From: an uncultured archaeon
GTDB lineage: Archaea; Iainarchaeota; Iainarchaeia; Iainarchaeales; GCA-2688035
Direction: 5' to 3'
DNA length: 64,000 bases
Assembly (NCBI GenBank): GCA_964354805.1
Contig: CAYHBD010000009.1
Span: forward strand, 32,001 to 96,000
Shown here: positions 1 through 64,000 of the stretch, one piece after another
How positions within the stretch are numbered: the first letter of the stretch is position 1
Layout of the letters: each line of letters opens with the position of its first letter
Position numbers and translations under genes: made by a program
The notes under the pieces: model-generated
Told to the model about the DNA's origin: nothing
Databases searched by the model: none
The model's input: the letters and a program-made list of their open reading frames with translations, nothing else

Positions 1-1
1 A

Positions 2-688
2 AGGTCTGCTTTTGGGTTTGTTTGGCCGATTATCGGCAGCATTGTTGGATTGATTTGTTTTGCAATTGCAATTTGGGCGCTGAACTATATCGGGGCCAAC
101 TCTGGCTTTGAATTTTTGACTAAAATAGCTGCTTTTTTTCTTTCAAACCTCGGTCTGTTTTTCATTCTGTTCCTGTTCTTCTCTTACATGGATTTCTTTT
201 CAAAAACAAAAAGAAGGGCATTCAGGCCCTTTTCCCCGATTGTAACAGCTGCGGGAATTGCCGTAGCAGTATGGGTGATTGCGAACGCTGCAATAATCGC
301 AGCCCCATCGCTTGGAATTGGTTTCATTGCTGGCATTGCAGCATATACTTTGGAAAAAATTTTGTGGTTTTTCATTTTCTTCGCATTGGTCGGTTATTTG
401 GTTTTCCTGCTCTCAAGGGGCAGCGAGGAAGCAACAGTTAGGGAGGTGTCTCAAATGAAAAAAGCTTTCGCAAAAAAAGAAACAGAAGGCGTAAAGCACT
501 TGTACAGGTCAGGCAAAGAAAAAATTCTCGGCGGGGTATGCGGTGGCGTAGCGGAATACCTCAAAGTTGACCCAGTGATAATAAGACTGCTCTGGGTTGC
601 AGGAGTACTGGCATGGGGCTTCGGAGTCCTGCTGTACATAATAATGTGGATAATCGTCCCAAGGAATCCAGCGCACGCATGGGGTTAA
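2..688 (+). CDS. Multi-pass membrane protein with C-terminal PspC domain (5' truncated by window edge)
   Basis: Frame is open from the window start; several hydrophobic segments; C-terminal LYRSGKEKILGGVCGGVAEYLKVDPVIIRLLW...YIIMWIIVP is the PspC signature. Confidence 0.8.
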   Translation, partial: RSAFGFVWPIIGSIVGLICFAIAIWALNYIGANSGFEFLTKIAAFFLSNLGLFFILFLFFSYMDFFSKTKRRAFRPFSPIVTAAGIAVAVWVIANAAIIAAPSLGIGFIAGIAAYTLEKILWFFIFFALVGYLVFLLSRGSEEATVREVSQMKKAFAKKETEGVKHLYRSGKEKILGGVCGGVAEYLKVDPVIIRLLWVAGVLAWGFGVLLYIIMWIIVPRNPAHAWG

Positions 689-728
689 AAAAATTCAGCA
701 GCCGGAAATTTGCAATCATTGAGTTCAT

Positions 729-1379
729 TTACAGCAGCGGTTGGATGAATTGCATGAACTGCTTTTTTGTTGCCTTCAGTTCCTTTTCTCCCTCAAACAA
801 AAAGAGGGCATTGCCAGGCAGCGCTTTCCACTGGCTGAGGAAACCGTTTTTTTCAACAGCGTTGAAGTAGGCGTTCACTTTTTTTCTCTGCTTTTCATTC
901 AGCGAGCCTGTTGCTTGCTCGAATTCTTTTTCCTGCAGCGCAGCGCAGAACGGATACAATTCGCGCAGCGGTTTTTCGCTCAGTGAAATGAAAGGGAAAA
1001 GCCTGCAGATTGCAGGCAGAAAGCCGTGAATTGTGCAGCGCCCGCCTTTCAGAAAAACGCATTCACCTTTTGCATTTCTTTTCAACGCAATGCAGGGCAG
1101 AACAAGAAAAAAAGATGGAAGAGCGCCAAAATTTTTTTCAAAAAACAAAACAGCTTTTTTCGGCAGCATTTGGCTGCTTACTGTTAGCCTGTCTTTTTTT
1201 TCTTTTCTCGCATACAAGTGCGCAACCAAAGCGCATTTTTGTTTGATGAACTGCGCTTCACCCAAACCGAGCTTTGCTGCAATGGCTTTTGCTTCAGCAG
1301 GCAGCACTGTTATCCAGTATCTTTTGCAGCACTCGCTGCATTTTGTTTCAATGCAATGCATGCGCATGGTAAAAAGCAT
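729..1379 (-). CDS. YkgJ-family CxxCC Fe-S/zinc cysteine-cluster protein
   Basis: C-x4-CSECC near the N-terminus, CVFL..GRCTIH...P.ICRLFPF, CP-like CAAL; start uncertain (1379/1367/1361). Confidence 0.8.
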   Translation of the reverse strand: MLFTMRMHCIETKCSECCKRYWITVLPAEAKAIAAKLGLGEAQFIKQKCALVAHLYARKEKKDRLTVSSQMLPKKAVLFFEKNFGALPSFFLVLPCIALKRNAKGECVFLKGGRCTIHGFLPAICRLFPFISLSEKPLRELYPFCAALQEKEFEQATGSLNEKQRKKVNAYFNAVEKNGFLSQWKALPGNALFLFEGEKELKATKKQFMQFIQPLL

Positions 1380-1675
1380 TGCATGCAAGTTGTTTTAAAA
1401 AATGCGTTGCTGAAAAAACGGCGAATTCAGGAAAAATTTTTGAAAAAAAGTTCGGGCGGCAAAAAATTGGCAAAAAAAGCGATAATTTCCTGCCAAGTAT
1501 ACATAAAAAGGCCTTTTTGTTTTTTTCTGTATGCTTTTTTAAATCTATTCAGGCTTTTTTTCCCAAAAAAAGATTTAAATTCTCTTTAGGGAACATAATA
1601 GTATTGATAATTTCAGTCTTTAAGTAAAAAAATGATTGAAATTGCCACCTTAAGACTAAGAGAGGTGAATTCATA

Positions 1676-1912
1676 ATGCCGAAAGCAAGAAAAAAGCAAC
1701 CAAAACGCAAAGCAAAGCCAGCTCGGAAGCCTGCAAAAAAGCCTGTTAAAAAAATTAAAGCCATTGAAGAGCAGGAAGAAGAAAAAGAGGAAGAGCAGGA
1801 AGAAGCAAGCGAAGAAGAGGAACCAGAGGAAAACAGTTTTGAAGAAGAGGAAAGCGAGGAATCAGAGCCAGAGGAAGAAGCAGCAGTGGAAGAAGCGGAA
1901 GAAGAATTTTGA
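1676..1912 (+). CDS. Small bipolar protein (Lys-rich N-half, Glu-rich C-half), function unknown
   Basis: Strong SD GAGGTGA before ATG; 78 aa; upstream of ftsZ. Confidence 0.7.
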   Translation: MPKARKKQPKRKAKPARKPAKKPVKKIKAIEEQEEEKEEEQEEASEEEEPEENSFEEEESEESEPEEEAAVEEAEEEF

Positions 1913-2078
1913 AGAAGAAACTGTATTCCGGGAAAAAAAACGAATAAGAATTTTGAAACGAAAAAAAACCAATTCGGTTGCGTTAAAAGATTTGCGCAGG
2001 AACAAGAGCAGACAAAATCTGCTTTGCCTCAGTTGCCTTTTTTGCCTTCAAGAAACTTTTGAAAAAAGTTTCATCAAA

Positions 2079-2116
2079 AAGCCTTTTTTCCTTTGGAAAA
2101 AAGCCTTGAGAAAAAA
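2079..2116 (+). repeat. REP-like hairpin family copy (AAGCC-TTTTTTCC-ttt-GGAAAAAA-GCCTT-gag-A run)
   Basis: Imperfect palindrome with C.C mismatch, matches other copies in the window; preceded by the related palindrome AAACTTTT-ga-AAAAAGTTT at 2053-2071. Confidence 0.7.
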
Positions 2117-2176
2117 TGCTTCGCAAGAGTGGCAATATGCCACAAAATATTTTTTAAAAAAAAAGGGGTGAATTGA

Positions 2177-3259
2177 ATGAAAAGTTTGGTTGGAAGCGCA
2201 ATGGGAAAAAAAACACCAAGCGCTGAAAAAGACAATGAAGAATTCGAGCAATTGAAGATAATGGTGATTGGAACAGGCGGAGGAGGCTGCAACACAATAA
2301 ACAGGCTTGCGAAAAAAGGAATAAGGGGAGCACAACTGTTTGCTGTCAACACAGACAAGCAGCACCTTGCAATAATTGATGACAGTGTATCAAAAATCCT
2401 GATTGGAGAAACAGTTACAAGAGGCCTGGGCGCCGGCGGTTACCCTGAAATCGGCCACAAGGCAGCTGAAGTCAGCAAATCAAAGCTTGAAGAAGCCCTG
2501 CAAAGAGTTGACATGCTTTTCTTGGCAGCAGGAATGGGCGGAGGCACTGGAACAGGCTCAGCACCGGTTATTGCAGAGATCGCAAAAGAGCAGGGAGCAA
2601 TAGTGATAAGCGTTGTAACTTACCCTTTCAATCTGGAGAGAGCAAGAATAGTGAAAGCGGAAGAAGGAATACAACAGTTGAGCAAAGTATCTGACACGGT
2701 TATAGTGATTGACAACAACAGGCTCGCGCAGCTTGTGCCGAACCTGCCGATTCAGGACGCGTTCAAGGTTGCCGATGAAGTGATTGCAGCTGCGGTAATT
2801 GGAATAACCGAAACAATAACACAGCCTTCTTTGATTAACCTGGATTTCGCTGATGTAAGGGCAATAATGTCAAACAAGGGCCTGAGCCTGATTGCAGTCG
2901 GGGAAAGCAAGGCAAATGACAAGGTCAATGCAGTTGTAGAGGACACATTGCACAACATGCTTTTGGATGTTGACATAAGCGGGGCAAAAGGCGCACTGAT
3001 TCACATAACAGGCGGGCCTGATTTAACGCTTGGAGAGGCAAATGCAATCGGAGAAAAGCTGACTGACAGGATTGACAGCAAAGCAACAGTCATTTGGGGC
3101 GCAAGGATTGACCCAACCTTTGAAAACAGGGTTGAGGTAATAGCAATCTTCACAGGGGTTTACTCGCCGTACATCACCGGAACAAAGAAAGAGGAACAAT
3201 TTGCAACGTCCTTTGCATCAAGGGGCAAAAAAAGCGAATTGGATTTAGGCTACGCTTAA
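2177..3259 (+). CDS. ftsZ: Cell division protein FtsZ
   Basis: GTGGGGCN, AVNTD, GMGGGTGTG tubulin signature, INLDFADV; SD GGGGTGA. Confidence 0.98.
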   Translation: MKSLVGSAMGKKTPSAEKDNEEFEQLKIMVIGTGGGGCNTINRLAKKGIRGAQLFAVNTDKQHLAIIDDSVSKILIGETVTRGLGAGGYPEIGHKAAEVSKSKLEEALQRVDMLFLAAGMGGGTGTGSAPVIAEIAKEQGAIVISVVTYPFNLERARIVKAEEGIQQLSKVSDTVIVIDNNRLAQLVPNLPIQDAFKVADEVIAAAVIGITETITQPSLINLDFADVRAIMSNKGLSLIAVGESKANDKVNAVVEDTLHNMLLDVDISGAKGALIHITGGPDLTLGEANAIGEKLTDRIDSKATVIWGARIDPTFENRVEVIAIFTGVYSPYITGTKKEEQFATSFASRGKKSELDLGYA

Positions 3260-3364
3260 ATTGAGCAAAAAAAAATTCGGCGGTTATGGCTATAACTTAA
3301 TGCCAAAAAGCAATTTCGTGCTATGCTGCACTTAAAACAAGAAAAGGGGGCAATAATTCACTCT

Positions 3365-4429
3365 TTAGCGCTCCCCTTTTCTCATTAATTCTTCTACTGC
3401 AAGCCTTCCGAAAAGGAAAGCTATTGTGCTCTCTGCCCCCTGGTTCAGGTTCGGGCCCTGCGCCGTCAACCCGTCAAAGCAAGCGCCAGTGCTTGAATCA
3501 AAAACAGCTTTTCCCAGAAGATTTTTTCCAAGGAACCAGTTGAATGCAATAAATGCATCTTCCGCATACTCCTGCTTTCCGGTTAAATTGAATGCTGTTA
3601 AGGCAGCGTCAGCCATGCTGCCTGCCTCAATAGGCTGCTGGTCAAACAACGCCTTCTGCCCGCCTCTCGGCAGCCAGCCACTCTGCCCAACAGGAACAAA
3701 CATGTCGCCTTCAATTGTTTTGCCCCTTAGGAAACTGTAGGTTTGCTCTGCTGCATGCAAAAAACGCTCATCCTTGGTTGAATCAAAAGCCAAAAAAAGC
3801 GCTTCAGGCATTATTGCATTGTTGTAAGTTAAAATCTCTTCAAACCATTGCCATTCGGCTGAACTGTTTTGCTCAAGCATTGAAAGCAATTTATTTCCAA
3901 GCACGTTTATTTTTTCAGGCAAATCAAGCTGTTCAGGCTTTGCCTTGAAATAATGGTGTATTCCCATCAGTGCCAGGGCAACCGGCCTGCAATCCTCCAA
4001 TGCCGAAATGTTTGGCATTGCATCGTCTATCATTTTTTTTGCAAGCGCCTTTAGGTTTTCATTCAATCCGCTGTTCACTGCAAATCCTGCCGCCCACAAT
4101 GCCCTGCCAAGGCAGTCCCAGCTGGTCTGCTCTTCTGTGAAGCGCTTGTCGAATGAAACAAAATTGTGAAACAAGCCGTTTTCTGTTTGGGTGTAGTGCA
4201 TAAAAGAGAGGTATGTTCTTGCAAGCTGCTCCGCTTCCACAGCGCTTTCAGGAAACAGGCGCTGGAAGCGCAGCACCGCAATCAATGCCCTTGCATTGTC
4301 ATCTGTTGTATATCCTTCTTTGAAGCAGGGCACGGCGTGCGTTGAGTGCTGCAGCATTCCTGTGTGGTCGCTCATTGCCTTCAAGCGCAGCAAATCAACT
4401 GCTGGCAGTTTTTTGTTGAACCTGAACAT
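3365..4429 (-). CDS. Glycosyltransferase-associated six-hairpin (alpha/alpha) glycosidase-like protein
   Basis: GMLQH..GYTTDDNARAL, WFEEILTYNNA, FDQQPIE, GACFDGL..N.NQGAEST motifs, as in the C-terminal domain of GT4 fusion proteins. Confidence 0.75.
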   Translation of the reverse strand: MFRFNKKLPAVDLLRLKAMSDHTGMLQHSTHAVPCFKEGYTTDDNARALIAVLRFQRLFPESAVEAEQLARTYLSFMHYTQTENGLFHNFVSFDKRFTEEQTSWDCLGRALWAAGFAVNSGLNENLKALAKKMIDDAMPNISALEDCRPVALALMGIHHYFKAKPEQLDLPEKINVLGNKLLSMLEQNSSAEWQWFEEILTYNNAIMPEALFLAFDSTKDERFLHAAEQTYSFLRGKTIEGDMFVPVGQSGWLPRGGQKALFDQQPIEAGSMADAALTAFNLTGKQEYAEDAFIAFNWFLGKNLLGKAVFDSSTGACFDGLTAQGPNLNQGAESTIAFLFGRLAVEELMRKGER

Positions 4430-4594
4430 ATTGAATCAGATACAGAACAGTTGTACTTTAAAGCATTTAAATTTTTCCCACACCAAGATTTCCCTGAAAT
4501 GAGCTAGGTTGTTTTAATTCAATTAAAATTTCATTCTATAATTTTATATTCTCTTTTATTTATTAATCAATTAAAAAATTAGTAAGTGAACTTT

Positions 4595-5179
4595 ATGAAA
4601 AAAGGGGAGCATGAAACTTACAACCTCATTAGCTTCATTCAAACCGCAGGCAAACTGAAAGAGGTTAAAAGGCAGGGCTGGATTGAGAGAGGCGTGCAGC
4701 AGCCGGAAAGCGTTGCAGAGCATTCTTTTATGCTTGCGCTGATGGCAATGTTGTTCGCTGAAGGGGAAAAGCTTAATGTATGCAAGGCAGTGAAAATGGC
4801 TTTAGTCCATGATTTGCCTGAAGCAATATGCGGGGACATTGCCTCAAGGGGGAAAGAGGAACAGCAGCAGTGCAGCAACAGGGAAAAGCATGAAAGGGAA
4901 GAGAAAGCGCTGAAAGAAATTCTGCGCAGCCTGGATTCAAAAACAGCAAAAAAAATTTTATCCTTATGGCACGAATTTGAGCAGCGCAAAAGCAGGGAGG
5001 CAAAGCTCGTATATGAACTGGACAGGCTTGAGGCAATCTTCCAGGCGATTGAATACGAGTGCAAAGGAAATTTCACAGTAAGCCTGCAGGAGTTCTTTGA
5101 TTACGCTGACGCAAGACTGCGGAACAAGAGATTGCGCAAAATGTTTCTGCTGCTGATGCAGCAACGGGGCAGAAAATAA
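4595..5179 (+). CDS. HD-domain 5'-deoxynucleotidase-like hydrolase (YfbR/HDDC2 family)
   Basis: LK.VKRQGW, ESVAEHSF, ALVHDLPEA..GD, DRLEA. Confidence 0.9.
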   Translation: MKKGEHETYNLISFIQTAGKLKEVKRQGWIERGVQQPESVAEHSFMLALMAMLFAEGEKLNVCKAVKMALVHDLPEAICGDIASRGKEEQQQCSNREKHEREEKALKEILRSLDSKTAKKILSLWHEFEQRKSREAKLVYELDRLEAIFQAIEYECKGNFTVSLQEFFDYADARLRNKRLRKMFLLLMQQRGRK

Positions 5180-5241
5180 TGGGGCAAGGCGCAAGGTTTT
5201 TATTCTTTTAAGCAATTTATGTTTGCATTTGGCGGTTTTGT

Positions 5242-5475
5242 ATGCCTAAGAAAAAGAAGCCTGCTGGAAAAAAACCTGGTGTGGATAAAAAGAAAGCAGC
5301 TGCGATGGGAAAGAAAGCAGCCGGCGGAAAGGGAAAGAAGCTGGAGCAGGTGAAAAAGAAGGCAGGCAGTGCAGGGGCAGTGAAGCGCAGGCTGCTAACC
5401 CCCCAGGAGATTATTGATTATTACAGGCTACACCACCAGCTGCCGCCTGAATTGCAGAGAAGGGTCGGAAAATAA
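5242..5475 (+). CDS. Small Lys-rich hypothetical protein
   Basis: 77 aa ORF MPKKKK...RRVGK with an AT-rich promoter-like region upstream. Confidence 0.6.
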   Translation: MPKKKKPAGKKPGVDKKKAAAMGKKAAGGKGKKLEQVKKKAGSAGAVKRRLLTPQEIIDYYRLHHQLPPELQRRVGK

Positions 5476-5752
5476 AAAGGCTGGAAGCACTCAAAGAATG
5501 CATGCTTGGGCACTTGTTCCCTGAACCGCAGAGAATGGTCTGAAAATAGCTGTTTTTTGGTTTTAGGGGCAGATTTTTATTTGTTTCTATTGTTAAGTTA
5601 GTAAGTTCGCAATCGTTTATATAGCGATTTTTCTATTTGAGCGTGAAATAATTGTTTGAAATTGATGCCTTGCCATAGTCAGGTATTTGCTTTGGCTCAG
5701 CTGGCAGCGTGCTCAAGCCGGAAAAATTGCTGAATGCGCTGGGGGAATCAGC

Positions 5753-5983
5753 TTGGTATTCGGCGTTGGTGACCATTTTCTTGTTCCAAAGCATGTATTG
5801 CTTTCAGCACAGCAGGCTGCTGAACTGATGAAAAAGTATGGCTTGAACCCTAATCAAATGCCAAAAATTCTGCGAACGGATTCTGCAATAATTGATATGC
5901 TGCCGAAAAAAGGCGACATAGTGAAAATTGTCAGGGACAGCCCAACAGCCGGAAAAACAATTTACTACAGAAGGGTAGTGTAA
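5753..5983 (+). CDS. rpoH: RNA polymerase subunit H (Rpo5)
   Basis: HFLVPKH, PKILRTD, GDIVKIVRDSPTAGK.IYYRRVV; TTG start after GGGGG SD. Confidence 0.95.
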   Translation: MVFGVGDHFLVPKHVLLSAQQAAELMKKYGLNPNQMPKILRTDSAIIDMLPKKGDIVKIVRDSPTAGKTIYYRRVV

Positions 5984-6147
5984 ACTGGCGGAGAAAAAAA
6001 ACTGAAACTGGAACAAAAATAAAAAAAGGCGAAGGAAAAACCGCAATGAAAAATTGAATGAATTAAAAAGAAATTTTTGAAAAAAAAACTGTGAATGGAA
6101 AAAAAAATGAAAAGAAAAAAATTGTTTAATTTTTAGGGGCAATTAAC

Positions 6148-7614
6148 ATGAGAAACTGGGAACTGATCGAGGCTTATTTCAGGAACAAGAACTTTGCCCA
6201 GATGGAGATTGACTCATTCAACCAGTTTGTTGAGAAAAAGCTGCCTGAAATAATTGACGAGAACAGTGAAATTGTCCCAAAAATTGAGGAAGTAAGGATT
6301 GAAATAAGCGACATCGAGGTTCTAAGGCCGAGGATTGTTGAAGCAGACGGAAGCCCGAGGGCAAACTTTTTTCCAATGGAGGCAAGAATCAGGAACAGGA
6401 CATACAGCAGCCCGCTTTACCTCACAATGAGGCTGCTGAGAAGGGAAGTCGAGCAGGATGTGAGAAGGGCATACATTGGAGAATTGCCGATAATGCTTAA
6501 ATCAAATTTGTGCTGGCTGAACGGAAAAAACGAGGCCGAACTGATTGAAATGGGGGAAGACCCAAAGGACACAGGCGGATACTTTATTATCAACGGAAGC
6601 GAAAAGGCATTGATGACACAGGAAGTGCTTGCATCAGACAGGGTAATGATTAGCGATCGGACAAAAGGCGTTGCAGCTGAAGTGATTTCAACAAAGGGCG
6701 CATTCAAAGGCAGGGTAATGGTAATGAGAAAGCCGGACGGAACCCTGAGTGTGACTTTCCCTGCTTCCCCGAGAAAGCTAAAATTGTTTGTTTTACTGAA
6801 AGCGCTTGGATTGAAGACAGTGAGGGAAATAAAAGAGGCTTTTCCGGAAGAGAAAGAAATAGAGAACGACATTCTTGTAAACTGGGAGAACTGCCTGGTT
6901 AAAACAGAGGAAGAGGCATTGGATAAAATCGGAAAATTTGTTGCGCCAGGGCAGGTAATTGACTACAGGCTGAGGAGAGCCCAGGAAGTCATTGACGCTT
7001 TCCTGCTGCCCCACATTGGGCAGAAAAAAGAAGACAGGCTTGCAAAGGCATACTATTTGGCAATGATGGCCACAAAGGCGATTGAAAGAGCATATGGATT
7101 GAGAGGCGAGGACGACAAGGACCATTACGCAAACAAGCGGCTGGAGTTATCCGGCAAATTAATGGAGCACCTGTTCAGGTACAGCTTCAAGTATTTCATA
7201 AAGGATTTGCGTTTCCAGATTGACAGGACTGTTACAAGAAGAAGAAAGCTGAACATCAGCACAATTGTGAGGCCGGGCGCTGTAACCGAAAGAATCAGGT
7301 TTGCAATGAGCACAGGCAACTGGATTGGCAGGGCAACAGGCGTGAGCAAATTCATGGACAGGGTGAATTTCCTGAGCCCACTGACTGATTTAAGGAAAGT
7401 GAAGAGCCCCCTGAACAAGAACAGGGAGCTGTATGAAGCAAGGGATGTCCACGGAACACACTGGGGAAGGCTAGATCCAATAGAAACACCAGATGGTCCA
7501 CAATGTGGTTTGGTGAAAAACCTGTGCCTGATGGCTGAAGTGACAACAGAAACAGACGAGGTCCCGGTTGAAGAGCTGCTGTACAAAAAAGGGGTGAAGC
7601 TGAGGAAACTGTGA
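6148..7614 (+). CDS. rpoB2: RNA polymerase subunit B'' (Rpo2N)
   Basis: GGYFIINGSE, DDKDHYANKRL, ETPDGPQCGLVKNL. Confidence 0.97.
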   Translation: MRNWELIEAYFRNKNFAQMEIDSFNQFVEKKLPEIIDENSEIVPKIEEVRIEISDIEVLRPRIVEADGSPRANFFPMEARIRNRTYSSPLYLTMRLLRREVEQDVRRAYIGELPIMLKSNLCWLNGKNEAELIEMGEDPKDTGGYFIINGSEKALMTQEVLASDRVMISDRTKGVAAEVISTKGAFKGRVMVMRKPDGTLSVTFPASPRKLKLFVLLKALGLKTVREIKEAFPEEKEIENDILVNWENCLVKTEEEALDKIGKFVAPGQVIDYRLRRAQEVIDAFLLPHIGQKKEDRLAKAYYLAMMATKAIERAYGLRGEDDKDHYANKRLELSGKLMEHLFRYSFKYFIKDLRFQIDRTVTRRRKLNISTIVRPGAVTERIRFAMSTGNWIGRATGVSKFMDRVNFLSPLTDLRKVKSPLNKNRELYEARDVHGTHWGRLDPIETPDGPQCGLVKNLCLMAEVTTETDEVPVEELLYKKGVKLRKL

Positions 7615-7791
7615 ACCGGGAAATTGCGAAAAATGGAATTTTATTGTTTTATTTGAATTTAAAAAAAACGAATGAAAAAAATGAAACAACCAAAAAATAA
7701 AAAAAATGAAATTTTTTTTTAAAAAAAAAGGAAATGCAAAAAAAGAAATTGAAAAGAAAAAAATGTATAAAAAATTTTGACGTGGTTTTGA

Positions 7792-9615
7792 ATGCCTGCT
7801 GCAAAAAAACTGGCCAAGGTTTACATTAATGGAAGGCTGATCGGCTTCCATGAGGATGTGGAGAAGCTGACGGCCGACCTGATCAAGGCAAGGCGGACAA
7901 GCAAAATCAGCCATTTGGCGAACATCGCTTTCCACGCTGATACAAACGAGTTGTACATTAACACAGATGCAGGCAGGGTGCAGAGGCCACTTATTGTTGT
8001 TGAGAATGGGAAGCCTGCTGTAAGCGAAGAGGACCTTGGCATGGTGCGCTCGGGAAAAATGGCGTGGGATGATTTGGTGAAGCAGGGGAAGATTGAATAC
8101 CTTGATGCAGAGGAAGAGGAAAACGCTTTGATTGCATTGAGCGCAGAGGAATTGACAAAAGAACACACCCATTTGGAGATTAACCCTATTGTGATATTGA
8201 GCGTCATCAGTTCAATGATTCCATATCTGCCGCATGACATGGCTGGAAAGGCATTGCACGGCGCAAAAATGTTCAAGCAGGCTTTGGGCATAAGCGGAAT
8301 CAATTACAATCTGCGGAATGACACAGAGGGCTTCTTGCTTTATTATCCGCAGAAAAATCTGGTTAAGAGCAGGGTAATGGATCTGGTTGAAACAGACAAA
8401 AGGCCCCAGATCCAGAACCTGGTTGTTGCAATAATGCCCTACAGGGGCTTCAATATGCTTGACGCATTGATTTTGAACAAAGGCGCTGTTGAAAGGGGCA
8501 TTGGCAGAAGCGCTTACTTCAGGAATTACGAAGCAGCTGAAAACAGGTATCCTGGCGGCCAGATCGACAAGTTTGAACTGCCCAACGAGGAAACAGTCGG
8601 CTTTCTCGGAGAAGAGGCTTACAAAAAGCTGGGCGAAGACGGCATTGCTGTTGTTGAAGAAGAAGCAAAAGAGAAGGAAATAATCATAGGCAGGACATCA
8701 CCACCGCGCTTCCTTGAGGAAATAAGCGAATTCGGCGTTGTCAAAGAGAAAAGGAGGGAAAGCAGTGTCACTACAAGAAAAGGCAAGCCTGGCTTTGTTG
8801 ATGCAGTTGTTGTAACAGAGAACGAGGACGGAAACAAGATTGCAAAAGTAAAGGTCAGGAGCACAATGATACCTGAAGTGGGAGACAAGTTCAGCAGCAG
8901 GCACGGGCAGAAAGGCGTTATCGGCGCAATTGTGCAGGAAGCAGACATGCCTTTCACAGCAAACGGAATAAAACCAGACCTCATAATTAATCCGCACAGC
9001 ATCCCAAGCAGAATGACAGTAGGGCACCTGCTCGAAATGCTTGCAGGAAAAGCCGGCGCATTGAAAGCAGAGTGCATTGACGGAACCCCATTCAACAGCA
9101 CTGGCAGGGATGAACTGGAAAAATTGCTGCAAGAGCGTGGTTTCAGGAGCGACGGAAAAGAGGTTTTCTACGACGGCATAACAGGCGAAAGAATTACAGG
9201 AGAAGTTTTCACCGGAGTCATTGCTTACAGGAGGCTGTTCCACATGGTTGCCCACAAAATGCAGGCAAGAAGCAGGGGCCCAGTGCAAATCCTTACAAGG
9301 CAGCCGACTGAAGGAAAAGAGAAAGAGGGCGGACTGCGCTTTGGTGAAATGGAAGGCGAAACGCTTGTCGGGCACGGCGCTGCAATGCTGCTGCAGGAGA
9401 AATTCATCGAGGACAGCGATAAAGTAATTGAACTGGTTTGCGAGCATTGCGGAATTATTGCAATAAACGACCAGATAAGGAACAGGAAATACTGCCAGCT
9501 GTGCGGCAGCAGCAAGGTTTACCCTGTCGAAATGAGCTATGGCTTCAAGCTGCTGCTTGATGAACTGAAAGCGCTCGGCATTTACCCAAAGATAGTGATT
9601 GGAAACAAGGCATAA
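7792..9615 (+). CDS. rpoB1: RNA polymerase subunit B' (Rpo2C)
   Basis: GDKFSSRHGQKG, NPHSIPSRMT, RQPTEG..KEGGLRFGEME, C-terminal zinc ribbon. Confidence 0.97.
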   Translation: MPAAKKLAKVYINGRLIGFHEDVEKLTADLIKARRTSKISHLANIAFHADTNELYINTDAGRVQRPLIVVENGKPAVSEEDLGMVRSGKMAWDDLVKQGKIEYLDAEEEENALIALSAEELTKEHTHLEINPIVILSVISSMIPYLPHDMAGKALHGAKMFKQALGISGINYNLRNDTEGFLLYYPQKNLVKSRVMDLVETDKRPQIQNLVVAIMPYRGFNMLDALILNKGAVERGIGRSAYFRNYEAAENRYPGGQIDKFELPNEETVGFLGEEAYKKLGEDGIAVVEEEAKEKEIIIGRTSPPRFLEEISEFGVVKEKRRESSVTTRKGKPGFVDAVVVTENEDGNKIAKVKVRSTMIPEVGDKFSSRHGQKGVIGAIVQEADMPFTANGIKPDLIINPHSIPSRMTVGHLLEMLAGKAGALKAECIDGTPFNSTGRDELEKLLQERGFRSDGKEVFYDGITGERITGEVFTGVIAYRRLFHMVAHKMQARSRGPVQILTRQPTEGKEKEGGLRFGEMEGETLVGHGAAMLLQEKFIEDSDKVIELVCEHCGIIAINDQIRNRKYCQLCGSSKVYPVEMSYGFKLLLDELKALGIYPKIVIGNKA

Positions 9616-9692
9616 AAAAAATAGAATTGAATTAAATTTGGAGAACCGTGTTTGGTTTTGAAAGTCAAAAAAAGAAGTGATGCAAAGTGTTG

Positions 9693-12308
9693 ATGAAGAA
9701 AATTCAGGCGATTGATTTCAGGGTTTTGAGCCCTGAAATGACCAGGAAAATGAGCGCTCTGGAGGTAAAGACGCCCGACACCTATGACAAGGACGGCTAC
9801 CCAATGGAAGGCGGCCTGATGGATCCGCATCTTGGAGTAATCAACCCTGGCTTGAGGTGCAAAACATGCGGCCAGAAAATAAAGTACTGCCCAGGGCACT
9901 TCGGCAGCCTGGAGCTCGTAAGGCCGGTTATCCACAGCGAGTTCAGCAGGAAGCTAGAGCAATTGATGCATGCAACATGCAAGGAATGCGGAAAAATTGT
10001 TTTGCCGGCGGAAGCAGTTGAGAAAGCGAAAAAAGCTTTAAGTGCAGAGAATGCTGAAATAATAGCAAAGAAAATTGTTGCAAAAACGAAGAAAGTGAAA
10101 AGGTGCCAGCACTGCGGCGCGCCAAAGGGCAGGATTCTGCTGGACAAGCCGACAAACTTTTTCTACAACAAGGAAAGGATTTATCCAACCCAGATAAGGG
10201 AATGGATTGAAAAAATCACTGAAAATGATTTGGTTTTGTTTGGTTATGACCCAGAGTTGATCAAGCCATTGTGGTTTGTTTTAAAGGTTCTGCCTGTTCC
10301 GCCGATTACAATAAGGCCAAGCATTACGCTTGAATCCGGAATAAAAAGCGAGGATGACCTTACGCACAAGCTGGTTGACATCATCAGGATCAATTTAAGG
10401 CTGCGGGACAACATTGATGCAGGAGCGCCACAGCTAATCATTGAAGACCTGTGGGATTTGCTGCAATACCATGTCACTACTTACTTCGATAATAACACTG
10501 CGGGAGTTCCGCCTGCAAAGCACAGAAGCGGCAGGGCCCTGAGGACAATAATGCAGCGCTTGAAGGGAAAGAAAGGCAGGTTCAGGCACAACCTGACTGG
10601 AAAAAGGGTGAATTTTGCCGCAAGAAGCACAATTAGCCCGGACCCTTACATTACAATCAGTGAAGTCGGCATTCCAAAAGAGATTGCCGACGAGCTTACT
10701 GTTCCGGAAACAGTAACAGAATGGAACAAAGACAGGCTAAAGGACATTGTTAAAGACACTGATAAAGTTGTTTACGTAATAAGGCCTGATGAGACAAGAA
10801 AAAAGGTTGAAGAAGCGACAAGAAAAGAGATTTCCGAGGAACTGGATATCGGCTTCAGGGTTGAGAGAAAGCTGCAGAATGGCGACATTGTTTTGTTCAA
10901 CAGGCAGCCCAGCCTGCACAGGCTGAGCATGCTTGCCCACAGGGTGAGGATAAGCACTGACAGGACTTTCAAAATCAATCCAACAGTCTGCAAGCCGTAC
11001 AACGCTGACTTTGACGGAGACGAAATGAACGTGCATGTTCCGCAAACAGAAGAGGGCAAGGTAGAGGCAACTGAGCTTATGTTCGTAAGGGACCAGGTGA
11101 TCAGCCCGAGATACGGCGCGCCTGTTATTATAATGGAAGAGGATGGAGTAAGCGGCTTGTTTGTTCTAACACTGCATTCAACAGAATTCAACAAAGCAGA
11201 GATAATGCATTACTTTTACGAAATTGGCTTAAACGACCTGCCGAAGCCAGACAGGGAGCGCAACTACAGCGGAAAACTTTTTTTCAGCCAATTGCTGCCA
11301 AAAGACCTGAACCTAGAGTATAAGACAAACATGTGCAAAATCATCCAGAAAACAAACCCCTGCGAGCAGTGCAAAAAGGACAAATGCCCTTTTGATGCTT
11401 ACCTGCATATTGAAAACGGAAAACTGTTATGCGGGGTTGTCGACCAGGAAAGCATGGGCGAGGCAAAAGGAAAGCTGGTTGATGCAATGGCAAGAAACTA
11501 TCCAAGCGAGGTAATTGAACTGTTCTATTTCAACGCAAACAGGGTTGTTGCTGAATTGCTTACAAAAAAAGGCATGACTGTAGGCCTTGACGAATACGAA
11601 ATAAGCGATGAAATCAAAAAAGAGAAAAGTAGGGTAATAAGCGAAATGATGCGCAAAGGAGAGCAGCTGGCAGAGTCATTCAAAAAAGGCACACTAGAGC
11701 ACATTCCAGGGAGGACGGTTGCAGAGAGCTTTGAAATAAACATGATACAGCTGGCAGCCCAGGAAAAGGACAAAATTGAAAAATTAATAATGAAAGAAAA
11801 ACTGCAGCCCATTATGCAGGAAAAGCCGAAGCTCAACACAATGGTCATGATTGTGAGCGGAAGCAGGGGCAGCAGCGTCAACCTGATGAACATAGGCGGC
11901 TTCTGGGGCCAGGCAAACGTAAGGGAAGGAAGGCCAAAGAGAGGCTACCAGCAGAGGCTGATTACCCTGAATGAAAAAGGCGATGTAGGAGTGCTTGCAG
12001 GCGGCTTTATATCAAGCAACTTCATAGATGGAATGCAGGCAAAAGAATACTTCTACCACAGCATGGGCGGAAGGCAGGGAGAAGTTGACACAGGGGTTTC
12101 AACAAAGGTCAGCGGTTACCTGTACAGGAGGCTTGCAAACAGCCTCAAGGACCTGATGGTGAACAATGATTTAACTGTAAGGACAGCCGAACGGAACCTG
12201 ATCCAATTCACCTACGGAGAGGACGGCGTATTCCCGCAGAAAACCTGGAGAGGAAAAAACATCAACGTTGAAGCAGAACTGGAAAAAATGGAAAAGGAAG
12301 CAAAGTGA
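9693..12308 (+). CDS. rpoA1: RNA polymerase subunit A' (Rpo1N)
   Basis: CPGHFG, NRQPSLHR, catalytic YNADFDGDEMN, SGYLYRRL; start may be GTG 9687. Confidence 0.98.
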   Translation: MKKIQAIDFRVLSPEMTRKMSALEVKTPDTYDKDGYPMEGGLMDPHLGVINPGLRCKTCGQKIKYCPGHFGSLELVRPVIHSEFSRKLEQLMHATCKECGKIVLPAEAVEKAKKALSAENAEIIAKKIVAKTKKVKRCQHCGAPKGRILLDKPTNFFYNKERIYPTQIREWIEKITENDLVLFGYDPELIKPLWFVLKVLPVPPITIRPSITLESGIKSEDDLTHKLVDIIRINLRLRDNIDAGAPQLIIEDLWDLLQYHVTTYFDNNTAGVPPAKHRSGRALRTIMQRLKGKKGRFRHNLTGKRVNFAARSTISPDPYITISEVGIPKEIADELTVPETVTEWNKDRLKDIVKDTDKVVYVIRPDETRKKVEEATRKEISEELDIGFRVERKLQNGDIVLFNRQPSLHRLSMLAHRVRISTDRTFKINPTVCKPYNADFDGDEMNVHVPQTEEGKVEATELMFVRDQVISPRYGAPVIIMEEDGVSGLFVLTLHSTEFNKAEIMHYFYEIGLNDLPKPDRERNYSGKLFFSQLLPKDLNLEYKTNMCKIIQKTNPCEQCKKDKCPFDAYLHIENGKLLCGVVDQESMGEAKGKLVDAMARNYPSEVIELFYFNANRVVAELLTKKGMTVGLDEYEISDEIKKEKSRVISEMMRKGEQLAESFKKGTLEHIPGRTVAESFEINMIQLAAQEKDKIEKLIMKEKLQPIMQEKPKLNTMVMIVSGSRGSSVNLMNIGGFWGQANVREGRPKRGYQQRLITLNEKGDVGVLAGGFISSNFIDGMQAKEYFYHSMGGRQGEVDTGVSTKVSGYLYRRLANSLKDLMVNNDLTVRTAERNLIQFTYGEDGVFPQKTWRGKNINVEAELEKMEKEAK

Positions 12309-12343
12309 AAAGAAAGGGAAAAATTGGCAATACGGGAAAATGA

Positions 12344-13633
<1,290 letters not shown>

Positions 13634-13725
13634 GGGCTGCGGCATAAAAGGGGTTGAAAAAAAAGTAAGAGCAGAGAGAAAATGATTGGAAAAATATGGT
13701 GCTGAAATCTGGGGGTGCTTTTTTT

Positions 13726-14040
13726 ATGGTTGATATCGCAAGGGAACTGAGGAGGGCTGTTGACACAGGCAGCGTTTCATTCGGCTTTCAGCAGGCAAAG
13801 AAAAAAATTTTAAATGGAACGTGCCAACTGGTTATTATAAGCAGCAATGCCGAAAAGGGGAAAAAGGCTGCAGTGCAGCATTTGTGCAAAACAGGGGAAA
13901 TTCCCTTTTTTTCAGCGGCTGAAACAGGCCCGCAGCTTGGCGCGGCTTGCGGCAAGCCGTTCGTTGTTTCATTCGCCTGCATTGAAAAAGCTGGAAAGAG
14001 CAAAATACTGGATGCAGCAAAACAGGGCAAAACAAAGTAG
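13726..14040 (+). CDS. rpl30e: 50S ribosomal protein L30e
   Basis: LRRAVDTG.V.FG, LG.ACGKPF.VS; conserved position after rpoA2; SD GGGGTG. Confidence 0.93.
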   Translation: MVDIARELRRAVDTGSVSFGFQQAKKKILNGTCQLVIISSNAEKGKKAAVQHLCKTGEIPFFSAAETGPQLGAACGKPFVVSFACIEKAGKSKILDAAKQGKTK

Positions 14041-14206
14041 CAGCAGGAACCAACACACAGAAGCAGCTGGTGAAAACGCAATTAGACAATAGGGAAACAG
14101 CACAAGCATGTTGAATAATAGAGAAATAATAGAGAACATGGCGAAAAAGCAAAAAAATTTGACAACACGATGGGTTACAGTTAAAACAGCGAAAAGTGAG
14201 CATTGG

Positions 14207-14620
14207 ATGCGTTTAAACAGCGATGAAATTTTTTATTTGAATGAATTCAGCTCAGCCAGCGGCGCGAGCGCAAGGGACTGCGTTATTGAAGAAAACGTTG
14301 TATCCTTCTTGGTGAAAAAAGACGCCATGGGAAAAGCGATCGGAAGGAATGCTGAAACAGTGAAAAAGCTGAGGCAAAAGCTGAGGCGAAATATTGAAAT
14401 TTTTGAATACGACGATGACGTGCAGGGATTCATTAAAAAAGCCTTGTACAGCATTAAAATTGATGCAATAAACATTGCTGAAAGGAACGGGAAAAAACAG
14501 GCAATATTGCGGCTTGATTCGGAGAATAAAAGAAAATTGCTGAATAATTTATCAAGGGTTAAAAGAATTAAAGCCTTTGCAAAAAGAGATTATAATATAG
14601 ACGACGTGAGAACAAGGTGA
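14207..14620 (+). CDS. nusA: Archaeal NusA (KH domains)
   Basis: MGKAIGRN KH motif, ARDC; position between L30e and S12; start uncertain. Confidence 0.9.
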   Translation: MRLNSDEIFYLNEFSSASGASARDCVIEENVVSFLVKKDAMGKAIGRNAETVKKLRQKLRRNIEIFEYDDDVQGFIKKALYSIKIDAINIAERNGKKQAILRLDSENKRKLLNNLSRVKRIKAFAKRDYNIDDVRTR

Positions 14621-14679
14621 AAAAGAGGAAAAATTAAAATTGAAAAAAAATTTGAAAATTAAAAAAAATGTAAGGTGAA

Positions 14680-15114
14680 ATGTCGATGGCTAAAGGAGAG
14701 TTTGCTGCAGCAAAGCTTGAAAAGGACAGGCAGCACTGGCGCTGGAAGAAGCCAAGCTACAAAAAAAGGGTAGCAGGCTTTAGGGACAAATTCGACCTGC
14801 TAGAGGGATCACCGCAGGCAAGAGGCATAGTTCTGGAAAAAAGGGGGGTTACGGCAAAACAGCCGAACTCAGGCATAAGAAAATGCGTCAGAGTGCAATT
14901 AATCAAGAACGGCAGAGAGCTGACAGCGCTTGCACCATACGACGGCGCAATAAAATTCATTGAAGAGCACGATGAAGTAATAGTTGAAGGAATAGGCGGG
15001 GCAAAAGGCGGTCCAAAAGGCGACCTGTGGGGAGTGAAGTACAGGGTAACCCACGTAAACGGCCAGTGCCTCGAAATGCTCAGAACAGGCAGAAAAGAGA
15101 AAGTGAAGAGGTAA
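14680..15114 (+). CDS. rps12: 30S ribosomal protein S12 (uS12)
   Basis: [19 protein letters not shown]. Confidence 0.97.
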
Positions 15115-15181
15115 ACAGGAAAATGAGTGAAAGACGGCTAGAGGTATAATGTAAAGAGATGAGATAAGTACTGTGGTTTTT

Positions 15182-15784
15182 ATGTCAATTGTTTTCGGAA
15201 AATGGGATTCGCAGGATGTCAAAATAAGCGATTCAAGCTTAGCCAACTACATCAACCTGCAGACAAAGGTTGTTCCTCACACATTCGGCAAACAGTCAAG
15301 GCGCAGGTTTGAGAAAAGAAAAATGAGCATTGTAGAAAGGCTTGTCAACAAGGTAATGAGATCAGGCCAAGGCAAAAGAAAGCTGAGCGGAAAATACATC
15401 AGGGGCAGGGGCAGCTGCGGAAAAAAACTGCAGGCAATGCGAATAGTTGAAGAAGCATTCTCAATCGTTGAAAGGAAAACAAACCAGAACCCGCTGCAGG
15501 TCCTGGTTAGAGCAATAGAGAACGCTGCACCGCGCGAAGACACAACAAAAATAAAGAAGGGCGGCATCAGCTACGCAGTGGCTGTTGATGTTGCGCCGCT
15601 GAAGAGAGTTGACGAATCGCTGAAAAACATTGCACTATCCGGATTCATAGGCTCATTCAACCAGAAAAGAAGCGCCGCAGAAGCACTTGCAGAAGAACTG
15701 ATTCTTGCTTCAAAAGCCGACCAGAAAAGCCTGAGCGTGAAAAGAAAAGACGAAGTGGAAAGAATAGCAAAAAGCAGCAGGTAA
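15182..15784 (+). CDS. rps7: 30S ribosomal protein S7 (uS7)
   Basis: IVERLVNK, NPLQVLVRAIENAAPRE, ERIAKSSR. Confidence 0.97.
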   Translation: MSIVFGKWDSQDVKISDSSLANYINLQTKVVPHTFGKQSRRRFEKRKMSIVERLVNKVMRSGQGKRKLSGKYIRGRGSCGKKLQAMRIVEEAFSIVERKTNQNPLQVLVRAIENAAPREDTTKIKKGGISYAVAVDVAPLKRVDESLKNIALSGFIGSFNQKRSAAEALAEELILASKADQKSLSVKRKDEVERIAKSSR

Positions 15785-15833
15785 AAAATGAAGGAAGGCA
15801 CAAAACAGTAAGTATAATATAGAGCTGATTTTT

Positions 15834-18026
15834 ATGGGCAGAAGAGAGGACATGGTGCATCTTGCAGAAAGCATGATGCAACAAAGAGAGCACATCAGGA
15901 ACATCGGAATAGTTGCCCACATTGACCACGGCAAAACAACAATGACAGACAACCTGATTGCAGCAGCAGGCCTTATCAGCGAAGAGCTTGCGGGAAAACA
16001 GCTGTTCATGGACTTTTATGAACTGGAACAGCAGAGGGGCATTACAATCAATGCAGCAAACATCAGCCTTGTTCACAAGCTTGGCGGAGAGGATTATCTG
16101 ATCAATGTAATTGACACACCAGGCCACATTGATTTTGGAGGAGAGGTAATCAGGGCAATGAGGGCTGTTGATGGCGTTGTGGTTGTTGTTGATTCTGTGG
16201 AGGGGGTCATGCCACAGACTGAAACAGTTGTAAGGCAGGCTTTAAGGGAGCGAGTAAAGCCAGTTCTTTTCATAAACAAGGTTGACAGGCTGGTCAACGA
16301 ACTGCAGCTGAATGCAGAGCAAATGCAGGAACGCTTTGTCAAGACAATTACACAGGTAAACAGGCTGATCAAAAACAATGCGCCGAAAGAATTTGCCGAA
16401 TCCTGGCAGGTTAAGGTAAATGATGGATCGGTTTCATTCGGCTCTGCCTACCACAACTGGGCATTGAATGTCCATTCAATGAAAGAAACAGGCATTAGCT
16501 TCAAGGACGTTTACGATTACTGCAAGAAACAAGACCAGAAAACCCTGGCAAAAAAGAGCCCGCTGCATGCAAGCATTTTGGGAATGGTTGTGCAGCATTT
16601 GCCAAACCCGATGCAGGCACAAAAATACAGGACAACGACAATCTGGGCAGGCGAACTGGAAAGCGAAGTAGGCAAGGGAATGCTTACTTGCGACGAAAAC
16701 GCGCCTTTCGCAATGATGGTAACAGATGTAACGGTTGACCCGCACGCCGGAGACATTGCAACAGGAAGGATTTACAGCGGCGCAATCAAAAGCGGGATGA
16801 AAGTGAAACTTATCGGAGGCCAAAAAGAGGTAACAGTGCAGCAGGTTGTTATCTTCATGGGCCCGGAAAGGGTGACAGTACAGAAGGTTCCATGCGGAAA
16901 CATCGCTGGCCTGGTTGGAATTAAAGAAATCTGGGCAGGTGAAACAGTCAGCAGCGTTGACATGCCGACATTTGAAAGCTTCAAAAGCACTGCAGAACCA
17001 GTTATGACTGTAAGCGTTGAACCAAAGCAGACAAAGGATTTGCCGAAATTGATTGAGGTAATAAGGCAGATTACAAAGGAGGACCCAAACGTTGTTGCTT
17101 CATTGAACCAGGAAACAGGTGAGCACCTGTTGAGCGGCATGGGCGAACTGCACTTGGAGGTAACACAGTACAGGATTGAAAAGGACCACGGCATTCCAAT
17201 TGATGTTTCAACGCCAATTGTTGTTTACAGGGAAACAATCAGAAAAGAAAGCCCGACTTTGGAGGGAAAGAGTCCAAACAAGCACAACAAATTCAAAATG
17301 AGCGTAGAGCCAATTGAAGAAGAGGTGCTGCAGAAGCTGATTGAGGCAAAGATCCAGAAAAAAATCAAGCCAAAGGACAAGGAAATGATTGCAAAATTCG
17401 AGCAAATGGGCTTTGACAGGGACACATCAAGGCGCATCTGGTACGTCCACAACAACAACATTTTTGTTGACATGACCAGAGGCATTGTTGCATTGTTTGA
17501 AATAAAGGAAATGGTTATCCAGGCATTCCAGGATGCAATGAATGAAGGGCCTCTTGCAAAAGAGAAGTGCTTCGGTGTCAAAGTAATCCTGCATGACACA
17601 ACATTGCACGAGGATTCAATCCACAGGGGTCCTGCACAGGTTCTGCCTTCGGTCACCAGAACAATCTTTGCATGCATGCTCAGCGCTGACCCGATTATTT
17701 TGGAGCCAAAGCAAACCCTGTTCATTACGGTTCCACAGGATTACATGGGGGCTGTTTCAAAAGAGCTTGGCCAGAGGAGAACTCAAATCAGCGAAATGAA
17801 GCAGGAGGGAGACGCCTCAATCTTCATTGCAAAAGCGCCAGTGAAAGAGCTTATTGGCTTCAGCGCGAGCATAAGGGGAGCAACACAGGGAAGAGCAATC
17901 TGGACAGCAGAATACGCCGGCTTTGAGCCACTGCCGAGAGAAATGCAGAAAGGCGTGATAGCAGAAGTGAGAAAAAGAAAAGGCTTGGACCCGGAGCCAA
18001 AAAGCGCGGCGTTTTTCTTGGAATAA
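15834..18026 (+). CDS. fusA: Elongation factor 2 (aEF-2)
   Basis: AHIDHGKTT, RGITI, DTPGH, NKVD, diphthamide motif HEDSIHRG. Confidence 0.98.
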   Translation: MGRREDMVHLAESMMQQREHIRNIGIVAHIDHGKTTMTDNLIAAAGLISEELAGKQLFMDFYELEQQRGITINAANISLVHKLGGEDYLINVIDTPGHIDFGGEVIRAMRAVDGVVVVVDSVEGVMPQTETVVRQALRERVKPVLFINKVDRLVNELQLNAEQMQERFVKTITQVNRLIKNNAPKEFAESWQVKVNDGSVSFGSAYHNWALNVHSMKETGISFKDVYDYCKKQDQKTLAKKSPLHASILGMVVQHLPNPMQAQKYRTTTIWAGELESEVGKGMLTCDENAPFAMMVTDVTVDPHAGDIATGRIYSGAIKSGMKVKLIGGQKEVTVQQVVIFMGPERVTVQKVPCGNIAGLVGIKEIWAGETVSSVDMPTFESFKSTAEPVMTVSVEPKQTKDLPKLIEVIRQITKEDPNVVASLNQETGEHLLSGMGELHLEVTQYRIEKDHGIPIDVSTPIVVYRETIRKESPTLEGKSPNKHNKFKMSVEPIEEEVLQKLIEAKIQKKIKPKDKEMIAKFEQMGFDRDTSRRIWYVHNNNIFVDMTRGIVALFEIKEMVIQAFQDAMNEGPLAKEKCFGVKVILHDTTLHEDSIHRGPAQVLPSVTRTIFACMLSADPIILEPKQTLFITVPQDYMGAVSKELGQRRTQISEMKQEGDASIFIAKAPVKELIGFSASIRGATQGRAIWTAEYAGFEPLPREMQKGVIAEVRKRKGLDPEPKSAAFFLE

Positions 18027-18090
18027 GCCGCTGTTTCTAATCTACTTGCTAAAATAGTTTCCTTCAGCCTAATTTTACCAATTGACCGCA

Positions 18091-18114
18091 AGGGTTACGT
18101 TATAACGTAACCCT
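18091..18114. promoter_or_regulatory. Perfect 24-bp palindrome AGGGTTACGTTATAACGTAACCCT abutting a TATA-like TATATAAA
   Basis: Self reverse-complementary; core TTACGT-N4-ACGTAA recurs at 25940-25955. Confidence 0.55.
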
Positions 18115-18164
18115 ATATAAATGGCAAAAAAACAGCGCAGTTCTTTTTGGAATAAAAAGGGCGG

Positions 18165-18311
18165 TTAAGGCAATAAAAGTTTTGAATCAAACAGCTCTTC
18201 CTTGCATTTGCTGCAGTAAAAGGCTTTAACATCCCGCATTATCAGCTTTCCGTCAAAGAAATCCATCTCTGTCATTATTTCCTGCAGCTCATTCCCGCAA
18301 ACGCATTTCAT
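18165..18311 (-). CDS. YgiT/MqsA-type zinc-finger small protein (48 aa; not in ORF track)
   Basis: Manual translation MKCVCGNELQEIMTEMDFFDGKLIMRDVKAFYCSKCKEELFDSKLLLP, which fits MKC.CG...V.A..C..C.EE.F. Confidence 0.75.
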   Translation of the reverse strand: MKCVCGNELQEIMTEMDFFDGKLIMRDVKAFYCSKCKEELFDSKLLLP

Positions 18312-18389
18312 TTTCTCACACTACTTTTTTAGAATAAAATACACCTCAGATAAAAGGTTAAATAGCTAATATTTACCTAATTATTAATT

Positions 18390-19484
18390 ATGCCTAAAGC
18401 AAGAGCAGCAAGAACCTTTGTAATTGCACCTTTCCAAGTAGAGTCAAAAAGAAGAATAATTGGTACGCAGGCTTCTTATGAAGAGGTAAAGAGGGTTGCG
18501 AGACAAGCAACGAGAATTAAACCTGGAAAGGTTGGTTTTGCTGAATTTCTACAAGCATCAGGTGTTGCAGAAAAAAGAAGATACGGCTTGGTTCTCAATA
18601 TAGAAAAAATTATATCTTTATCAACTGCGCCGAGAGTTGGGCAGCTTTTTAGAACACTCTTACAATACTACAGTTCAGCAAACCCAGCGTTTACAAGGGT
18701 GGCACAGCTTGAAAGCCTTGCAGTAATAAAGCAGCTCAGGGGATTGGGCTTTAGAGTCAAAATACAAGATTCTGGGGAAAGAAAAAGAGCGGTATTTGTC
18801 AGGGCCGCACAAAAAGCAGGCGCAATCAGAATAAAAGCCCCCCACGGCATTAGGTCATTTAAACTATTACCAGGGACAGTTTGGGCAAGAGACCAGTGGG
18901 TGAAAATCGGCGGAAAAAAAGAAAAGCCAAAAACAGATATTGCCTCACTGCTTTTTACAGAAGGCCATTTTTTGGGGGAAGGCGGCTCGATGGTTCAAGT
19001 TGGGCCAAGAGAATTTGCCATAGCTGAAAGCATTGTAAGAGACCCAAGGCTGGCAAATTATGAAAGGGCAGGATACAAATTTCAAGTAATGCCTTACGGG
19101 GCTTTTTTTGACAGAGCTCTAACTGATTATTTTGGAACAAGAATTTACACTATTGCCAAGCATTTGGACCTATTAATTGGGGGCATTCCAGAAAAAAGAG
19201 TCGCCGCCATAGACCTGCACTATTACAATGAGCATAGGGAAAGCATTGAACAAATGCAAAGGAGGTTTGGGACAAAAATTATTGTAGTTCCAGAAACAGA
19301 GGCAGACAGGCATCCTCAAAACTTTTTGCCCCTGGGGCAAGGAAAAGTCCTTGTTGATAGCGGGGCTCCTTCCTTAGCCCATATGCTAAAAAACGCCGGC
19401 TTGGAAGCAATTCCAACTGCCGTACCATTAAATGCACTACTGTATAACAGGGGCGGGCTTCACTGCCTTTTCAACGAGTATTAG
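18390..19484 (+). CDS. Pentein-fold (amidinotransferase/deiminase superfamily) protein with basic N-terminal extension
   Basis: Ordered motifs WARD, GEGG, KHLD and C-terminal GGLHC; own BRE-TATA (AAAAGGTTAAATA) at about 18352-18364. Confidence 0.7.
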   Translation: MPKARAARTFVIAPFQVESKRRIIGTQASYEEVKRVARQATRIKPGKVGFAEFLQASGVAEKRRYGLVLNIEKIISLSTAPRVGQLFRTLLQYYSSANPAFTRVAQLESLAVIKQLRGLGFRVKIQDSGERKRAVFVRAAQKAGAIRIKAPHGIRSFKLLPGTVWARDQWVKIGGKKEKPKTDIASLLFTEGHFLGEGGSMVQVGPREFAIAESIVRDPRLANYERAGYKFQVMPYGAFFDRALTDYFGTRIYTIAKHLDLLIGGIPEKRVAAIDLHYYNEHRESIEQMQRRFGTKIIVVPETEADRHPQNFLPLGQGKVLVDSGAPSLAHMLKNAGLEAIPTAVPLNALLYNRGGLHCLFNEY

Positions 19485-19609
19485 GGGAATTCTGAAAAAA
19501 ACGCCCCTTTTTTAATATTTTCGTTCAAGGAAATAGTAATATTATACTGTGGGGTTTCCAGTTTTTTCCCTGAAAAATTGGTGGCGATTTCAGTTTGGAG
19601 GTAATTTTA

Positions 19610-20938
19610 ATGGCTGAAAAACCACACGTTAATTTGGTTTTCATTGGGCACGTTGACCACGGCAAGTCAACCTTAGTCGGCAGGCTATTGTATGATTCAG
19701 GCGCTCTCTCTGAGCAGGAATACAGGAAGCTTGAGCAGACTGCAAAGGAAATGGGAAAGGGAACCTTTGTCTTTGCTTTTGTAATGGACAGGCTGAAAGA
19801 GGAAAGGGAGAGAGGAGTTACAATTGATGTTGCTTACAAGAAATTCATGGGAAAAAAGAACTATTTCACAATAATTGACGCCCCAGGCCACAAGGACTTT
19901 GTTAAAAACATGATTACAGGCACATCACAGGCTGATGCAGCTGTCCTTGTCATTGCATCAAAGGACGGAGTAATGGCACAGACAAAAGAACACGCTTTCC
20001 TGGCCCAGGTTATGGGATTGAAACAGCTTATTGTTGCAATAAACAAAATGGATGAAGTTGCTTACGATGAAAAGAAATTCAAGGAAGTTAAAGACAGCGC
20101 AAACAAGCTTTTAACCGGAGTCGGCTACAAGCCAGAGCAGGTCAAGTTCATTCCATTGTCAGCATGGGTCGGAGACAACGTTGCAAAGAAATCGGAAAAG
20201 ATGAAATGGTATACCGGCCCGACATTGCTTGAGGCATTGGATGAAATAGTTGCTTCAAAGCCGCCGACAGACAAGCCATTGAGGCTTCCTATTCAGGACG
20301 TTTACAGCATTAAAGGAGTTGGCTTGGTTCCTGTTGGCAGGGTTGAAACAGGAACTATTAAGCCAAGCGACAAAGTAATTGTAGAGCCAAGCGGCGTTGA
20401 AGGCGAAGTGAAAACAATTGAAATGCACCACGAGCAGCTGCCACAGGCAGTTCCAGGGGACAACATCGGGTTCAATGTAAGGGGCTGGCAGAAAGAGGAT
20501 GTTGCAAGAGGCGATGTAGTAGGGCATCCAAAGGACCCGCCGACTGTTGCAAAGGAATTCAAGGCACAGATTGTTGTCCTGTCACACCCGACAGCGATTC
20601 CTGTTGGTTACACTCCGGTTTTCCACCTGCACACAGCACAGCTTTCATGCAGGCTTGAAGCAATAGAGAAAACCCTTGACCCAAAAACAGGCGCAACAAA
20701 GGAAGAGAACCCCAAGTTCCTGAAAACAGGGGATGCGGCAATTGTAAGGATTGTTCCAACAAAGCCAGTTGTTGTAGAGGAATACAAGAAATTCCCGCAG
20801 CTCGGCAGGTTTGCAATCAGGGACATGGGCCAAACAGTTGCAGCAGGAATAGTAATCAGCGTAACCCCAAGAGACAAGAAAGAAAAGAGCGACAAAAAGG
20901 AGAAAGAGGGCAATCATAAGCCAGGGGACAAGAAATAA
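19610..20938 (+). CDS. tuf: Elongation factor 1-alpha
   Basis: [53 protein letters not shown]; SD GGAGGT. Confidence 0.98.
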
Positions 20939-21026
20939 AGCGCCTGGCAAGGGAAAAACAGGAGCAACAAATTTAACGCTGAGGGACAAGAAATAAAGGG
21001 CAAAAAAACTTGGTTCAAAACTATTC

Positions 21027-21079
21027 AAAGGGGGGACAGTGCTTTTACTGTTCTCTTTTTTATTTTTATTTTGTTTTTT
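21027..21079 (+). terminator. Hairpin plus long T tract between tuf and rps10
   Basis: GGGACAGT-gctttt-ACTGTTCT followed by a T-rich run. Confidence 0.45.
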
Positions 21080-21097
21080 GAGCATTGGTGAGCTGTT

Positions 21098-21406
21098 ATG
21101 CAAAAGGCTAGAATAAAGCTGACTTCGGCTAATTATGACCAGCTCACCGAGATATGCAACAAAATCCTTGATGTAGCTGCCAGAACAGGCGTAAAGCACT
21201 CAGGCGCAATCCCTTTGCCTACAAAAAAGATGGTTATTCCTACAAGAAAGGCTCCATGCGGCGGCGGAACAGAATCATACGAGAGATGGCAGCTGCGGAT
21301 CCACAAAAGGCTTATTGACATCGAAGCAGACGAAAGAACACTAAGAAGGGTAATGAGAGTTGAAATACCCGAATCAGTGCACGTGGAAATAGAGCTGAAG
21401 GAATAA
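21098..21406 (+). CDS. rps10: 30S ribosomal protein S10 (uS10)
   Basis: G.IPLPTKK...TRKAPCG.G, RIHKRLID. Confidence 0.97.
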   Translation: MQKARIKLTSANYDQLTEICNKILDVAARTGVKHSGAIPLPTKKMVIPTRKAPCGGGTESYERWQLRIHKRLIDIEADERTLRRVMRVEIPESVHVEIELKE

Positions 21407-21456
21407 GCACAAAATTTTTAATTACTTGCCGATCTTTCTATTTTTGGGTTTTCCTA

Positions 21457-21921
21457 TTGCTCTGCTATATTGCATCCGACCACGGCGGCTTTTCCTTAAA
21501 AGAGTTCCTGAAAGAAAACCTGAGCAAAAAATTTGAAGTAAAGGACTTAGGCTGCTACAGCGAGGAAGGCTGCGATTACCCCGATTTCGCTGAAAAGGCT
21601 GCAAAAGCTGTTGCAGAAAGCAATGGAAAGGCTTTGGGAATCCTCTGCTGCGGAACAGGCATTGGAATGAGCTTGGCAGCAAACAAGGTTAAGGGCATCA
21701 GGGCTGCTGTTGTGTACGATGAATTCACTGCAAAGATGGCAAGGGCGCACAACAACGCAAACATTGCCTGTTTCGGCGGAAGAAACATTGAAAAGGAAAC
21801 TGCTTTGCAATTGGCTGAAATCTTTTTGGCAACAGCATTTGAGGGAGAGCAAAAAGAAGGCGCAAGGCATTTGCAAAGAGTGCGGAAGATTGCTGAAATT
21901 GAAAAGAAATACTTTAAATAA
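21457..21921 (+). CDS. rpiB: Ribose-5-phosphate isomerase B (RpiB/LacA/LacB)
   Basis: ASDHGG, DYPD, CGTGIGMSLAANK, HNNAN, RH..RV; TTG start. Confidence 0.93.
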   Translation: MLCYIASDHGGFSLKEFLKENLSKKFEVKDLGCYSEEGCDYPDFAEKAAKAVAESNGKALGILCCGTGIGMSLAANKVKGIRAAVVYDEFTAKMARAHNNANIACFGGRNIEKETALQLAEIFLATAFEGEQKEGARHLQRVRKIAEIEKKYFK

Positions 21922-21943
21922 AAGGAAACCCTAATTGGTATAG

Positions 21944-23818
21944 ATGCTTTCGGGAAAATTCATTGCAATAACAGTGATTCTGTTTGCTTTGATGAACTCA
22001 GCCGGCGCTGCAACCTACTATTGTGACCCTGTTGCCGGAAATACTCGGACAGGCGATGGAAGCAGCGAGAACCCATGGGGAACACTGCAGTCTGTTGTGG
22101 CGGCGGGTTACTTTAACGGTGTAAAGATAAAGAGCGGTGATACGTTAAGGCTTGGCACTGGATTTCACGGCATATTTGACCTCAATGGCACACCGAAAGG
22201 TACTGCTAAAAAGAACACTGTCTGTAAGAATACTGACTATATCACTATCGAGGCAGATACCAGCGCTATTGCCGATCTCAACTTCATCTGGCTCTACCAT
22301 TGCGAGTATTGGCATTTTAAGGGCTTGCGAGTTAGTCCAAGTTTCTCAAATCAAGTGACAAAAGAGGCAAAATTAGCTACTGGCGGAAGTATAGTTTATA
22401 ATAAAACCGGTAGCAAGCATATAATTATTGAGGACTGTAACATTTTTACCACCTCGGATGACATTTTTTCTGCATGGGATGCCTACGAACGACACGACAT
22501 GGCCTATACTGGAATCACATTCCCCTATATGAGCTATGTTACAATCCACGGAAACTTTATACATGATGTAGCCGATGGAATTGCTGCAGGAGGCAGTGCT
22601 TCAAACCCTGGAAACTACAACCTGATAGAACAGAACACGATTAACAACTTTGGTGACGATGGAATTAAGACTTGTGTTTCAAATAGTATTATTCAGGATA
22701 ACACTATCACAAATGTCTATAAAATGCTCTGGTACATTAAGGAGGACGGCACGCCTGAATGGACTCATTCCGACGGGATACAGTTTCTCGAACTTCCATA
22801 TCCTACCATACACGATGTGATAATAAGACGCAATTATATTAATGCTCGCACAGACCCCAACCGCGACCGGGATTTTGAAACCCTTGACAGTCACGCCTTA
22901 CAAGCAACTTTCCTTGATGGACTTGTCAATGGTGTAATTGAAAATAATATCATCATGGGCGGTCATTACACTCGCGGCATTAGCATCAATACATATGCTG
23001 ATAATGTTAGAATAGTAAATAACACATTAGAAAGACCTCAGGGATTTACAACAAGTACAAGACCAGTCATACACATACCAACCGGCAGTGTCGACAGGCA
23101 TAAATGGGGTTCCAGAAATGTCATAGTTCGCAACAATATCGCCTACGGATTTCCGCTTGACAGCAATGAGCTTACAGCTCACCCTTATTCTGACTATTAT
23201 GAAAATGTTGTTGTTGAGAATAACTTTGACATTGATAGTATAGTCGGCTATGACCCCAATGTTCAATTTGTCGATTATGCTAACGGCAATGTGCACTTGG
23301 CTGCCGACAGCAATTTCATTGACACAGGCAGCAGTGAAGATGCTCCAAACGAAGACCTTGATAAAAATTTACGGCCCCAGGGGCAAGGCTATGACATTGG
23401 AGCATACGAATTCCAAAGCGGCGCACAACAAACCTGCGCAGGCACAGACGCAAGCTGCGGCGTTTACCCAAACTGCCAAAACTGCAACTCGCAGGATGGC
23501 TGTGACGGAAACACACTCAGAGACTACTATTGCACTGGCACAACCTGCACTTTCACAGAAGACGACTGCTCGGATTGCAGCTGCAACTGCGGGGACTACA
23601 ACGCAACAGAATCAATCGCAAACAACAACTGCGCTGATAGCAAAGACAACGACTGCGACACAAAAACAGACACAGCAGACGAAGGATGCCAAGCAGCAGA
23701 ATGCATTGACACGGCAAAAATGACAAATTACATAGGGCAATGGAAACAAGGGCAAATGACAATGCTTGCACTAATGCAAAAAATGAAACAATGGAAAACA
23801 GGAACAGGATGCGCTTAA
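21944..23818 (+). CDS. Secreted right-handed beta-helix protein with choice-of-anchor-Q-like end, Cys-rich metal-binding repeat and C-terminal W-K helical module
   Basis: Signal peptide; ATYYCDP..G..GDGS.ENPW.T; repeated I..N.I; HSDGIQ; RPQG.GYDIGAYE; C.D.KDNDCD..D..D.GC. Confidence 0.8.
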   Translation: MLSGKFIAITVILFALMNSAGAATYYCDPVAGNTRTGDGSSENPWGTLQSVVAAGYFNGVKIKSGDTLRLGTGFHGIFDLNGTPKGTAKKNTVCKNTDYITIEADTSAIADLNFIWLYHCEYWHFKGLRVSPSFSNQVTKEAKLATGGSIVYNKTGSKHIIIEDCNIFTTSDDIFSAWDAYERHDMAYTGITFPYMSYVTIHGNFIHDVADGIAAGGSASNPGNYNLIEQNTINNFGDDGIKTCVSNSIIQDNTITNVYKMLWYIKEDGTPEWTHSDGIQFLELPYPTIHDVIIRRNYINARTDPNRDRDFETLDSHALQATFLDGLVNGVIENNIIMGGHYTRGISINTYADNVRIVNNTLERPQGFTTSTRPVIHIPTGSVDRHKWGSRNVIVRNNIAYGFPLDSNELTAHPYSDYYENVVVENNFDIDSIVGYDPNVQFVDYANGNVHLAADSNFIDTGSSEDAPNEDLDKNLRPQGQGYDIGAYEFQSGAQQTCAGTDASCGVYPNCQNCNSQDGCDGNTLRDYYCTGTTCTFTEDDCSDCSCNCGDYNATESIANNNCADSKDNDCDTKTDTADEGCQAAECIDTAKMTNYIGQWKQGQMTMLALMQKMKQWKTGTGCA

Positions 23819-23864
23819 AGCAACCAGTGATTTAAATAAAACCCTTTTCCTATTACATTAATCT

Positions 23865-24284
23865 ATGTTTGAGTTATTCGAGCACAAGGCAGACATTGGA
23901 GTAAGAGGCATTGGCAAAAGCAGGGAAGAAGCTTTTGCAGAATGCGCAAAGGCAATGTTCAGTTTCATAGCTGATTTGAAAAAAATTGAGGCAAAACAAT
24001 GGAACGAGATTGCGGTTGAAGCAGGCGATTTGGAAACGCTTTTGGTTAATTTTTTGAATGAATTGCTTTACCTAAAAGATGCAGAAGGAATGCTGTACAG
24101 CAGGTTTGACGTATACATAACCGAAGAGGCCGGGAAGCAGGCGCTGAAAGGAAAAGCGGGCGGCGAAAAAGCGGACAAAAAAAAGCACGCGCTCAAAGCC
24201 GATGTGAAAGCTGCTTCCTTTCACCAATTGAAGGTTGCAAAGGAAAAAGGCAAATGGATTGCGCAATGCGTTGTGGATGTTTAA
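23865..24284 (+). CDS. Archease
   Basis: EH.ADIG, L...LNELLY, VKAASFH, terminal VDV; adjacent to rtcB. Confidence 0.95.
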   Translation: MFELFEHKADIGVRGIGKSREEAFAECAKAMFSFIADLKKIEAKQWNEIAVEAGDLETLLVNFLNELLYLKDAEGMLYSRFDVYITEEAGKQALKGKAGGEKADKKKHALKADVKAASFHQLKVAKEKGKWIAQCVVDV

Positions 24285-24327
24285 ACACCTTTTCTTTTAG
24301 AAAAAGAAAAGCTGTACAAAAAGAAAA
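24285..24327 (+). repeat. REP-like hairpin family copy (ACACC...GCTGT variant)
   Basis: ACACC-TTTTCTTTT-ag-AAAAAGAAAA-GCTGT-ac-AAAAAGAAAA, directly after the archease stop. Confidence 0.7.
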
Positions 24328-24363
24328 TAAAAACATGGCAAAATAATTGAAAAAGGCATATTT

Positions 24364-25797
24364 ATGGATTTCAAAAAATTGGGAAATGCGCTCTGGGAAA
24401 TGCCCAAAGAAGCAACAATGCGTGTCCCTGCCAGAGTTTTTGCAACAGAGAAACTTTTCAAGGAAATAGAGCAGGGGGCAATGCAGCAGCTGGTTAATAC
24501 AGCAGCCCTGCCAGGAATTCAGACAGCAGCGCTTGGAATGCCTGACATGCACTGGGGGTATGGATTTCCAATTGGCGGAGTTGCTGCATTTGATGCAAAA
24601 GAGGGCGGTGTTGTCAGCCCTGGGGGGATAGGTTTTGACATCAACTGCGGAGTTCGCCTGATCAGGACAAACCTTTCGGCACAGGAAATAAAGCCCAAGG
24701 TGCGCGAATTGATTGATGTTTTGTTTAACCTTGTTCCGGCAGGTGTTGGGGGGAAAGGGAAAATTAAATTGAATGAAGCGCAGTTGAGGGAGCTGCTGCA
24801 GCATGGGGCGCGCTGGGCAGTGGAGAATGGCTATGGCTGGGAAAAAGACTTGAAACACATTGAAGAGAACGGCGAAATGAAAGGCGCAAATCCTGCAAAG
24901 GTTTCCCAAAAGGCATTGCAGAGGGGAATGCCCCAAAGCGGCACTCTCGGCAGCGGAAACCATTTCCTTGAAATCCAGAAGGTTGAGCAGGTTTTTGACG
25001 AAAAGATTGCAAAAAAATTCGGCTTGTTTCAGGGGCAGGCAGTGGTAATGCTGCACTCAGGAAGCAGGGGCTGCGGCCACCAGATTGCGACTGATTACAT
25101 TGATGTAATGCTTAATGCAATGCAAAAATATGGCATCAGCGTTCCTGACAGGCAGCTTGCCTGCGCTCCGATTGAAAGCAAGGAAGGCCAGGATTACCTG
25201 CTGGCAATGAACTGCGGCGTGAACTATGCATTTGCAAACAGGCAGGCAATGATGCACTGGACAAGAGAAGGGTTCGCACAAATTCTTGGACAAGATGCTG
25301 AAAAGCTCGGCATGGATCTGGTTTACGATATCTGCCACAATGTAGCGAAATTTGAACAGCACGAAATCGGCGGAAAGAAAAAAGAGGTTTTGATTCACAG
25401 GAAAGGAGCCACAAGGGCAATGCCTGCAGGCAGGAAAGAGAACCCCGCTGATTATATGCTCACAGGGCATCCTGCAATAATCCCAGGCAGCATGGGAACA
25501 GCCTCTTATGTGGTTGTTGGAACTGAATCTGGCTTGAAAGAAGCATTCGCTTCTGTAGCACATGGAGCAGGACGCGCAATGTCTCGCACAAGCGCAATGA
25601 AGATGAAGCGCGGTGAGCAGGTGAAAAAGGAGCTTGAAGCAAAGGGCGAGGTTGTAAAGGGTGCCTCATGGGCCGGCCTGGCTGAAGAGGCTCCCGAAGC
25701 ATACAAGGACATTGATGAAGTAATCAAATCAATCGAGCTGGCGGGAATTGGCTTAAAGGTTGCAAAAATGGTGCCATTGGGAGTAATGAAAGGCTGA
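24364..25797 (+). CDS. rtcB: RNA-splicing ligase RtcB
   Basis: MPDMHWGYGFPIG, GFDINCGVR, GTLGSGNHFLE, HSGSRG, HNVAK, PGSMG, HGAGR, EEAPEAYK. Confidence 0.98.
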   Translation: MDFKKLGNALWEMPKEATMRVPARVFATEKLFKEIEQGAMQQLVNTAALPGIQTAALGMPDMHWGYGFPIGGVAAFDAKEGGVVSPGGIGFDINCGVRLIRTNLSAQEIKPKVRELIDVLFNLVPAGVGGKGKIKLNEAQLRELLQHGARWAVENGYGWEKDLKHIEENGEMKGANPAKVSQKALQRGMPQSGTLGSGNHFLEIQKVEQVFDEKIAKKFGLFQGQAVVMLHSGSRGCGHQIATDYIDVMLNAMQKYGISVPDRQLACAPIESKEGQDYLLAMNCGVNYAFANRQAMMHWTREGFAQILGQDAEKLGMDLVYDICHNVAKFEQHEIGGKKKEVLIHRKGATRAMPAGRKENPADYMLTGHPAIIPGSMGTASYVVVGTESGLKEAFASVAHGAGRAMSRTSAMKMKRGEQVKKELEAKGEVVKGASWAGLAEEAPEAYKDIDEVIKSIELAGIGLKVAKMVPLGVMKG

Positions 25798-25939
25798 CTC
25801 GCATTTGGTATTGAAAGGGCATGCAATACCATGTTCCGCTTGGGGTAATGAAGGGGCAGGATTCTACAGCAAGGCAGGCTTATAAAGTGGTGTTGAAACA
25901 GCTCCAAACCCCAAAAAAATAGCCCTTAAATTAACTTTT

Positions 25940-25965
25940 TTACGTGAATACGTAATATTTAAATA
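25940..25965 (+). promoter_or_regulatory. Inverted repeat TTACGT-gaat-ACGTAA plus TATA box TTTAAATA upstream of the surface-protein gene
   Basis: TATA ends about 22 nt before ATG 25987 (leaderless-type spacing). Confidence 0.5.
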
Positions 25966-25986
25966 CTACTTGCTACGCTAATTCTT

Positions 25987-27663
25987 ATGATGAAGCCAAT
26001 TTTAGTCATAGCGGCAATTGTGCTCATTTTGCTTTCGTTGCATTTAGGCAGCGTGCAGGCTGCTGAATGCACTGATGTATTCGTGGATGCGCAAGATGTT
26101 GAATTGCGCGGGAACAGCACTGAATACTTTTATTTCCCAATTGAAAACCAGCGCGATGAAACATTTGATATTTATGCTGTTGTTGCATACAAGGAAGATG
26201 CAGACAGCCCCTTTACCATTACTGTAAGTGATTACAGCGATGAAATCGAAGCAGATGGTGAAGGAGAAATCGAATTAAGGGTTGTTGCAAGCGGTGTTGA
26301 CGATGACGAAACCGGCACAGCTTACATTCAAATAAGGGGCTATGTTGGAGATGAATACTGCACTTTTGGTGAAATTGAAGACGCTTATTTTGCAGTAACT
26401 GTTTCAACAGGAAGCACTGGAACGCCCTTATGTGGAAGCATTCATTTGAATGCAAGCAATGTTTCCATTGACGAGAATTCGGCAAAAATAGTTTCTTTTA
26501 CAATTGAAAACACCTCAAACAGGAACTTTGATTTGGATGGAATTGAGGTATCTGAAAACAGCAGCTATTTTGATGCAGAACTTTATTCAAAGCCGGACAG
26601 CATTGACAGCCATGAAAGCCAAACATTCAGGGTGAGAATTGAGGCAAACCAGGTCAGCGCCGACAGGCAGGGCGAAGTTGAGCTAAGGGCAAAAGGCGAG
26701 TTCAGCAACGGCACATATTGCCATTACGATGATTCTGAAGAGGAATCCTTCACTGTAAACGTTGAAAATACCGGCACCCAGCCAAGCCCAGAACCACAGC
26801 CAGGCAATGAATGCCCAGACATTGCTTTGGACAAGCATATTGTAAGGGTTGCCCAGGGAGAAACTGTTTACACCACTTTTCAATTGAGGAATTTTGCAAG
26901 AGAAAACTTTCTGGTTGATTATATAAGTATCTTTGACGGAAGCAATAATTTCAAGGCAGAGCAGAACGGCTATGCAAAGGTTGTGCCAGCTTCGGGGAGC
27001 GCTTTTGTTAATGTAAAGGTTCAGGCACACGATTTCGCTGTGCCAGGCAGTAGGGAAAATGCCTTTGTTGAAGTAAAAGGCCATTTCCAGAACCAGGAAA
27101 GCTGCTCTTTAAGCGGCAATGGCCTTAATACATTTGAGGTAATAATTGAGGAAAAGGGCGCGGCAGCAGAGCCTGATACAGCGGATTTTGCAGCAGAGGA
27201 ATGCAGCCTTTTTTCTTTGATTACACCTGTCTCAATGAAAATTGACGGCAATGGCAGTGTTCCAATTGTAATCGTTAATAAGGCTTATTCAAGGGCAACT
27301 ATTTTGCTTTACGGCCCCGGATTGACCATTAACCCATCCTTTATCAGCGTTGCGGAAAACAGCACAATAAGCGAGGACATTTTGGTTGAAAGCAAATTGC
27401 CTCAGAGCACTCTTGTTTTCACTGTTGATTCGCCCTTGTGCAAAACAGAGAAAAGGACAGTAATAATCAATTCAAAAGCAGCTGCTTCGGCAACTCCGGT
27501 TGCTCCGGCTGAAAAGCCCCAGCCAGCCAATCCAGTAGATGGAACAATTAAAAGCGTTCAGGGAGCGATTGCAACAGGCTTCGCTGTTTTGAACCAGAAC
27601 CTTGCATTAGTCGGACTGGTTATTTTGATTGCAATAATTCTTTTCTTCATTCTGAAAGAATGA
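25987..27663 (+). CDS. Membrane-anchored surface protein with three about 125-aa Cys-bracketed Ig-like repeats
   Basis: Signal peptide; three repeats C....V.....F.I.N....F..D.I....F.A...V.G.F....C; Pro/Ala linker; ATGFAVL plus C-terminal TM. Confidence 0.8.
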   Translation: MMKPILVIAAIVLILLSLHLGSVQAAECTDVFVDAQDVELRGNSTEYFYFPIENQRDETFDIYAVVAYKEDADSPFTITVSDYSDEIEADGEGEIELRVVASGVDDDETGTAYIQIRGYVGDEYCTFGEIEDAYFAVTVSTGSTGTPLCGSIHLNASNVSIDENSAKIVSFTIENTSNRNFDLDGIEVSENSSYFDAELYSKPDSIDSHESQTFRVRIEANQVSADRQGEVELRAKGEFSNGTYCHYDDSEEESFTVNVENTGTQPSPEPQPGNECPDIALDKHIVRVAQGETVYTTFQLRNFARENFLVDYISIFDGSNNFKAEQNGYAKVVPASGSAFVNVKVQAHDFAVPGSRENAFVEVKGHFQNQESCSLSGNGLNTFEVIIEEKGAAAEPDTADFAAEECSLFSLITPVSMKIDGNGSVPIVIVNKAYSRATILLYGPGLTINPSFISVAENSTISEDILVESKLPQSTLVFTVDSPLCKTEKRTVIINSKAAASATPVAPAEKPQPANPVDGTIKSVQGAIATGFAVLNQNLALVGLVILIAIILFFILKE

Positions 27664-27731
27664 AGCAAAAAATCTAGCGCTTATTTTTTATTCATAAAAA
27701 CAAAAAAAAACTGTTACGGGGGTGAAACTAA

Positions 27732-27884
27732 ATGGCAAAGAAAACAACAAAGAGAAAGAGCATGCGATCAGCAAGAAAAGTTGCGAGAAAAGCAAGCCCT
27801 GTTTACAGGATAAACACGGCTTTCAAGCAGCCAATCAATTTCTTGCAGAACGGATTCACTTCCATAATGAGCTATTTTAAGTAA
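27732..27884 (+). CDS. Small basic protein (50 aa; not in ORF track)
   Basis: SD GGGGGTGA; MAKKTTKRKSMRSARKVARKASPVYRINTAFKQPINFLQNGFTSIMSYFK; followed by a terminator-like hairpin. Confidence 0.65.
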   Translation: MAKKTTKRKSMRSARKVARKASPVYRINTAFKQPINFLQNGFTSIMSYFK

Positions 27885-27897
27885 ATCCAATAGCACA

Positions 27898-27938
27898 GGG
27901 GGAATTTGAAAATTCCCCGCTTTTTTTCTTTTTTTTTG
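27898..27938 (+). terminator. Hairpin plus T tract
   Basis: GGGGAATT...AATTCCCC followed by a long T run. Confidence 0.55.
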
Positions 27939-28037
27939 AATTCAACAACCAGTAGAAACAATTAACGAATTACCATGTAAGGCATAACACAAAAATTTAT
28001 TAACAAAATAAACGCTAATATTATTGAGTGATTTGCA

Positions 28038-28430
28038 ATGAAAATACCAAGAACGCCAGCATGGTTAGAGCGCGAAAGAATATGCCCTTCGACGGACTTT
28101 ATATCTAGAACAGAGGCGGTCAAAGGACCCCTAGTGATCAAACGAGGGCGCATAGTTGCAGGCTTCGAAGATGCCCTTCGCTCTGGGCGTATGAGCCAGG
28201 CGCAGTATTTAGGGGTATACATGAAGGATAACAAAGTTTGGATAACCCATAGGCTGAACTATGACCCTGGGTATAAATTAAGTTATTGGAAATTAAGGAA
28301 TCCACAAGTAATGGCCCTTAGGGTTATTGAGCCAGTAGCTTTGCGCAAAATGGGGACTTCCCGTCCCAAGCCTCGCCGTACCTCCACCCTAAAAAGGCTT
28401 TTTAAAGCTTTCCGAAGCAGAATTAAGTAA
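28038..28430 (+). CDS. Hypothetical basic protein (orphan-like)
   Basis: 130 aa ORF, atypical codon style, TTTATTAA upstream, Arg/Lys-rich C-terminus. Confidence 0.55.
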   Translation: MKIPRTPAWLERERICPSTDFISRTEAVKGPLVIKRGRIVAGFEDALRSGRMSQAQYLGVYMKDNKVWITHRLNYDPGYKLSYWKLRNPQVMALRVIEPVALRKMGTSRPKPRRTSTLKRLFKAFRSRIK

Positions 28431-28439
28431 TATATTGCG

Positions 28440-28606
28440 TACACTGCATCTGTTGCAAGTGCAATGGATGTAAATGCCAATAAGATTGCATTTTCTGATT
28501 GGCGAATTTTTTTGAAGTAGCTCTGCTGCTTCAGCAATGGAACTTGTTCCGTTGATTGCATAGTGTAGATTCGGTGAGCATGAAATGGCAAGCAGGCAAC
28601 GCTTGC
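28440..28606 (+). ncRNA. Candidate structured 5' leader RNA of the L3 ribosomal operon
   Basis: Five consecutive hairpins with several G.U pairs and a closing stem TACAC/GTGTA. Confidence 0.55.
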
Positions 28607-28626
28607 ATAGAAATGGTGAAAATTGA

Positions 28627-29895
28627 ATGGTCAGGAGAAGCAGTCCTCATCGAGGCAGCATTGCTTACTATCCGAGAAAGCGGGCTGCAAGGGAAACAGC
28701 CAGCTTCCGCTCTTTTGCTTTGCCAGCCGGTTCGGCTGCAGAGCAATGCAAGCCGCTGAATTTTTTGGGATACAAGGCAGGCATGACACAGGTTATTGGG
28801 AGGGACACGCACCAGGCAGGCGTAACATTCGGCCAAGAGGTTGTTGTTCCGGTTACGGTAATCGAGTGCCCTGCTCTAAGTGTTTTTGGAATAAGGGCTT
28901 ATGCAAAAAACGAGAAAGGCTATGGAACCGCGCCTCTTTTTGATGTTTTTGCCCAGAACATTGACAAGAGATTGCTGAAAAAAATAACGGCTTTCAGGCA
29001 CAGGCAGCAGAAAGGGAAAGGGGAAAAAGCCGGAGAAAAAAGCGGGGATTTGGGAAAAGAAGCAGCTGGAAAAAAAGAGAATTTGAAGAAAGAGGGGAAA
29101 AAGCACGCAGCAGAAAAGCCGCTGAAAACCATTGATGATTTGGAAAAGGCAAAGGAAAAAATTGTTTCCATAAGGCTGTTGTGCCACAGCAGGCCTGCTT
29201 CAACAAATATAGGCAAAAAGAAGCCTGATGTAAGCGAAATTGTATTAAGCGGCAGCAGGGAGAAGCAACTGCAGTATGCGAAGGAAAAGCTTGGAAAAGA
29301 ATTGAATGTTAAGGATGTTTTTGCCGAACAGCAGTTTGCTGATGTGAAAGCCGTAACGAAAGGAAAGGGAACGCAGGGCCCTGTGAAAAGATTTGGCATT
29401 AAAATCCAGAGGCGAAAGGCAAAAACACTGAGGGTTGTTGGCAGCATTGGGCCATGGCATCCTTCAACAGTAATGTTCACTGTGGCAAGGCCAGGGCAAA
29501 TGGGCTACCACAGCAGGACAGAGCTGAATAAAAAAATCATGCGCATTGGAACAGCGGCTGAAGCCGATGCAATCAACCCCAGCGCGGGTTTCACCAATTA
29601 TGGAATTCTGCAAAACGATTTCATTCTGCTTGCGGGAAGCATTGCAGGACCTGTGAAAAGGGCAATCAGCCTTAGGCATAATGCCAGGGCAGCCCCTGCG
29701 CAAAGGCACAGGCTTGAATCAATTGACTTCATTGCATCAAGCAGGGAAAAGCCTTCAATCGAACTGGAAGAGGGCGTGAAAGTAAAGCACATTGTTGCGG
29801 AAAAAGAGGAAAAGAAAGAGAAGAAAAGCGTTGCAGACGAAATCGCCGCAGCGGCAAAAGGCGAAGAGCACAGGGAGAAGCCAAAGGGGGCATAA
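28627..29895 (+). CDS. rpl3: 50S ribosomal protein L3 (with K/E-rich insertion and tail)
   Basis: GS.AYYPRKRA, GYKAGMT, TKGKGTQGPVKRFG, GQMGYH.RTE.NK. Confidence 0.97.
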   Translation: MVRRSSPHRGSIAYYPRKRAARETASFRSFALPAGSAAEQCKPLNFLGYKAGMTQVIGRDTHQAGVTFGQEVVVPVTVIECPALSVFGIRAYAKNEKGYGTAPLFDVFAQNIDKRLLKKITAFRHRQQKGKGEKAGEKSGDLGKEAAGKKENLKKEGKKHAAEKPLKTIDDLEKAKEKIVSIRLLCHSRPASTNIGKKKPDVSEIVLSGSREKQLQYAKEKLGKELNVKDVFAEQQFADVKAVTKGKGTQGPVKRFGIKIQRRKAKTLRVVGSIGPWHPSTVMFTVARPGQMGYHSRTELNKKIMRIGTAAEADAINPSAGFTNYGILQNDFILLAGSIAGPVKRAISLRHNARAAPAQRHRLESIDFIASSREKPSIELEEGVKVKHIVAEKEEKKEKKSVADEIAAAAKGEEHREKPKGA

Positions 29896-30015
29896 GGGCA
29901 AAAAGGGAAAAACAAGATAGAAATAAAAAGTACTGAGAATAAAGAGGGATTGAAAAAAATTAAAATTTAGAAAAAGAAAACTGGAAAAAATAAGAATTGA
30001 AAAAATTGATTTTTT

Positions 30016-30825
30016 ATGAAAGCAAATGTTTTTTCTTTGGATGGAAAGAAACTGCACGCAATTGAATTGCCAGAGCAGTTCAATGCTTTTATTGACAGCA
30101 ACTTGATCAAGAGGGCTGTTTTGAGCATTGAAGCGGCTGCAATCCAGCCAAGAGGCAGCAACAAGAGGGCAGGCAGGGACAACACTGCAGAATACAGAAG
30201 CAGCAGATGGCTGCCCACATCAGAGAGAAGCATGAATGTCGGAAGGGCAAGGCTGCCAAGGCTAAAGAACAGGAGAGGCCTGCTTTATGGAAAGGTTGCA
30301 AGGGTTCCACAGGCAGTTGGAGGCCCTGCAGCGCATCCGCCAAAACTTGAAAAAAAGAGATGGGAGAAAATAAACAAAAAAGAGAAAAGGGCGGCACTCC
30401 GCTCTGCAATTGCAGCCTGCGCTGCAAAGAAGTTTGTTGAAAAACGGCATGTGCTGGACAAGGAAACAGAGCTGCCTGTTGTTGTAGAGGATGCTTTTGA
30501 AAAACTCGGCAAAACAAAACAGGTTGTAGAAGCATTTGAAGCATTGCATTTATTGCCTGATGTTGAAAACGCGAAGCTGAAAACAAGGAAGAGGGCAGGC
30601 AAGGGAAGCATGAGAGGGAGAAAGAAAAAGCAGAAGAAAAGCGTTTTGATTGTAACAAAGGAAAACAGCGCTGTTGCAAAAGCAGCCAGAAACATTCCAG
30701 GAGTTGAGTGCTGCGTTGTAAGAAATTTGAACGCAAAACTGCTTGCGCCTGGCAGCCTTCCCGGAAGGCTGACTGTCTGGAGCGAGGGCGCAATAAAAGA
30801 ACTGGCTGCAAAAGAGGGCAAGTAA
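30016..30825 (+). CDS. rpl4: 50S ribosomal protein L4
   Basis: VPQAVGG..AHPP, INKKEKR.AL.SA, RAGKG.MRGR, LAPG..PGRLT. Confidence 0.96.
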   Translation: MKANVFSLDGKKLHAIELPEQFNAFIDSNLIKRAVLSIEAAAIQPRGSNKRAGRDNTAEYRSSRWLPTSERSMNVGRARLPRLKNRRGLLYGKVARVPQAVGGPAAHPPKLEKKRWEKINKKEKRAALRSAIAACAAKKFVEKRHVLDKETELPVVVEDAFEKLGKTKQVVEAFEALHLLPDVENAKLKTRKRAGKGSMRGRKKKQKKSVLIVTKENSAVAKAARNIPGVECCVVRNLNAKLLAPGSLPGRLTVWSEGAIKELAAKEGK

Positions 30826-30932
30826 AAAAGAAATGGAAAAAATGTTTTTTTGAGGTCAATTAATTAAAAAATTTGAAAGGAAAAAGAGTGAAAAAAAATT
30901 TAAAAAAATAAAATTAAAAAATTGGTGAAAAA

Positions 30933-31238
30933 ATGCAGAAGAAATTGAGGCTATTGCAGCAGAAAGCCGGATCCACAATGCCGTTTGCCGAAGTGATTTA
31001 CTATCCTTTAATAAGCGAAAAGGCTGTCAACATGATTGAAAAAGAGAACAAGCTTTGCTTTATTGTTAACAAAAAGGCAACAAAGCCCGATGTCAGGAAC
31101 GCTGTTGAAAAGCAATTCAATGTAAGGGTTGACAGCGTAAGGGTTCTGAACGACAGGAAGGGCAGGAAGAAAGCGATTGTGAAAATAAACAAGGAATTCA
31201 AAGCTGATGCAATCGCAACAAGGCTTGGAGTAGTGTAA
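30933..31238 (+). CDS. rpl23: 50S ribosomal protein L23
   Basis: YPLISEKA...IEKENKL.F.V, KKAIV; start 30933 (SD GGTGA) or 30978. Confidence 0.95.
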   Translation: MQKKLRLLQQKAGSTMPFAEVIYYPLISEKAVNMIEKENKLCFIVNKKATKPDVRNAVEKQFNVRVDSVRVLNDRKGRKKAIVKINKEFKADAIATRLGVV

Positions 31239-31257
31239 ACGCAAACAGGTGGCATGA

Positions 31258-31980
31258 ATGGGCAAAAACCTAAGGCAGCAGAGAAGGGGCAAAGGAGGCA
31301 GCACTTTCCTAGCCAAAGGCAAAGGCATTAAAGCAACTTATGTTTCAATTGATGAAAAGCAGAAAAGCGGAATCCTGCAGGGCCAGGTCCTGGATTTGAT
31401 AAAAGAAAGCGGAAGAAACAGCATTCTTGCATTAATCCAATTGGAGGACAACAGCACAAACTATGTGATTGCGGCAGAAGGTGTTTCAATAGGGCAAAGC
31501 ATAGCGTTCGGAAAAAACGCTGAAATCGCGATTGGAAACGTTCTTCCATTGGGCCAGATTCCGGAAGGATGCCCGATCTTTGACATTGAAATGCGGCCCG
31601 GCGACGGCGGAAAGCTTGTTAAAGGAAGCGGGGTTTACGCTTTAATGGTCAGCAGGGGCAAGAAAACAGCAATGGTAAGGCTGCCGAGCGGAAAAACAGT
31701 TGAATTGAATTTGAACAACAGGGCAACAATCGGATGCAGCTCATGCGGCGGCAGAAAAGAAAAACCAATGGTCAAAGCAGGAACACACTTTCACTGGATG
31801 AAAGCAAGAAGCAGGCACTACCCAGGCTTGAGGGGAGTTGCAATGAACCCAATAGCACACCCATTCGGAGGCAGCCAGCATCACCCTGGAAAAAGCAAAA
31901 GCACGAGCAGGCACGCGCCACCAGGAAGAAAGGTCGGAGACATTGCAAGCAGCAGAACAGGAAGGAGAAAGAAAGGTTAG
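31258..31980 (+). CDS. rpl2: 50S ribosomal protein L2
   Basis: MGK.LRQQRRG, RGVAMNP..HPFGG, PPGRKVG.IA. Confidence 0.97.
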   Translation: MGKNLRQQRRGKGGSTFLAKGKGIKATYVSIDEKQKSGILQGQVLDLIKESGRNSILALIQLEDNSTNYVIAAEGVSIGQSIAFGKNAEIAIGNVLPLGQIPEGCPIFDIEMRPGDGGKLVKGSGVYALMVSRGKKTAMVRLPSGKTVELNLNNRATIGCSSCGGRKEKPMVKAGTHFHWMKARSRHYPGLRGVAMNPIAHPFGGSQHHPGKSKSTSRHAPPGRKVGDIASSRTGRRKKG

Positions 31981-31996
31981 AAGAGCGTGGTGTTGA

Positions 31997-32398
31997 ATGG
32001 CTAAAAAATTTACTTACAGGGGATTTGACTTGGAGCAACTCCAGCAGATGACAGTGCAGGAGTTCGCAAAAATCTGCAACAGCAGGCAGAGGCGCTCGCT
32101 CTTAAGGGGCTTTGACCGCCACCTGCTTAAAAAAATGGAGAAGGCAAGGGAAGCAATCAAGGCTGAAAAAAAGCAGCCTGTTGTTAGAACGCATTTGAGG
32201 GATGCAATAATAATTCCGCAAATGGTCGGATTGCTTTTCGGAATACACAAAGGCAGCGTATTCGAGGTTGTTGAAATTCAGCCCGAAATGCTTGGGCATT
32301 ACCTTGGGGAAATGGCACTGACAAGAAAGAAGATTACGCACGGAAAAGCGGGAATCGGCGCAACAAGAAGCAGCACAGCAATAACAGCAAGGAAGTGA
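31997..32398 (+). CDS. rps19: 30S ribosomal protein S19
   Basis: FTYRG, RTHLRD, PEMLGHYLGE, GIGATRSS. Confidence 0.97.
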   Translation: MAKKFTYRGFDLEQLQQMTVQEFAKICNSRQRRSLLRGFDRHLLKKMEKAREAIKAEKKQPVVRTHLRDAIIIPQMVGLLFGIHKGSVFEVVEIQPEMLGHYLGEMALTRKKITHGKAGIGATRSSTAITARK

Positions 32399-32478
32399 AG
32401 AAAAGAAAAAATTGGGATTCACAGAGGGCAAAGAAAAAGGGGACAGCAAGGAAGTGAAATAATTCAGGGAATTTTTTT

Positions 32479-32949
32479 ATGGCGAAGAAAAATTACCAAA
32501 TGCAGTTCAGCGACGAGAAAAAGATAGCGAAAGCAATCGCGGCAAACCAGCGAATTTCGACCAAATACGCTACGGAGATGTGCAGGGAAATAAAGGGAAA
32601 GCCGCTGGCGAAAGCTGTTGCAATGATCCAGAGGATAATGGAAAAGAAACAATACCTGCCGCTGCGAAAATACAACAAGGAAGTCGCCCACAGAAAAGGC
32701 GCTGCACTGAGCGGAACAAAAAGCGGAAGGTTCCCGGAAAGATGCTGCAAGGTTTTTCTCAAAGTATTGGACAGCGTGAAGGCAAACGCTGACTTCAAGG
32801 GCCTTGATGCAGAAAACCTGCTGATAGTGCACTGCTTTGCATCATATGGATTCAGGAGAAGGAGCATGCAGTCGAAAGGCAGAATCTCAGGAAAAACGAG
32901 GAAAAGCAAAAGCACCCACCTGGAAATAATCGTAAGAGAGGCGAAATAA
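32479..32949 (+). CDS. rpl22: 50S ribosomal protein L22
   Basis: IS.KYA.E.CR.IKG, GRFP, ANA.FKGLD, HLEII. Confidence 0.96.
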   Translation: MAKKNYQMQFSDEKKIAKAIAANQRISTKYATEMCREIKGKPLAKAVAMIQRIMEKKQYLPLRKYNKEVAHRKGAALSGTKSGRFPERCCKVFLKVLDSVKANADFKGLDAENLLIVHCFASYGFRRRSMQSKGRISGKTRKSKSTHLEIIVREAK

Positions 32950-32965
32950 ACATTGGTGAAAATAG

Positions 32966-33946
32966 ATGATTGAGAGAACATTCATTGAGCAGGGAATGAA
33001 GAAGATTGAGTTGCACAATTTCCTGAAGCAGCAGCTGGACAGGGCTGGCTTTACCGGCCTGGACATTGTGAAAACCCCCCTTGTTACAAGGATTGTTCTG
33101 CATGTTGCAAGGCCAGGCCTTGCGATTGGAAAAGGAGGCCAGAACATCAAGCAGTTGACCGAAGACATTGGGGCAAAATTCGGAATAGAGAACCCGCAGA
33201 TTGAAATACAGGACATCAAGCACCCGGAACTGGATGCAAAGGCAACGGTTGACAGGATGGTTGGATTGCTGCAAAGGGGCTACAGCTGGCGCTCGGTTTC
33301 ATTCAATGTTGTCAGAACAGTAATGGGCAGCGGGGCGCAGGGCATTGAATTGATTTTAAGCGGAAAACTGAGCGGAAAAGGCGGAAGAAAAAGAAGAACG
33401 AGGATAGCGCAGGGATATATGAAGAAAGTCGGGGACCAGGTTAAATTGGTTGATTACGCAAAGGCAAACGCTTACCCGAAAGCTGGAGCAATCGGAATAA
33501 AGCTGAGGATAATCCACCCTGAAACAGTATTCCCTGACAAGATTAACATAAAGGAATTGCTTGAAAAAAGGGAAGCGGCTGCAGCACAGGAAAAAGAGGC
33601 AGCGGTTGCAGCGGAAAAAGCCGCAAAAGAAAAGGAAGAGCAAAAAGCAAAAGAAGCTGAAAAAGAAAAAACTGAAAAAGCAGAAGAAGCTGAAAAAGCC
33701 GAGAAAAAGGAAGCTGAAAAGGAAAAGGCTGAGAAAAAGGGCAGGGAAAAGAAAGAGCAAGGGGAAAAGAAAAAAGAAAAAGCTGGCAAAGAAGAGAAAG
33801 CAGCAGGGCGAAAGGCAGAGAAAAAAGAAGAAAAGGAAAAAGAAGCTGAAAAGGCAGGCAAGGAAAAAATTGAAAACGAAGAGCGCAATGAAAAACACGC
33901 TGAGAAAAAGGAAGAAGAAGAGGCTGAAAAGGTGAGCGCTGAATGA
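32966..33946 (+). CDS. rps3: 30S ribosomal protein S3 with about 120-aa K/E/A tail
   Basis: RPGLAIGKGG, GAQG.E...SGKL, GIK.RI. Confidence 0.96.
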   Translation: MIERTFIEQGMKKIELHNFLKQQLDRAGFTGLDIVKTPLVTRIVLHVARPGLAIGKGGQNIKQLTEDIGAKFGIENPQIEIQDIKHPELDAKATVDRMVGLLQRGYSWRSVSFNVVRTVMGSGAQGIELILSGKLSGKGGRKRRTRIAQGYMKKVGDQVKLVDYAKANAYPKAGAIGIKLRIIHPETVFPDKINIKELLEKREAAAAQEKEAAVAAEKAAKEKEEQKAKEAEKEKTEKAEEAEKAEKKEAEKEKAEKKGREKKEQGEKKKEKAGKEEKAAGRKAEKKEEKEKEAEKAGKEKIENEERNEKHAEKKEEEEAEKVSAE

Positions 33947-34332
33947 AGCTGGGCGAAATGCGTTCAATGGCTTTGAGTGATGCAATTGAACAGTTAGCGC
34001 AGCTGAGAGCTGAATTGGCAAAGGAAAGGGCGGTTGTCGCGGGCGGGACAAGGCCAGAGAACCCTGGCAAAATAAGGCAGCTGAGGAAAACAATTGCAAG
34101 AATACTTACCATAATGAGGGAAAGGGAATTGAAAGGCGAAAAAATGCCGGCAGGCACAGCAGCCAAAGGGACAGCTGCAGCAGATGCAAAACAGCAGCCT
34201 GCTGCCACAGAGCGCAAGGGCTTGCTGCACAGGGTCATCAAGAGAAAAACATCAGAGAAACATGAGAATAAAAAGAGCGTTAAAGCAGTTAAAGAAAAGA
34301 AAAAAGAAACCAAAGGAAAAAGCAGGAGGTGA
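33943..34332 (+). CDS. rpl29: 50S ribosomal protein L29 with C-terminal extension
   Basis: ENPGKIRQLRKTIARILT. Confidence 0.95.
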   Translation: MKLGEMRSMALSDAIEQLAQLRAELAKERAVVAGGTRPENPGKIRQLRKTIARILTIMRERELKGEKMPAGTAAKGTAAADAKQQPAATERKGLLHRVIKRKTSEKHENKKSVKAVKEKKKETKGKSRR

Positions 34333-34342
34333 ATCAAAAAAG

Positions 34343-34645
34343 ATGGAAGAAATCTGCCAGAAATGCGGTTTGCCAAAGAGTTTGTGTGTTTGCCAGCAGA
34401 TTGCAAAGGAGCAACAGAAGATTAAGATCAGGGTTGACAACAGGCGGTTTGGAAAAGTGGTTACAATCGTAAGCGGCTTGAGCGAGGGCGTTGACGCAGC
34501 CGAATTGGCAAAGGCCCTGAAAAGGCGCCTTGCCTGCGGCGGAACACTGAAGAACAATGAAATAATTCTGCAGGGAAGCCACAAGGAAAAAGCGAAACAA
34601 ATTCTGCTGACACAGGGGTTTAAACAAGAGTTAATTGATGCTTAA
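34343..34645 (+). CDS. Translation initiation factor SUI1 (aIF1)
   Basis: C.KCGLP..LCVC, RRFGK.VT, LK.RLACGGT, LQG.H; SD GGAGGTGA. Confidence 0.95.
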   Translation: MEEICQKCGLPKSLCVCQQIAKEQQKIKIRVDNRRFGKVVTIVSGLSEGVDAAELAKALKRRLACGGTLKNNEIILQGSHKEKAKQILLTQGFKQELIDA

Positions 34646-34694
34646 GGAAAAAAAGAATGTGCAGAAACCGTTGGGAAAAAAAACGTGATTGGCA

Positions 34695-34982
34695 ATGCTT
34701 AAGGAAAAAAATTATTGCATAACAAAGCAGAACGCGGCAGCCCATGAATTGATCGGGCTGCATGCCGTTGTCAGTGAAAGCACTGACAAAAGCAGGGAAG
34801 GCATGCAAGGGAAAATAGTTGATGAAACAAAAAATTTGTTCATAATTGAAACGCAAAAAGGCGAAAAAAAACTGCCAAAAAGGGAAGTGAAACTGACAGT
34901 AACAATCGGAAAAGAAAATGTTTTGCTGGACTGCAGCAAACTGCAGAAAAGGCCGGAAGACAGGGTAAAATACTGGAGCTGA
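34695..34982 (+). CDS. rnp1: RNase P protein subunit p29 (Rnp1/Pop4)
   Basis: HELIGL, G..G.IVDET.N, PK, L..RPEDR. Confidence 0.93.
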   Translation: MLKEKNYCITKQNAAAHELIGLHAVVSESTDKSREGMQGKIVDETKNLFIIETQKGEKKLPKREVKLTVTIGKENVLLDCSKLQKRPEDRVKYWS

Positions 34983-35102
34983 AAAAAATAAAAGCAGGGG
35001 AAATAAGCGAAGAAAAAGAAAAAAATGAAAAAATTGCGGAAATTAAAAAAAAAGGAAAAATGAAATTAAATGATGTGGAGAGAAAAAATAAAAAATTAAA
35101 AA

Positions 35103-35146
35103 AAGCCTTTTTTCCTCACGGAAAAAAGCCTTGGGAAAAAGAAAAA
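35103..35146 (+). repeat. REP-like hairpin family copy
   Basis: AAGCC-TTTTTTCC-tcac-GGAAAAAA-GCCTT-ggg-AAAAAGAAAAA. Confidence 0.7.
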
Positions 35147-35157
35147 GAAGTGGTTTT

Positions 35158-35577
35158 ATGAAAGAAGGAAAGCAATCGGTTGAATGCAATGACAAGAGGT
35201 GCCCGGTGCATGGCAGCATCAGCGTAAGGGGCACTGTTTTCACAGGCGCTGTCGTCAGCGCAAAGCCGGATAAAACTGTCGTGGTCAAGAGGGCAATAGT
35301 GCAGTATGTCCCGAAATTCGAGAGATACAAGAAGACAAAAAGCAAAATCTATGCGCACAACCCTGCCTGCATTAACGCAAAAGAGAACGACATTGTCAAA
35401 GTCGGCGAAACAAGGCGGCTGAGCAAAACAAAGAGCTTTGTAGTGATGGAAATAATCGGGAAAAAGAAGGTAGTGGAAGCCGAAGAGGCGCGAATTGAAA
35501 GGAAAAGAAAAGACGAACAGGAAGCAGAGCGGAAAGAAGGAAAAGAGGAAGCCGGCGAAGAAGAGGGCAAAGAATAA
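35158..35577 (+). CDS. rps17: 30S ribosomal protein S17
   Basis: C.D..CP.HG..SVRG, KFERY, AHNP.C, ETR.LSKTKSF. Confidence 0.96.
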   Translation: MKEGKQSVECNDKRCPVHGSISVRGTVFTGAVVSAKPDKTVVVKRAIVQYVPKFERYKKTKSKIYAHNPACINAKENDIVKVGETRRLSKTKSFVVMEIIGKKKVVEAEEARIERKRKDEQEAERKEGKEEAGEEEGKE

Positions 35578-35623
35578 AGCGAGGGAAAAAAAGAGCAAAA
35601 AATTTTTGAGAGGCGGATAAGCT

Positions 35624-36022
35624 ATGAGGGCAATCAGTGCAACAATAACAAGGGGTCTGACGAAGAAAAGCAGGTGCTTTTGCGCAGACAACAGTGGGGC
35701 AAAGGAAGTTGAAATAATCAGCGTTTTCTGCCACAAGGGAAGCAAGAGAATGACACCAAAGGCAGGAATAGCCGACATGGTGAATGTTGTTGTGAAAAAA
35801 GGAAAGCCGGAGATAAGGAAAAAGGTTGAAAGGGCAGTTGTTATAAGAGTGAAAAAAGAATTCAGGAGGCCGGATGGCTCAAGAGTTAAATTTGATGACA
35901 ACGCTGTTGTTTTGGTTGATGAAAAAGGATTGCCGAAAGCAAGTGAAATAAAAGGCGTTGTTGCAAAAGAGGTTGGAGAGCGCTGGCCCAAGATTGCGGG
36001 AATCGCGGCAGCAATAATTTAG
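35624..36022 (+). CDS. rpl14: 50S ribosomal protein L14
   Basis: CADNSGAK, RRPDG.RVKFDDNA. Confidence 0.97.
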   Translation: MRAISATITRGLTKKSRCFCADNSGAKEVEIISVFCHKGSKRMTPKAGIADMVNVVVKKGKPEIRKKVERAVVIRVKKEFRRPDGSRVKFDDNAVVLVDEKGLPKASEIKGVVAKEVGERWPKIAGIAAAII

Positions 36023-36033
36023 GGGAATGTGTT

Positions 36034-36498
36034 ATGGCAATTGAATCAAGCAAACCAAAAAAGCAGAGGCTTTACCTTTACTCAAAGCCGCTGCACAAAA
36101 GGCAAAAGGACCTTTCAGGGCACCTGGGCAAAAAACTGAGGCAGGCGCTCGGCAGAAGGTCACTGCAGCTGCGGAAGGGAGACACAGTAAGGGTAATGAA
36201 AGGCGCAAAGCGGAAAAGCGAGGGCAAGATAATGAGCGTTGACTACAAAAAGAGCACAGTGTGCATTGAAAAGCTCACGAGAAAAAAAACAGACGGGACA
36301 GAGATACCACTGCAATTCAGGGCATGCAACCTGCTTGTAACTGATGTTGACAGGAGCGATTCAAGGAGATTTAAAAAACAGCCAAAGGGCGAAAAAGAGG
36401 GAGAGAAACACAAGGCAAAAACAGAAACAGGAAAAGCTGTTGCAGGCGTGAAAGCAAAAGAGAAGGAAGCAGCAAAAGGGGAAGCTGCAAAAAAATAG
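36034..36498 (+). CDS. rpl24: 50S ribosomal protein L24
   Basis: S.KP.KQR..LY..PLH, RKGDTV.VM.G. Confidence 0.95.
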   Translation: MAIESSKPKKQRLYLYSKPLHKRQKDLSGHLGKKLRQALGRRSLQLRKGDTVRVMKGAKRKSEGKIMSVDYKKSTVCIEKLTRKKTDGTEIPLQFRACNLLVTDVDRSDSRRFKKQPKGEKEGEKHKAKTETGKAVAGVKAKEKEAAKGEAAKK

Positions 36499-36566
36499 TT
36501 GAAGATGAGTGAAAAGGAAGAGGCTAAAAAAAAGCAGGGAGACAAATAAATAGTTGGTGATTTGTT

Positions 36567-37289
36567 ATGGCGAGAAAGGGCGGGAAAAAAAGCAATAAGA
36601 GGCTTGCTGCAAGCAAGGTAATGCAATTGCTGAGAAAAGAGTTCACCTGGACGATCAGGGCAAACAGCGGCCCGCACAGCGGGCAAAAGAGCATGCCGAT
36701 TGGCTTTGTTTTAAGGGATTTGCTGCATCTAGCCGCTAACCTGAAAGAAGTGAAATTCATCCTGAACAAGGGCCTTGTTTCTGTTGACGGCAGAACTGTT
36801 CGAGACTACAGATTTCCGGTAGGGTTGTTTGATTTGATTTCAACCAGCGCTGAAAACAAAACCCACAGGGTTTTGTTTGACAGGAAGGGAAGGCTGGCGC
36901 TTAAAGAGGAAAAAACAAACGTCAGGCAAAAACTGTGCAAGGTCATGGCAAAGGGCGTTGCGAAGAAAGGTTTGATTCAGCTGCATTCAAACGACGGCAG
37001 GACATTCAGCGTTAAAAAAAGCGATGCAAATATCGGCGACAGCCTGCTTGTCAGGGTTCCGGAGCAGAGCATTGAACAGCAGTTCAGGCTCGCTGCAGGA
37101 AACACAGTTCTTCTGACAGGCGGAACAAACGTGGGCATGGTTGCCTCAATCAAGAAAATAACCGAGGCAACAATGCAGAGGCAGAAGCTGATTGCGCTGT
37201 CAAGCGAGGGCAAAGATTTCCAGACAACGGAAAGCAATGTTTTTGTTGTAGGAGAAAAGAAGCCTGCAATAGAGGTAAAAGTTCAATAG
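36567..37289 (+). CDS. rps4e: 30S ribosomal protein S4e
   Basis: KRLAA, GPH, VDGR.VRD.RFPVGLFD, TGG.N.G. Confidence 0.96.
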   Translation: MARKGGKKSNKRLAASKVMQLLRKEFTWTIRANSGPHSGQKSMPIGFVLRDLLHLAANLKEVKFILNKGLVSVDGRTVRDYRFPVGLFDLISTSAENKTHRVLFDRKGRLALKEEKTNVRQKLCKVMAKGVAKKGLIQLHSNDGRTFSVKKSDANIGDSLLVRVPEQSIEQQFRLAAGNTVLLTGGTNVGMVASIKKITEATMQRQKLIALSSEGKDFQTTESNVFVVGEKKPAIEVKVQ

Positions 37290-37458
37290 GCAATGGAGCG
37301 AACGGAAGCAGAAATTGAATGAACGGGAAAAAGAAATTAGGGGGCAGGCGAAGAAAAGGAAGCATGATTGCACAGAAAGCAAATAAATGAAAAAAACAAA
37401 GAGCGGGTGAAGAAAAGGCATTTAATGCGGCAACATATAAAAAAAAAACGGAAAGTGA

Positions 37459-37980
37459 ATGGAAATGGATCAAGGCAATAAAATGCAGGAAATCGGCATT
37501 GAAAAAGTTACAGTAAACATGGGTGTCGGCGCTAACGCTGATGAAATGCACTCAGCCCAGAAAATAATTGAGAAAATCACAGGAAAGAAGGCGATTCAGA
37601 CAAAGTGCAGGGTAAAGCTGCCTAAGTGGAACATTAGGCCAGGACTGCCAATCGGCCTGAAGGTTACTTTGCGGTACAACGACGCTGCTGCCTTTTTGCT
37701 GAGAGCACTCAGCGCAAAGGACAACAAGCTGAGCAGCAGAAACTTTGACAACAACGGAAACTTCGGCTTCGGAATAAAGGAGTACATTGACCTGCCTGAT
37801 GTGAGATATGATCCATCTTTGGGCGTAAGGGGCTTTGATGTCCTAGTGACATTGCACAGGCCAGGCTACAGGGTTAAGAGAAGAAAGAGAAAGCCAGCAA
37901 AGATCGGAAAAAACCACGTGATTAAAAAACAGGAAGCGATTGCGTTTGTACAAAAAAAATTTGGAGTTGTTGTTGAATGA
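37459..37980 (+). CDS. rpl5: 50S ribosomal protein L5
   Basis: IEKV.VNMGVG, PIG.KVTLR, GNFGFGI.EYID, RPGYRV. Confidence 0.97.
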
Positions 37981-38132
37981 AAGAAAAGCGGGACATTAGG
38001 GAAGAGAAAAGGCACAGGAACTGCAGAATATGCAAGGGCAGGGCAGGCTTAATCAGAAAGTACGGATTGCACATCTGCAGGAGATGCTTCAAGGACGTTG
38101 CCGAAAGAATAGGATTCAAAAAATTCGATTGA
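37977..38132 (+). CDS. rps14: 30S ribosomal protein S14 (51 aa; not in ORF track)
   Basis: Manual translation ...[36 protein letters not shown]; ATGA overlap with rpl5. Confidence 0.95.
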
Positions 38133-38159
38133 GTGTGAAGGATAAGAAAGGTGGTTGTT

Positions 38160-38549
38160 ATGAGATTTGACCCTGTTGTTGACGCATTGGTTGCAATTAA
38201 AAACAGCGACAGCGCTGCAAAAAGGGAATGCATTGTCAGGCCCGCAAGCAAGCTGCTTGGCGCCGTGCTCAGGGTGATGCAGCAGAACGGATACATCAGC
38301 AACTTTGAGTTCATTGACGACGGAAGAGACGGCACTTTCAAGGTGCAGTTGCTTGGAAAAATAAACAACAGCAAGGCAATAAAGCCGCGCTATGCAGTCA
38401 AAAAAGATGAGTTTGAGAAATTCGAGAAACGCTTCCTGCCGGCAAGAGACATCGGAATTTTGATTGTCTCAACGCCGAAAGGGGTTTTGACCCACAGGGA
38501 AGCCAAAGAAAATGGAACCGGGGGCAGATTGCTTGCATTCATTTATTGA
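38160..38549 (+). CDS. rps8: 30S ribosomal protein S8
   Basis: [30 protein letters not shown]. Confidence 0.97.
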
Positions 38550-38567
38550 ATTAAAAAAGTGGTTGAC

Positions 38568-39107
38568 ATGAGCGATAAAACAATCCAGAGAACAATTCAA
38601 TTGCCCGAGGGCTTTAATGCAAAGCTCAGCCAAAACAGCGTGGCAATCAAGTCGCCAAAAGGCGAAATGAGCAAAAACCTCAGCCCAAGAGGCATTTCAA
38701 TGCAATTGCAGGGCAACAGCATTGTGCTGCAGGGCAGCAGCCCGGGAAAGCGCACAAACGCTTTGCTGAACACGATTGCAACGCACATTCAAAACATGGT
38801 TAACGGGCTGCAGCAGCCATACCAGTACAGGCTGGTTGTTGTCTACAGCCACTTTCCAATGAATATTGCTGTAAAAGGAAACAGGGTTGAAATAAACAAT
38901 TTCACCGGAGAAAAGCACCCGAGGTATGCGGACATTCTGCCAAACGTGAGCGTTGAAATAAAAGGAAAAGAGATTTTTGTGAAAAGCCCGGACAGGGATG
39001 CAGCAGGGCAAACAGCCGCAAATCTTGAGAACGCGACAAAAGTCAGGGGCGGCAAAGACAGGAGAGTTTACCAGGACGGAATATTCATTGCGGAAAAACC
39101 GAAATAA
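38568..39107 (+). CDS. rpl6: 50S ribosomal protein L6
   Basis: YSHFP, NF.GEK.PR, GQTAANLE, DRRVYQDGI. Confidence 0.97.
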   Translation: MSDKTIQRTIQLPEGFNAKLSQNSVAIKSPKGEMSKNLSPRGISMQLQGNSIVLQGSSPGKRTNALLNTIATHIQNMVNGLQQPYQYRLVVVYSHFPMNIAVKGNRVEINNFTGEKHPRYADILPNVSVEIKGKEIFVKSPDRDAAGQTAANLENATKVRGGKDRRVYQDGIFIAEKPK

Positions 39108-39172
39108 GTTAGCTGGCAAAAGGAAAAGGGAAAAAAGCTGAAGAAAAAAAAAGTTTTAATGGTGAATAAAAA

Positions 39173-39868
39173 ATGGCTGAAAAGAAAATTGCGGGCAAGG
39201 AAAAGGAAGAGAAAGAGACTGCAAAGGCAAAAGAAAAAACTGCAGCCAAGGGAATTGAAGAGAAAAAAGCAGAGAAGGGAAAAGAAAAAATTGCCGGAAA
39301 GGGAATTGAAGAGAAAGAAATAGGAGAGAGAAAAGAGAAGGCGCCTGAAGAAAAGGAAGCCGCAAAAGGAAAGGAGAGGGCAGTGGGAGAAAAGAAAGCA
39401 GGGAAAGATGAAAAGGCAGCTGGGAAAGGGGAGCCAAAGAAAAAGAGAAAAATTCTTGAAAGGGTTGAATTGAAAAAAGTGTCAAAAGGAAAGCAGGTGA
39501 AGCGCTTGAGGGCGCTTGTCAAGCTGAAAAAGCGCAGGATGTTCAGGGGAAGGTTCGGCAACAGAAGCGTGAGGCGAGTCAGCAAGGAAAAATGGCAGAG
39601 ATGGCGAATGCCAAGAGGCATGGACATTCATCACAGGAGAGAGGACGGCCTGTTTCCAAAAACAGGTTACAGGACGCCTGCTTTGATCAGGGGAGTGCAT
39701 CCAAGCGGCTTCAGGCAGCAGATTGTGAGGAATGTTGCTGAAATTGAAGCTGTTGCATCAAAAAAGGACAGCGTTGCTGCAATGATTTCAGGCACTGTTG
39801 GAAGAAAGAAAAGGGTTGCAATTCTGCGAAAAGCAAACGAGCTTGGAGTGTTTGTTTTAAACAGGTGA
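39173..39868 (+). CDS. rpl32e: 50S ribosomal protein L32e with about 95-aa repetitive K/E N-terminal extension
   Basis: WR.PRG.D, P.TGYRTP..IRGVHPSG, VG.KKR..I. Confidence 0.92.
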   Translation: MAEKKIAGKEKEEKETAKAKEKTAAKGIEEKKAEKGKEKIAGKGIEEKEIGERKEKAPEEKEAAKGKERAVGEKKAGKDEKAAGKGEPKKKRKILERVELKKVSKGKQVKRLRALVKLKKRRMFRGRFGNRSVRRVSKEKWQRWRMPRGMDIHHRREDGLFPKTGYRTPALIRGVHPSGFRQQIVRNVAEIEAVASKKDSVAAMISGTVGRKKRVAILRKANELGVFVLNR

Positions 39869-40061
39869 ATGGAAAAAAAAGGTGTGTAAAAAAAAAGCAA
39901 AACGAAAAAGAGGGCAGCAAAAGAAAAAAAATTGTTTTAACTGGTGTGATGAAAAAGGCGAATATGTAAAAAAAAAAAGCAAAACGAAAAATTGTTTTAA
40001 ATGGGTGAATGAAAAAAAGAGGGCTGTAAAAGAAAAAATTGTTTTTGATTGGTGAAGCAAA

Positions 40062-40508
40062 ATGAAATCCGACAAGGTTAAAGCAATGGCTGCCGGGATT
40101 CTTAAAGTCGGCAAGGGCGATGTTTGGTTTGACAGCAAGCAGATGGATAAGATTCAGACAGTCATGACAAAGGACGATGTAAGGGGTCTGATAAAGGATG
40201 GCTTGATTAGAAAGAGAAAAGAGAACAGGAAGAGCATGGGCAGGGCAAGGCTGCTGAACGCCAAGAGGAAGAAGGGAAGAAAAAGAGGCTTCGGAAAGAG
40301 AAAGGGCACACTGAAAGCAAGGCAGCACGGCAAGCAGCAGTGGATCAAAAATGTCAGGGCCCAGAGGGAAATGCTGAAAGAACTGCAGCAAAAGAATCCT
40401 GCTGCTGTTAAAAAAATCGGTTACAGGAAATTGTACAAAAGGGTTAAAGGCGGGTTTTTTAAGGGAAAAAATTATTTGAAAGCCGCTGTTGAGGGCAAGA
40501 AAAGGTGA
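40062..40508 (+). CDS. rpl19e: 50S ribosomal protein L19e
   Basis: AA.ILKVG...VW, KKGRKRG.G.RKG, WI..VRAQR..LK, YR.LY...KGG.F. Confidence 0.96.
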   Translation: MKSDKVKAMAAGILKVGKGDVWFDSKQMDKIQTVMTKDDVRGLIKDGLIRKRKENRKSMGRARLLNAKRKKGRKRGFGKRKGTLKARQHGKQQWIKNVRAQREMLKELQQKNPAAVKKIGYRKLYKRVKGGFFKGKNYLKAAVEGKKR

Positions 40509-40629
40509 ATGGAAATAACTGAAAAGGGAAAGGAGAAAAGGACTTGGAAAAAAGGGGCAGATGAAAAAAAATATTTAAAATGAACGGAAACAAAAAAGGC
40601 GAAATGAGAAAATTAAAGGTGACTGGAAA

Positions 40630-41226
40630 ATGGCACACACGAGCACTTTCAAGGTAAGGTTCAAGCGAAGGCGCGAAGGGAAAACGAATTACGCGAAAAG
40701 GCTGGCTTTGCTCAGCAGCAACCTGCCGAGATTGGTTGCGAGGAAAACGAACCGATATATTATTGCACAATTAATTGAATTCAGCCCATCAGGCGACAGA
40801 ACAATGGTTCATGTCAGCAGCGGGCAATTGGAAAAATTCGGCTGGAACGCCAGCAAAAAGAATCTGCCGGCAGCGTATCTGACAGGGCTGATTGCCGGCT
40901 TGAGGGCAAAGCAGCAGAAAGCGGACAAAGCAATTTTGGACATTGGATTCAGCACCCCAATTCACGGCAGCTTTTGGTCTGCTGTCTTAAAGGGAGCGAT
41001 TGACGGAGGGCTGCAGATTAAGGCAGGCGAAACAGCCTTGCCAAAGCCAGAAAGAATTGAAGGAAAACACATCGAGCAATTCGCGGCAAAACTGGATGAA
41101 AAGCGCTGCAGCGAAATTTTCAGCGGCTACGCCAAAGAAAAGGTCGATGTAAAGCAATTGAGCAAATTATTCAATGCAGCAAAGGAAAAAATATTAGCGG
41201 CAAAAGGCGGTGAAAATCAGAAATGA
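40630..41226 (+). CDS. rpl18: 50S ribosomal protein L18
   Basis: RRREGKTNY.KRL.LL, NLPAAYLTG, KGA.D.GL. Confidence 0.96.
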   Translation: MAHTSTFKVRFKRRREGKTNYAKRLALLSSNLPRLVARKTNRYIIAQLIEFSPSGDRTMVHVSSGQLEKFGWNASKKNLPAAYLTGLIAGLRAKQQKADKAILDIGFSTPIHGSFWSAVLKGAIDGGLQIKAGETALPKPERIEGKHIEQFAAKLDEKRCSEIFSGYAKEKVDVKQLSKLFNAAKEKILAAKGGENQK

Positions 41227-41942
41227 AGATAAGACAATTCGGCGAAAGGAGAGGAGCAGCAGGGCGTGCAAGAGATGGCGGAGAAACGCAGATGCTTAGC
41301 GAAAAAGAGAAACAGCTGGCAAAATGGGCGCCGAAAACAGCGCTTGGCAGAAAGGTTTTAGCCGGAGAAATAACAGACATTAACCAGATTTTTGAAAAAA
41401 ACATGGCAATAATGGAGCCGGAGATTGTTGACAAGCTGCTGCAGTTGGAGGAAAAAATCGTTGACATTCAGAAAACAACCAGGGTTATTGCAGCCGGAAG
41501 GCAGTTCAGCTTCAGGGTTGCTGTCATAGTTGGAAACAAGAACGGCTTTGTTGCTATTGGAACAGCAAAAGACGCAGAGAAATGGCCAGCCATAAGAAAA
41601 GCAACAAGGAACGCCAAATTGAATCTTGTAAAAGTGAGAAGAGGCTGCGGCAGCTGGCAGTGCGCCTGCGGTTCAACCCACAGCGTCCCATTCAAGGTAA
41701 CCGGAAAGAACGCAAGCGTCAGGGTGACTTTCCTGCCTGCACCGAAAGGCATTGGCCTGGTTACCGGAAAAAACATTAGGGATGTTTTAGTCTTCGCAGG
41801 AATAAGCGATGTCTGGACACAAGTGAAAGGCTCAACAGACACAAAGCTGAATTTCGTTCAGGCGGCAATTGACGCTTTAAGCCAGACAACAAAAATGCGA
41901 TTGAGCAACGACATCAGCAAAAAAGCAGAGTCGGACAGGTGA
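41223..41942 (+). CDS. rps5: 30S ribosomal protein S5
   Basis: W.PKT.LG, RGCGSW.C.CG..HSVPFKV.G, PAPKG.GL. Confidence 0.96.
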   Translation: MKIRQFGERRGAAGRARDGGETQMLSEKEKQLAKWAPKTALGRKVLAGEITDINQIFEKNMAIMEPEIVDKLLQLEEKIVDIQKTTRVIAAGRQFSFRVAVIVGNKNGFVAIGTAKDAEKWPAIRKATRNAKLNLVKVRRGCGSWQCACGSTHSVPFKVTGKNASVRVTFLPAPKGIGLVTGKNIRDVLVFAGISDVWTQVKGSTDTKLNFVQAAIDALSQTTKMRLSNDISKKAESDR

Positions 41943-42015
41943 AAAGGGAAAGGAGCAGCTTGGGGAAAAAGAAAGCAAAAAAAATGAACGAAAAAAAATT
42001 TTAAAGGTGAATTGA

Positions 42016-42543
42016 ATGGCAGCAGGGAAGCAAAAAAAAGAAACAGTGAAAAAAGAGGCTAAGAAGCAGGAGGAGGCATCAGGCCAGCTGCTTGCTGGCA
42101 TTAGGATAAGGGGCAATGCAGGCCTTCCACCTGATGTAAAGAAAACACTGCAATTGCTTAGCCTGCATAAAGTGAACCATTTGGTTTTGGTTGACACTGC
42201 CCAGAAGGGAATGCTGCAAAAAGTCAGCCAGTTCATTGCATTCGGGGAAGTCGATGAAAAAACCCTTGCTTTGCTTTTGCAGCGCAGGGGCAGGCTGCAG
42301 GGAGACAAAAGGCTTGACCAAAAATTTTTGCGCGAAAAAAAGATCGAAGGATTTCCAGCGCTGGCTGCTGCCGTAATCGAAAAAAAAGGAAAACTGCGCG
42401 AACTCGGCATAAAGCCAGTTTTCAGGCTGCACCCGCCAAGCAAAGGCTTTGAACGCAAGGGCATCAAGAAAGATTATAACATCGGGGGCGCGCTTGGATA
42501 CAGGGGCGCCGACATGAATAAATTGATTTTGAGGATGATTTGA
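42016..42543 (+). CDS. rpl30: 50S ribosomal protein L30
   Basis: R.RG, TL.LL.L.K.NH, FRLHPP.KGF, GGALGYRG. Confidence 0.96.
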   Translation: MAAGKQKKETVKKEAKKQEEASGQLLAGIRIRGNAGLPPDVKKTLQLLSLHKVNHLVLVDTAQKGMLQKVSQFIAFGEVDEKTLALLLQRRGRLQGDKRLDQKFLREKKIEGFPALAAAVIEKKGKLRELGIKPVFRLHPPSKGFERKGIKKDYNIGGALGYRGADMNKLILRMI

Positions 42544-42556
42544 AGAGTGATTGAGT

Positions 42557-43117
42557 ATGGTTGTAAGGAGAAGCAGGAAGCGTGAAAAGCTGAGGGGCCA
42601 GCGAACACACGGGCATGGCAACACAAAGAACAGAAGAGGCGGCGGAAGCAGGGGCGGAAGAGGCAGGGCTGGCTCGCACAAGCACAAATTCAACCAGAAC
42701 TTTGATTTCTTTGGCTCGGAGAGAAAGAGAATAAAGCCAAAACAGGAAACAAAGGCAATAAATTTGGGGCAATTAGTGCAGCAGCTGCCTAAGCTGGCGG
42801 AGCTGAAAAAAGTTGAAAAACGGGTAAACAGCTTTGTCATAGACGGAAAAAAAATTGGCTTTGACAAAATTCTTTCAATGGGCACAGTCCAGGAAAAACT
42901 CGCTGTAAAAAACATGCGAGTGAGCAAAAAAGCAAGAGAAAAAATCCTGAAAGCAGGCGGAAAAATAGAGGAAATGGAAACAGGCGCAAAAGTGAAAGAA
43001 GCGAAAAAAGGGGAAACAGGCAAGGAAAAGGAAGAGGCTGCTGCAACGGAAGAAGATGAAGAGGAACTTGAATTTGAAGAAGCCGAAACAGAAGAAGAGG
43101 ATGCTGAAGCAAAGTGA
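42557..43117 (+). CDS. rpl15: 50S ribosomal protein L15 with acidic tail
   Basis: RG.RTHGHG..K.RRGGGSRGGRG.AG..KHK, KILS.G, KI.KAGG. Confidence 0.96.
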   Translation: MVVRRSRKREKLRGQRTHGHGNTKNRRGGGSRGGRGRAGSHKHKFNQNFDFFGSERKRIKPKQETKAINLGQLVQQLPKLAELKKVEKRVNSFVIDGKKIGFDKILSMGTVQEKLAVKNMRVSKKAREKILKAGGKIEEMETGAKVKEAKKGETGKEKEEAAATEEDEEELEFEEAETEEEDAEAK

Positions 43118-43203
43118 AATAGCAAAGAAATTTGAGAAAAGATAAAAAAAATAAAGAGGCAAAGCAGAAAAAGGAAAAAAAAGAAGAAAAAGGTGTGACA
43201 ACA

Positions 43204-44568
43204 ATGGGTTTGCTTGATACGCTTGAACCGATCTTCAGAATGCTGCCAGAGGTAAAGTCTCCTGCAAAAGAGCAGACCCTGCAAAGAAAGCTGATGTGGA
43301 CAGCCATTGCCTTGATTTTGTTTTTCATAATGGGAAGAATTAGTTTATTTGGATTGGCTCTGGAAAGGGCTGACTATTTGCAGGGATTGCAGACAATTCT
43401 GGCAAGCGACATGGGAACATTGATCAGCGCAGGCATTGGCCCAATAGTTTTGGCTTCAATCATCCTGCAACTGCTTGTAGGAGCAAAGTTCCTGAACATT
43501 GATTTGGGCAATCCAAAGGACAGGGCAAGATTCCAGAGCCTGCAAAAGCTGTTTGCAATTTTTTTATGCTTTTTTGAGGGAGCAGCATACACAATCACCG
43601 GAACGCCATTGCTTGCAATGCCTGGAATGATGCCAATAGTTATTTTACAGGTTGCAATTGGCTCAATCATTCTGCTTTACCTGGATGAAGTTGTTTCAAA
43701 ATACGGCATTGGCTCAGGCATAAGCCTGTTCATTGCTGGAAATGTCAGCTCAGCATTCTTTTGGCAGGTGTTTGCGCCGCCGATAGCAGATAATCCGTTA
43801 GGCGGTGATCTAGTCAGATTTATCTCCTCACTTGGCACTGGAGTGGATTTCCTGATATTGCTGCCAATCTTTATAGCAATAATCATTTTCCTGGTTGTTG
43901 TCTTCGCTGAGGGAATGCACGTGAACATTCCAATCACAATGGGAGTCAGGGGAATGGGCGGAAGGTTCCCGGTGAAGCTGCTGTATGTAAGCAACCTGCC
44001 TGTTATTCTGGCTGTTGCATTGTTTGCAAACCTGCAGCTGATGGCTGAAATAATGAAAAACCTTCCAGTGATAGGGGCAATAGCAGGCGCAATCAGCTGG
44101 GCAACAAACAGCCCATACAATTTATTCGGCGACCTTATAGGGAAAATAGGCACAGACGGCCTGCTGCCTGCACTGAACTTCATGGCACCGGAACTCTTCC
44201 ACGCAGTCGTTTACATGATTGTTTTAACTGTATGCTGCGTTGTATTCGGTTACTTTTGGGTTCAAATGGCAGGCCAAGGTCCCAGCGCTGTGGCAGAGCA
44301 ATTGCAGCGCAGCGGAATGTACATTCCCGGCTTCAGGCGGGACAAGAGAATAATTGAAGGAATCCTGAACAGGTATATCCCGATAATAACCATTTTGGGA
44401 AGCATTTTTGTTGCACTGCTTGCCGGATTCGGCAACATGGCTTTGAAAACACTGAGCAGCGGAACAGGAATACTGCTGACAGTAGGCATAGTTTACAGGC
44501 TGTACGAAGAGCTTGCAAAAGAGCAAATGGTTGCAATGCACCCAGTGCTTGGAAAATTGTTTAAGTGA
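43204..44568 (+). CDS. secY: Preprotein translocase SecY
   Basis: GIGPIV.ASIILQLL, YGIGSGISLFI, P.KLLY.SN.P, IPGFRR, GTGILLTV.I. Confidence 0.97.
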   Translation: MGLLDTLEPIFRMLPEVKSPAKEQTLQRKLMWTAIALILFFIMGRISLFGLALERADYLQGLQTILASDMGTLISAGIGPIVLASIILQLLVGAKFLNIDLGNPKDRARFQSLQKLFAIFLCFFEGAAYTITGTPLLAMPGMMPIVILQVAIGSIILLYLDEVVSKYGIGSGISLFIAGNVSSAFFWQVFAPPIADNPLGGDLVRFISSLGTGVDFLILLPIFIAIIIFLVVVFAEGMHVNIPITMGVRGMGGRFPVKLLYVSNLPVILAVALFANLQLMAEIMKNLPVIGAIAGAISWATNSPYNLFGDLIGKIGTDGLLPALNFMAPELFHAVVYMIVLTVCCVVFGYFWVQMAGQGPSAVAEQLQRSGMYIPGFRRDKRIIEGILNRYIPIITILGSIFVALLAGFGNMALKTLSSGTGILLTVGIVYRLYEELAKEQMVAMHPVLGKLFK

Positions 44569-44679
44569 AAATAGGTTAGGTGAAGAAGAGATGGCAAAAA
44601 AAGTGGATGGTTTAAATTTTATTCCTTTTCAAATTAATATAAGGCATTGCCTTAAACCGAATTTTTCAGGTGAGCAATA

Positions 44680-45189
44680 ATGGTATTCATCAGCCCGGCA
44701 ATAGACATCGGCCTGATTTCAGTGGCCCTGGTAGTCGTCAGCAGGTTTTTGCAAAGCAAGTTGGTTGACAAGGAAAAACAGAAAGCAGCCCAGCAGAGAA
44801 TGAAGGAAAAACAGAAAAGAATGAAGGAATTGATTGCAAGCAATGATGAAAGAAGCAAAAACGAGGCAGCTGCCCTGCAGCGGGAAATGTTCGCTGAAAT
44901 GGGTGAAAGCATGCAGGGAAGCATGAGGTACATGATGGTGAGCCTGCCGTTTTTCCTGGTTGTGTATGCAGCGCTTGGGTTCCTTTATGGCGGGCTTTAT
45001 TTTGATGCACTTTTCCCAATTCCAAAATTCCAAGGCATTATCCCAGTCAGCCTGACAACCAAAACAGGCTGGTTCAAATGGTATTTTTTCAATTACCTGA
45101 TTGCATCAATTGTTTTGGGAATTATAATAAAGGTTTGGGCAAAATCAAGGGAAGAAAAAAAAGCGGGATTAAATGCCGAAGCGAAGTGA
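44680..45189 (+). CDS. EMC3/TMCO1 (DUF106, Oxa1-superfamily) membrane protein
   Basis: TM, coiled coil, TMs, GW..WY; conserved position downstream of secY. Confidence 0.85.
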   Translation: MVFISPAIDIGLISVALVVVSRFLQSKLVDKEKQKAAQQRMKEKQKRMKELIASNDERSKNEAAALQREMFAEMGESMQGSMRYMMVSLPFFLVVYAALGFLYGGLYFDALFPIPKFQGIIPVSLTTKTGWFKWYFFNYLIASIVLGIIIKVWAKSREEKKAGLNAEAK

Positions 45190-45300
45190 AAGATAAAAAA
45201 AAATCAAAAAAAAGGTTAAAAGCAAAGAAAAGAAAAGGTAAACAACAAACTGAAATGAAAAAAAACTGAAAAAAAAGAAAAGCAAAAAAAGTGGTGTTAA

Positions 45301-45636
45301 ATGCCGAAGCGAAGTGAAAGATCAAAGAAAAAGAAATTCAGGAGAAGGCCAAGCGGAAAAGCCGAGGCTGTTTATGTCAGGGGCAAGCCAGGAAAGCACC
45401 ACTGCGCCCTGTGCGGTGCAGTACTGCACGGCATGCCGCACTCAAAAACAGCGGCTGAAGTGAGAAAGCTGAGCAAAACCCAGCGAAGGCCAAGCGCTTT
45501 GTTTGCAGGCACTTTGTGCACCAAATGCAGGACAATTGTGGTTGAGGAAGCTGCATTGCTGAACTGCGGTGCAAAGCAGCAGCAGGACATTGAATTGCGC
45601 TTGCGGAAATTCGTGCAAGCGGTTAAGGTGATTTGA
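45301..45636 (+). CDS. rpl34e: 50S ribosomal protein L34e
   Basis: R.PSG, CALCG..LHG.P, LSKT.RRP...F.G.LC.KC. Confidence 0.92.
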   Translation: MPKRSERSKKKKFRRRPSGKAEAVYVRGKPGKHHCALCGAVLHGMPHSKTAAEVRKLSKTQRRPSALFAGTLCTKCRTIVVEEAALLNCGAKQQQDIELRLRKFVQAVKVI

Positions 45637-45909
45637 ATGGCCGGCCTAGCAGTTGGAATGGTTTGCATTAAAACAAAGGGAAGGGAAGCCGGCAGGAAAG
45701 CCGTCATACTTGAATTTGACAAAAAGAAAGGCGTTGCATTGATCGAAGGGCAGTTTGTCAAGAAGCGCATGTGCAATGTAATGCATTTGCTGCCCACCGG
45801 AGAAACAGTTGACGTGCAAAAGCTGGAATTCAAAAAGCCGGCAAGGAAGCAAAAAAAGGAAAAACCTGAAAAGAAAGAACCGGAAAAGGCAACAAATAAG
45901 AAGAAATAG
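45637..45909 (+). CDS. rpl14e: 50S ribosomal protein L14e
   Basis: VG.VCIK..GREAG.K.VI, VK.R.CN..HL.PT. Confidence 0.93.
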   Translation: MAGLAVGMVCIKTKGREAGRKAVILEFDKKKGVALIEGQFVKKRMCNVMHLLPTGETVDVQKLEFKKPARKQKKEKPEKKEPEKATNKKK

Positions 45910-46099
45910 GAAACGCAGATAAAAAGCAGATAGGCGGAATGAAAAAAAATTAAATTAAAAAAAACCGGGAAAAAATTAAAAGAGGAAAAAAGAAAATTGA
46001 AAAAATTGCAAAAGAACAGGGAAAGGCAAAGAAATGAAATTTTGCAGGGCAATGGGAAAAAAAGCAAGCATGAAAAATGAATTGGGTTGAATGATTTTT

Positions 46100-46741
46100 A
46101 TGGCTGGAAAAAACAAGAAGCACGATGCTCAAGAGCGAAAGGAAGGCAGCGAAAAAAAGAAGGGCAAAACGCCAAGGCCAGGACCGGCTGAAAAGCCAAA
46201 GGCAATGCAGCCTGTTGAAATGGAGCCAGGCATGCGTTACATTGTGAGGATTTCCGCAAAGGACCTGAACGGAAACCTGCCTATTTACAGGGCTCTGGCG
46301 AACATAAGGGGCATTGGCCTCAGGATGGCGCGCAATATGGCGATTGCTTTCGAACAGGAAACAAAAACTCCATTCGACAGCAGGCTTGGCAAGCTTCCAG
46401 AGGAAATGGACAAGACACTGCAGGACATTGTAATCAACCCTGGAAAGCACGGGATTCCACAGTGGAGCCTGAACAGGAGAAAGGAATTTGAAACAGGCGA
46501 AAACAGGCATTTGGTTATGGCAGACCTGGATCTGCAGCTGAGAAAGGACCTCCAGAGGCTTAATTTAATCAAAAGCTACAGGGGCCTGAGGCACAGCTGG
46601 GGCCTGCCAGTAAGGGGCCAACACACAAAGTCAACCCACAGGGGCAAAGGGCCGGTTGTCGGAGTTTTGAAGAAAGAGGCAAAGGCCGCATTGGCTGCCG
46701 CAGGCAAAGAAACAGAAAAGAAAGAGGAAAAGAAAAAATAA
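46100..46741 (+). CDS. rps13: 30S ribosomal protein S13
   Basis: YIVRI...DL.G, IP.W.LNRRK, SYRG.RH..GLPVRGQ.TKS. Confidence 0.96.
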   Translation: MAGKNKKHDAQERKEGSEKKKGKTPRPGPAEKPKAMQPVEMEPGMRYIVRISAKDLNGNLPIYRALANIRGIGLRMARNMAIAFEQETKTPFDSRLGKLPEEMDKTLQDIVINPGKHGIPQWSLNRRKEFETGENRHLVMADLDLQLRKDLQRLNLIKSYRGLRHSWGLPVRGQHTKSTHRGKGPVVGVLKKEAKAALAAAGKETEKKEEKKK

Positions 46742-46821
46742 TTGGGAAAAAAATTGAAGAGTGAAAAAAAAGCAAAAAGGAAGAAGTAAAAAGAAGCACA
46801 ACAAAAAAAGCGTGATGAGTA

Positions 46822-47538
46822 ATGGGCAACCCGAAGAAGACATCAAAGCATTATGACAGGCCATTGCGGCTTTGGGACAAGGAGAACCTTGAGAAAGAAA
46901 GGATACTGAAAACCACATTTGGCTTGAAGAACAAGCGCGAGCTTTGGAGAGTGCAGACAGTGCTGAGCAGGAAGAGGAAAACCGCAAGGCAGCTGCTTGC
47001 AGTTCAGCCAGAGCAGAGGGCAAAGAAAGAGCGCGAGCTGTTGGACAGCCTTGCAAGGCTCGGCTTGGTGAATGAGAGCGCTGCCCTTGACGATGTCCTG
47101 ACTTTGAGCGTTGAAGCGGTTTTAGAGAGGAGATTGCAGACAATTGTCTGGAGAAAAGGCCTTGCAAACAGCCCAAAGCAGGCAAGGCAGTTCATTGTCC
47201 ACGGGCACATTGCTGTAAAAGGAAAAAAGGTCAGCGCACCATCATACCTTGTGCCAGCAGGCGAGGAAGAAAAAATTTCTTACTACGGTGAAAAAATGCA
47301 GTTGGCGCCGCCTGTCAAAAAGGAAAAAAAGAAGCCCACAGCAGAAGAGGCGGCTGAAAGCGCAGAGGGCGTGGAAACCGAAGAGATTGAGGGGGAACAG
47401 GCTGAAGGGCTTGCAGAGGGAGAAATGGCTTTGGAAGAAATTAGCGAGGAAACCAGCGAAGATTTGGAAATCCCGGCTGGCGAAACAACCGCAGGGAAAA
47501 ATGAAACAGTGCCTGATTCCAAGGAAGGTGCTAAATAA
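46822..47538 (+). CDS. rps4: 30S ribosomal protein S4 with acidic tail
   Basis: GLKNKRELW, LERRLQT.V...GLA....ARQFIVHGHI. Confidence 0.96.
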   Translation: MGNPKKTSKHYDRPLRLWDKENLEKERILKTTFGLKNKRELWRVQTVLSRKRKTARQLLAVQPEQRAKKERELLDSLARLGLVNESAALDDVLTLSVEAVLERRLQTIVWRKGLANSPKQARQFIVHGHIAVKGKKVSAPSYLVPAGEEEKISYYGEKMQLAPPVKKEKKKPTAEEAAESAEGVETEEIEGEQAEGLAEGEMALEEISEETSEDLEIPAGETTAGKNETVPDSKEGAK

Positions 47539-47921
47539 TGGGAAAAAAGGGAATTGTCCACATTTTTGCCTCGAGGAATAACACGATTATTTTGCTTACT
47601 GACATAACAGGCGCGGAAACAATTGCAAAGTGCAGCGGCGGCGTGGTTGTCAAAGCCCAGCACAAAGAGGGAAGCCCTTATGCAGCAATGAAGGTTGCAG
47701 AGATTGTTGCAGACAAAGCAAGAGAGCGGGAGATAAGGGAAGTGCATGTAAAGGTCAGGGCAGCAGGCGGCAACAAGAGCAACAGCCCTGGAGCAGGCAG
47801 CGAGGCGGCAATCAGGTCACTTACAAGAGCAGGCCTGCTAATCAGGTCAATTGAGAACGTCACCCCAATACCGCACAACGGATGCAGGAAGAAGAAGCGC
47901 TACAGGGGAAAGAAAACATGA
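47538..47921 (+). CDS. rps11: 30S ribosomal protein S11
   Basis: HIFAS.NNT, TD.TGAET, SPYAAM, PG.G, VTPIPH. Confidence 0.96.
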   Translation: MGKKGIVHIFASRNNTIILLTDITGAETIAKCSGGVVVKAQHKEGSPYAAMKVAEIVADKAREREIREVHVKVRAAGGNKSNSPGAGSEAAIRSLTRAGLLIRSIENVTPIPHNGCRKKKRYRGKKT

Positions 47922-48081
47922 AAATCCGGGCGCTGCAAAAATATTGAAACAATTTAGAAAAAATTAAAAAAGATTGAATAATTGAATGCACAAATTTTTT
48001 TAAAAAGGTGAAAAAGAGCAGAAAAAAATTGTGAACATTCATTTAAAAAAAAGTTGAAGGAAATAAAAAGGTGAACCGAAA

Positions 48082-48840
48082 ATGGCTATCAGAATTAAAA
48101 AGATTGATGAAAAAAATAACGCGAGCAGGTATCTGGTTAAGGGAACAAGCATTGCGCTTTTGAATGCAATCAGGAGAAGCGTGATGCTGCACGTGCCCTG
48201 CCTTGCAATAGAGGATGTTGCAATTTACGAGAACGATTCAGTGATGTTTGACGAATTCCTCGCACACAGGCTTGGAATGCTTGCACTGCAGACCGATGCA
48301 AAAGGCTACGACAAGGGTGACAAGGTGAAAATGGTTTTAGAGAAAGAAGGCCCATGCATGGTTTACAGCAAGGACATCAAGAGCACTGACCCAAAAATTG
48401 AGGTAACCGACAAAAAAATTCCATTGGTCAAGCTTGGCAAAGGGCATAAGCTAAGGATTGAAATGCAGGCGGTCATGCAAAGCGGCAAAGAACACACCAA
48501 ATGGCAGCCGGCAATAATTGCATACCAGGAAGTGCCGGTCATAAGCACTGAAAAGAACTGCAACCACTGCGGCGAATGCGTCACTGCCTGCCCGAAATCA
48601 GTCCTTGAAATAAAAGCAAAAAACGTTGTGCTGACCCAGCCGCTTGAATGCATTCTATGCGGCGCATGCAGGGACGCATGCGAAAGAAACGCACTGGTCA
48701 TTGACGTGGAAAAAGATTCATTCATCCTGCAAATTGAGCCAATAACAGGCCTGACAGCAAACCAGATAATCGACAAGGCAATTGCAGAACTGCAGGAAAA
48801 AAGCGAACAAGCTGAAAAACAGCTGCAAAAAATCAAATGA
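48082..48840 (+). CDS. rpoD: RNA polymerase subunit D (Rpo3) with 2x[4Fe-4S] ferredoxin-like domain
   Basis: NAIRR, NDSV.FDE.LAHRLG, GKEH.KWQP; CNHCGECVTACP and CILCGACRDAC. Confidence 0.96.
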   Translation: MAIRIKKIDEKNNASRYLVKGTSIALLNAIRRSVMLHVPCLAIEDVAIYENDSVMFDEFLAHRLGMLALQTDAKGYDKGDKVKMVLEKEGPCMVYSKDIKSTDPKIEVTDKKIPLVKLGKGHKLRIEMQAVMQSGKEHTKWQPAIIAYQEVPVISTEKNCNHCGECVTACPKSVLEIKAKNVVLTQPLECILCGACRDACERNALVIDVEKDSFILQIEPITGLTANQIIDKAIAELQEKSEQAEKQLQKIK

Positions 48841-48935
48841 ACAGCAGGGGAAAATGACGTCGCAGGAATAGAAAAAAACTGAAAAAAACAAAGGAGGTTA
48901 ACAATTAATACTTTGCCTTGAAAAAACATTATTAT

Positions 48936-49081
48936 GCAGGGGTACCCAAGCGGTCAAAGGGGCAGGAGAATTTTTTAAGACACCGTTCTAAAAAAATTCT
49001 GCCAAACTTAAGACCCTTTCCAACGAGGAGAAGAAATCCTGTGGCTTAGTGCCTTCGGGGGTTCAAATCCTCCCCCCTGCA
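48936..49081 (+). tRNA. tRNA-Leu(UAA) with two introns (48967-49005 at 30/31; 49013-49035 at 37/38); CCA not encoded
   Basis: Acceptor GCAGGGG/CCCCTGC-A, D arm, anticodon stem CAGGA/TCCTG with loop CTTAAGA after splicing, long variable arm, GGTTCAAATCC; conserved rpoD-tRNALeu-L18e position. Confidence 0.9.
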
Positions 49082-49083
49082 CA

Positions 49084-49173
49084 ACACTTTTTCTTTTAGG
49101 AAAAGAAAAAGTGTATTAAAAGAAAAGAACCAATTGCTTCGCAATTGGTAAGAAAAAGTGTATTAAAAGAAAA
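49084..49173 (+). repeat. REP-like hairpin copy, GCTTCGC hairpin and 24-bp direct repeat
   Basis: ACAC-TTTTTCTTTT-agg-AAAAGAAAAA-GTGT; ACCAATTGC-ttc-GCAATTGGT; AAGAAAAAGTGTATTAAAAGAAAA twice. Confidence 0.7.
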
Positions 49174-49214
49174 AAAAGAGAAAAATTTGTTTTAGAAAAC
49201 AAAGAAGTGGGATT

Positions 49215-49586
49215 ATGGCAAAAAGAACTGGCCCGACAGGGATGAAAACAAAGCAGGTTATCGCTTTGCTGCAGAAAGCAGGAAGGAAGGAAAAAAAAGC
49301 GATTTGGCTAGACATAGCTGAAAGGCTGCAGGCGCCGAGAAGGCAGAGGCCGTCAGTGAACCTCTGGAAGATTGAAAAACTTTCGGCGATATTCAAAGAA
49401 AGGGATTTTCTCGTTCCAGGAAAGGTTTTAGCACACGGCCTGCTGCAGGCAAAGCCCACAGTCATTGCATTCGAGTTCAGCTCAGGTGCCAGAAAAAAAA
49501 TTATTGACGCAGGCGGCACTGCCCTGACAATAGAGCAGGCGCTGCAGAAAAAAATCAAACCGAGCAAAATAGTGATCGTGAAATGA
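49215..49586 (+). CDS. rpl18e: 50S ribosomal protein L18e
   Basis: IW.DIAE.L..PRRQR..VNL.KI, VPGKVL..G, FS.GA..KI..AGG. Confidence 0.95.
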   Translation: MAKRTGPTGMKTKQVIALLQKAGRKEKKAIWLDIAERLQAPRRQRPSVNLWKIEKLSAIFKERDFLVPGKVLAHGLLQAKPTVIAFEFSSGARKKIIDAGGTALTIEQALQKKIKPSKIVIVK

Positions 49587-50017
49587 GCAAAGAAAAAATT
49601 TTGATTGATGCCCAGAACAGCGTTTTGGGCAGGCTTGCCAGCTTTGCCGCAAAAAAAGCACTGCAGGGCGAACAGGTTGCAGTAGTCAACGCAGAGAAAG
49701 CGGTAATAACAGGCAGCAGGGATTACGCAATGCAAAGGCTTAAAGTAAAGCTTGACCTGCATTCAAAAGGCAACCCGAGAAAGGGCCCGAAATACAGCAG
49801 AATGCCTGACAAGGTGCTGAGAAGGGCGATAAGGGGAATGCTGCCGTTTGAAAGAAAAAGAGGCAGGGAAGCATTCAAAAGGGTGCAGGTATTCATCTCA
49901 ATCCCGGCAGAAATGCAAGGAAAGCAATTCACCAAGCTGGATGTTGCAGCCCACAGCGCAAAACAGCGCTATGTTGAATTAGGCACAATATGCAGATTGC
50001 TTGGGGCAAAATGGTGA
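49583..50017 (+). CDS. rpl13: 50S ribosomal protein L13
   Basis: IDA....LGRLAS..AK, NAEKAVITG, RR.IRGMLP. Confidence 0.96.
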   Translation: MSKEKILIDAQNSVLGRLASFAAKKALQGEQVAVVNAEKAVITGSRDYAMQRLKVKLDLHSKGNPRKGPKYSRMPDKVLRRAIRGMLPFERKRGREAFKRVQVFISIPAEMQGKQFTKLDVAAHSAKQRYVELGTICRLLGAKW

Positions 50018-50131
50018 GGAAAAAAACTTAAAGGAAAACAAGAAGATGCTTGGGGCAAAATGATAAAAAAAATGGAAAAAAATAAGGCAGCTTTGCAGAA
50101 AAAGACATTTGGATCAAAATAGTGAATTTTT

Positions 50132-50689
50132 ATGGAAACCGGAAAAGAAGAAGCAATTGACGCAGAAGAGCAGCTGGCAGCTGCGGATGCAGCTGTTGCA
50201 CCGGCTGCACCTGTAAAACAGCCTGCGAATGCACAGGCGGAAACCGAAGGCCCTGCTGCAGTGCCTGCCAGAAAAAAGAAGCACAAAAGAAAAACAGGCA
50301 TGAATGTCAAGGCAAAGAAGAAAACAGCTGTTGCAAGGGCAACAGTGAGAAAGGGCAGCGGAAAAATCAAAATCAACCATAGGCTGCTGCAATTGTTCGA
50401 GCCAAATTATGTAAAGCAGTTCATCACCGAACCGGTTTCAATCGCCGGCGATTTGGCAAAACAAGTTGACATTAATGTGCATGTGAAAGGCGGAGGCGCA
50501 ATGGGCCAGGCTGTTGCAGCAAGAGGCGCGATAGCAAAAGCCCTGCTTTTGTACAGCAGGGACCACAAACTGCGCAGCACTTTCCTGACTTACGACAGAA
50601 TGCTTTTGGTTGATGACGTGAGAAGGGTTGAACCAAAAAAGCCCTTGGGAACAAAGGCAAGAAAGAAAAAGCAGAAAAGCAAAAGGTAA
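50132..50689 (+). CDS. rps9: 30S ribosomal protein S9 with Ala-rich N-terminal extension
   Basis: KKTAVARA, V.GGG.MGQA.A.R.AIA, YDR.LLV.D.RR.EPKK. Confidence 0.96.
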   Translation: METGKEEAIDAEEQLAAADAAVAPAAPVKQPANAQAETEGPAAVPARKKKHKRKTGMNVKAKKKTAVARATVRKGSGKIKINHRLLQLFEPNYVKQFITEPVSIAGDLAKQVDINVHVKGGGAMGQAVAARGAIAKALLLYSRDHKLRSTFLTYDRMLLVDDVRRVEPKKPLGTKARKKKQKSKR

Positions 50690-50735
50690 GCCTTTTCTTT
50701 TTTAAAAAAAAGAAAAGCCTTGTGAAAAGAAAAAA
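50688..50735 (+). repeat. REP-like hairpin family copy
   Basis: AAGCC-TTTTCTTTTTT..AAAAAAGAAAA-GCCTT-gtg-AAAAGAAAAA, overlapping the rps9 stop. Confidence 0.7.
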
Positions 50736-50922
50736 TGGAATCAAGGAGAAAGAAAAAGCAGAAAAGCAAAAGGTGAAGAAGAGCAGAATCAACTGAAACA
50801 GGAAAAATGACGAGGATAAAAAAAATGATTTAAAAATGAAGTTAATTAAAAAAAATAAATTCAAATCAAACAATAAAAAAAATTAATGCAGACAAAAAAT
50901 GAAAAAAATGGAGGGTGTGAAA

Positions 50923-51117
50923 ATGCTTGTTCCGATTCGATGTTTCAGCTGCGGAAAGCAGCTGGCTGGAATGTTTGAGCAATTCAGGCAAAGGGTTGAC
51001 AAAGGCGAAAAGCCTGAAAAGGTTCTGGACGAGCTCGGGGTAAAGCGGTATTGCTGCAGGAGAATGCTGTTCACGCAGGCTGACCTGATTGACGAAATAA
51101 TGCAGTACAAAAAATGA
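50923..51117 (+). CDS. rpoN: RNA polymerase subunit N (Rpo10)
   Basis: PIRCFSCGK, LDELG.KRYCCRRM. Confidence 0.96.
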   Translation: MLVPIRCFSCGKQLAGMFEQFRQRVDKGEKPEKVLDELGVKRYCCRRMLFTQADLIDEIMQYKK

Positions 51118-51213
51118 ACGCAAACCAAAAGGAGAACCAAAAGGAAAAAGGAGTGAAATTAATTTTAAGCAAATGCAAACCAAGAGAGGAGACAGAAAAA
51201 GGGTTGAGTGCAG

Positions 51214-52023
51214 ATGGGTGAAAAGGAAGAGAAACAAGGGCCGTTGAGTGAGCTGGACCTGTATCTGAAGACAGGCAGCCATATTGGAACGAGATTCAAA
51301 ACTGGCGACATGAGGAGATACATTTTCAAGCAGCGAAAAGACGGCCTCAGGGTTCTTGATGTAAGCACAATCGACAAAAGGATCAAGATTGCTGCAAAAT
51401 TCTTGAGCCAGTTTGAACCGGCAGGAATTACCGCTGTTTCAAGAAAAACATACGGCCAGCAGCCTGCAATCCAGTTTGCTGCCGCAATCGGCGCAAAGGC
51501 AATAACCAGCAGGTTTGTTCCAGGAACATTCACCAACCCGGTGGCAAAAAAATTTATTGAACCGGCAGTATTGATTATCACAGACCCAGAATCAGACGGC
51601 CAGGCAATAATTGAAAGCGTTAAGCTGCGAATCCCGGTTATTGCATTGTGCTCAACAAACAATTACCTCAGCAACATTGATTTGGTAATTCCAATAAACA
51701 ACAAGGGCAGAAAAAGCATTGCCCTTGCATACTTCCTGCTTGCAAGAGAAATTATGAAAGAAAAAGGACTGATTAAAAATGACGCTGAATTCAGCAAAAC
51801 AGCCGAAGACTTTGAATACAAATTAAAAGAAGGCTCGGAAGAAGGAGAGGAAGGAGAAGAAGAAAGATTCACAGAGAGAAGGCCAAGAAAAATGGGGGAA
51901 GAAGAAAGATTCACCGAAAGAAGGCCAAGGGGAATGAAAAGATTCACAAGGGGAAAGGGAAAGCAGGACAGGAGACCAAAAGGCAAAAGAACAGTCAGAA
52001 AAGACAGGCAGAGAAGATATTAA
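51214..52023 (+). CDS. rps2: 30S ribosomal protein S2 with repetitive C-terminal tail
   Basis: YL..G.HIGT, RF.PGTFTNP, IP.NNKGRKS. Confidence 0.96.
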   Translation: MGEKEEKQGPLSELDLYLKTGSHIGTRFKTGDMRRYIFKQRKDGLRVLDVSTIDKRIKIAAKFLSQFEPAGITAVSRKTYGQQPAIQFAAAIGAKAITSRFVPGTFTNPVAKKFIEPAVLIITDPESDGQAIIESVKLRIPVIALCSTNNYLSNIDLVIPINNKGRKSIALAYFLLAREIMKEKGLIKNDAEFSKTAEDFEYKLKEGSEEGEEGEEERFTERRPRKMGEEERFTERRPRGMKRFTRGKGKQDRRPKGKRTVRKDRQRRY

Positions 52024-52066
52024 AACAAAACACCAAAGGATTAAGGCATGAAAAAATTCATGAGAG

Positions 52067-52870
52067 ATGATTGCCCTGAGCATTAGAACTGAAAGCGTTG
52101 CAGGCGCTTTTTACCCGAGCAACAAAAGCATTTTATTAAAGCAATTAAGCGGCTTCTTTAAATCACTGCCAAAGGAAAGCAAATCAAATTGCGTAATTGC
52201 ACCGCACGCAGGCTACGCGTACAGCGGAAAGGCCGCAGCTTATTCTTTTAACGCCTTGAAAGAAAGCAAGTGCTTTGTGATTCTAAGCCCAAACCACAGC
52301 GGCCTTGGCAGCGCAATAAGCGTAAGCGATGCGGACGAATGGCAGACACCGCTGGGCAAAATCCCCGTGGATGGCGCTCTGCGGAAGAAGCTGCTTGGCC
52401 TGCTCGGAATTGAAGCAGACGACCTTGCCCACATCCAAGAGCACAGCATTGAAGTGCAGCTGCCCTTCCTGCAGTTTTTGTTCAAGCACTTCAAAATCCT
52501 GCCGATCACAATAATGAGCCAGGACCTAAATGAACTGATTGAATTAGGCAATGCTTTAACAGGATTGAAAGAGGATTTCAGCATAATTGCCTCAAGCGAT
52601 TTCTCGCACTTCATTCCGGCTGAAACAGCGAAACAGCGGGATACGCAGGCAATTGAAAAAATAAAACAGCTGGATGTTGAAGGATTCCACAAAATGGTGG
52701 TGCAAAGAAACCTGAGCATCTGCGGCCATGCCCCAATTACAGCCCTAATGCAGTACTGTAAACAAAAAGGCTTCAAGCAGGGAAAACTGCTGCGCTACGA
52801 CAGCAGCGCCAGTACAACAGGCGATGAAACGAATGTTGTAGGCTATGCCGCAATAAAGTTCGAAAAATAG
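52067..52870 (+). CDS. MEMO1-family protein (AmmeMemoRadiSam protein B)
   Basis: VAG.FYP, PHAGY.YSG, PNH, TPLG, EHSIEVQLPFLQ, ASSDFSH, CG, VVGYA. Confidence 0.93.
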   Translation: MIALSIRTESVAGAFYPSNKSILLKQLSGFFKSLPKESKSNCVIAPHAGYAYSGKAAAYSFNALKESKCFVILSPNHSGLGSAISVSDADEWQTPLGKIPVDGALRKKLLGLLGIEADDLAHIQEHSIEVQLPFLQFLFKHFKILPITIMSQDLNELIELGNALTGLKEDFSIIASSDFSHFIPAETAKQRDTQAIEKIKQLDVEGFHKMVVQRNLSICGHAPITALMQYCKQKGFKQGKLLRYDSSASTTGDETNVVGYAAIKFEK

Positions 52871-53005
52871 CCCTCTGAACGGCATGGAATTCCACCAAAA
52901 AACAACATACCTGCAAAGGCAAAACATGGGGGGAATGGAAATTTTCCCAAAAAGCCCTTTAAAACGCAATAGAAGCTGGATTCAAAAAAAGGCTGAAAAA
53001 AGAGG

Positions 53006-53170
53006 AAAAAAAGCCTTGCCGAAGGCTCTTTTCCCAAGGGTTTTTTGCGACCTTGCAAACCAAAAGGTTTGCGAGGCCTCGCGAAGCTCTGCTTCGCAAG
53101 GAGCAAAAAAGGCTTTGCCGAAGGCTTTTTCTTTTGGTACAGCTTTTCTTATAAAAGAAAAGGTGTTTTT
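53006..53170 (-). repeat. Composite palindrome cluster: two REP-like units each followed by a GCCTTCGGCAA hairpin
   Basis: Reverse complement of 53126-53167 matches the 24285 copy; AAAAA(A/G)GC(C/T)TTGCCGAAGGCT at 53006 and 53105; GCGAGGCCTCGC and GCGAAGC-tct-GCTTCGC between them. Confidence 0.65.
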
Positions 53171-53262
53171 CTTAATTTTTTAACCGTATAGGGTAAATTT
53201 ATATATATAAAAGGGTAATATATTATATATTCCTGTAAACTTAAAGGGGAAAGGGAACTAAA

Positions 53263-54003
53263 ATGGCACTTTCAGTTAATGATTTGCTGCAGCAGCTCGG
53301 CCTGACCGAGTATGAGAGCAAGGCGCTTAACACTCTTTTAAAGCTTGGCGAATCCGAAGCACCGCAAATCAGCAGAATGAGCCAGGTGCCGAAAACCAGG
53401 GTTTATGATGTTTTAACCAATCTGGTTGAAAAAAACCTTGTAATTGAAATAAGGGGCAGGCCAAAGAAATACAGGGGCATTGAGGCAAACAAAGCGCTTG
53501 ACATACTGGTTGAATTAAAGAAACAGCAGCTGCAGGACTTGCAGGAAAAGGTAGGCGATTTAAAGAACAACCTTGCCGTTTCATTGGGCCCGAAAGAGCA
53601 GACCGGTGAAACAGTAATGCGGGTGAAGGACAAAGCAGACTTTGAGAAAATCCTTGCCCAAGAGATTGCAAAAGCAAAAAACAGCCTTGTCGGCTTTGCT
53701 GAAGCAACAGACAAGCACAAAGTCCTAAGGGAAGCGATTGAAAAAGCAAGGGGCAGAAACGTCTCAGTAAAAATACTGAACGCTTATTCAACAGAATGGC
53801 TGAACAAGGTCGCCCACGAAACAAAACAAATGGACCACGGGCTGAACGCTTTTATCATTGACGGAAAAAAGGTCGTGCTTGCACTAAGCGACTTCAAAAA
53901 AGACAAGCCAGAATACCACTTCACAATATTCAACCAGCACAAGCCAATCGCAAACGTGCTGCAACACTACTTCGACACATGCTGGCAACAGGCAAAAAAA
54001 TAA
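53263..54003 (+). CDS. TrmB-family transcriptional regulator
   Basis: LGLTEYES.A...LL, IS..SQVP.TRVYDVL..L..K.LV..RPK.Y; PLD-like C-terminal sensor domain. Confidence 0.9.
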   Translation: MALSVNDLLQQLGLTEYESKALNTLLKLGESEAPQISRMSQVPKTRVYDVLTNLVEKNLVIEIRGRPKKYRGIEANKALDILVELKKQQLQDLQEKVGDLKNNLAVSLGPKEQTGETVMRVKDKADFEKILAQEIAKAKNSLVGFAEATDKHKVLREAIEKARGRNVSVKILNAYSTEWLNKVAHETKQMDHGLNAFIIDGKKVVLALSDFKKDKPEYHFTIFNQHKPIANVLQHYFDTCWQQAKK

Positions 54004-54013
54004 AGGCGATTGA

Positions 54014-54682
54014 ATGCCAAAAAACCTGGGCAATAAAGCAAAGGCGATAGCAAAGTTTGTAGGAATTGCCACATTAGTTGGGGCAATAGCATGGGAAGGA
54101 TTTCCACCCGCTAATTACAGAAAATCAAATGTTAAGGAACCACCAGCTTTTAAAAAATATATAAACGACATAAACGACGTTGTGGAGAAAATGAAAAAAG
54201 AGGGGCTCCCTGCAATGGATTTGGGGGTTGGACGTGAAACTTTTAAACTACCCCCGGGCTGGGAAATTAGGCCTGGAGAGAGAATTGCACTTTTCACTAA
54301 ACAAACTGACTTTAGTCTGAGCCCAGAAACAGAGAGTCTCTTAAAAAAACACCCAAACATTGCTCCGGACATTTTATATGCTCTTAGGTCTGAAAAACCT
54401 AATGTCAGTGTGTTTTCTGGAATAGACGGATTGTTACAAAAACACCCAAACATTGTTTCAGAAAATACCCTGAGAAAAATCACTGAGCTTAACAATAGAT
54501 ATGACACGCAGATTAAACCACTTATAGAAAAACACCAGAAAATAGTGCAGAGAAGACATCTCGCTAAAAGAGGTCTTTTTGGCGGATTTATCGGTACGGC
54601 TGCTGCAGCCAGTGTGATGCTCGCTGATGCAAGAAGAAGGTTGAAAAAACAAAACCTCTCCGTGAGAAGACAAAGAAAATGA
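54014..54682 (+). CDS. Hypothetical membrane-associated protein with basic termini
   Basis: Hydrophobic segments near both ends; internal LL.KHPNI repeat; ends RRQRK; atypical codon style. Confidence 0.65.
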   Translation: MPKNLGNKAKAIAKFVGIATLVGAIAWEGFPPANYRKSNVKEPPAFKKYINDINDVVEKMKKEGLPAMDLGVGRETFKLPPGWEIRPGERIALFTKQTDFSLSPETESLLKKHPNIAPDILYALRSEKPNVSVFSGIDGLLQKHPNIVSENTLRKITELNNRYDTQIKPLIEKHQKIVQRRHLAKRGLFGGFIGTAAAASVMLADARRRLKKQNLSVRRQRK

Positions 54683-54746
54683 TGTATTAATTAAGTGAAG
54701 GCACAATAGTTTGAATTTTAACCCTTTTTCTTATTCTATTATTATT

Positions 54747-56375
54747 ATGTCTATAGAAGAAGACGCTTACAGGTATGCGGTGAAGAACGCGGCATTGCAC
54801 GAGGGCAGGGCAGATGCCGGGGCTGTTGCAGGAAAGCTGAAGGCACTGCACCCGCAGCTTGACATGAGAAAGCTGTTGCAGATTGCTGCTGCGGCAGTTG
54901 AAAAAGTCAATGCAATGCAATTGCCTGCAATCGGCGCAGAATTTGAGCGATTTGAAGAACAGGGATATGAGTTAAAGCCGAAAGAAAAAGAGGATTACCT
55001 GCCGGCGCTTGAATGGGCTGCTGCCGGAAAGGAACCTGTTGTAACGCGCTTTGCCCCAAACCCGAATGCGCCGTTCCATCTGGGAAACGCAAGGGCGGCA
55101 ATAATCAGCAAAGAGTTTGCCTCGCGCTATAAAGGAAAATTCATACTGCGCTTTGACGACACAGACCCCAAAGTGAAAAAGCCTGTTCCTAATGCCCTGC
55201 AATTGTTCAAGGAAGACCTTGAATGGCTTGGGTGCAATATTGATGAAACATACTTTGCATCAGACAGGCTTGAAATCTATTACCAGCACATGAGGGAAAC
55301 ATTGCAGAAAGGGGCAGCATACATTTGCACCTGCCCTGTGTTGGAATGGAGAGAAAAAACAAAGGAAAAAAAGGCTTGCCCATGCAGGGAGCTGGACAAG
55401 AAAGAACAGTTAAAGCGCTTTGAAAAAATGCTTTCGCATGAATTCAAGGAAGGAGAAGCTGTCCTGCGCATTAAAACAGATTTGCAGCACAACGACCCGA
55501 GCATACGCGACTGGTGGGCAGCAAAAATTGTTGACGCGCCGGTGCACCCAAACCCAAAAACAGTGGACAAGCATGTCTGGCCATCTTACAATTTCGCTTC
55601 GGCAGTGGATGACCACCTTCTTGGGGTCACGCTTATTTTAAGGGGCCAAGAGCACGCCCAGAACAAAACAAAACAGGAATTTCTGTACAAATACTTTGGC
55701 TGGCAGTATCCGCACTGCTTTCACTTTGGGAGAGTAGCATTGCAGGGAGTTGTTTTAAGCAAAAGCAAAATGAGGGAAGGAATTGAAAGCGGCAAATATC
55801 TGGGCTGGGATGACCCAAGGCTAGGGACAATAAAGGCATTCAGGAGAAGGGGCTTTAGGCCAGAGGTTTTGAGGGAAGCAATCCTTGACTTGGGAGTTAA
55901 CCCTAATGATGCAACAATCCAGTGGAGCAAGCTTGTTGACCTGAACAGGAAGCTTGTTGAGCCGCTAAGCGAAAGGCTTGCTTTCATTGCAGAGCCAATG
56001 CAGCTGGAAGTGAACTTTGCCCCGAAGGGGATGAGCAGGCTGATTGTTGACAAGCGGCAGTTTGACAAGCTCAAGGAAGGCGATGTTGTAAGGCTGAGGG
56101 AATTGTTCAACATTAGAATTATCAGAAAAGACCCGTTGCAAACATTCTCGGAGTTTGTGGGAGAAGCGAAAATAAACAAGCCGATAATGAGCTGGTTCAG
56201 GCAGGGCATTGATGCGGAAATCTTAATGGATGACGCAAGCAAGCTGCCTGGATTGGCTGATGCAGAGCTTGCGGAAAAAGAAGCAGGCGCACACATGCTA
56301 TTGGACAGCGTTGGCTTCTGCGTTGTTGACAAGGTTGAACAGGGAAAAGCAATGCTGAGGTTCACGCACAAGTAG
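54747..56375 (+). CDS. gltX: Glutamate--tRNA ligase (archaeal type)
   Basis: TRFAPNPN..HLGN, LRFDDTD, DDH..GVT...RG.EH, LSKS, GWDDPRL.T. Confidence 0.96.
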   Translation: MSIEEDAYRYAVKNAALHEGRADAGAVAGKLKALHPQLDMRKLLQIAAAAVEKVNAMQLPAIGAEFERFEEQGYELKPKEKEDYLPALEWAAAGKEPVVTRFAPNPNAPFHLGNARAAIISKEFASRYKGKFILRFDDTDPKVKKPVPNALQLFKEDLEWLGCNIDETYFASDRLEIYYQHMRETLQKGAAYICTCPVLEWREKTKEKKACPCRELDKKEQLKRFEKMLSHEFKEGEAVLRIKTDLQHNDPSIRDWWAAKIVDAPVHPNPKTVDKHVWPSYNFASAVDDHLLGVTLILRGQEHAQNKTKQEFLYKYFGWQYPHCFHFGRVALQGVVLSKSKMREGIESGKYLGWDDPRLGTIKAFRRRGFRPEVLREAILDLGVNPNDATIQWSKLVDLNRKLVEPLSERLAFIAEPMQLEVNFAPKGMSRLIVDKRQFDKLKEGDVVRLRELFNIRIIRKDPLQTFSEFVGEAKINKPIMSWFRQGIDAEILMDDASKLPGLADAELAEKEAGAHMLLDSVGFCVVDKVEQGKAMLRFTHK

Positions 56376-56384
56376 GCGAGGTTC

Positions 56385-57038
56385 ATGCCTGAGAAAAAAG
56401 AGAGGTGGGGCGTTTTCATTAATGCCCTGAAAGAAGGGCAATTCAGGGATGCAACCGATGGGTATGCTGGCGATGTTTACAATTACAAAGTAAGCATTGG
56501 AAAATATGACAAACGAATTATGGGAAAAGGCGAGGTGTTTACCTCAAGCCCGCTGATCAGTGAAAGAATTGCCCAAGTGCAAAAGAAACTGAACTTTGAG
56601 GGCAGGCTGCAGACAGGGCATATTTCTTACGGTGTAAAAAAAAGGAAGAAAGAAATCGAGGTCATTGCTTATTACCCTCTTTTGTATTTTACTGCGGGTA
56701 AAACAGCGACTAACACCCTGTCTTTAGGAATATTTGAAATGCTGAAAGGCATTGGTCTTGCTTCAAGAATTGAGCTGAGAACACTAAAAGGCATGCAGAA
56801 ACTATTCCCAGGGTATAGAATTATTTCAGGCACTTTGCCCAAACCCAGTCGTATGAGAAGAGGCCAACTAAAAGCAAGAGGCACAGAGTTGGGGCGGCTT
56901 GTAGAGATTCAGGAAGAAATCCAGAGAATCGCAGACTACGTCGGGCTAAAAGGGATGGAAAAACGGGCTGGGGCAGAAGGCGCAAGGAAACTGCTTGCAG
57001 CAAGGGAAAAGGCCAGGGCAAGAAGAAGGCCAAGATAG
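56385..57038 (+). CDS. Hypothetical protein with Arg-rich C-terminus (possible GNAT-like KGIGLAS segment)
   Basis: 217 aa ORF with SD GAGGT; ends ARARRRPR. Confidence 0.6.
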   Translation: MPEKKERWGVFINALKEGQFRDATDGYAGDVYNYKVSIGKYDKRIMGKGEVFTSSPLISERIAQVQKKLNFEGRLQTGHISYGVKKRKKEIEVIAYYPLLYFTAGKTATNTLSLGIFEMLKGIGLASRIELRTLKGMQKLFPGYRIISGTLPKPSRMRRGQLKARGTELGRLVEIQEEIQRIADYVGLKGMEKRAGAEGARKLLAAREKARARRRPR

Positions 57039-57108
57039 CGCTTAATTGCCCCCCGATTACCTTTTTAAACATTCCCCAAGGCAATTATTTTAATTAGTCT
57101 TTTTTCTG

Positions 57109-57151
57109 CCGATGAAGAATGAGGTCCCTGTTTTTTGGGGCTGAGGAGGTG
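57109..57151 (+). promoter_or_regulatory. Kink-turn in the rpl7ae 5' UTR overlapping the Shine-Dalgarno
   Basis: CC-GAU-GAAG (57109-57117) pairs with CUGA-GG (57141-57146); SD GAGGAGGTG at 57143-57151. Confidence 0.75.
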
Positions 57152-57160
57152 TAAGTTGTT

Positions 57161-57526
57161 ATGGCAGGATTGGTTCAGTTTGAGGTTCCGGACAAGCTGC
57201 AAGCGGAGCAGCTTGCTTTGGTTGAAAAGATCAGCAAAAAGGGAAAGCTGAAGATTGGCGTAAACGAGGTAACAAAGGCTGTTGAAAGAGGCACGGCCAA
57301 GCTAGTGCTGATTGCATTAGATGTCAGCCCTGTTGAAATAGTGATGCATCTGCCCTTGATTTGCAAGGAGAAGAGCATTGCATTCAGCTATGCGAAAACA
57401 AAGGAAGAGCTTGGCAAAAAGGCGGGAATTGCTGTCGGCACTGCAACGATTGCAATCGTTGACGAAGGCGATTCAAAGAAAGAGCTGGGTGAAATAACTA
57501 AAAAGCTGGCTGAGCTCAGAAAGTGA
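57161..57526 (+). CDS. rpl7ae: 50S ribosomal protein L7Ae
   Basis: GKLK.GVNEVTKAVERG.AKLV.IA.DV.P.EIV.HLP.LC. Confidence 0.97.
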   Translation: MAGLVQFEVPDKLQAEQLALVEKISKKGKLKIGVNEVTKAVERGTAKLVLIALDVSPVEIVMHLPLICKEKSIAFSYAKTKEELGKKAGIAVGTATIAIVDEGDSKKELGEITKKLAELRK

Positions 57527-57556
57527 ATAACCCGGCTTGAAAGGTGGTGTGTATGA

Positions 57557-57772
57557 ATGGCTGAAGATGAACGCGGAACACCTGCGGAAATCGTCGAGAT
57601 AGTGAAAAGGACAGGCGTGCACGGCGAAGTGATCCAAGTGCTCTGCAAGATTCTCTCAGGAATGGAGGCAGGCAGGGTAAAGCGAAGGAATGTCAAGGGC
57701 AACGTGCAGAAAGGCGACATAATTGTTTTGCTGAACACCGAAAGGGAAGCAAAAGAAATCAAGTCAAGATAA
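57557..57772 (+). CDS. rps28e: 30S ribosomal protein S28e
   Basis: RTG..GE..QV.C.IL.G, RNVKG.V..GDI..L..TEREA. Confidence 0.96.
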
Positions 57773-57930
57773 AGGTGCAAGCAAAAAAAAGGAAGCAAAA
57801 ATAAAGGGGTAAACAAAAAAAATTTAAACGGGAAGCGAAAAAAAAAGGAAGCCAAACCAAAATAAAGGTGCAGGCAAAAAAAAGGAAAAAAAAGTTGAAA
57901 ATTAAACTTAAGGGAGAAAAGGGGTTTTTT

Positions 57931-58164
57931 ATGGCGAAATGCAGCTTTTGCGGCAACGCAATAAAGCCAGGCACAGGGCTTTTGTTTGTGAAGAAAGAGG
58001 GCACTGCCTTTTTTTTCTGCAGCAGGAAATGCGAGAAAAACATGGTTAAGCTCGGGAGAAGCGGTGCAAAAACAAGGTGGACTGCTGTTTTCCGGGAAGC
58101 GAAAAAAGCGGGAAAGAAAAAAGCAGTGCAGCCTGAAAAGGAAAAGGGAAAAGAAGATAAATGA
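57931..58164 (+). CDS. rpl24e: 50S ribosomal protein L24e
   Basis: CSFCG..I.PGTG..FV..G....FCS.KCEKN...R......WT. Confidence 0.95.
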   Translation: MAKCSFCGNAIKPGTGLLFVKKEGTAFFFCSRKCEKNMVKLGRSGAKTRWTAVFREAKKAGKKKAVQPEKEKGKEDK

Positions 58165-58206
58165 CTGGGGCAGAAAGGAAACGGGAAAATTAATGAGTTG
58201 ATCTGA

Positions 58207-58638
58207 ATGCAGTTGAAGGTTCAGCGCATAGAAGCTGATGCAAAAATGCCTTGCTATGCGCATCCAGGCGACAGCGGAATGGACCTTTTTTCGGTTGAGG
58301 AAATTGTGCTGCAGCCAGGAGAAAGAAAGCTTGCCAGGACAGGAATCAAGATTTCGCTGCCAAAGGGATTTGAAGCCCAGGTCAGGCCAAAAAGCGGGAT
58401 TGCAATAAACAACGGCGTAACAGTGCTCAACACGCCTGGAACAATTGATTCCTGCTACAGGGGCGAAGTGCAGGTAATATTGATTAATTTGGGCAAGGAG
58501 CCATTCAAAATCGAGAAAGGAAAAAAGATTGCCCAATTGGTGATTGCAAAAGTTGAGGAAGCAAAGGCAAAAGAGGTTGATGAACTGGATGAGACAAGCA
58601 GGAGCAATGGCGGCTTCGGTTCAACTGGAACGCATTAA
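58207..58638 (+). CDS. dut: Trimeric dUTPase
   Basis: SGMDL, RPKSG.A, GTIDSCYRGE, IAQLVI, R..GGFGSTG. Confidence 0.96.
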   Translation: MQLKVQRIEADAKMPCYAHPGDSGMDLFSVEEIVLQPGERKLARTGIKISLPKGFEAQVRPKSGIAINNGVTVLNTPGTIDSCYRGEVQVILINLGKEPFKIEKGKKIAQLVIAKVEEAKAKEVDELDETSRSNGGFGSTGTH

Positions 58639-58717
58639 AGAAAGTGCCACAATTGGAGCAGCCAGGCGCGAGTGCTTTGCTGAAACAAAAACAGATTGCA
58701 TTAAAGAAGGTGTGAGG

Positions 58718-60493
58718 ATGGTTATAAGGCAGCCGATTATCACAGTGCTCGGGCACGTGGACCACGGAAAAACGAAATTGCTTGACGCAATCAGGGGCAC
58801 TGCTGTTGCGGAAAGGGAAGCAGGCGCAATAACCCAGCACATTGGCGCTACTGCAATGCCAATTGAATTGATTAAAAAAATCGCGGGAGAGCTGATCGAG
58901 CAATATGGCTTCAAGGTGAATCTGCCAGGCCTATTGTTCATTGACACACCAGGGCATGCAGCTTTTGCTTCACTGAGGGAGAGAGGGGGCAGCATTGCCG
59001 ACCTGGCTGTCCTGGTTGTTGACCTGACACAGGGATTTCAGCCTCAGACAATTGAGGCAATCAATATTCTGAAAGCATTCAAAACGCCTTTTGTTGTTGC
59101 TGCAAACAAGATTGATTTGCTGCCTGAATGGAGCAGCGTACGCGGAAATTTTTCACTGAATGCAAAGCAGCAGAGCCAGAAAGCGCTTGTTTTGCTTGAT
59201 GAAAAAATTTACGGCTTTGTGGGAAAACTGCACCAGGCAGGCTTCCAAAGCGAGCGGTTTGACAGGTGCGCTGATTTCTCAAAGCAGGTTCCGATTGTTC
59301 CACTGAGCGCAAAAACAGGCGAAGGCCTACCGGAACTGTTGATGCTTTTAACAGGATTAAGCCAGCGCTTCCTTGGAAAGCGCTTGTCGATTGACGAAAA
59401 TGAAGCGGGAAAAGCCACAATTGTTGAAGTGAAAGAGGAAAAAGGCCTTGGCAAAACAGTCGATGTTATTTTGTACAGCGGAATGCTGCGCATTAACGAC
59501 AGGATTGTTTTGGGCGGAAAACAGGGGGTAATTGAAACAAAGGTCAGGGCACTGCTGCTGCCAATGCCACTGCAGGACAGCAACGGGCACGGGGTGGAAA
59601 AATTTTTGAATGTGAAGGAAGTGCATGCAGCCGCAGGAGTGAAGATTGCTGCCCCCTGCCTTGAGGATGCTTTGGCAGGCTCGCCTCTGCTGGTTGCAAA
59701 GGGCACACTGGAAAAAGCTGTTGTTGAAAAAGATGTTGCTGCAGTAAAAAGGGAAACCAGCGCTGTTGGACCAGTGCTCAGGGCTGACACTTTGGGCGGC
59801 CTTGAGGCATTTGCTGTTTTGCTTGAAAAAGAGGCAAAGATGCAGCTGCGAAAAGCTGATGTCGGCGATGTTACGAGAAGGGATGTGATGGACGCGATTG
59901 CGGTGAAAGAAAAGGACTGCTTGAAGGGAATCATTTTTGCATTCAATGTGAAAGTTGAAGAGGCTGCAGAAGAAGAAGCCAAGAAGCACGAGATAAAAAT
60001 TTTCAGGGGAAACGTGATTTACAAATTGATTGAAGACTTCAACCAGTGGGTGCAGCAGAAAGAGGCCGAACGGCAGCAGGCAGCGCTTTCACAGCTTACT
60101 CTGCCTGCAATGATGCGGTTTTTGCCGGGATTTGTTTTCAGGCATAACAAGCCTGCAATAATCGGGGTGAAGGTGCTTGAAGGCAAGCTAAGACCAGGCG
60201 TGAGATTAATGAATGAAAAAGGAATTATTTTTGGCAGGGTTGCAGCAGTCCAGGTGCAGGGCAAAGGCATTGAGCAGGCTGCAAAAGGCCAGGAGGTTGC
60301 TGTTTCAATTGAAAAGGGCGTTGTCGGGAGAAATTTAAAGGAAAACAAGGTGTACTACACTTTCATTCCGCAAAAACAGTTCCCCCAACTGGCAGGGCTT
60401 TGCAATTTTTTCAATTCGGATGAACTGGAATTGATTGAAGAGATTAAAAAACTGGTTGAAAAAGCCAAGGAAGAAGAGGAGGTTGCTGAATGA
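58718..60493 (+). CDS. infB: Translation initiation factor aIF5B (IF-2)
   Basis: RQPII.VLGHVDHGKT.LLD, GAITQHIGA, DTPGH..F..LR.RGG, NKID. Confidence 0.97.
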   Translation: MVIRQPIITVLGHVDHGKTKLLDAIRGTAVAEREAGAITQHIGATAMPIELIKKIAGELIEQYGFKVNLPGLLFIDTPGHAAFASLRERGGSIADLAVLVVDLTQGFQPQTIEAINILKAFKTPFVVAANKIDLLPEWSSVRGNFSLNAKQQSQKALVLLDEKIYGFVGKLHQAGFQSERFDRCADFSKQVPIVPLSAKTGEGLPELLMLLTGLSQRFLGKRLSIDENEAGKATIVEVKEEKGLGKTVDVILYSGMLRINDRIVLGGKQGVIETKVRALLLPMPLQDSNGHGVEKFLNVKEVHAAAGVKIAAPCLEDALAGSPLLVAKGTLEKAVVEKDVAAVKRETSAVGPVLRADTLGGLEAFAVLLEKEAKMQLRKADVGDVTRRDVMDAIAVKEKDCLKGIIFAFNVKVEEAAEEEAKKHEIKIFRGNVIYKLIEDFNQWVQQKEAERQQAALSQLTLPAMMRFLPGFVFRHNKPAIIGVKVLEGKLRPGVRLMNEKGIIFGRVAAVQVQGKGIEQAAKGQEVAVSIEKGVVGRNLKENKVYYTFIPQKQFPQLAGLCNFFNSDELELIEEIKKLVEKAKEEEEVAE

Positions 60494-60978
60494 AACTTGT
60501 AATTAGCGAACCGAAAACAGGGAAAGCATTCAACAAAAAAACAGACGCGCCGGTTTTCATAAACAGGCGCATTGGAGAAGAGGTTGACCTGGGCAGCGTT
60601 GGATTGGCAGGCTTCAAGGCGAAAATAACAGGCGGCAGCGACAAACAGGGATTTCCGATGAAGCCGACTGTTGCAGGCCAGGCAAGAAAAAAGGCTCTGC
60701 TCAAAAAAGGCATTGGCTTCAGGCCCCACAGAAAAGGGTTAATCAAGAGAAAAAGCGTCAGGGGAAACACAATCAGCACTGAGACAGCCCAATTGAACCT
60801 TGTTGTAACGCATTACGGCGAAAAGCCATTGAGCGAACTGCTGTCAAGCGGCACAGAGAAAAAAGCAGATGAAAAGGAAACAGCAAAAGAAAGGCTTGTC
60901 AGAGAAAGCCTTGAAAGCGTTGGAAAAACAGAGCTCGCGGAAGACGCAAAAAAAATTAAGGGAAAAGTAAGGGGATAA
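60490..60978 (+). CDS. rps6e: 30S ribosomal protein S6e
   Basis: ITGGSD..GFPM, RKSVRGN.I....QLN. Confidence 0.95.
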   Translation: MKLVISEPKTGKAFNKKTDAPVFINRRIGEEVDLGSVGLAGFKAKITGGSDKQGFPMKPTVAGQARKKALLKKGIGFRPHRKGLIKRKSVRGNTISTETAQLNLVVTHYGEKPLSELLSSGTEKKADEKETAKERLVRESLESVGKTELAEDAKKIKGKVRG

Positions 60979-61004
60979 CCGGCAAAAATCTAAATTTTGG
61001 TGCT

Positions 61005-62525
61005 ATGCTGATGCAGAAAAAGATGAATAATCCAAAAACAGGGCACGCTGCCAAGAGCAAAGAGCCAGCGGCAACGCAAGAGGAAAAAAAGCAAACAGGA
61101 AAAATAGCAGGGGCTGAGCCAAAACAGGGGAAAGCAACGCAAAAAGAGCAAACAGCAGAGCCAGCGCAGGAAAAAAAGCAAACAGCAAAAGAGCAGGCAG
61201 AGGAAAAAAAACACGCAGAAAAAAAGGAATCAGGGGCACAAGAAGCAGAACAGGCAAAGCGGCAAAAAGAGCAAACAGCAGAGCAAATGAAAGAAAAAAA
61301 GCATGCGCCAAAAGAAGAGAGTGGGGAGGCAGTGCAGTACGCAGAGCAGGCTGTAATAAACATTGGCATGGTTGGACATGTTGACCACGGCAAAACCTCA
61401 CTGACCCTTGCATTGACTGGAAAATGGACCGACACGCACAGCGAGGAATTGAAGAGGGGAATCTCAATCAGGCTTGGATACGCCGATGTCACATTCTACA
61501 AGTGCGGCAGCTGCAGGGGAAGCGAAGCCTACGGCAACAAGCAGGTTTGCCCACTTTGCGGAAAAAAGTGCGAGAAATTGAGGAGAGTTAGCTTTGTTGA
61601 TGCGCCGGGACATGAAACCCTTCTTACAACAATGCTGAGCGGTGCAGCCCTAATGAATGCAGCTATTCTTGTAATTGCAGCAAACGAGCAATGCCCGCAG
61701 CCCCAGACAGAAGAGCACCTGATGGCGCTGAAAATTGCGGGCATAAACAACATTGTTGTAGCGCAGAACAAGATTGATCTGGTTGAAATGGAGCAGGCAA
61801 TAGAGAACAGGAAACAGATTGAACAGTTTCTGTCAAAAAACGGCTACAACAATATCCCGATTGTCCCTATTTCAGCAAACTTTTCAACAAACATTGATTT
61901 GCTGATAGAGGCGCTTGAACAACACATGCCAACCCCTGAATTTGACGTGAAAAAACCGCTAATAATGTATTGCGCAAGAAGCTTTGACATAAACAGGCCA
62001 GGAACACTGCCAGCTGAACTGAACGGCGGCATAGTCGGCGGAACAATAATCCAGGGAAAAGCAAAATCAGGGGATTCAATTGAAATTGCCCCTGGAGTTG
62101 ACGGAACTGTGCTGCTGACAAAAATAAGGAGCCTGAGCAGCAGCGTCGCTCAACTGCGTGAAGCGATTGCAGGCGGCCTGATTGCAATTGGAACAGGGCT
62201 TGACCCAAGCATAACGCAGAATGACAGGATGCGGGGTCAGATGATTGGGCATGAGCATGTCCTGCCTGTCGCGGTTAACAAGCTGCAGCTGCAGTTGAAT
62301 TACATTGAAAGGCTTGTCACAAGCGTTGACAGCAAAATAAAGCCAAGGGAACAGGTTGTTTTGACAATCGGAACAATGACAGTGCTTGCTGTTGTTGAAA
62401 GCATACAGGGCAACAACGCAAAAATTTCCATGAACAACAAGGCTGTTGTCCTGCCAAAACAGAGGATTGCGGTAAGCAAAAAAGACAAAGGCAGATGGAG
62501 ATTGGTTGCATATGCTGTCGCATAA
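61005..62525 (+). CDS. eif2g: Translation initiation factor aIF2 gamma with about 110-aa repetitive N-terminal extension
   Basis: NIGMVGHVDHGKT, ELKRGISIRLGYA, zinc knuckle, DAPGHE, QPQT.EH, NKID. Confidence 0.96.
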   Translation: MLMQKKMNNPKTGHAAKSKEPAATQEEKKQTGKIAGAEPKQGKATQKEQTAEPAQEKKQTAKEQAEEKKHAEKKESGAQEAEQAKRQKEQTAEQMKEKKHAPKEESGEAVQYAEQAVINIGMVGHVDHGKTSLTLALTGKWTDTHSEELKRGISIRLGYADVTFYKCGSCRGSEAYGNKQVCPLCGKKCEKLRRVSFVDAPGHETLLTTMLSGAALMNAAILVIAANEQCPQPQTEEHLMALKIAGINNIVVAQNKIDLVEMEQAIENRKQIEQFLSKNGYNNIPIVPISANFSTNIDLLIEALEQHMPTPEFDVKKPLIMYCARSFDINRPGTLPAELNGGIVGGTIIQGKAKSGDSIEIAPGVDGTVLLTKIRSLSSSVAQLREAIAGGLIAIGTGLDPSITQNDRMRGQMIGHEHVLPVAVNKLQLQLNYIERLVTSVDSKIKPREQVVLTIGTMTVLAVVESIQGNNAKISMNNKAVVLPKQRIAVSKKDKGRWRLVAYAVA

Positions 62526-62907
62526 ACAGCACACCACAATTATTTTTGATTCAAACATTTTGATTGCAATCGAAAGAAAGAAAGCCGATGTGTTTTCAAT
62601 GGCAAGGCAGTTTTTTGGTGAAAGAGTGCGGTTTGGCGTAACAGGGCAGGTGCTGCAGGAACTGCACGAGTTGCAGGACAGGGGCAAAACAATGCAGAAA
62701 GAGGTTAAAATTGCTTTAATGGCTTTGCGCAAAGAGAAAGCCAAGGTAATCAGGGTTGAGGCAGGAAATGCTGATGATTCGCTTGTTGAGGCAGCAGGGA
62801 AGGGCTATTGCATTGCTTCAAACGATAAGGCGTTAAGAAAAAGAATAAAAGGGTTTGGGGTAGCGATTATGTATCTAAGCAAAGAAAAATTGCTGAAAGT
62901 AGCGTAA
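62512..62907 (+). CDS. PIN-domain protein (Fcf1/Utp24-like)
   Basis: IIFDSNIL, V..EL..L, ADDSL, IASND..LRKR; conserved position after aIF2g. Confidence 0.88.
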   Translation: MLSHKQHTTIIFDSNILIAIERKKADVFSMARQFFGERVRFGVTGQVLQELHELQDRGKTMQKEVKIALMALRKEKAKVIRVEAGNADDSLVEAAGKGYCIASNDKALRKRIKGFGVAIMYLSKEKLLKVA

Positions 62908-63040
62908 TTTTGTTGGTTGGAAAAAAAAATCCATAGTTTAAACAAAATGAAAGAAAAAAAAAAGGCAATTTCCGCAGGTGAAAAAATCAGTAGTTGGTTA
63001 AAGTGAAAGAAAAAGATGGTAATTCCGGCAGGTGAAAAAA

Positions 63041-63682
63041 ATGTATAGTTTGGTTAAAGTGAAAGACAAGGTGAGGGTTCCGCCAAAGCAGTTCACATCA
63101 AAATTGGAGAAAAGCGTTCTTGGTATGGTTCAGCAGGAATACGAAGGCCTTGTTGATGAGGACATCGGCCTTGTTGTAGCCGTGACAAATGTCAGCAATG
63201 TAGGGGAAGGCATTGTTGTGCCAGGAGACGGCAGTGCATACTATGACACGGAAATTGAAATGCTTGTATACAAGCCGCTGATGCACGAAGTGGTTGAAGG
63301 AAACATTAGTGAAATAACAGAGTTCGGCGCATTCGTAAGAATAAGCCCGATTGAAGGATTAATCCACGTTAGCCAGATAATGGATGACTTCATAAACTAT
63401 GATGCGAAAACCCCTTCATTCGTTGGAAAGAAAACAAGAAAGAAGCTGATTGTCGATGACAGCGTTATTGCAAGGATTGTAACAATTTCCTTGAAGGGAA
63501 ACATCCAGAACAGCAAAATCGGCCTGACAATGAGGCAGCCTTTCCTCGGAAAAGAGGACTGGATCAAAATGGACGAAAAAACAATCGGAAAAGACATTGG
63601 AAAAGAGCGAAAGGAGAAGCACGACAAGAGACAAAAAAGCGACAGGGACGAGAAAAAAGAGCAAGCACAAAAAGGGGGATAA
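63041..63682 (+). CDS. rpoE1: RNA polymerase subunit E' (Rpo7)
   Basis: VRVPP..F, PGDG..Y, FGAFV...P.EGL.H.SQ, GLTMRQP.LGK..W. Confidence 0.96.
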   Translation: MYSLVKVKDKVRVPPKQFTSKLEKSVLGMVQQEYEGLVDEDIGLVVAVTNVSNVGEGIVVPGDGSAYYDTEIEMLVYKPLMHEVVEGNISEITEFGAFVRISPIEGLIHVSQIMDDFINYDAKTPSFVGKKTRKKLIVDDSVIARIVTISLKGNIQNSKIGLTMRQPFLGKEDWIKMDEKTIGKDIGKERKEKHDKRQKSDRDEKKEQAQKGG

Positions 63683-63715
63683 CAAAAAAGGGGGACAAAC
63701 AAAAGGGCCATTAAA

Positions 63716-63753
63716 AAGCCTTTCTTTAAAAAAGAAAGCCTTGGGAAAGAAAG
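63716..63753 (+). repeat. REP-like hairpin family copy
   Basis: AAGCC-TTTCTTT-aaa-AAAGAAA-GCCTT-ggg-AAAGAAAG. Confidence 0.7.
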
Positions 63754-63897
63754 AATAAACAGGGGCTAAATAAAGCTTTGAAAAAATGTGAAAAAACAGG
63801 GCAACCTAAAAGGAGAAAGCGGATAAATTGCAATTAAAAAAAGGTTTTTGAAAAAAAAGGAGTAAAAGGAAAAAGCAATTTTTAATCGTGGTTTTTT

Positions 63898-64000
63898 ATG
63901 GTGAAAGAAAAAGCTTGCAGGAACTGCAGAATGGTTGTATTGGAGGGAACAGAGTGCCCGAACTGCGGCGGCGCTGCCTTCACTACATTCTGGAGAGGCT
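63898..64000 (+). CDS. spt4: Transcription elongation factor Spt4 (RpoE''), 3' truncated
   Basis: MVKEKACRNCR......ECPNCG....TTFWRG; follows rpoE1. Confidence 0.9.
   Translation, partial: MVKEKACRNCRMVVLEGTECPNCGGAAFTTFWRG

Follow-up and report, generated by a model that had tools for sequence, protein, structure and literature searches.

The window, by which we mean the whole stretch of 64,000 nucleotides analysed here, belongs to an archaeal genome of 1.38 Mb in 49 contigs. It contains rtcB, the gene for the tRNA-splicing RNA ligase, as an intact and translated ORF of 477 aa on the forward strand (24364..25797). Pfam PF01139 is reported for its homologues, relatives on record are 97-78% identical, and the source records label them 'Candidatus Diapherotrites' or 'ainarchaeum', names of DPANN archaea; among the close relatives, P0003 and P0004 share 81% and 80% amino acid identity. 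The neighbours of rtcB are its partner gene archease (23865-24284) upstream, an orphan ORF of 558 aa downstream, and rpl3. The gene forms the edge of a conserved block composed of EF-2, EF-1alpha, S10, RpiB, archease and rtcB, to which a variable region adjoins, and in the window as well as at the related loci L032, L034, L037 and L039 synteny is broken exactly at the rtcB stop codon. No integrase, reverse transcriptase or other mobility gene was found among the rtcB neighbours, and the window gave zero Rfam matches and zero tRNAs.

The gene closes with a live tail, hereafter tail C, that spells VPLGVMKG followed by TGA (GTG CCA TTG GGA GTA ATG AAA GGC TGA; 25771..25797, forward strand). A second copy at 25833-25856 (GTT CCG CTT GGG GTA ATG AAG GGG) also reads VPLGVMKG, but is offset from the live tail by 62 nt and thus lies in a different reading frame. 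The two copies differ at 7 of 24 nt, spread over six codons, and every difference is synonymous; on all of these points, including the coordinates, the original prediction is confirmed by the sequence. Homology of the second copy extends into the preceding ATG, less one G (ATGGTG vs ATG-TT), so that the relic as a whole, tail A, occupies 25831..25859 on the forward strand (ATG(-G)TT CCG CTT GGG GTA ATG AAG GGG) and in the alignment falls opposite the live tail of L033 as well as that of L032. Its old stop position now reads CAG. A resemblance of the relic, read as HVPLGVMKG, to the KH[VL]PLAVMKG of the wider family was considered and rejected: the apparent H merely results from the frame shift that the missing G causes in ATG(G)TT, and the clade's own tail consensus is KM[VIA]P[LM]GVMKG.

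Together, the live tail, its stop codon and a 35-nt spacer (25798..25832, forward strand) make up a 62-nt extra piece (25771..25832, forward strand), the boundaries of which are ambiguous by 2-3 nt of microhomology (AT/G/GT). Inside the spacer lies a partial, decayed third copy of the tail (25802..25818, forward strand; CATTTGGTATTGAAAGG vs CATTGGGAGTAATGAAAGG; p = 0.003 by local alignment against shuffles), which was also found as repeat family D2 and is more eroded than the distal relic. A hairpin GGTATTG..CAATACC had been pointed out as well. The 7-bp inverted repeat is indeed present (GGTATTG N10 CAATACC; 25807..25830, arms 25807-25813 and 25824-25830), but it does not amount to a notable structure, as the RNA fold of 25755-25875 scores z = +0.5 against shuffles and the repeat takes no part in the minimum-energy fold; nor was a terminator-like site found near the rtcB tails. 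Beyond the relic, the ancestral 3' flank of rtcB (25860..25985, forward strand) stretches as far as a TATA-like box and the beginning of the following gene. The 102 nt past the L033 stop codon are collinear with this flank, and the last 45 nt are identical.

A chance origin of the second copy is excluded on four counts, namely rarity, synonymy, orthology with L033 and the third tail copy. Among 1242 control comparisons made in this genome, only 5-10 gave a match of 17/24 or better in the downstream 200 nt, and 7 random substitutions leave the peptide intact in at most 5e-6 of simulations. The latter figure puts a number on the earlier expectation that neutral decay would rarely produce synonymous changes only.

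What did the site look like before the second tail was present? L033 (GCA_030692205.1, 94% amino acid identity) has one tail, ATG GTT CCG CTT GGG GTA ATG AAG GGA TAG, and its stop codon is followed by aattctactgcaaggcaggcttataaag..., the flank it has in common with the window's second copy. In the MAFFT alignment, L033 and L032 both show a clean gap of 62 nt where the window has 25771-25832, and the flank aligns up to the end of the L033 contig. Because the tail and flank of L033 match the second copy and its flank and the gap falls on the extra piece, it is the second copy that represents the resident tail, still at its original site. Between the L033 tail and the window relic there is a 1-nt deletion, GGA against GGG and TAG against CAG, which leaves 1/24 nt different within the tail. 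L032 (97% amino acid and ~90% DNA identity to the window) has the live tail GTC CCG CTT GGG GTA ATG AAA GGG, 2/24 nt away from the window relic. Thus, the displacement of a resident end by a diverged allele, as originally proposed, is borne out by a relative in which a single tail plus flank corresponds to relic plus flank across the 62-nt gap.

Relics of this kind recur among rtcB relatives. In a scan of 116 rtcB loci, four lineages scored at least 16/24, the control maximum being 15. L032 itself carries a relic 60 nt downstream of its live tail (TTT CCG CTC GGT GTA ATG AAG GGC TGA), which sits behind an unrelated spacer and ahead of different genes. A 78%-identical lineage, represented by L034, L035, L036 and L040 from four samples, has the relic GGG GTA ATG AAA GGA TAA behind a 59-nt spacer, and the distant rtcB of L078 (~53% amino acid identity) ends in ATG CGT CCT ATG ATT GTT GTG AAG GGA TGA with ATG AAG CCG ATG ATT GTT GTG AAA GGA TAA following 45 nt on. 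The offsets across the four lineages are 62, 60, 77 and 75 nt, so that the frame of the relic varies. Because the spacers of the window, L032, L034 and L078 are mutually unrelated, we regard the four relics as independent events. The architecture was also reproduced within lineages: L034, L035, L036 and L040 come from different samples, and the L032 protein is found on two contigs. Pooled over the four relics, synonymous differences account for 13 of the differing codons and non-synonymous ones (V/F and R/K) for 2. This excess implies that the tails diverged as working alleles rather than by neutral decay of a copy made in place, and together with the close likeness of the relic to the L033/L032 live allele it upholds the earlier proposal that both copies diverged while coding.

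The two tails also belong to different allele types. When both copies are compared with the alleles of relatives, as had been suggested, the relic is of the A type, and the live tail is nearest to the L034 type: tail C is identical to the L034-type tail at 24/27 positions, its closest match, vs 18-20/27 for the A-type tails of L032 and L033, from which 7-9/27 nt differ. Upstream of the tail, rtcB contains significant recombination breakpoints, which the original prediction had proposed to look for. Of the 149 differences between the window and L032 rtcB, 49 are crowded into 180 nt (P < 0.001) and 7 fall within the last 27 nt. The longest identical run covers 98 nt (25675..25772, forward strand; gene nt 1312-1409) and has P = 0.002 if a uniform spread of the 149 differences is assumed. 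A divergent patch of 86 nt (25553..25638, forward strand; gene nt ~1190-1275) comprises 28 consecutive informative sites at which the window is the odd one out; it is mostly a synonymous recoding, its identity being 62-65% with L032 and L033 and no higher than 73% with any of the alleles sampled. As judged by these alignments, rtcB is a recombination mosaic over its last 270 nt, and short tracts from quite diverged relatives have thus been written into the gene more than once. The 98-nt identical run ends exactly where tail and flank homology ceases, and a tract halting at a homology border would look like this.

The source of the spacer bears directly on how the extra piece arrived. Neither the 62-nt insert nor the spacer has a second copy in the 1.38-Mb genome, and a donor search through 196 genomes of the order found nothing that matches the spacer and no tail C plus spacer that lacks the relic; it returned just tail-level similarity in two other families (G165 and G055). 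A derivation of the spacer from upstream rtcB coding sequence by decay was rejected (p = 0.25 for the window; p = 0.11-0.77 across the four lineages). A derivation from the flank was rejected as well: there is no homology to the first 28 nt of flank, and what remains is a displaced weak match 28 nt beyond the relic (p = 0.01, uncorrected, in 12 tests). The spacer is probably the donor's own 3' flank. The simplest reading of the third tail fragment is that the donor already bore an older echo of its own. Given that fragment and the weak flank match, local duplication may have contributed in part.

How might the second tail have been placed in front of the first? We consider it likely that the relic is a resident end displaced by homology-facilitated illegitimate recombination (HFIR), also called 'recombination at the border', in which DNA of a diverged allele is joined out of register. 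In this scenario, the incoming DNA, from a diverged rtcB allele, would have brought its own spelling of the last eight codons, a TGA and ~35 nt of 3' flank. The exchange would have been homologous on the side lying in the gene body, whereas on the other side, immediately before the resident tail, it would have been closed illegitimately at 2-3 nt of microhomology (ATG/GT), giving rise to a 62-nt insertion. The old tail would thereby have turned into untranslated DNA, which would now be decaying by the loss of 1 nt and the change of its stop to CAG. The junction reads ..CAATACCAT|GTTCCG.. where the resident sequence reads ..AAAATG|GTTCCG.., so that 2-3 nt are common to both (AT/G), and an imperfect TGCAA..ATG similarity lies upstream. 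The join qualifies as illegitimate because just 2-3 nt are shared with the resident. An homologous anchor combined with an illegitimate join had been among the original suggestions. It is supported as far as the join at 2-3 nt of microhomology is concerned; for the anchor, the gene body is mosaic, but the tract of the event itself is not delimited, since a later L032-like tract overlies the left, homologous breakpoint and prevents its placement.

On the strength of the alignments, the relic can be identified as the resident end, the live tail as a different allele type and the gene as a mosaic, with recurrence of the event in other lineages. We infer that the mechanism was of the HFIR type and that the spacer is donor flank; the join itself may have arisen in this lineage or in another one. 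The direction of the event is fixed, because the empty site (L033), the old-tail type (L032 and L033) and the nearest new-tail type (L034) can all be named. As the incoming piece ends the protein correctly, RtcB remained unchanged and the scar was kept; the relic reads as a neutral, harmless scar that has no working function. rtcB would be prone to such events because exchange tracts must end at the edge of the conserved block. Once established, an echo could spread onward by ordinary homologous recombination.

rtcB is not an isolated case within its genome. We compared the last eight codons of 1242 genes, defined as crude ORFs, with the next 200 nt, and found echoes of at least 17/24 in 78 genes and of at least 19/24 in 32. 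At these two thresholds, reverse-complemented flanks gave 5 and 0 genes, random-gene queries gave 10 and 1, and internal and upstream comparisons gave 14-19 and 2-3. The excess is specific to the last ~8 codons in direct orientation; codons -16 to -9 show none, and gene starts show a weaker one. Marks of such a kind occur in 4-6% of the genes of this genome. The median shift of an echo is 55 nt (range 30-129), spacers measure 4-102 nt, and homology covers a median of ~27 nt before the stop codon and does not continue past it; the stop is kept in 42/51. Mismatches by codon position (72:57:94) are mildly enriched at third positions. Hence, the genome-wide excess of relic ends that had been anticipated exists (78 genes vs 5-19 in controls), but a synonymous pattern does not extend across the genome, as only 56 of 168 differing codons (33%) are synonymous and 112 are non-synonymous. 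The purely synonymous pattern at rtcB arises because the RtcB tail is strongly conserved, and is not a property of echoes overall.

The echoes are heterogeneous in origin. About 14/48 spacers resemble adjacent DNA (8 coding, 6 flank) and 26/48 are orphans, which indicates that both plain tandem duplications and events like that at rtcB contribute to the set. In ~10/51 echoes, homology covers at least 85% of the repeat unit. The glmS echo (G000 C2, 45-nt unit) is near-tandem and single-copy in two relatives, and its two copies in G000 resemble each other so closely that the resident one cannot be recognised. The two youngest echoes consist of 25 identical bases with different stop codons, and a repeated hairpin element lies between the copies. 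This element is usually located directly behind stop codons and tRNA genes; here it looks like the native flank of a donor allele. That the element itself makes long target duplications was rejected, given that flanking repeats accompany only 2/11 of its copies. Echoes are less frequent or missing in the sampled relatives, being counted in 11/311 genes of G004 (control 2), in 1/192 of G038 and in 0/216 of four others.

Could the rtcB echo have arisen in place? A tandem duplication by microhomology or replication slippage would be tolerated through the stop codon of the first copy, and ordinary divergence or a later gene conversion of that first copy might then have followed. The genome does harbour candidates for such events, including the ~10 of 51 echoes with near-complete repeat units, the 8 and 6 of 48 spacers that resemble adjacent coding sequence or flank, and the near-tandem glmS echo absent from two relatives; even the rtcB spacer contains its partial tail copy. 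At rtcB, however, copy 2 does not start where copy 1 ends, the 62-nt step holds only ~27 nt of homology, and the 35-nt spacer is homologous neither to the preceding coding sequence (p = 0.25) nor to the first 28 nt of flank. Moreover, the relic is nearly equal to the L033 and L032 tails, and it is the live tail that carries 7 synonymous changes right beside 98 nt identical to L032. The differences are not random by codon position, and stepwise change in place would not fit them. We therefore judge a tandem duplication unlikely at this locus.

Alternatively, a dedicated process might replace tails in steps of ~50-60 nt, be it by a mobile cassette, an integrase-type duplication of att sites or ectopic integration of a Cas1-like kind. 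The regular architecture of the echoes (~27 nt of homology, a 55-nt median shift, the stop kept in 42/51) would agree with this, and so would the two youngest echoes, which form a 25-nt exact repeat around the repeated hairpin element. Yet shifts of 30-129 nt and spacers of 4-102 nt reveal no ruler, and a Cas1-like ruler is rejected; the rtcB spacer is unique, flanking repeats mark 2/11 copies of the hairpin element, and neither integrase nor reverse transcriptase lies near rtcB. Furthermore, the tails differ from each other like alleles, unlike fresh target duplications. A dedicated process of this sort thus seems highly improbable. An element carrying a replacement 3' end, the second route originally suggested, finds no support either: the insert has just 62 nt and occurs only once in the genome, and neither an integrase nor another mobility gene is close by. 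Two specific machineries likewise found no support: an integrative element with its att site in the gene's 3' end, because only 35 nt separate the copies and the neighbours lack an integrase, and a diversity-generating retroelement, because the mismatches (G/T, A/G, T/C, G/T, A/G, A/G and C/G) are not confined to adenine and no reverse transcriptase is adjacent.

A working element at the end of rtcB has even less to recommend it. The relic region might in principle serve as a 3' UTR or terminator, as a small ORF (25821-25922, 33 aa) or as a tRNA-type intron with an alternative C-terminus, and relic tails with an intact peptide do recur in four rtcB lineages. Against this, the fold is unremarkable (z = +0.5), with no bulge-helix-bulge motif of two 3-nt bulges around a 4-bp helix, no Rfam match and no terminator-like site; the frame of the relic differs among lineages, the window relic has lost one base and its stop, and L033 lives without the extra piece. 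Splicing of 62 nt would add 22 residues past a terminal KG that is otherwise universal. We consider a function of this type scarcely credible. Least probable of all is an assembly artefact in which two co-assembled strains were joined in tandem: no second independent record of the window's own rtcB allele is on record, so that the arrangement rests on one assembly, but an overlap of just 2-3 nt between its parts is too short for any assembler to join them, the spacer is of neither L033-type nor L032-type sequence, and equivalent layouts exist in independent samples (L034/L035/L036/L040, and the L032 protein).

Displacement of the resident end by an out-of-register join has precedents in known systems. 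HFIR is the closest mechanism, and the C-terminal displacements of Rhs, CDI and T6SS proteins the closest natural pattern. HFIR is a rare outcome of laboratory transformation and conjugation in bacteria and has been shown experimentally only there (PMC3240628); the organisms named are Acinetobacter, S. pneumoniae, P. stutzeri and, for conjugation, E. coli (PMC3240628; originals as cited in PMC5361080). The rtcB locus shares with it a few-base microhomology join and a location at the edge of a conserved block and, on our reading of the event, probably also an homologous anchor and the trapping of short foreign DNA. It differs in that the event is deduced here from natural DPANN sequence, that the insert measures 62 nt and that the join falls inside the gene, so that the tail is doubled. 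In the Rhs, CDI and T6SS systems, an incoming 3' end pushes the old one downstream, where it persists as an orphan relic (Kirchberger et al. 2017, PMC5361080, with Jackson et al. 2009 as cited therein), and according to the account given there displacements can be serial, with the newest end nearest to the gene (PMC5361080). Those systems, however, are under diversifying selection and exchange dissimilar toxin tips along with immunity genes, whereas both rtcB tails encode the same octapeptide, with no cargo or immunity gene and no evident selective gain.

Two further classes of event invite comparison. Insertion with long target duplication leaves direct repeats of tens of bp, beyond the length made by transposases, on both sides of inserted DNA that has no mobility gene (Nobusato 2000, as described in Furuta et al. 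2010, PMC2853133), and some of the repeats described there overlap gene 3' ends (PMC2853133). The inserts reported in that source are kilobase restriction-modification units and the repeats are near-identical (e.g. 44/46), whereas at rtcB only 35 nt lie between repeats that differ at 7/24 positions in the manner of diverged alleles. Short tandem duplications mediated by microhomology are retained when neutral, and those that straddle a stop codon spare the protein (PMC13167724, PMC8639346). This process probably accounts for part of the genome-wide echo set; in contrast to it, the rtcB copies are non-contiguous, their spacer is not a copy of neighbouring sequence and they are of different allelic types.

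A more general notion, which we put forward only tentatively and which goes beyond the rtcB event itself, is that the lineage possesses a permissive mode of short-patch recombination that takes up donor tracts of ~50-130 nt from alleles up to ~35% diverged and can be resolved at a few bases of microhomology. If this were true, the ~55-nt step from live end to echo would correspond to the length of the incoming tract, and the tract length and exchange rate of uncultivated DPANN archaea could be read from the echoes in their genomes. The 86-nt divergent patch, the 98-nt identical run and the 62-nt insert of rtcB are all of a size that fits such a mode. For annotation, echoes matter because they can pass for small ORFs, terminators or regulatory hairpins. 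The rtcB relic has no effect on RtcB itself, and represents the best-resolved instance of what would be a lineage-wide habit of frequent, imprecise DNA exchange: short diverged tracts are used to patch an essential DPANN gene, and some of the patches land out of register. The contrast between an echo-rich genome and its echo-poor relatives points to a lineage-specific habit of recombination or repair that is measurable from genomes alone.

Across the genome to which the window belongs (G000), 78 of the 1242 genes have their last ~8 codons and a stop repeated in diverged form 30-130 nt downstream, an excess over the controls that is seen genome-wide (78 vs 5-19). Within the window, such gene-end echoes include a 25-nt exact copy at 50663/50750 (span 50663-50776), the two copies of which end in TAA vs TGA, an echo of the EF-2 tail at 18000/18129 (span 18000-18152) and another at the DUF106/rpl34e junction at 45163/45291 (span 45163-45314). 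The end of glmS (C2; locus L165, 1865-1955) carries a 45-nt near-tandem echo that encodes LAKSVTVE* twice with 3 synonymous differences and is directly followed by the start of an acetyltransferase gene, whereas the same end is single-copy in two relatives (L167 and L168, 87-90% aa).

The youngest gene-end echoes in the genome enclose two copies of a hairpin repeat, which reads GCCTTTCTTT..AAAGAAAGGC, then TTGTGAAAGAAA. One copy occupies the archease-rtcB spacer (window 24285-24330), further copies are found in G000 at C9:82690, C16:23273, C18:234, C11:2313 and C2:29866, and the repeat lies immediately 3' of stop codons and tRNA 3' ends.

Within rtcB, an 86-nt patch at window 25553-25638 (gene nt ~1190-1275) is just 62-65% identical to the close-relative alleles L032 and L033, which are otherwise ~90% identical to the window gene, and its best identity to any sampled allele is at most 73%. 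Most of the differences are accounted for by synonymous recoding, and the patch resembles a short import whose donor was a relative at the family level. Downstream, a 33-codon ATG-to-TAG frame (window 25821-25922; MQYHVPLGVMKGQDSTARQAYKVVLKQLQTPKK*) encloses the relic rtcB tail; an equivalent is absent from L033, and the frame is probably fortuitous.

In several relatives (G003, G008, G023, G030, G033 and G038; loci L020-L022 and L029), an intein splits rtcB after residue ~94-95, giving open frames of 980-1000 aa, or of ~611 aa with PF14890 (mini-intein); the window rtcB is without an intein. In a further relative (L008, G021:C36), rtcB terminates in ..VPLAVMLGFVGTGE in place of ..VPLAVMKG. 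There, a small deletion seems to have fused the stop region to the start of the membrane-protein gene that lies downstream, and this ending represents either natural variation of the C-terminus or an error in sequencing close to a contig end.

A relic tail is also present in a distant rtcB (~53% aa; L078, metagenome contig Ga0172381_10017000, 2920-3025), where MKPMIVVKG* follows MRPMIVVKG* in-frame after 45 nt and is preceded by a 7-bp hairpin (TTTGAAC-AAA-GTTCAAA). The same type of scar therefore exists far beyond this family.
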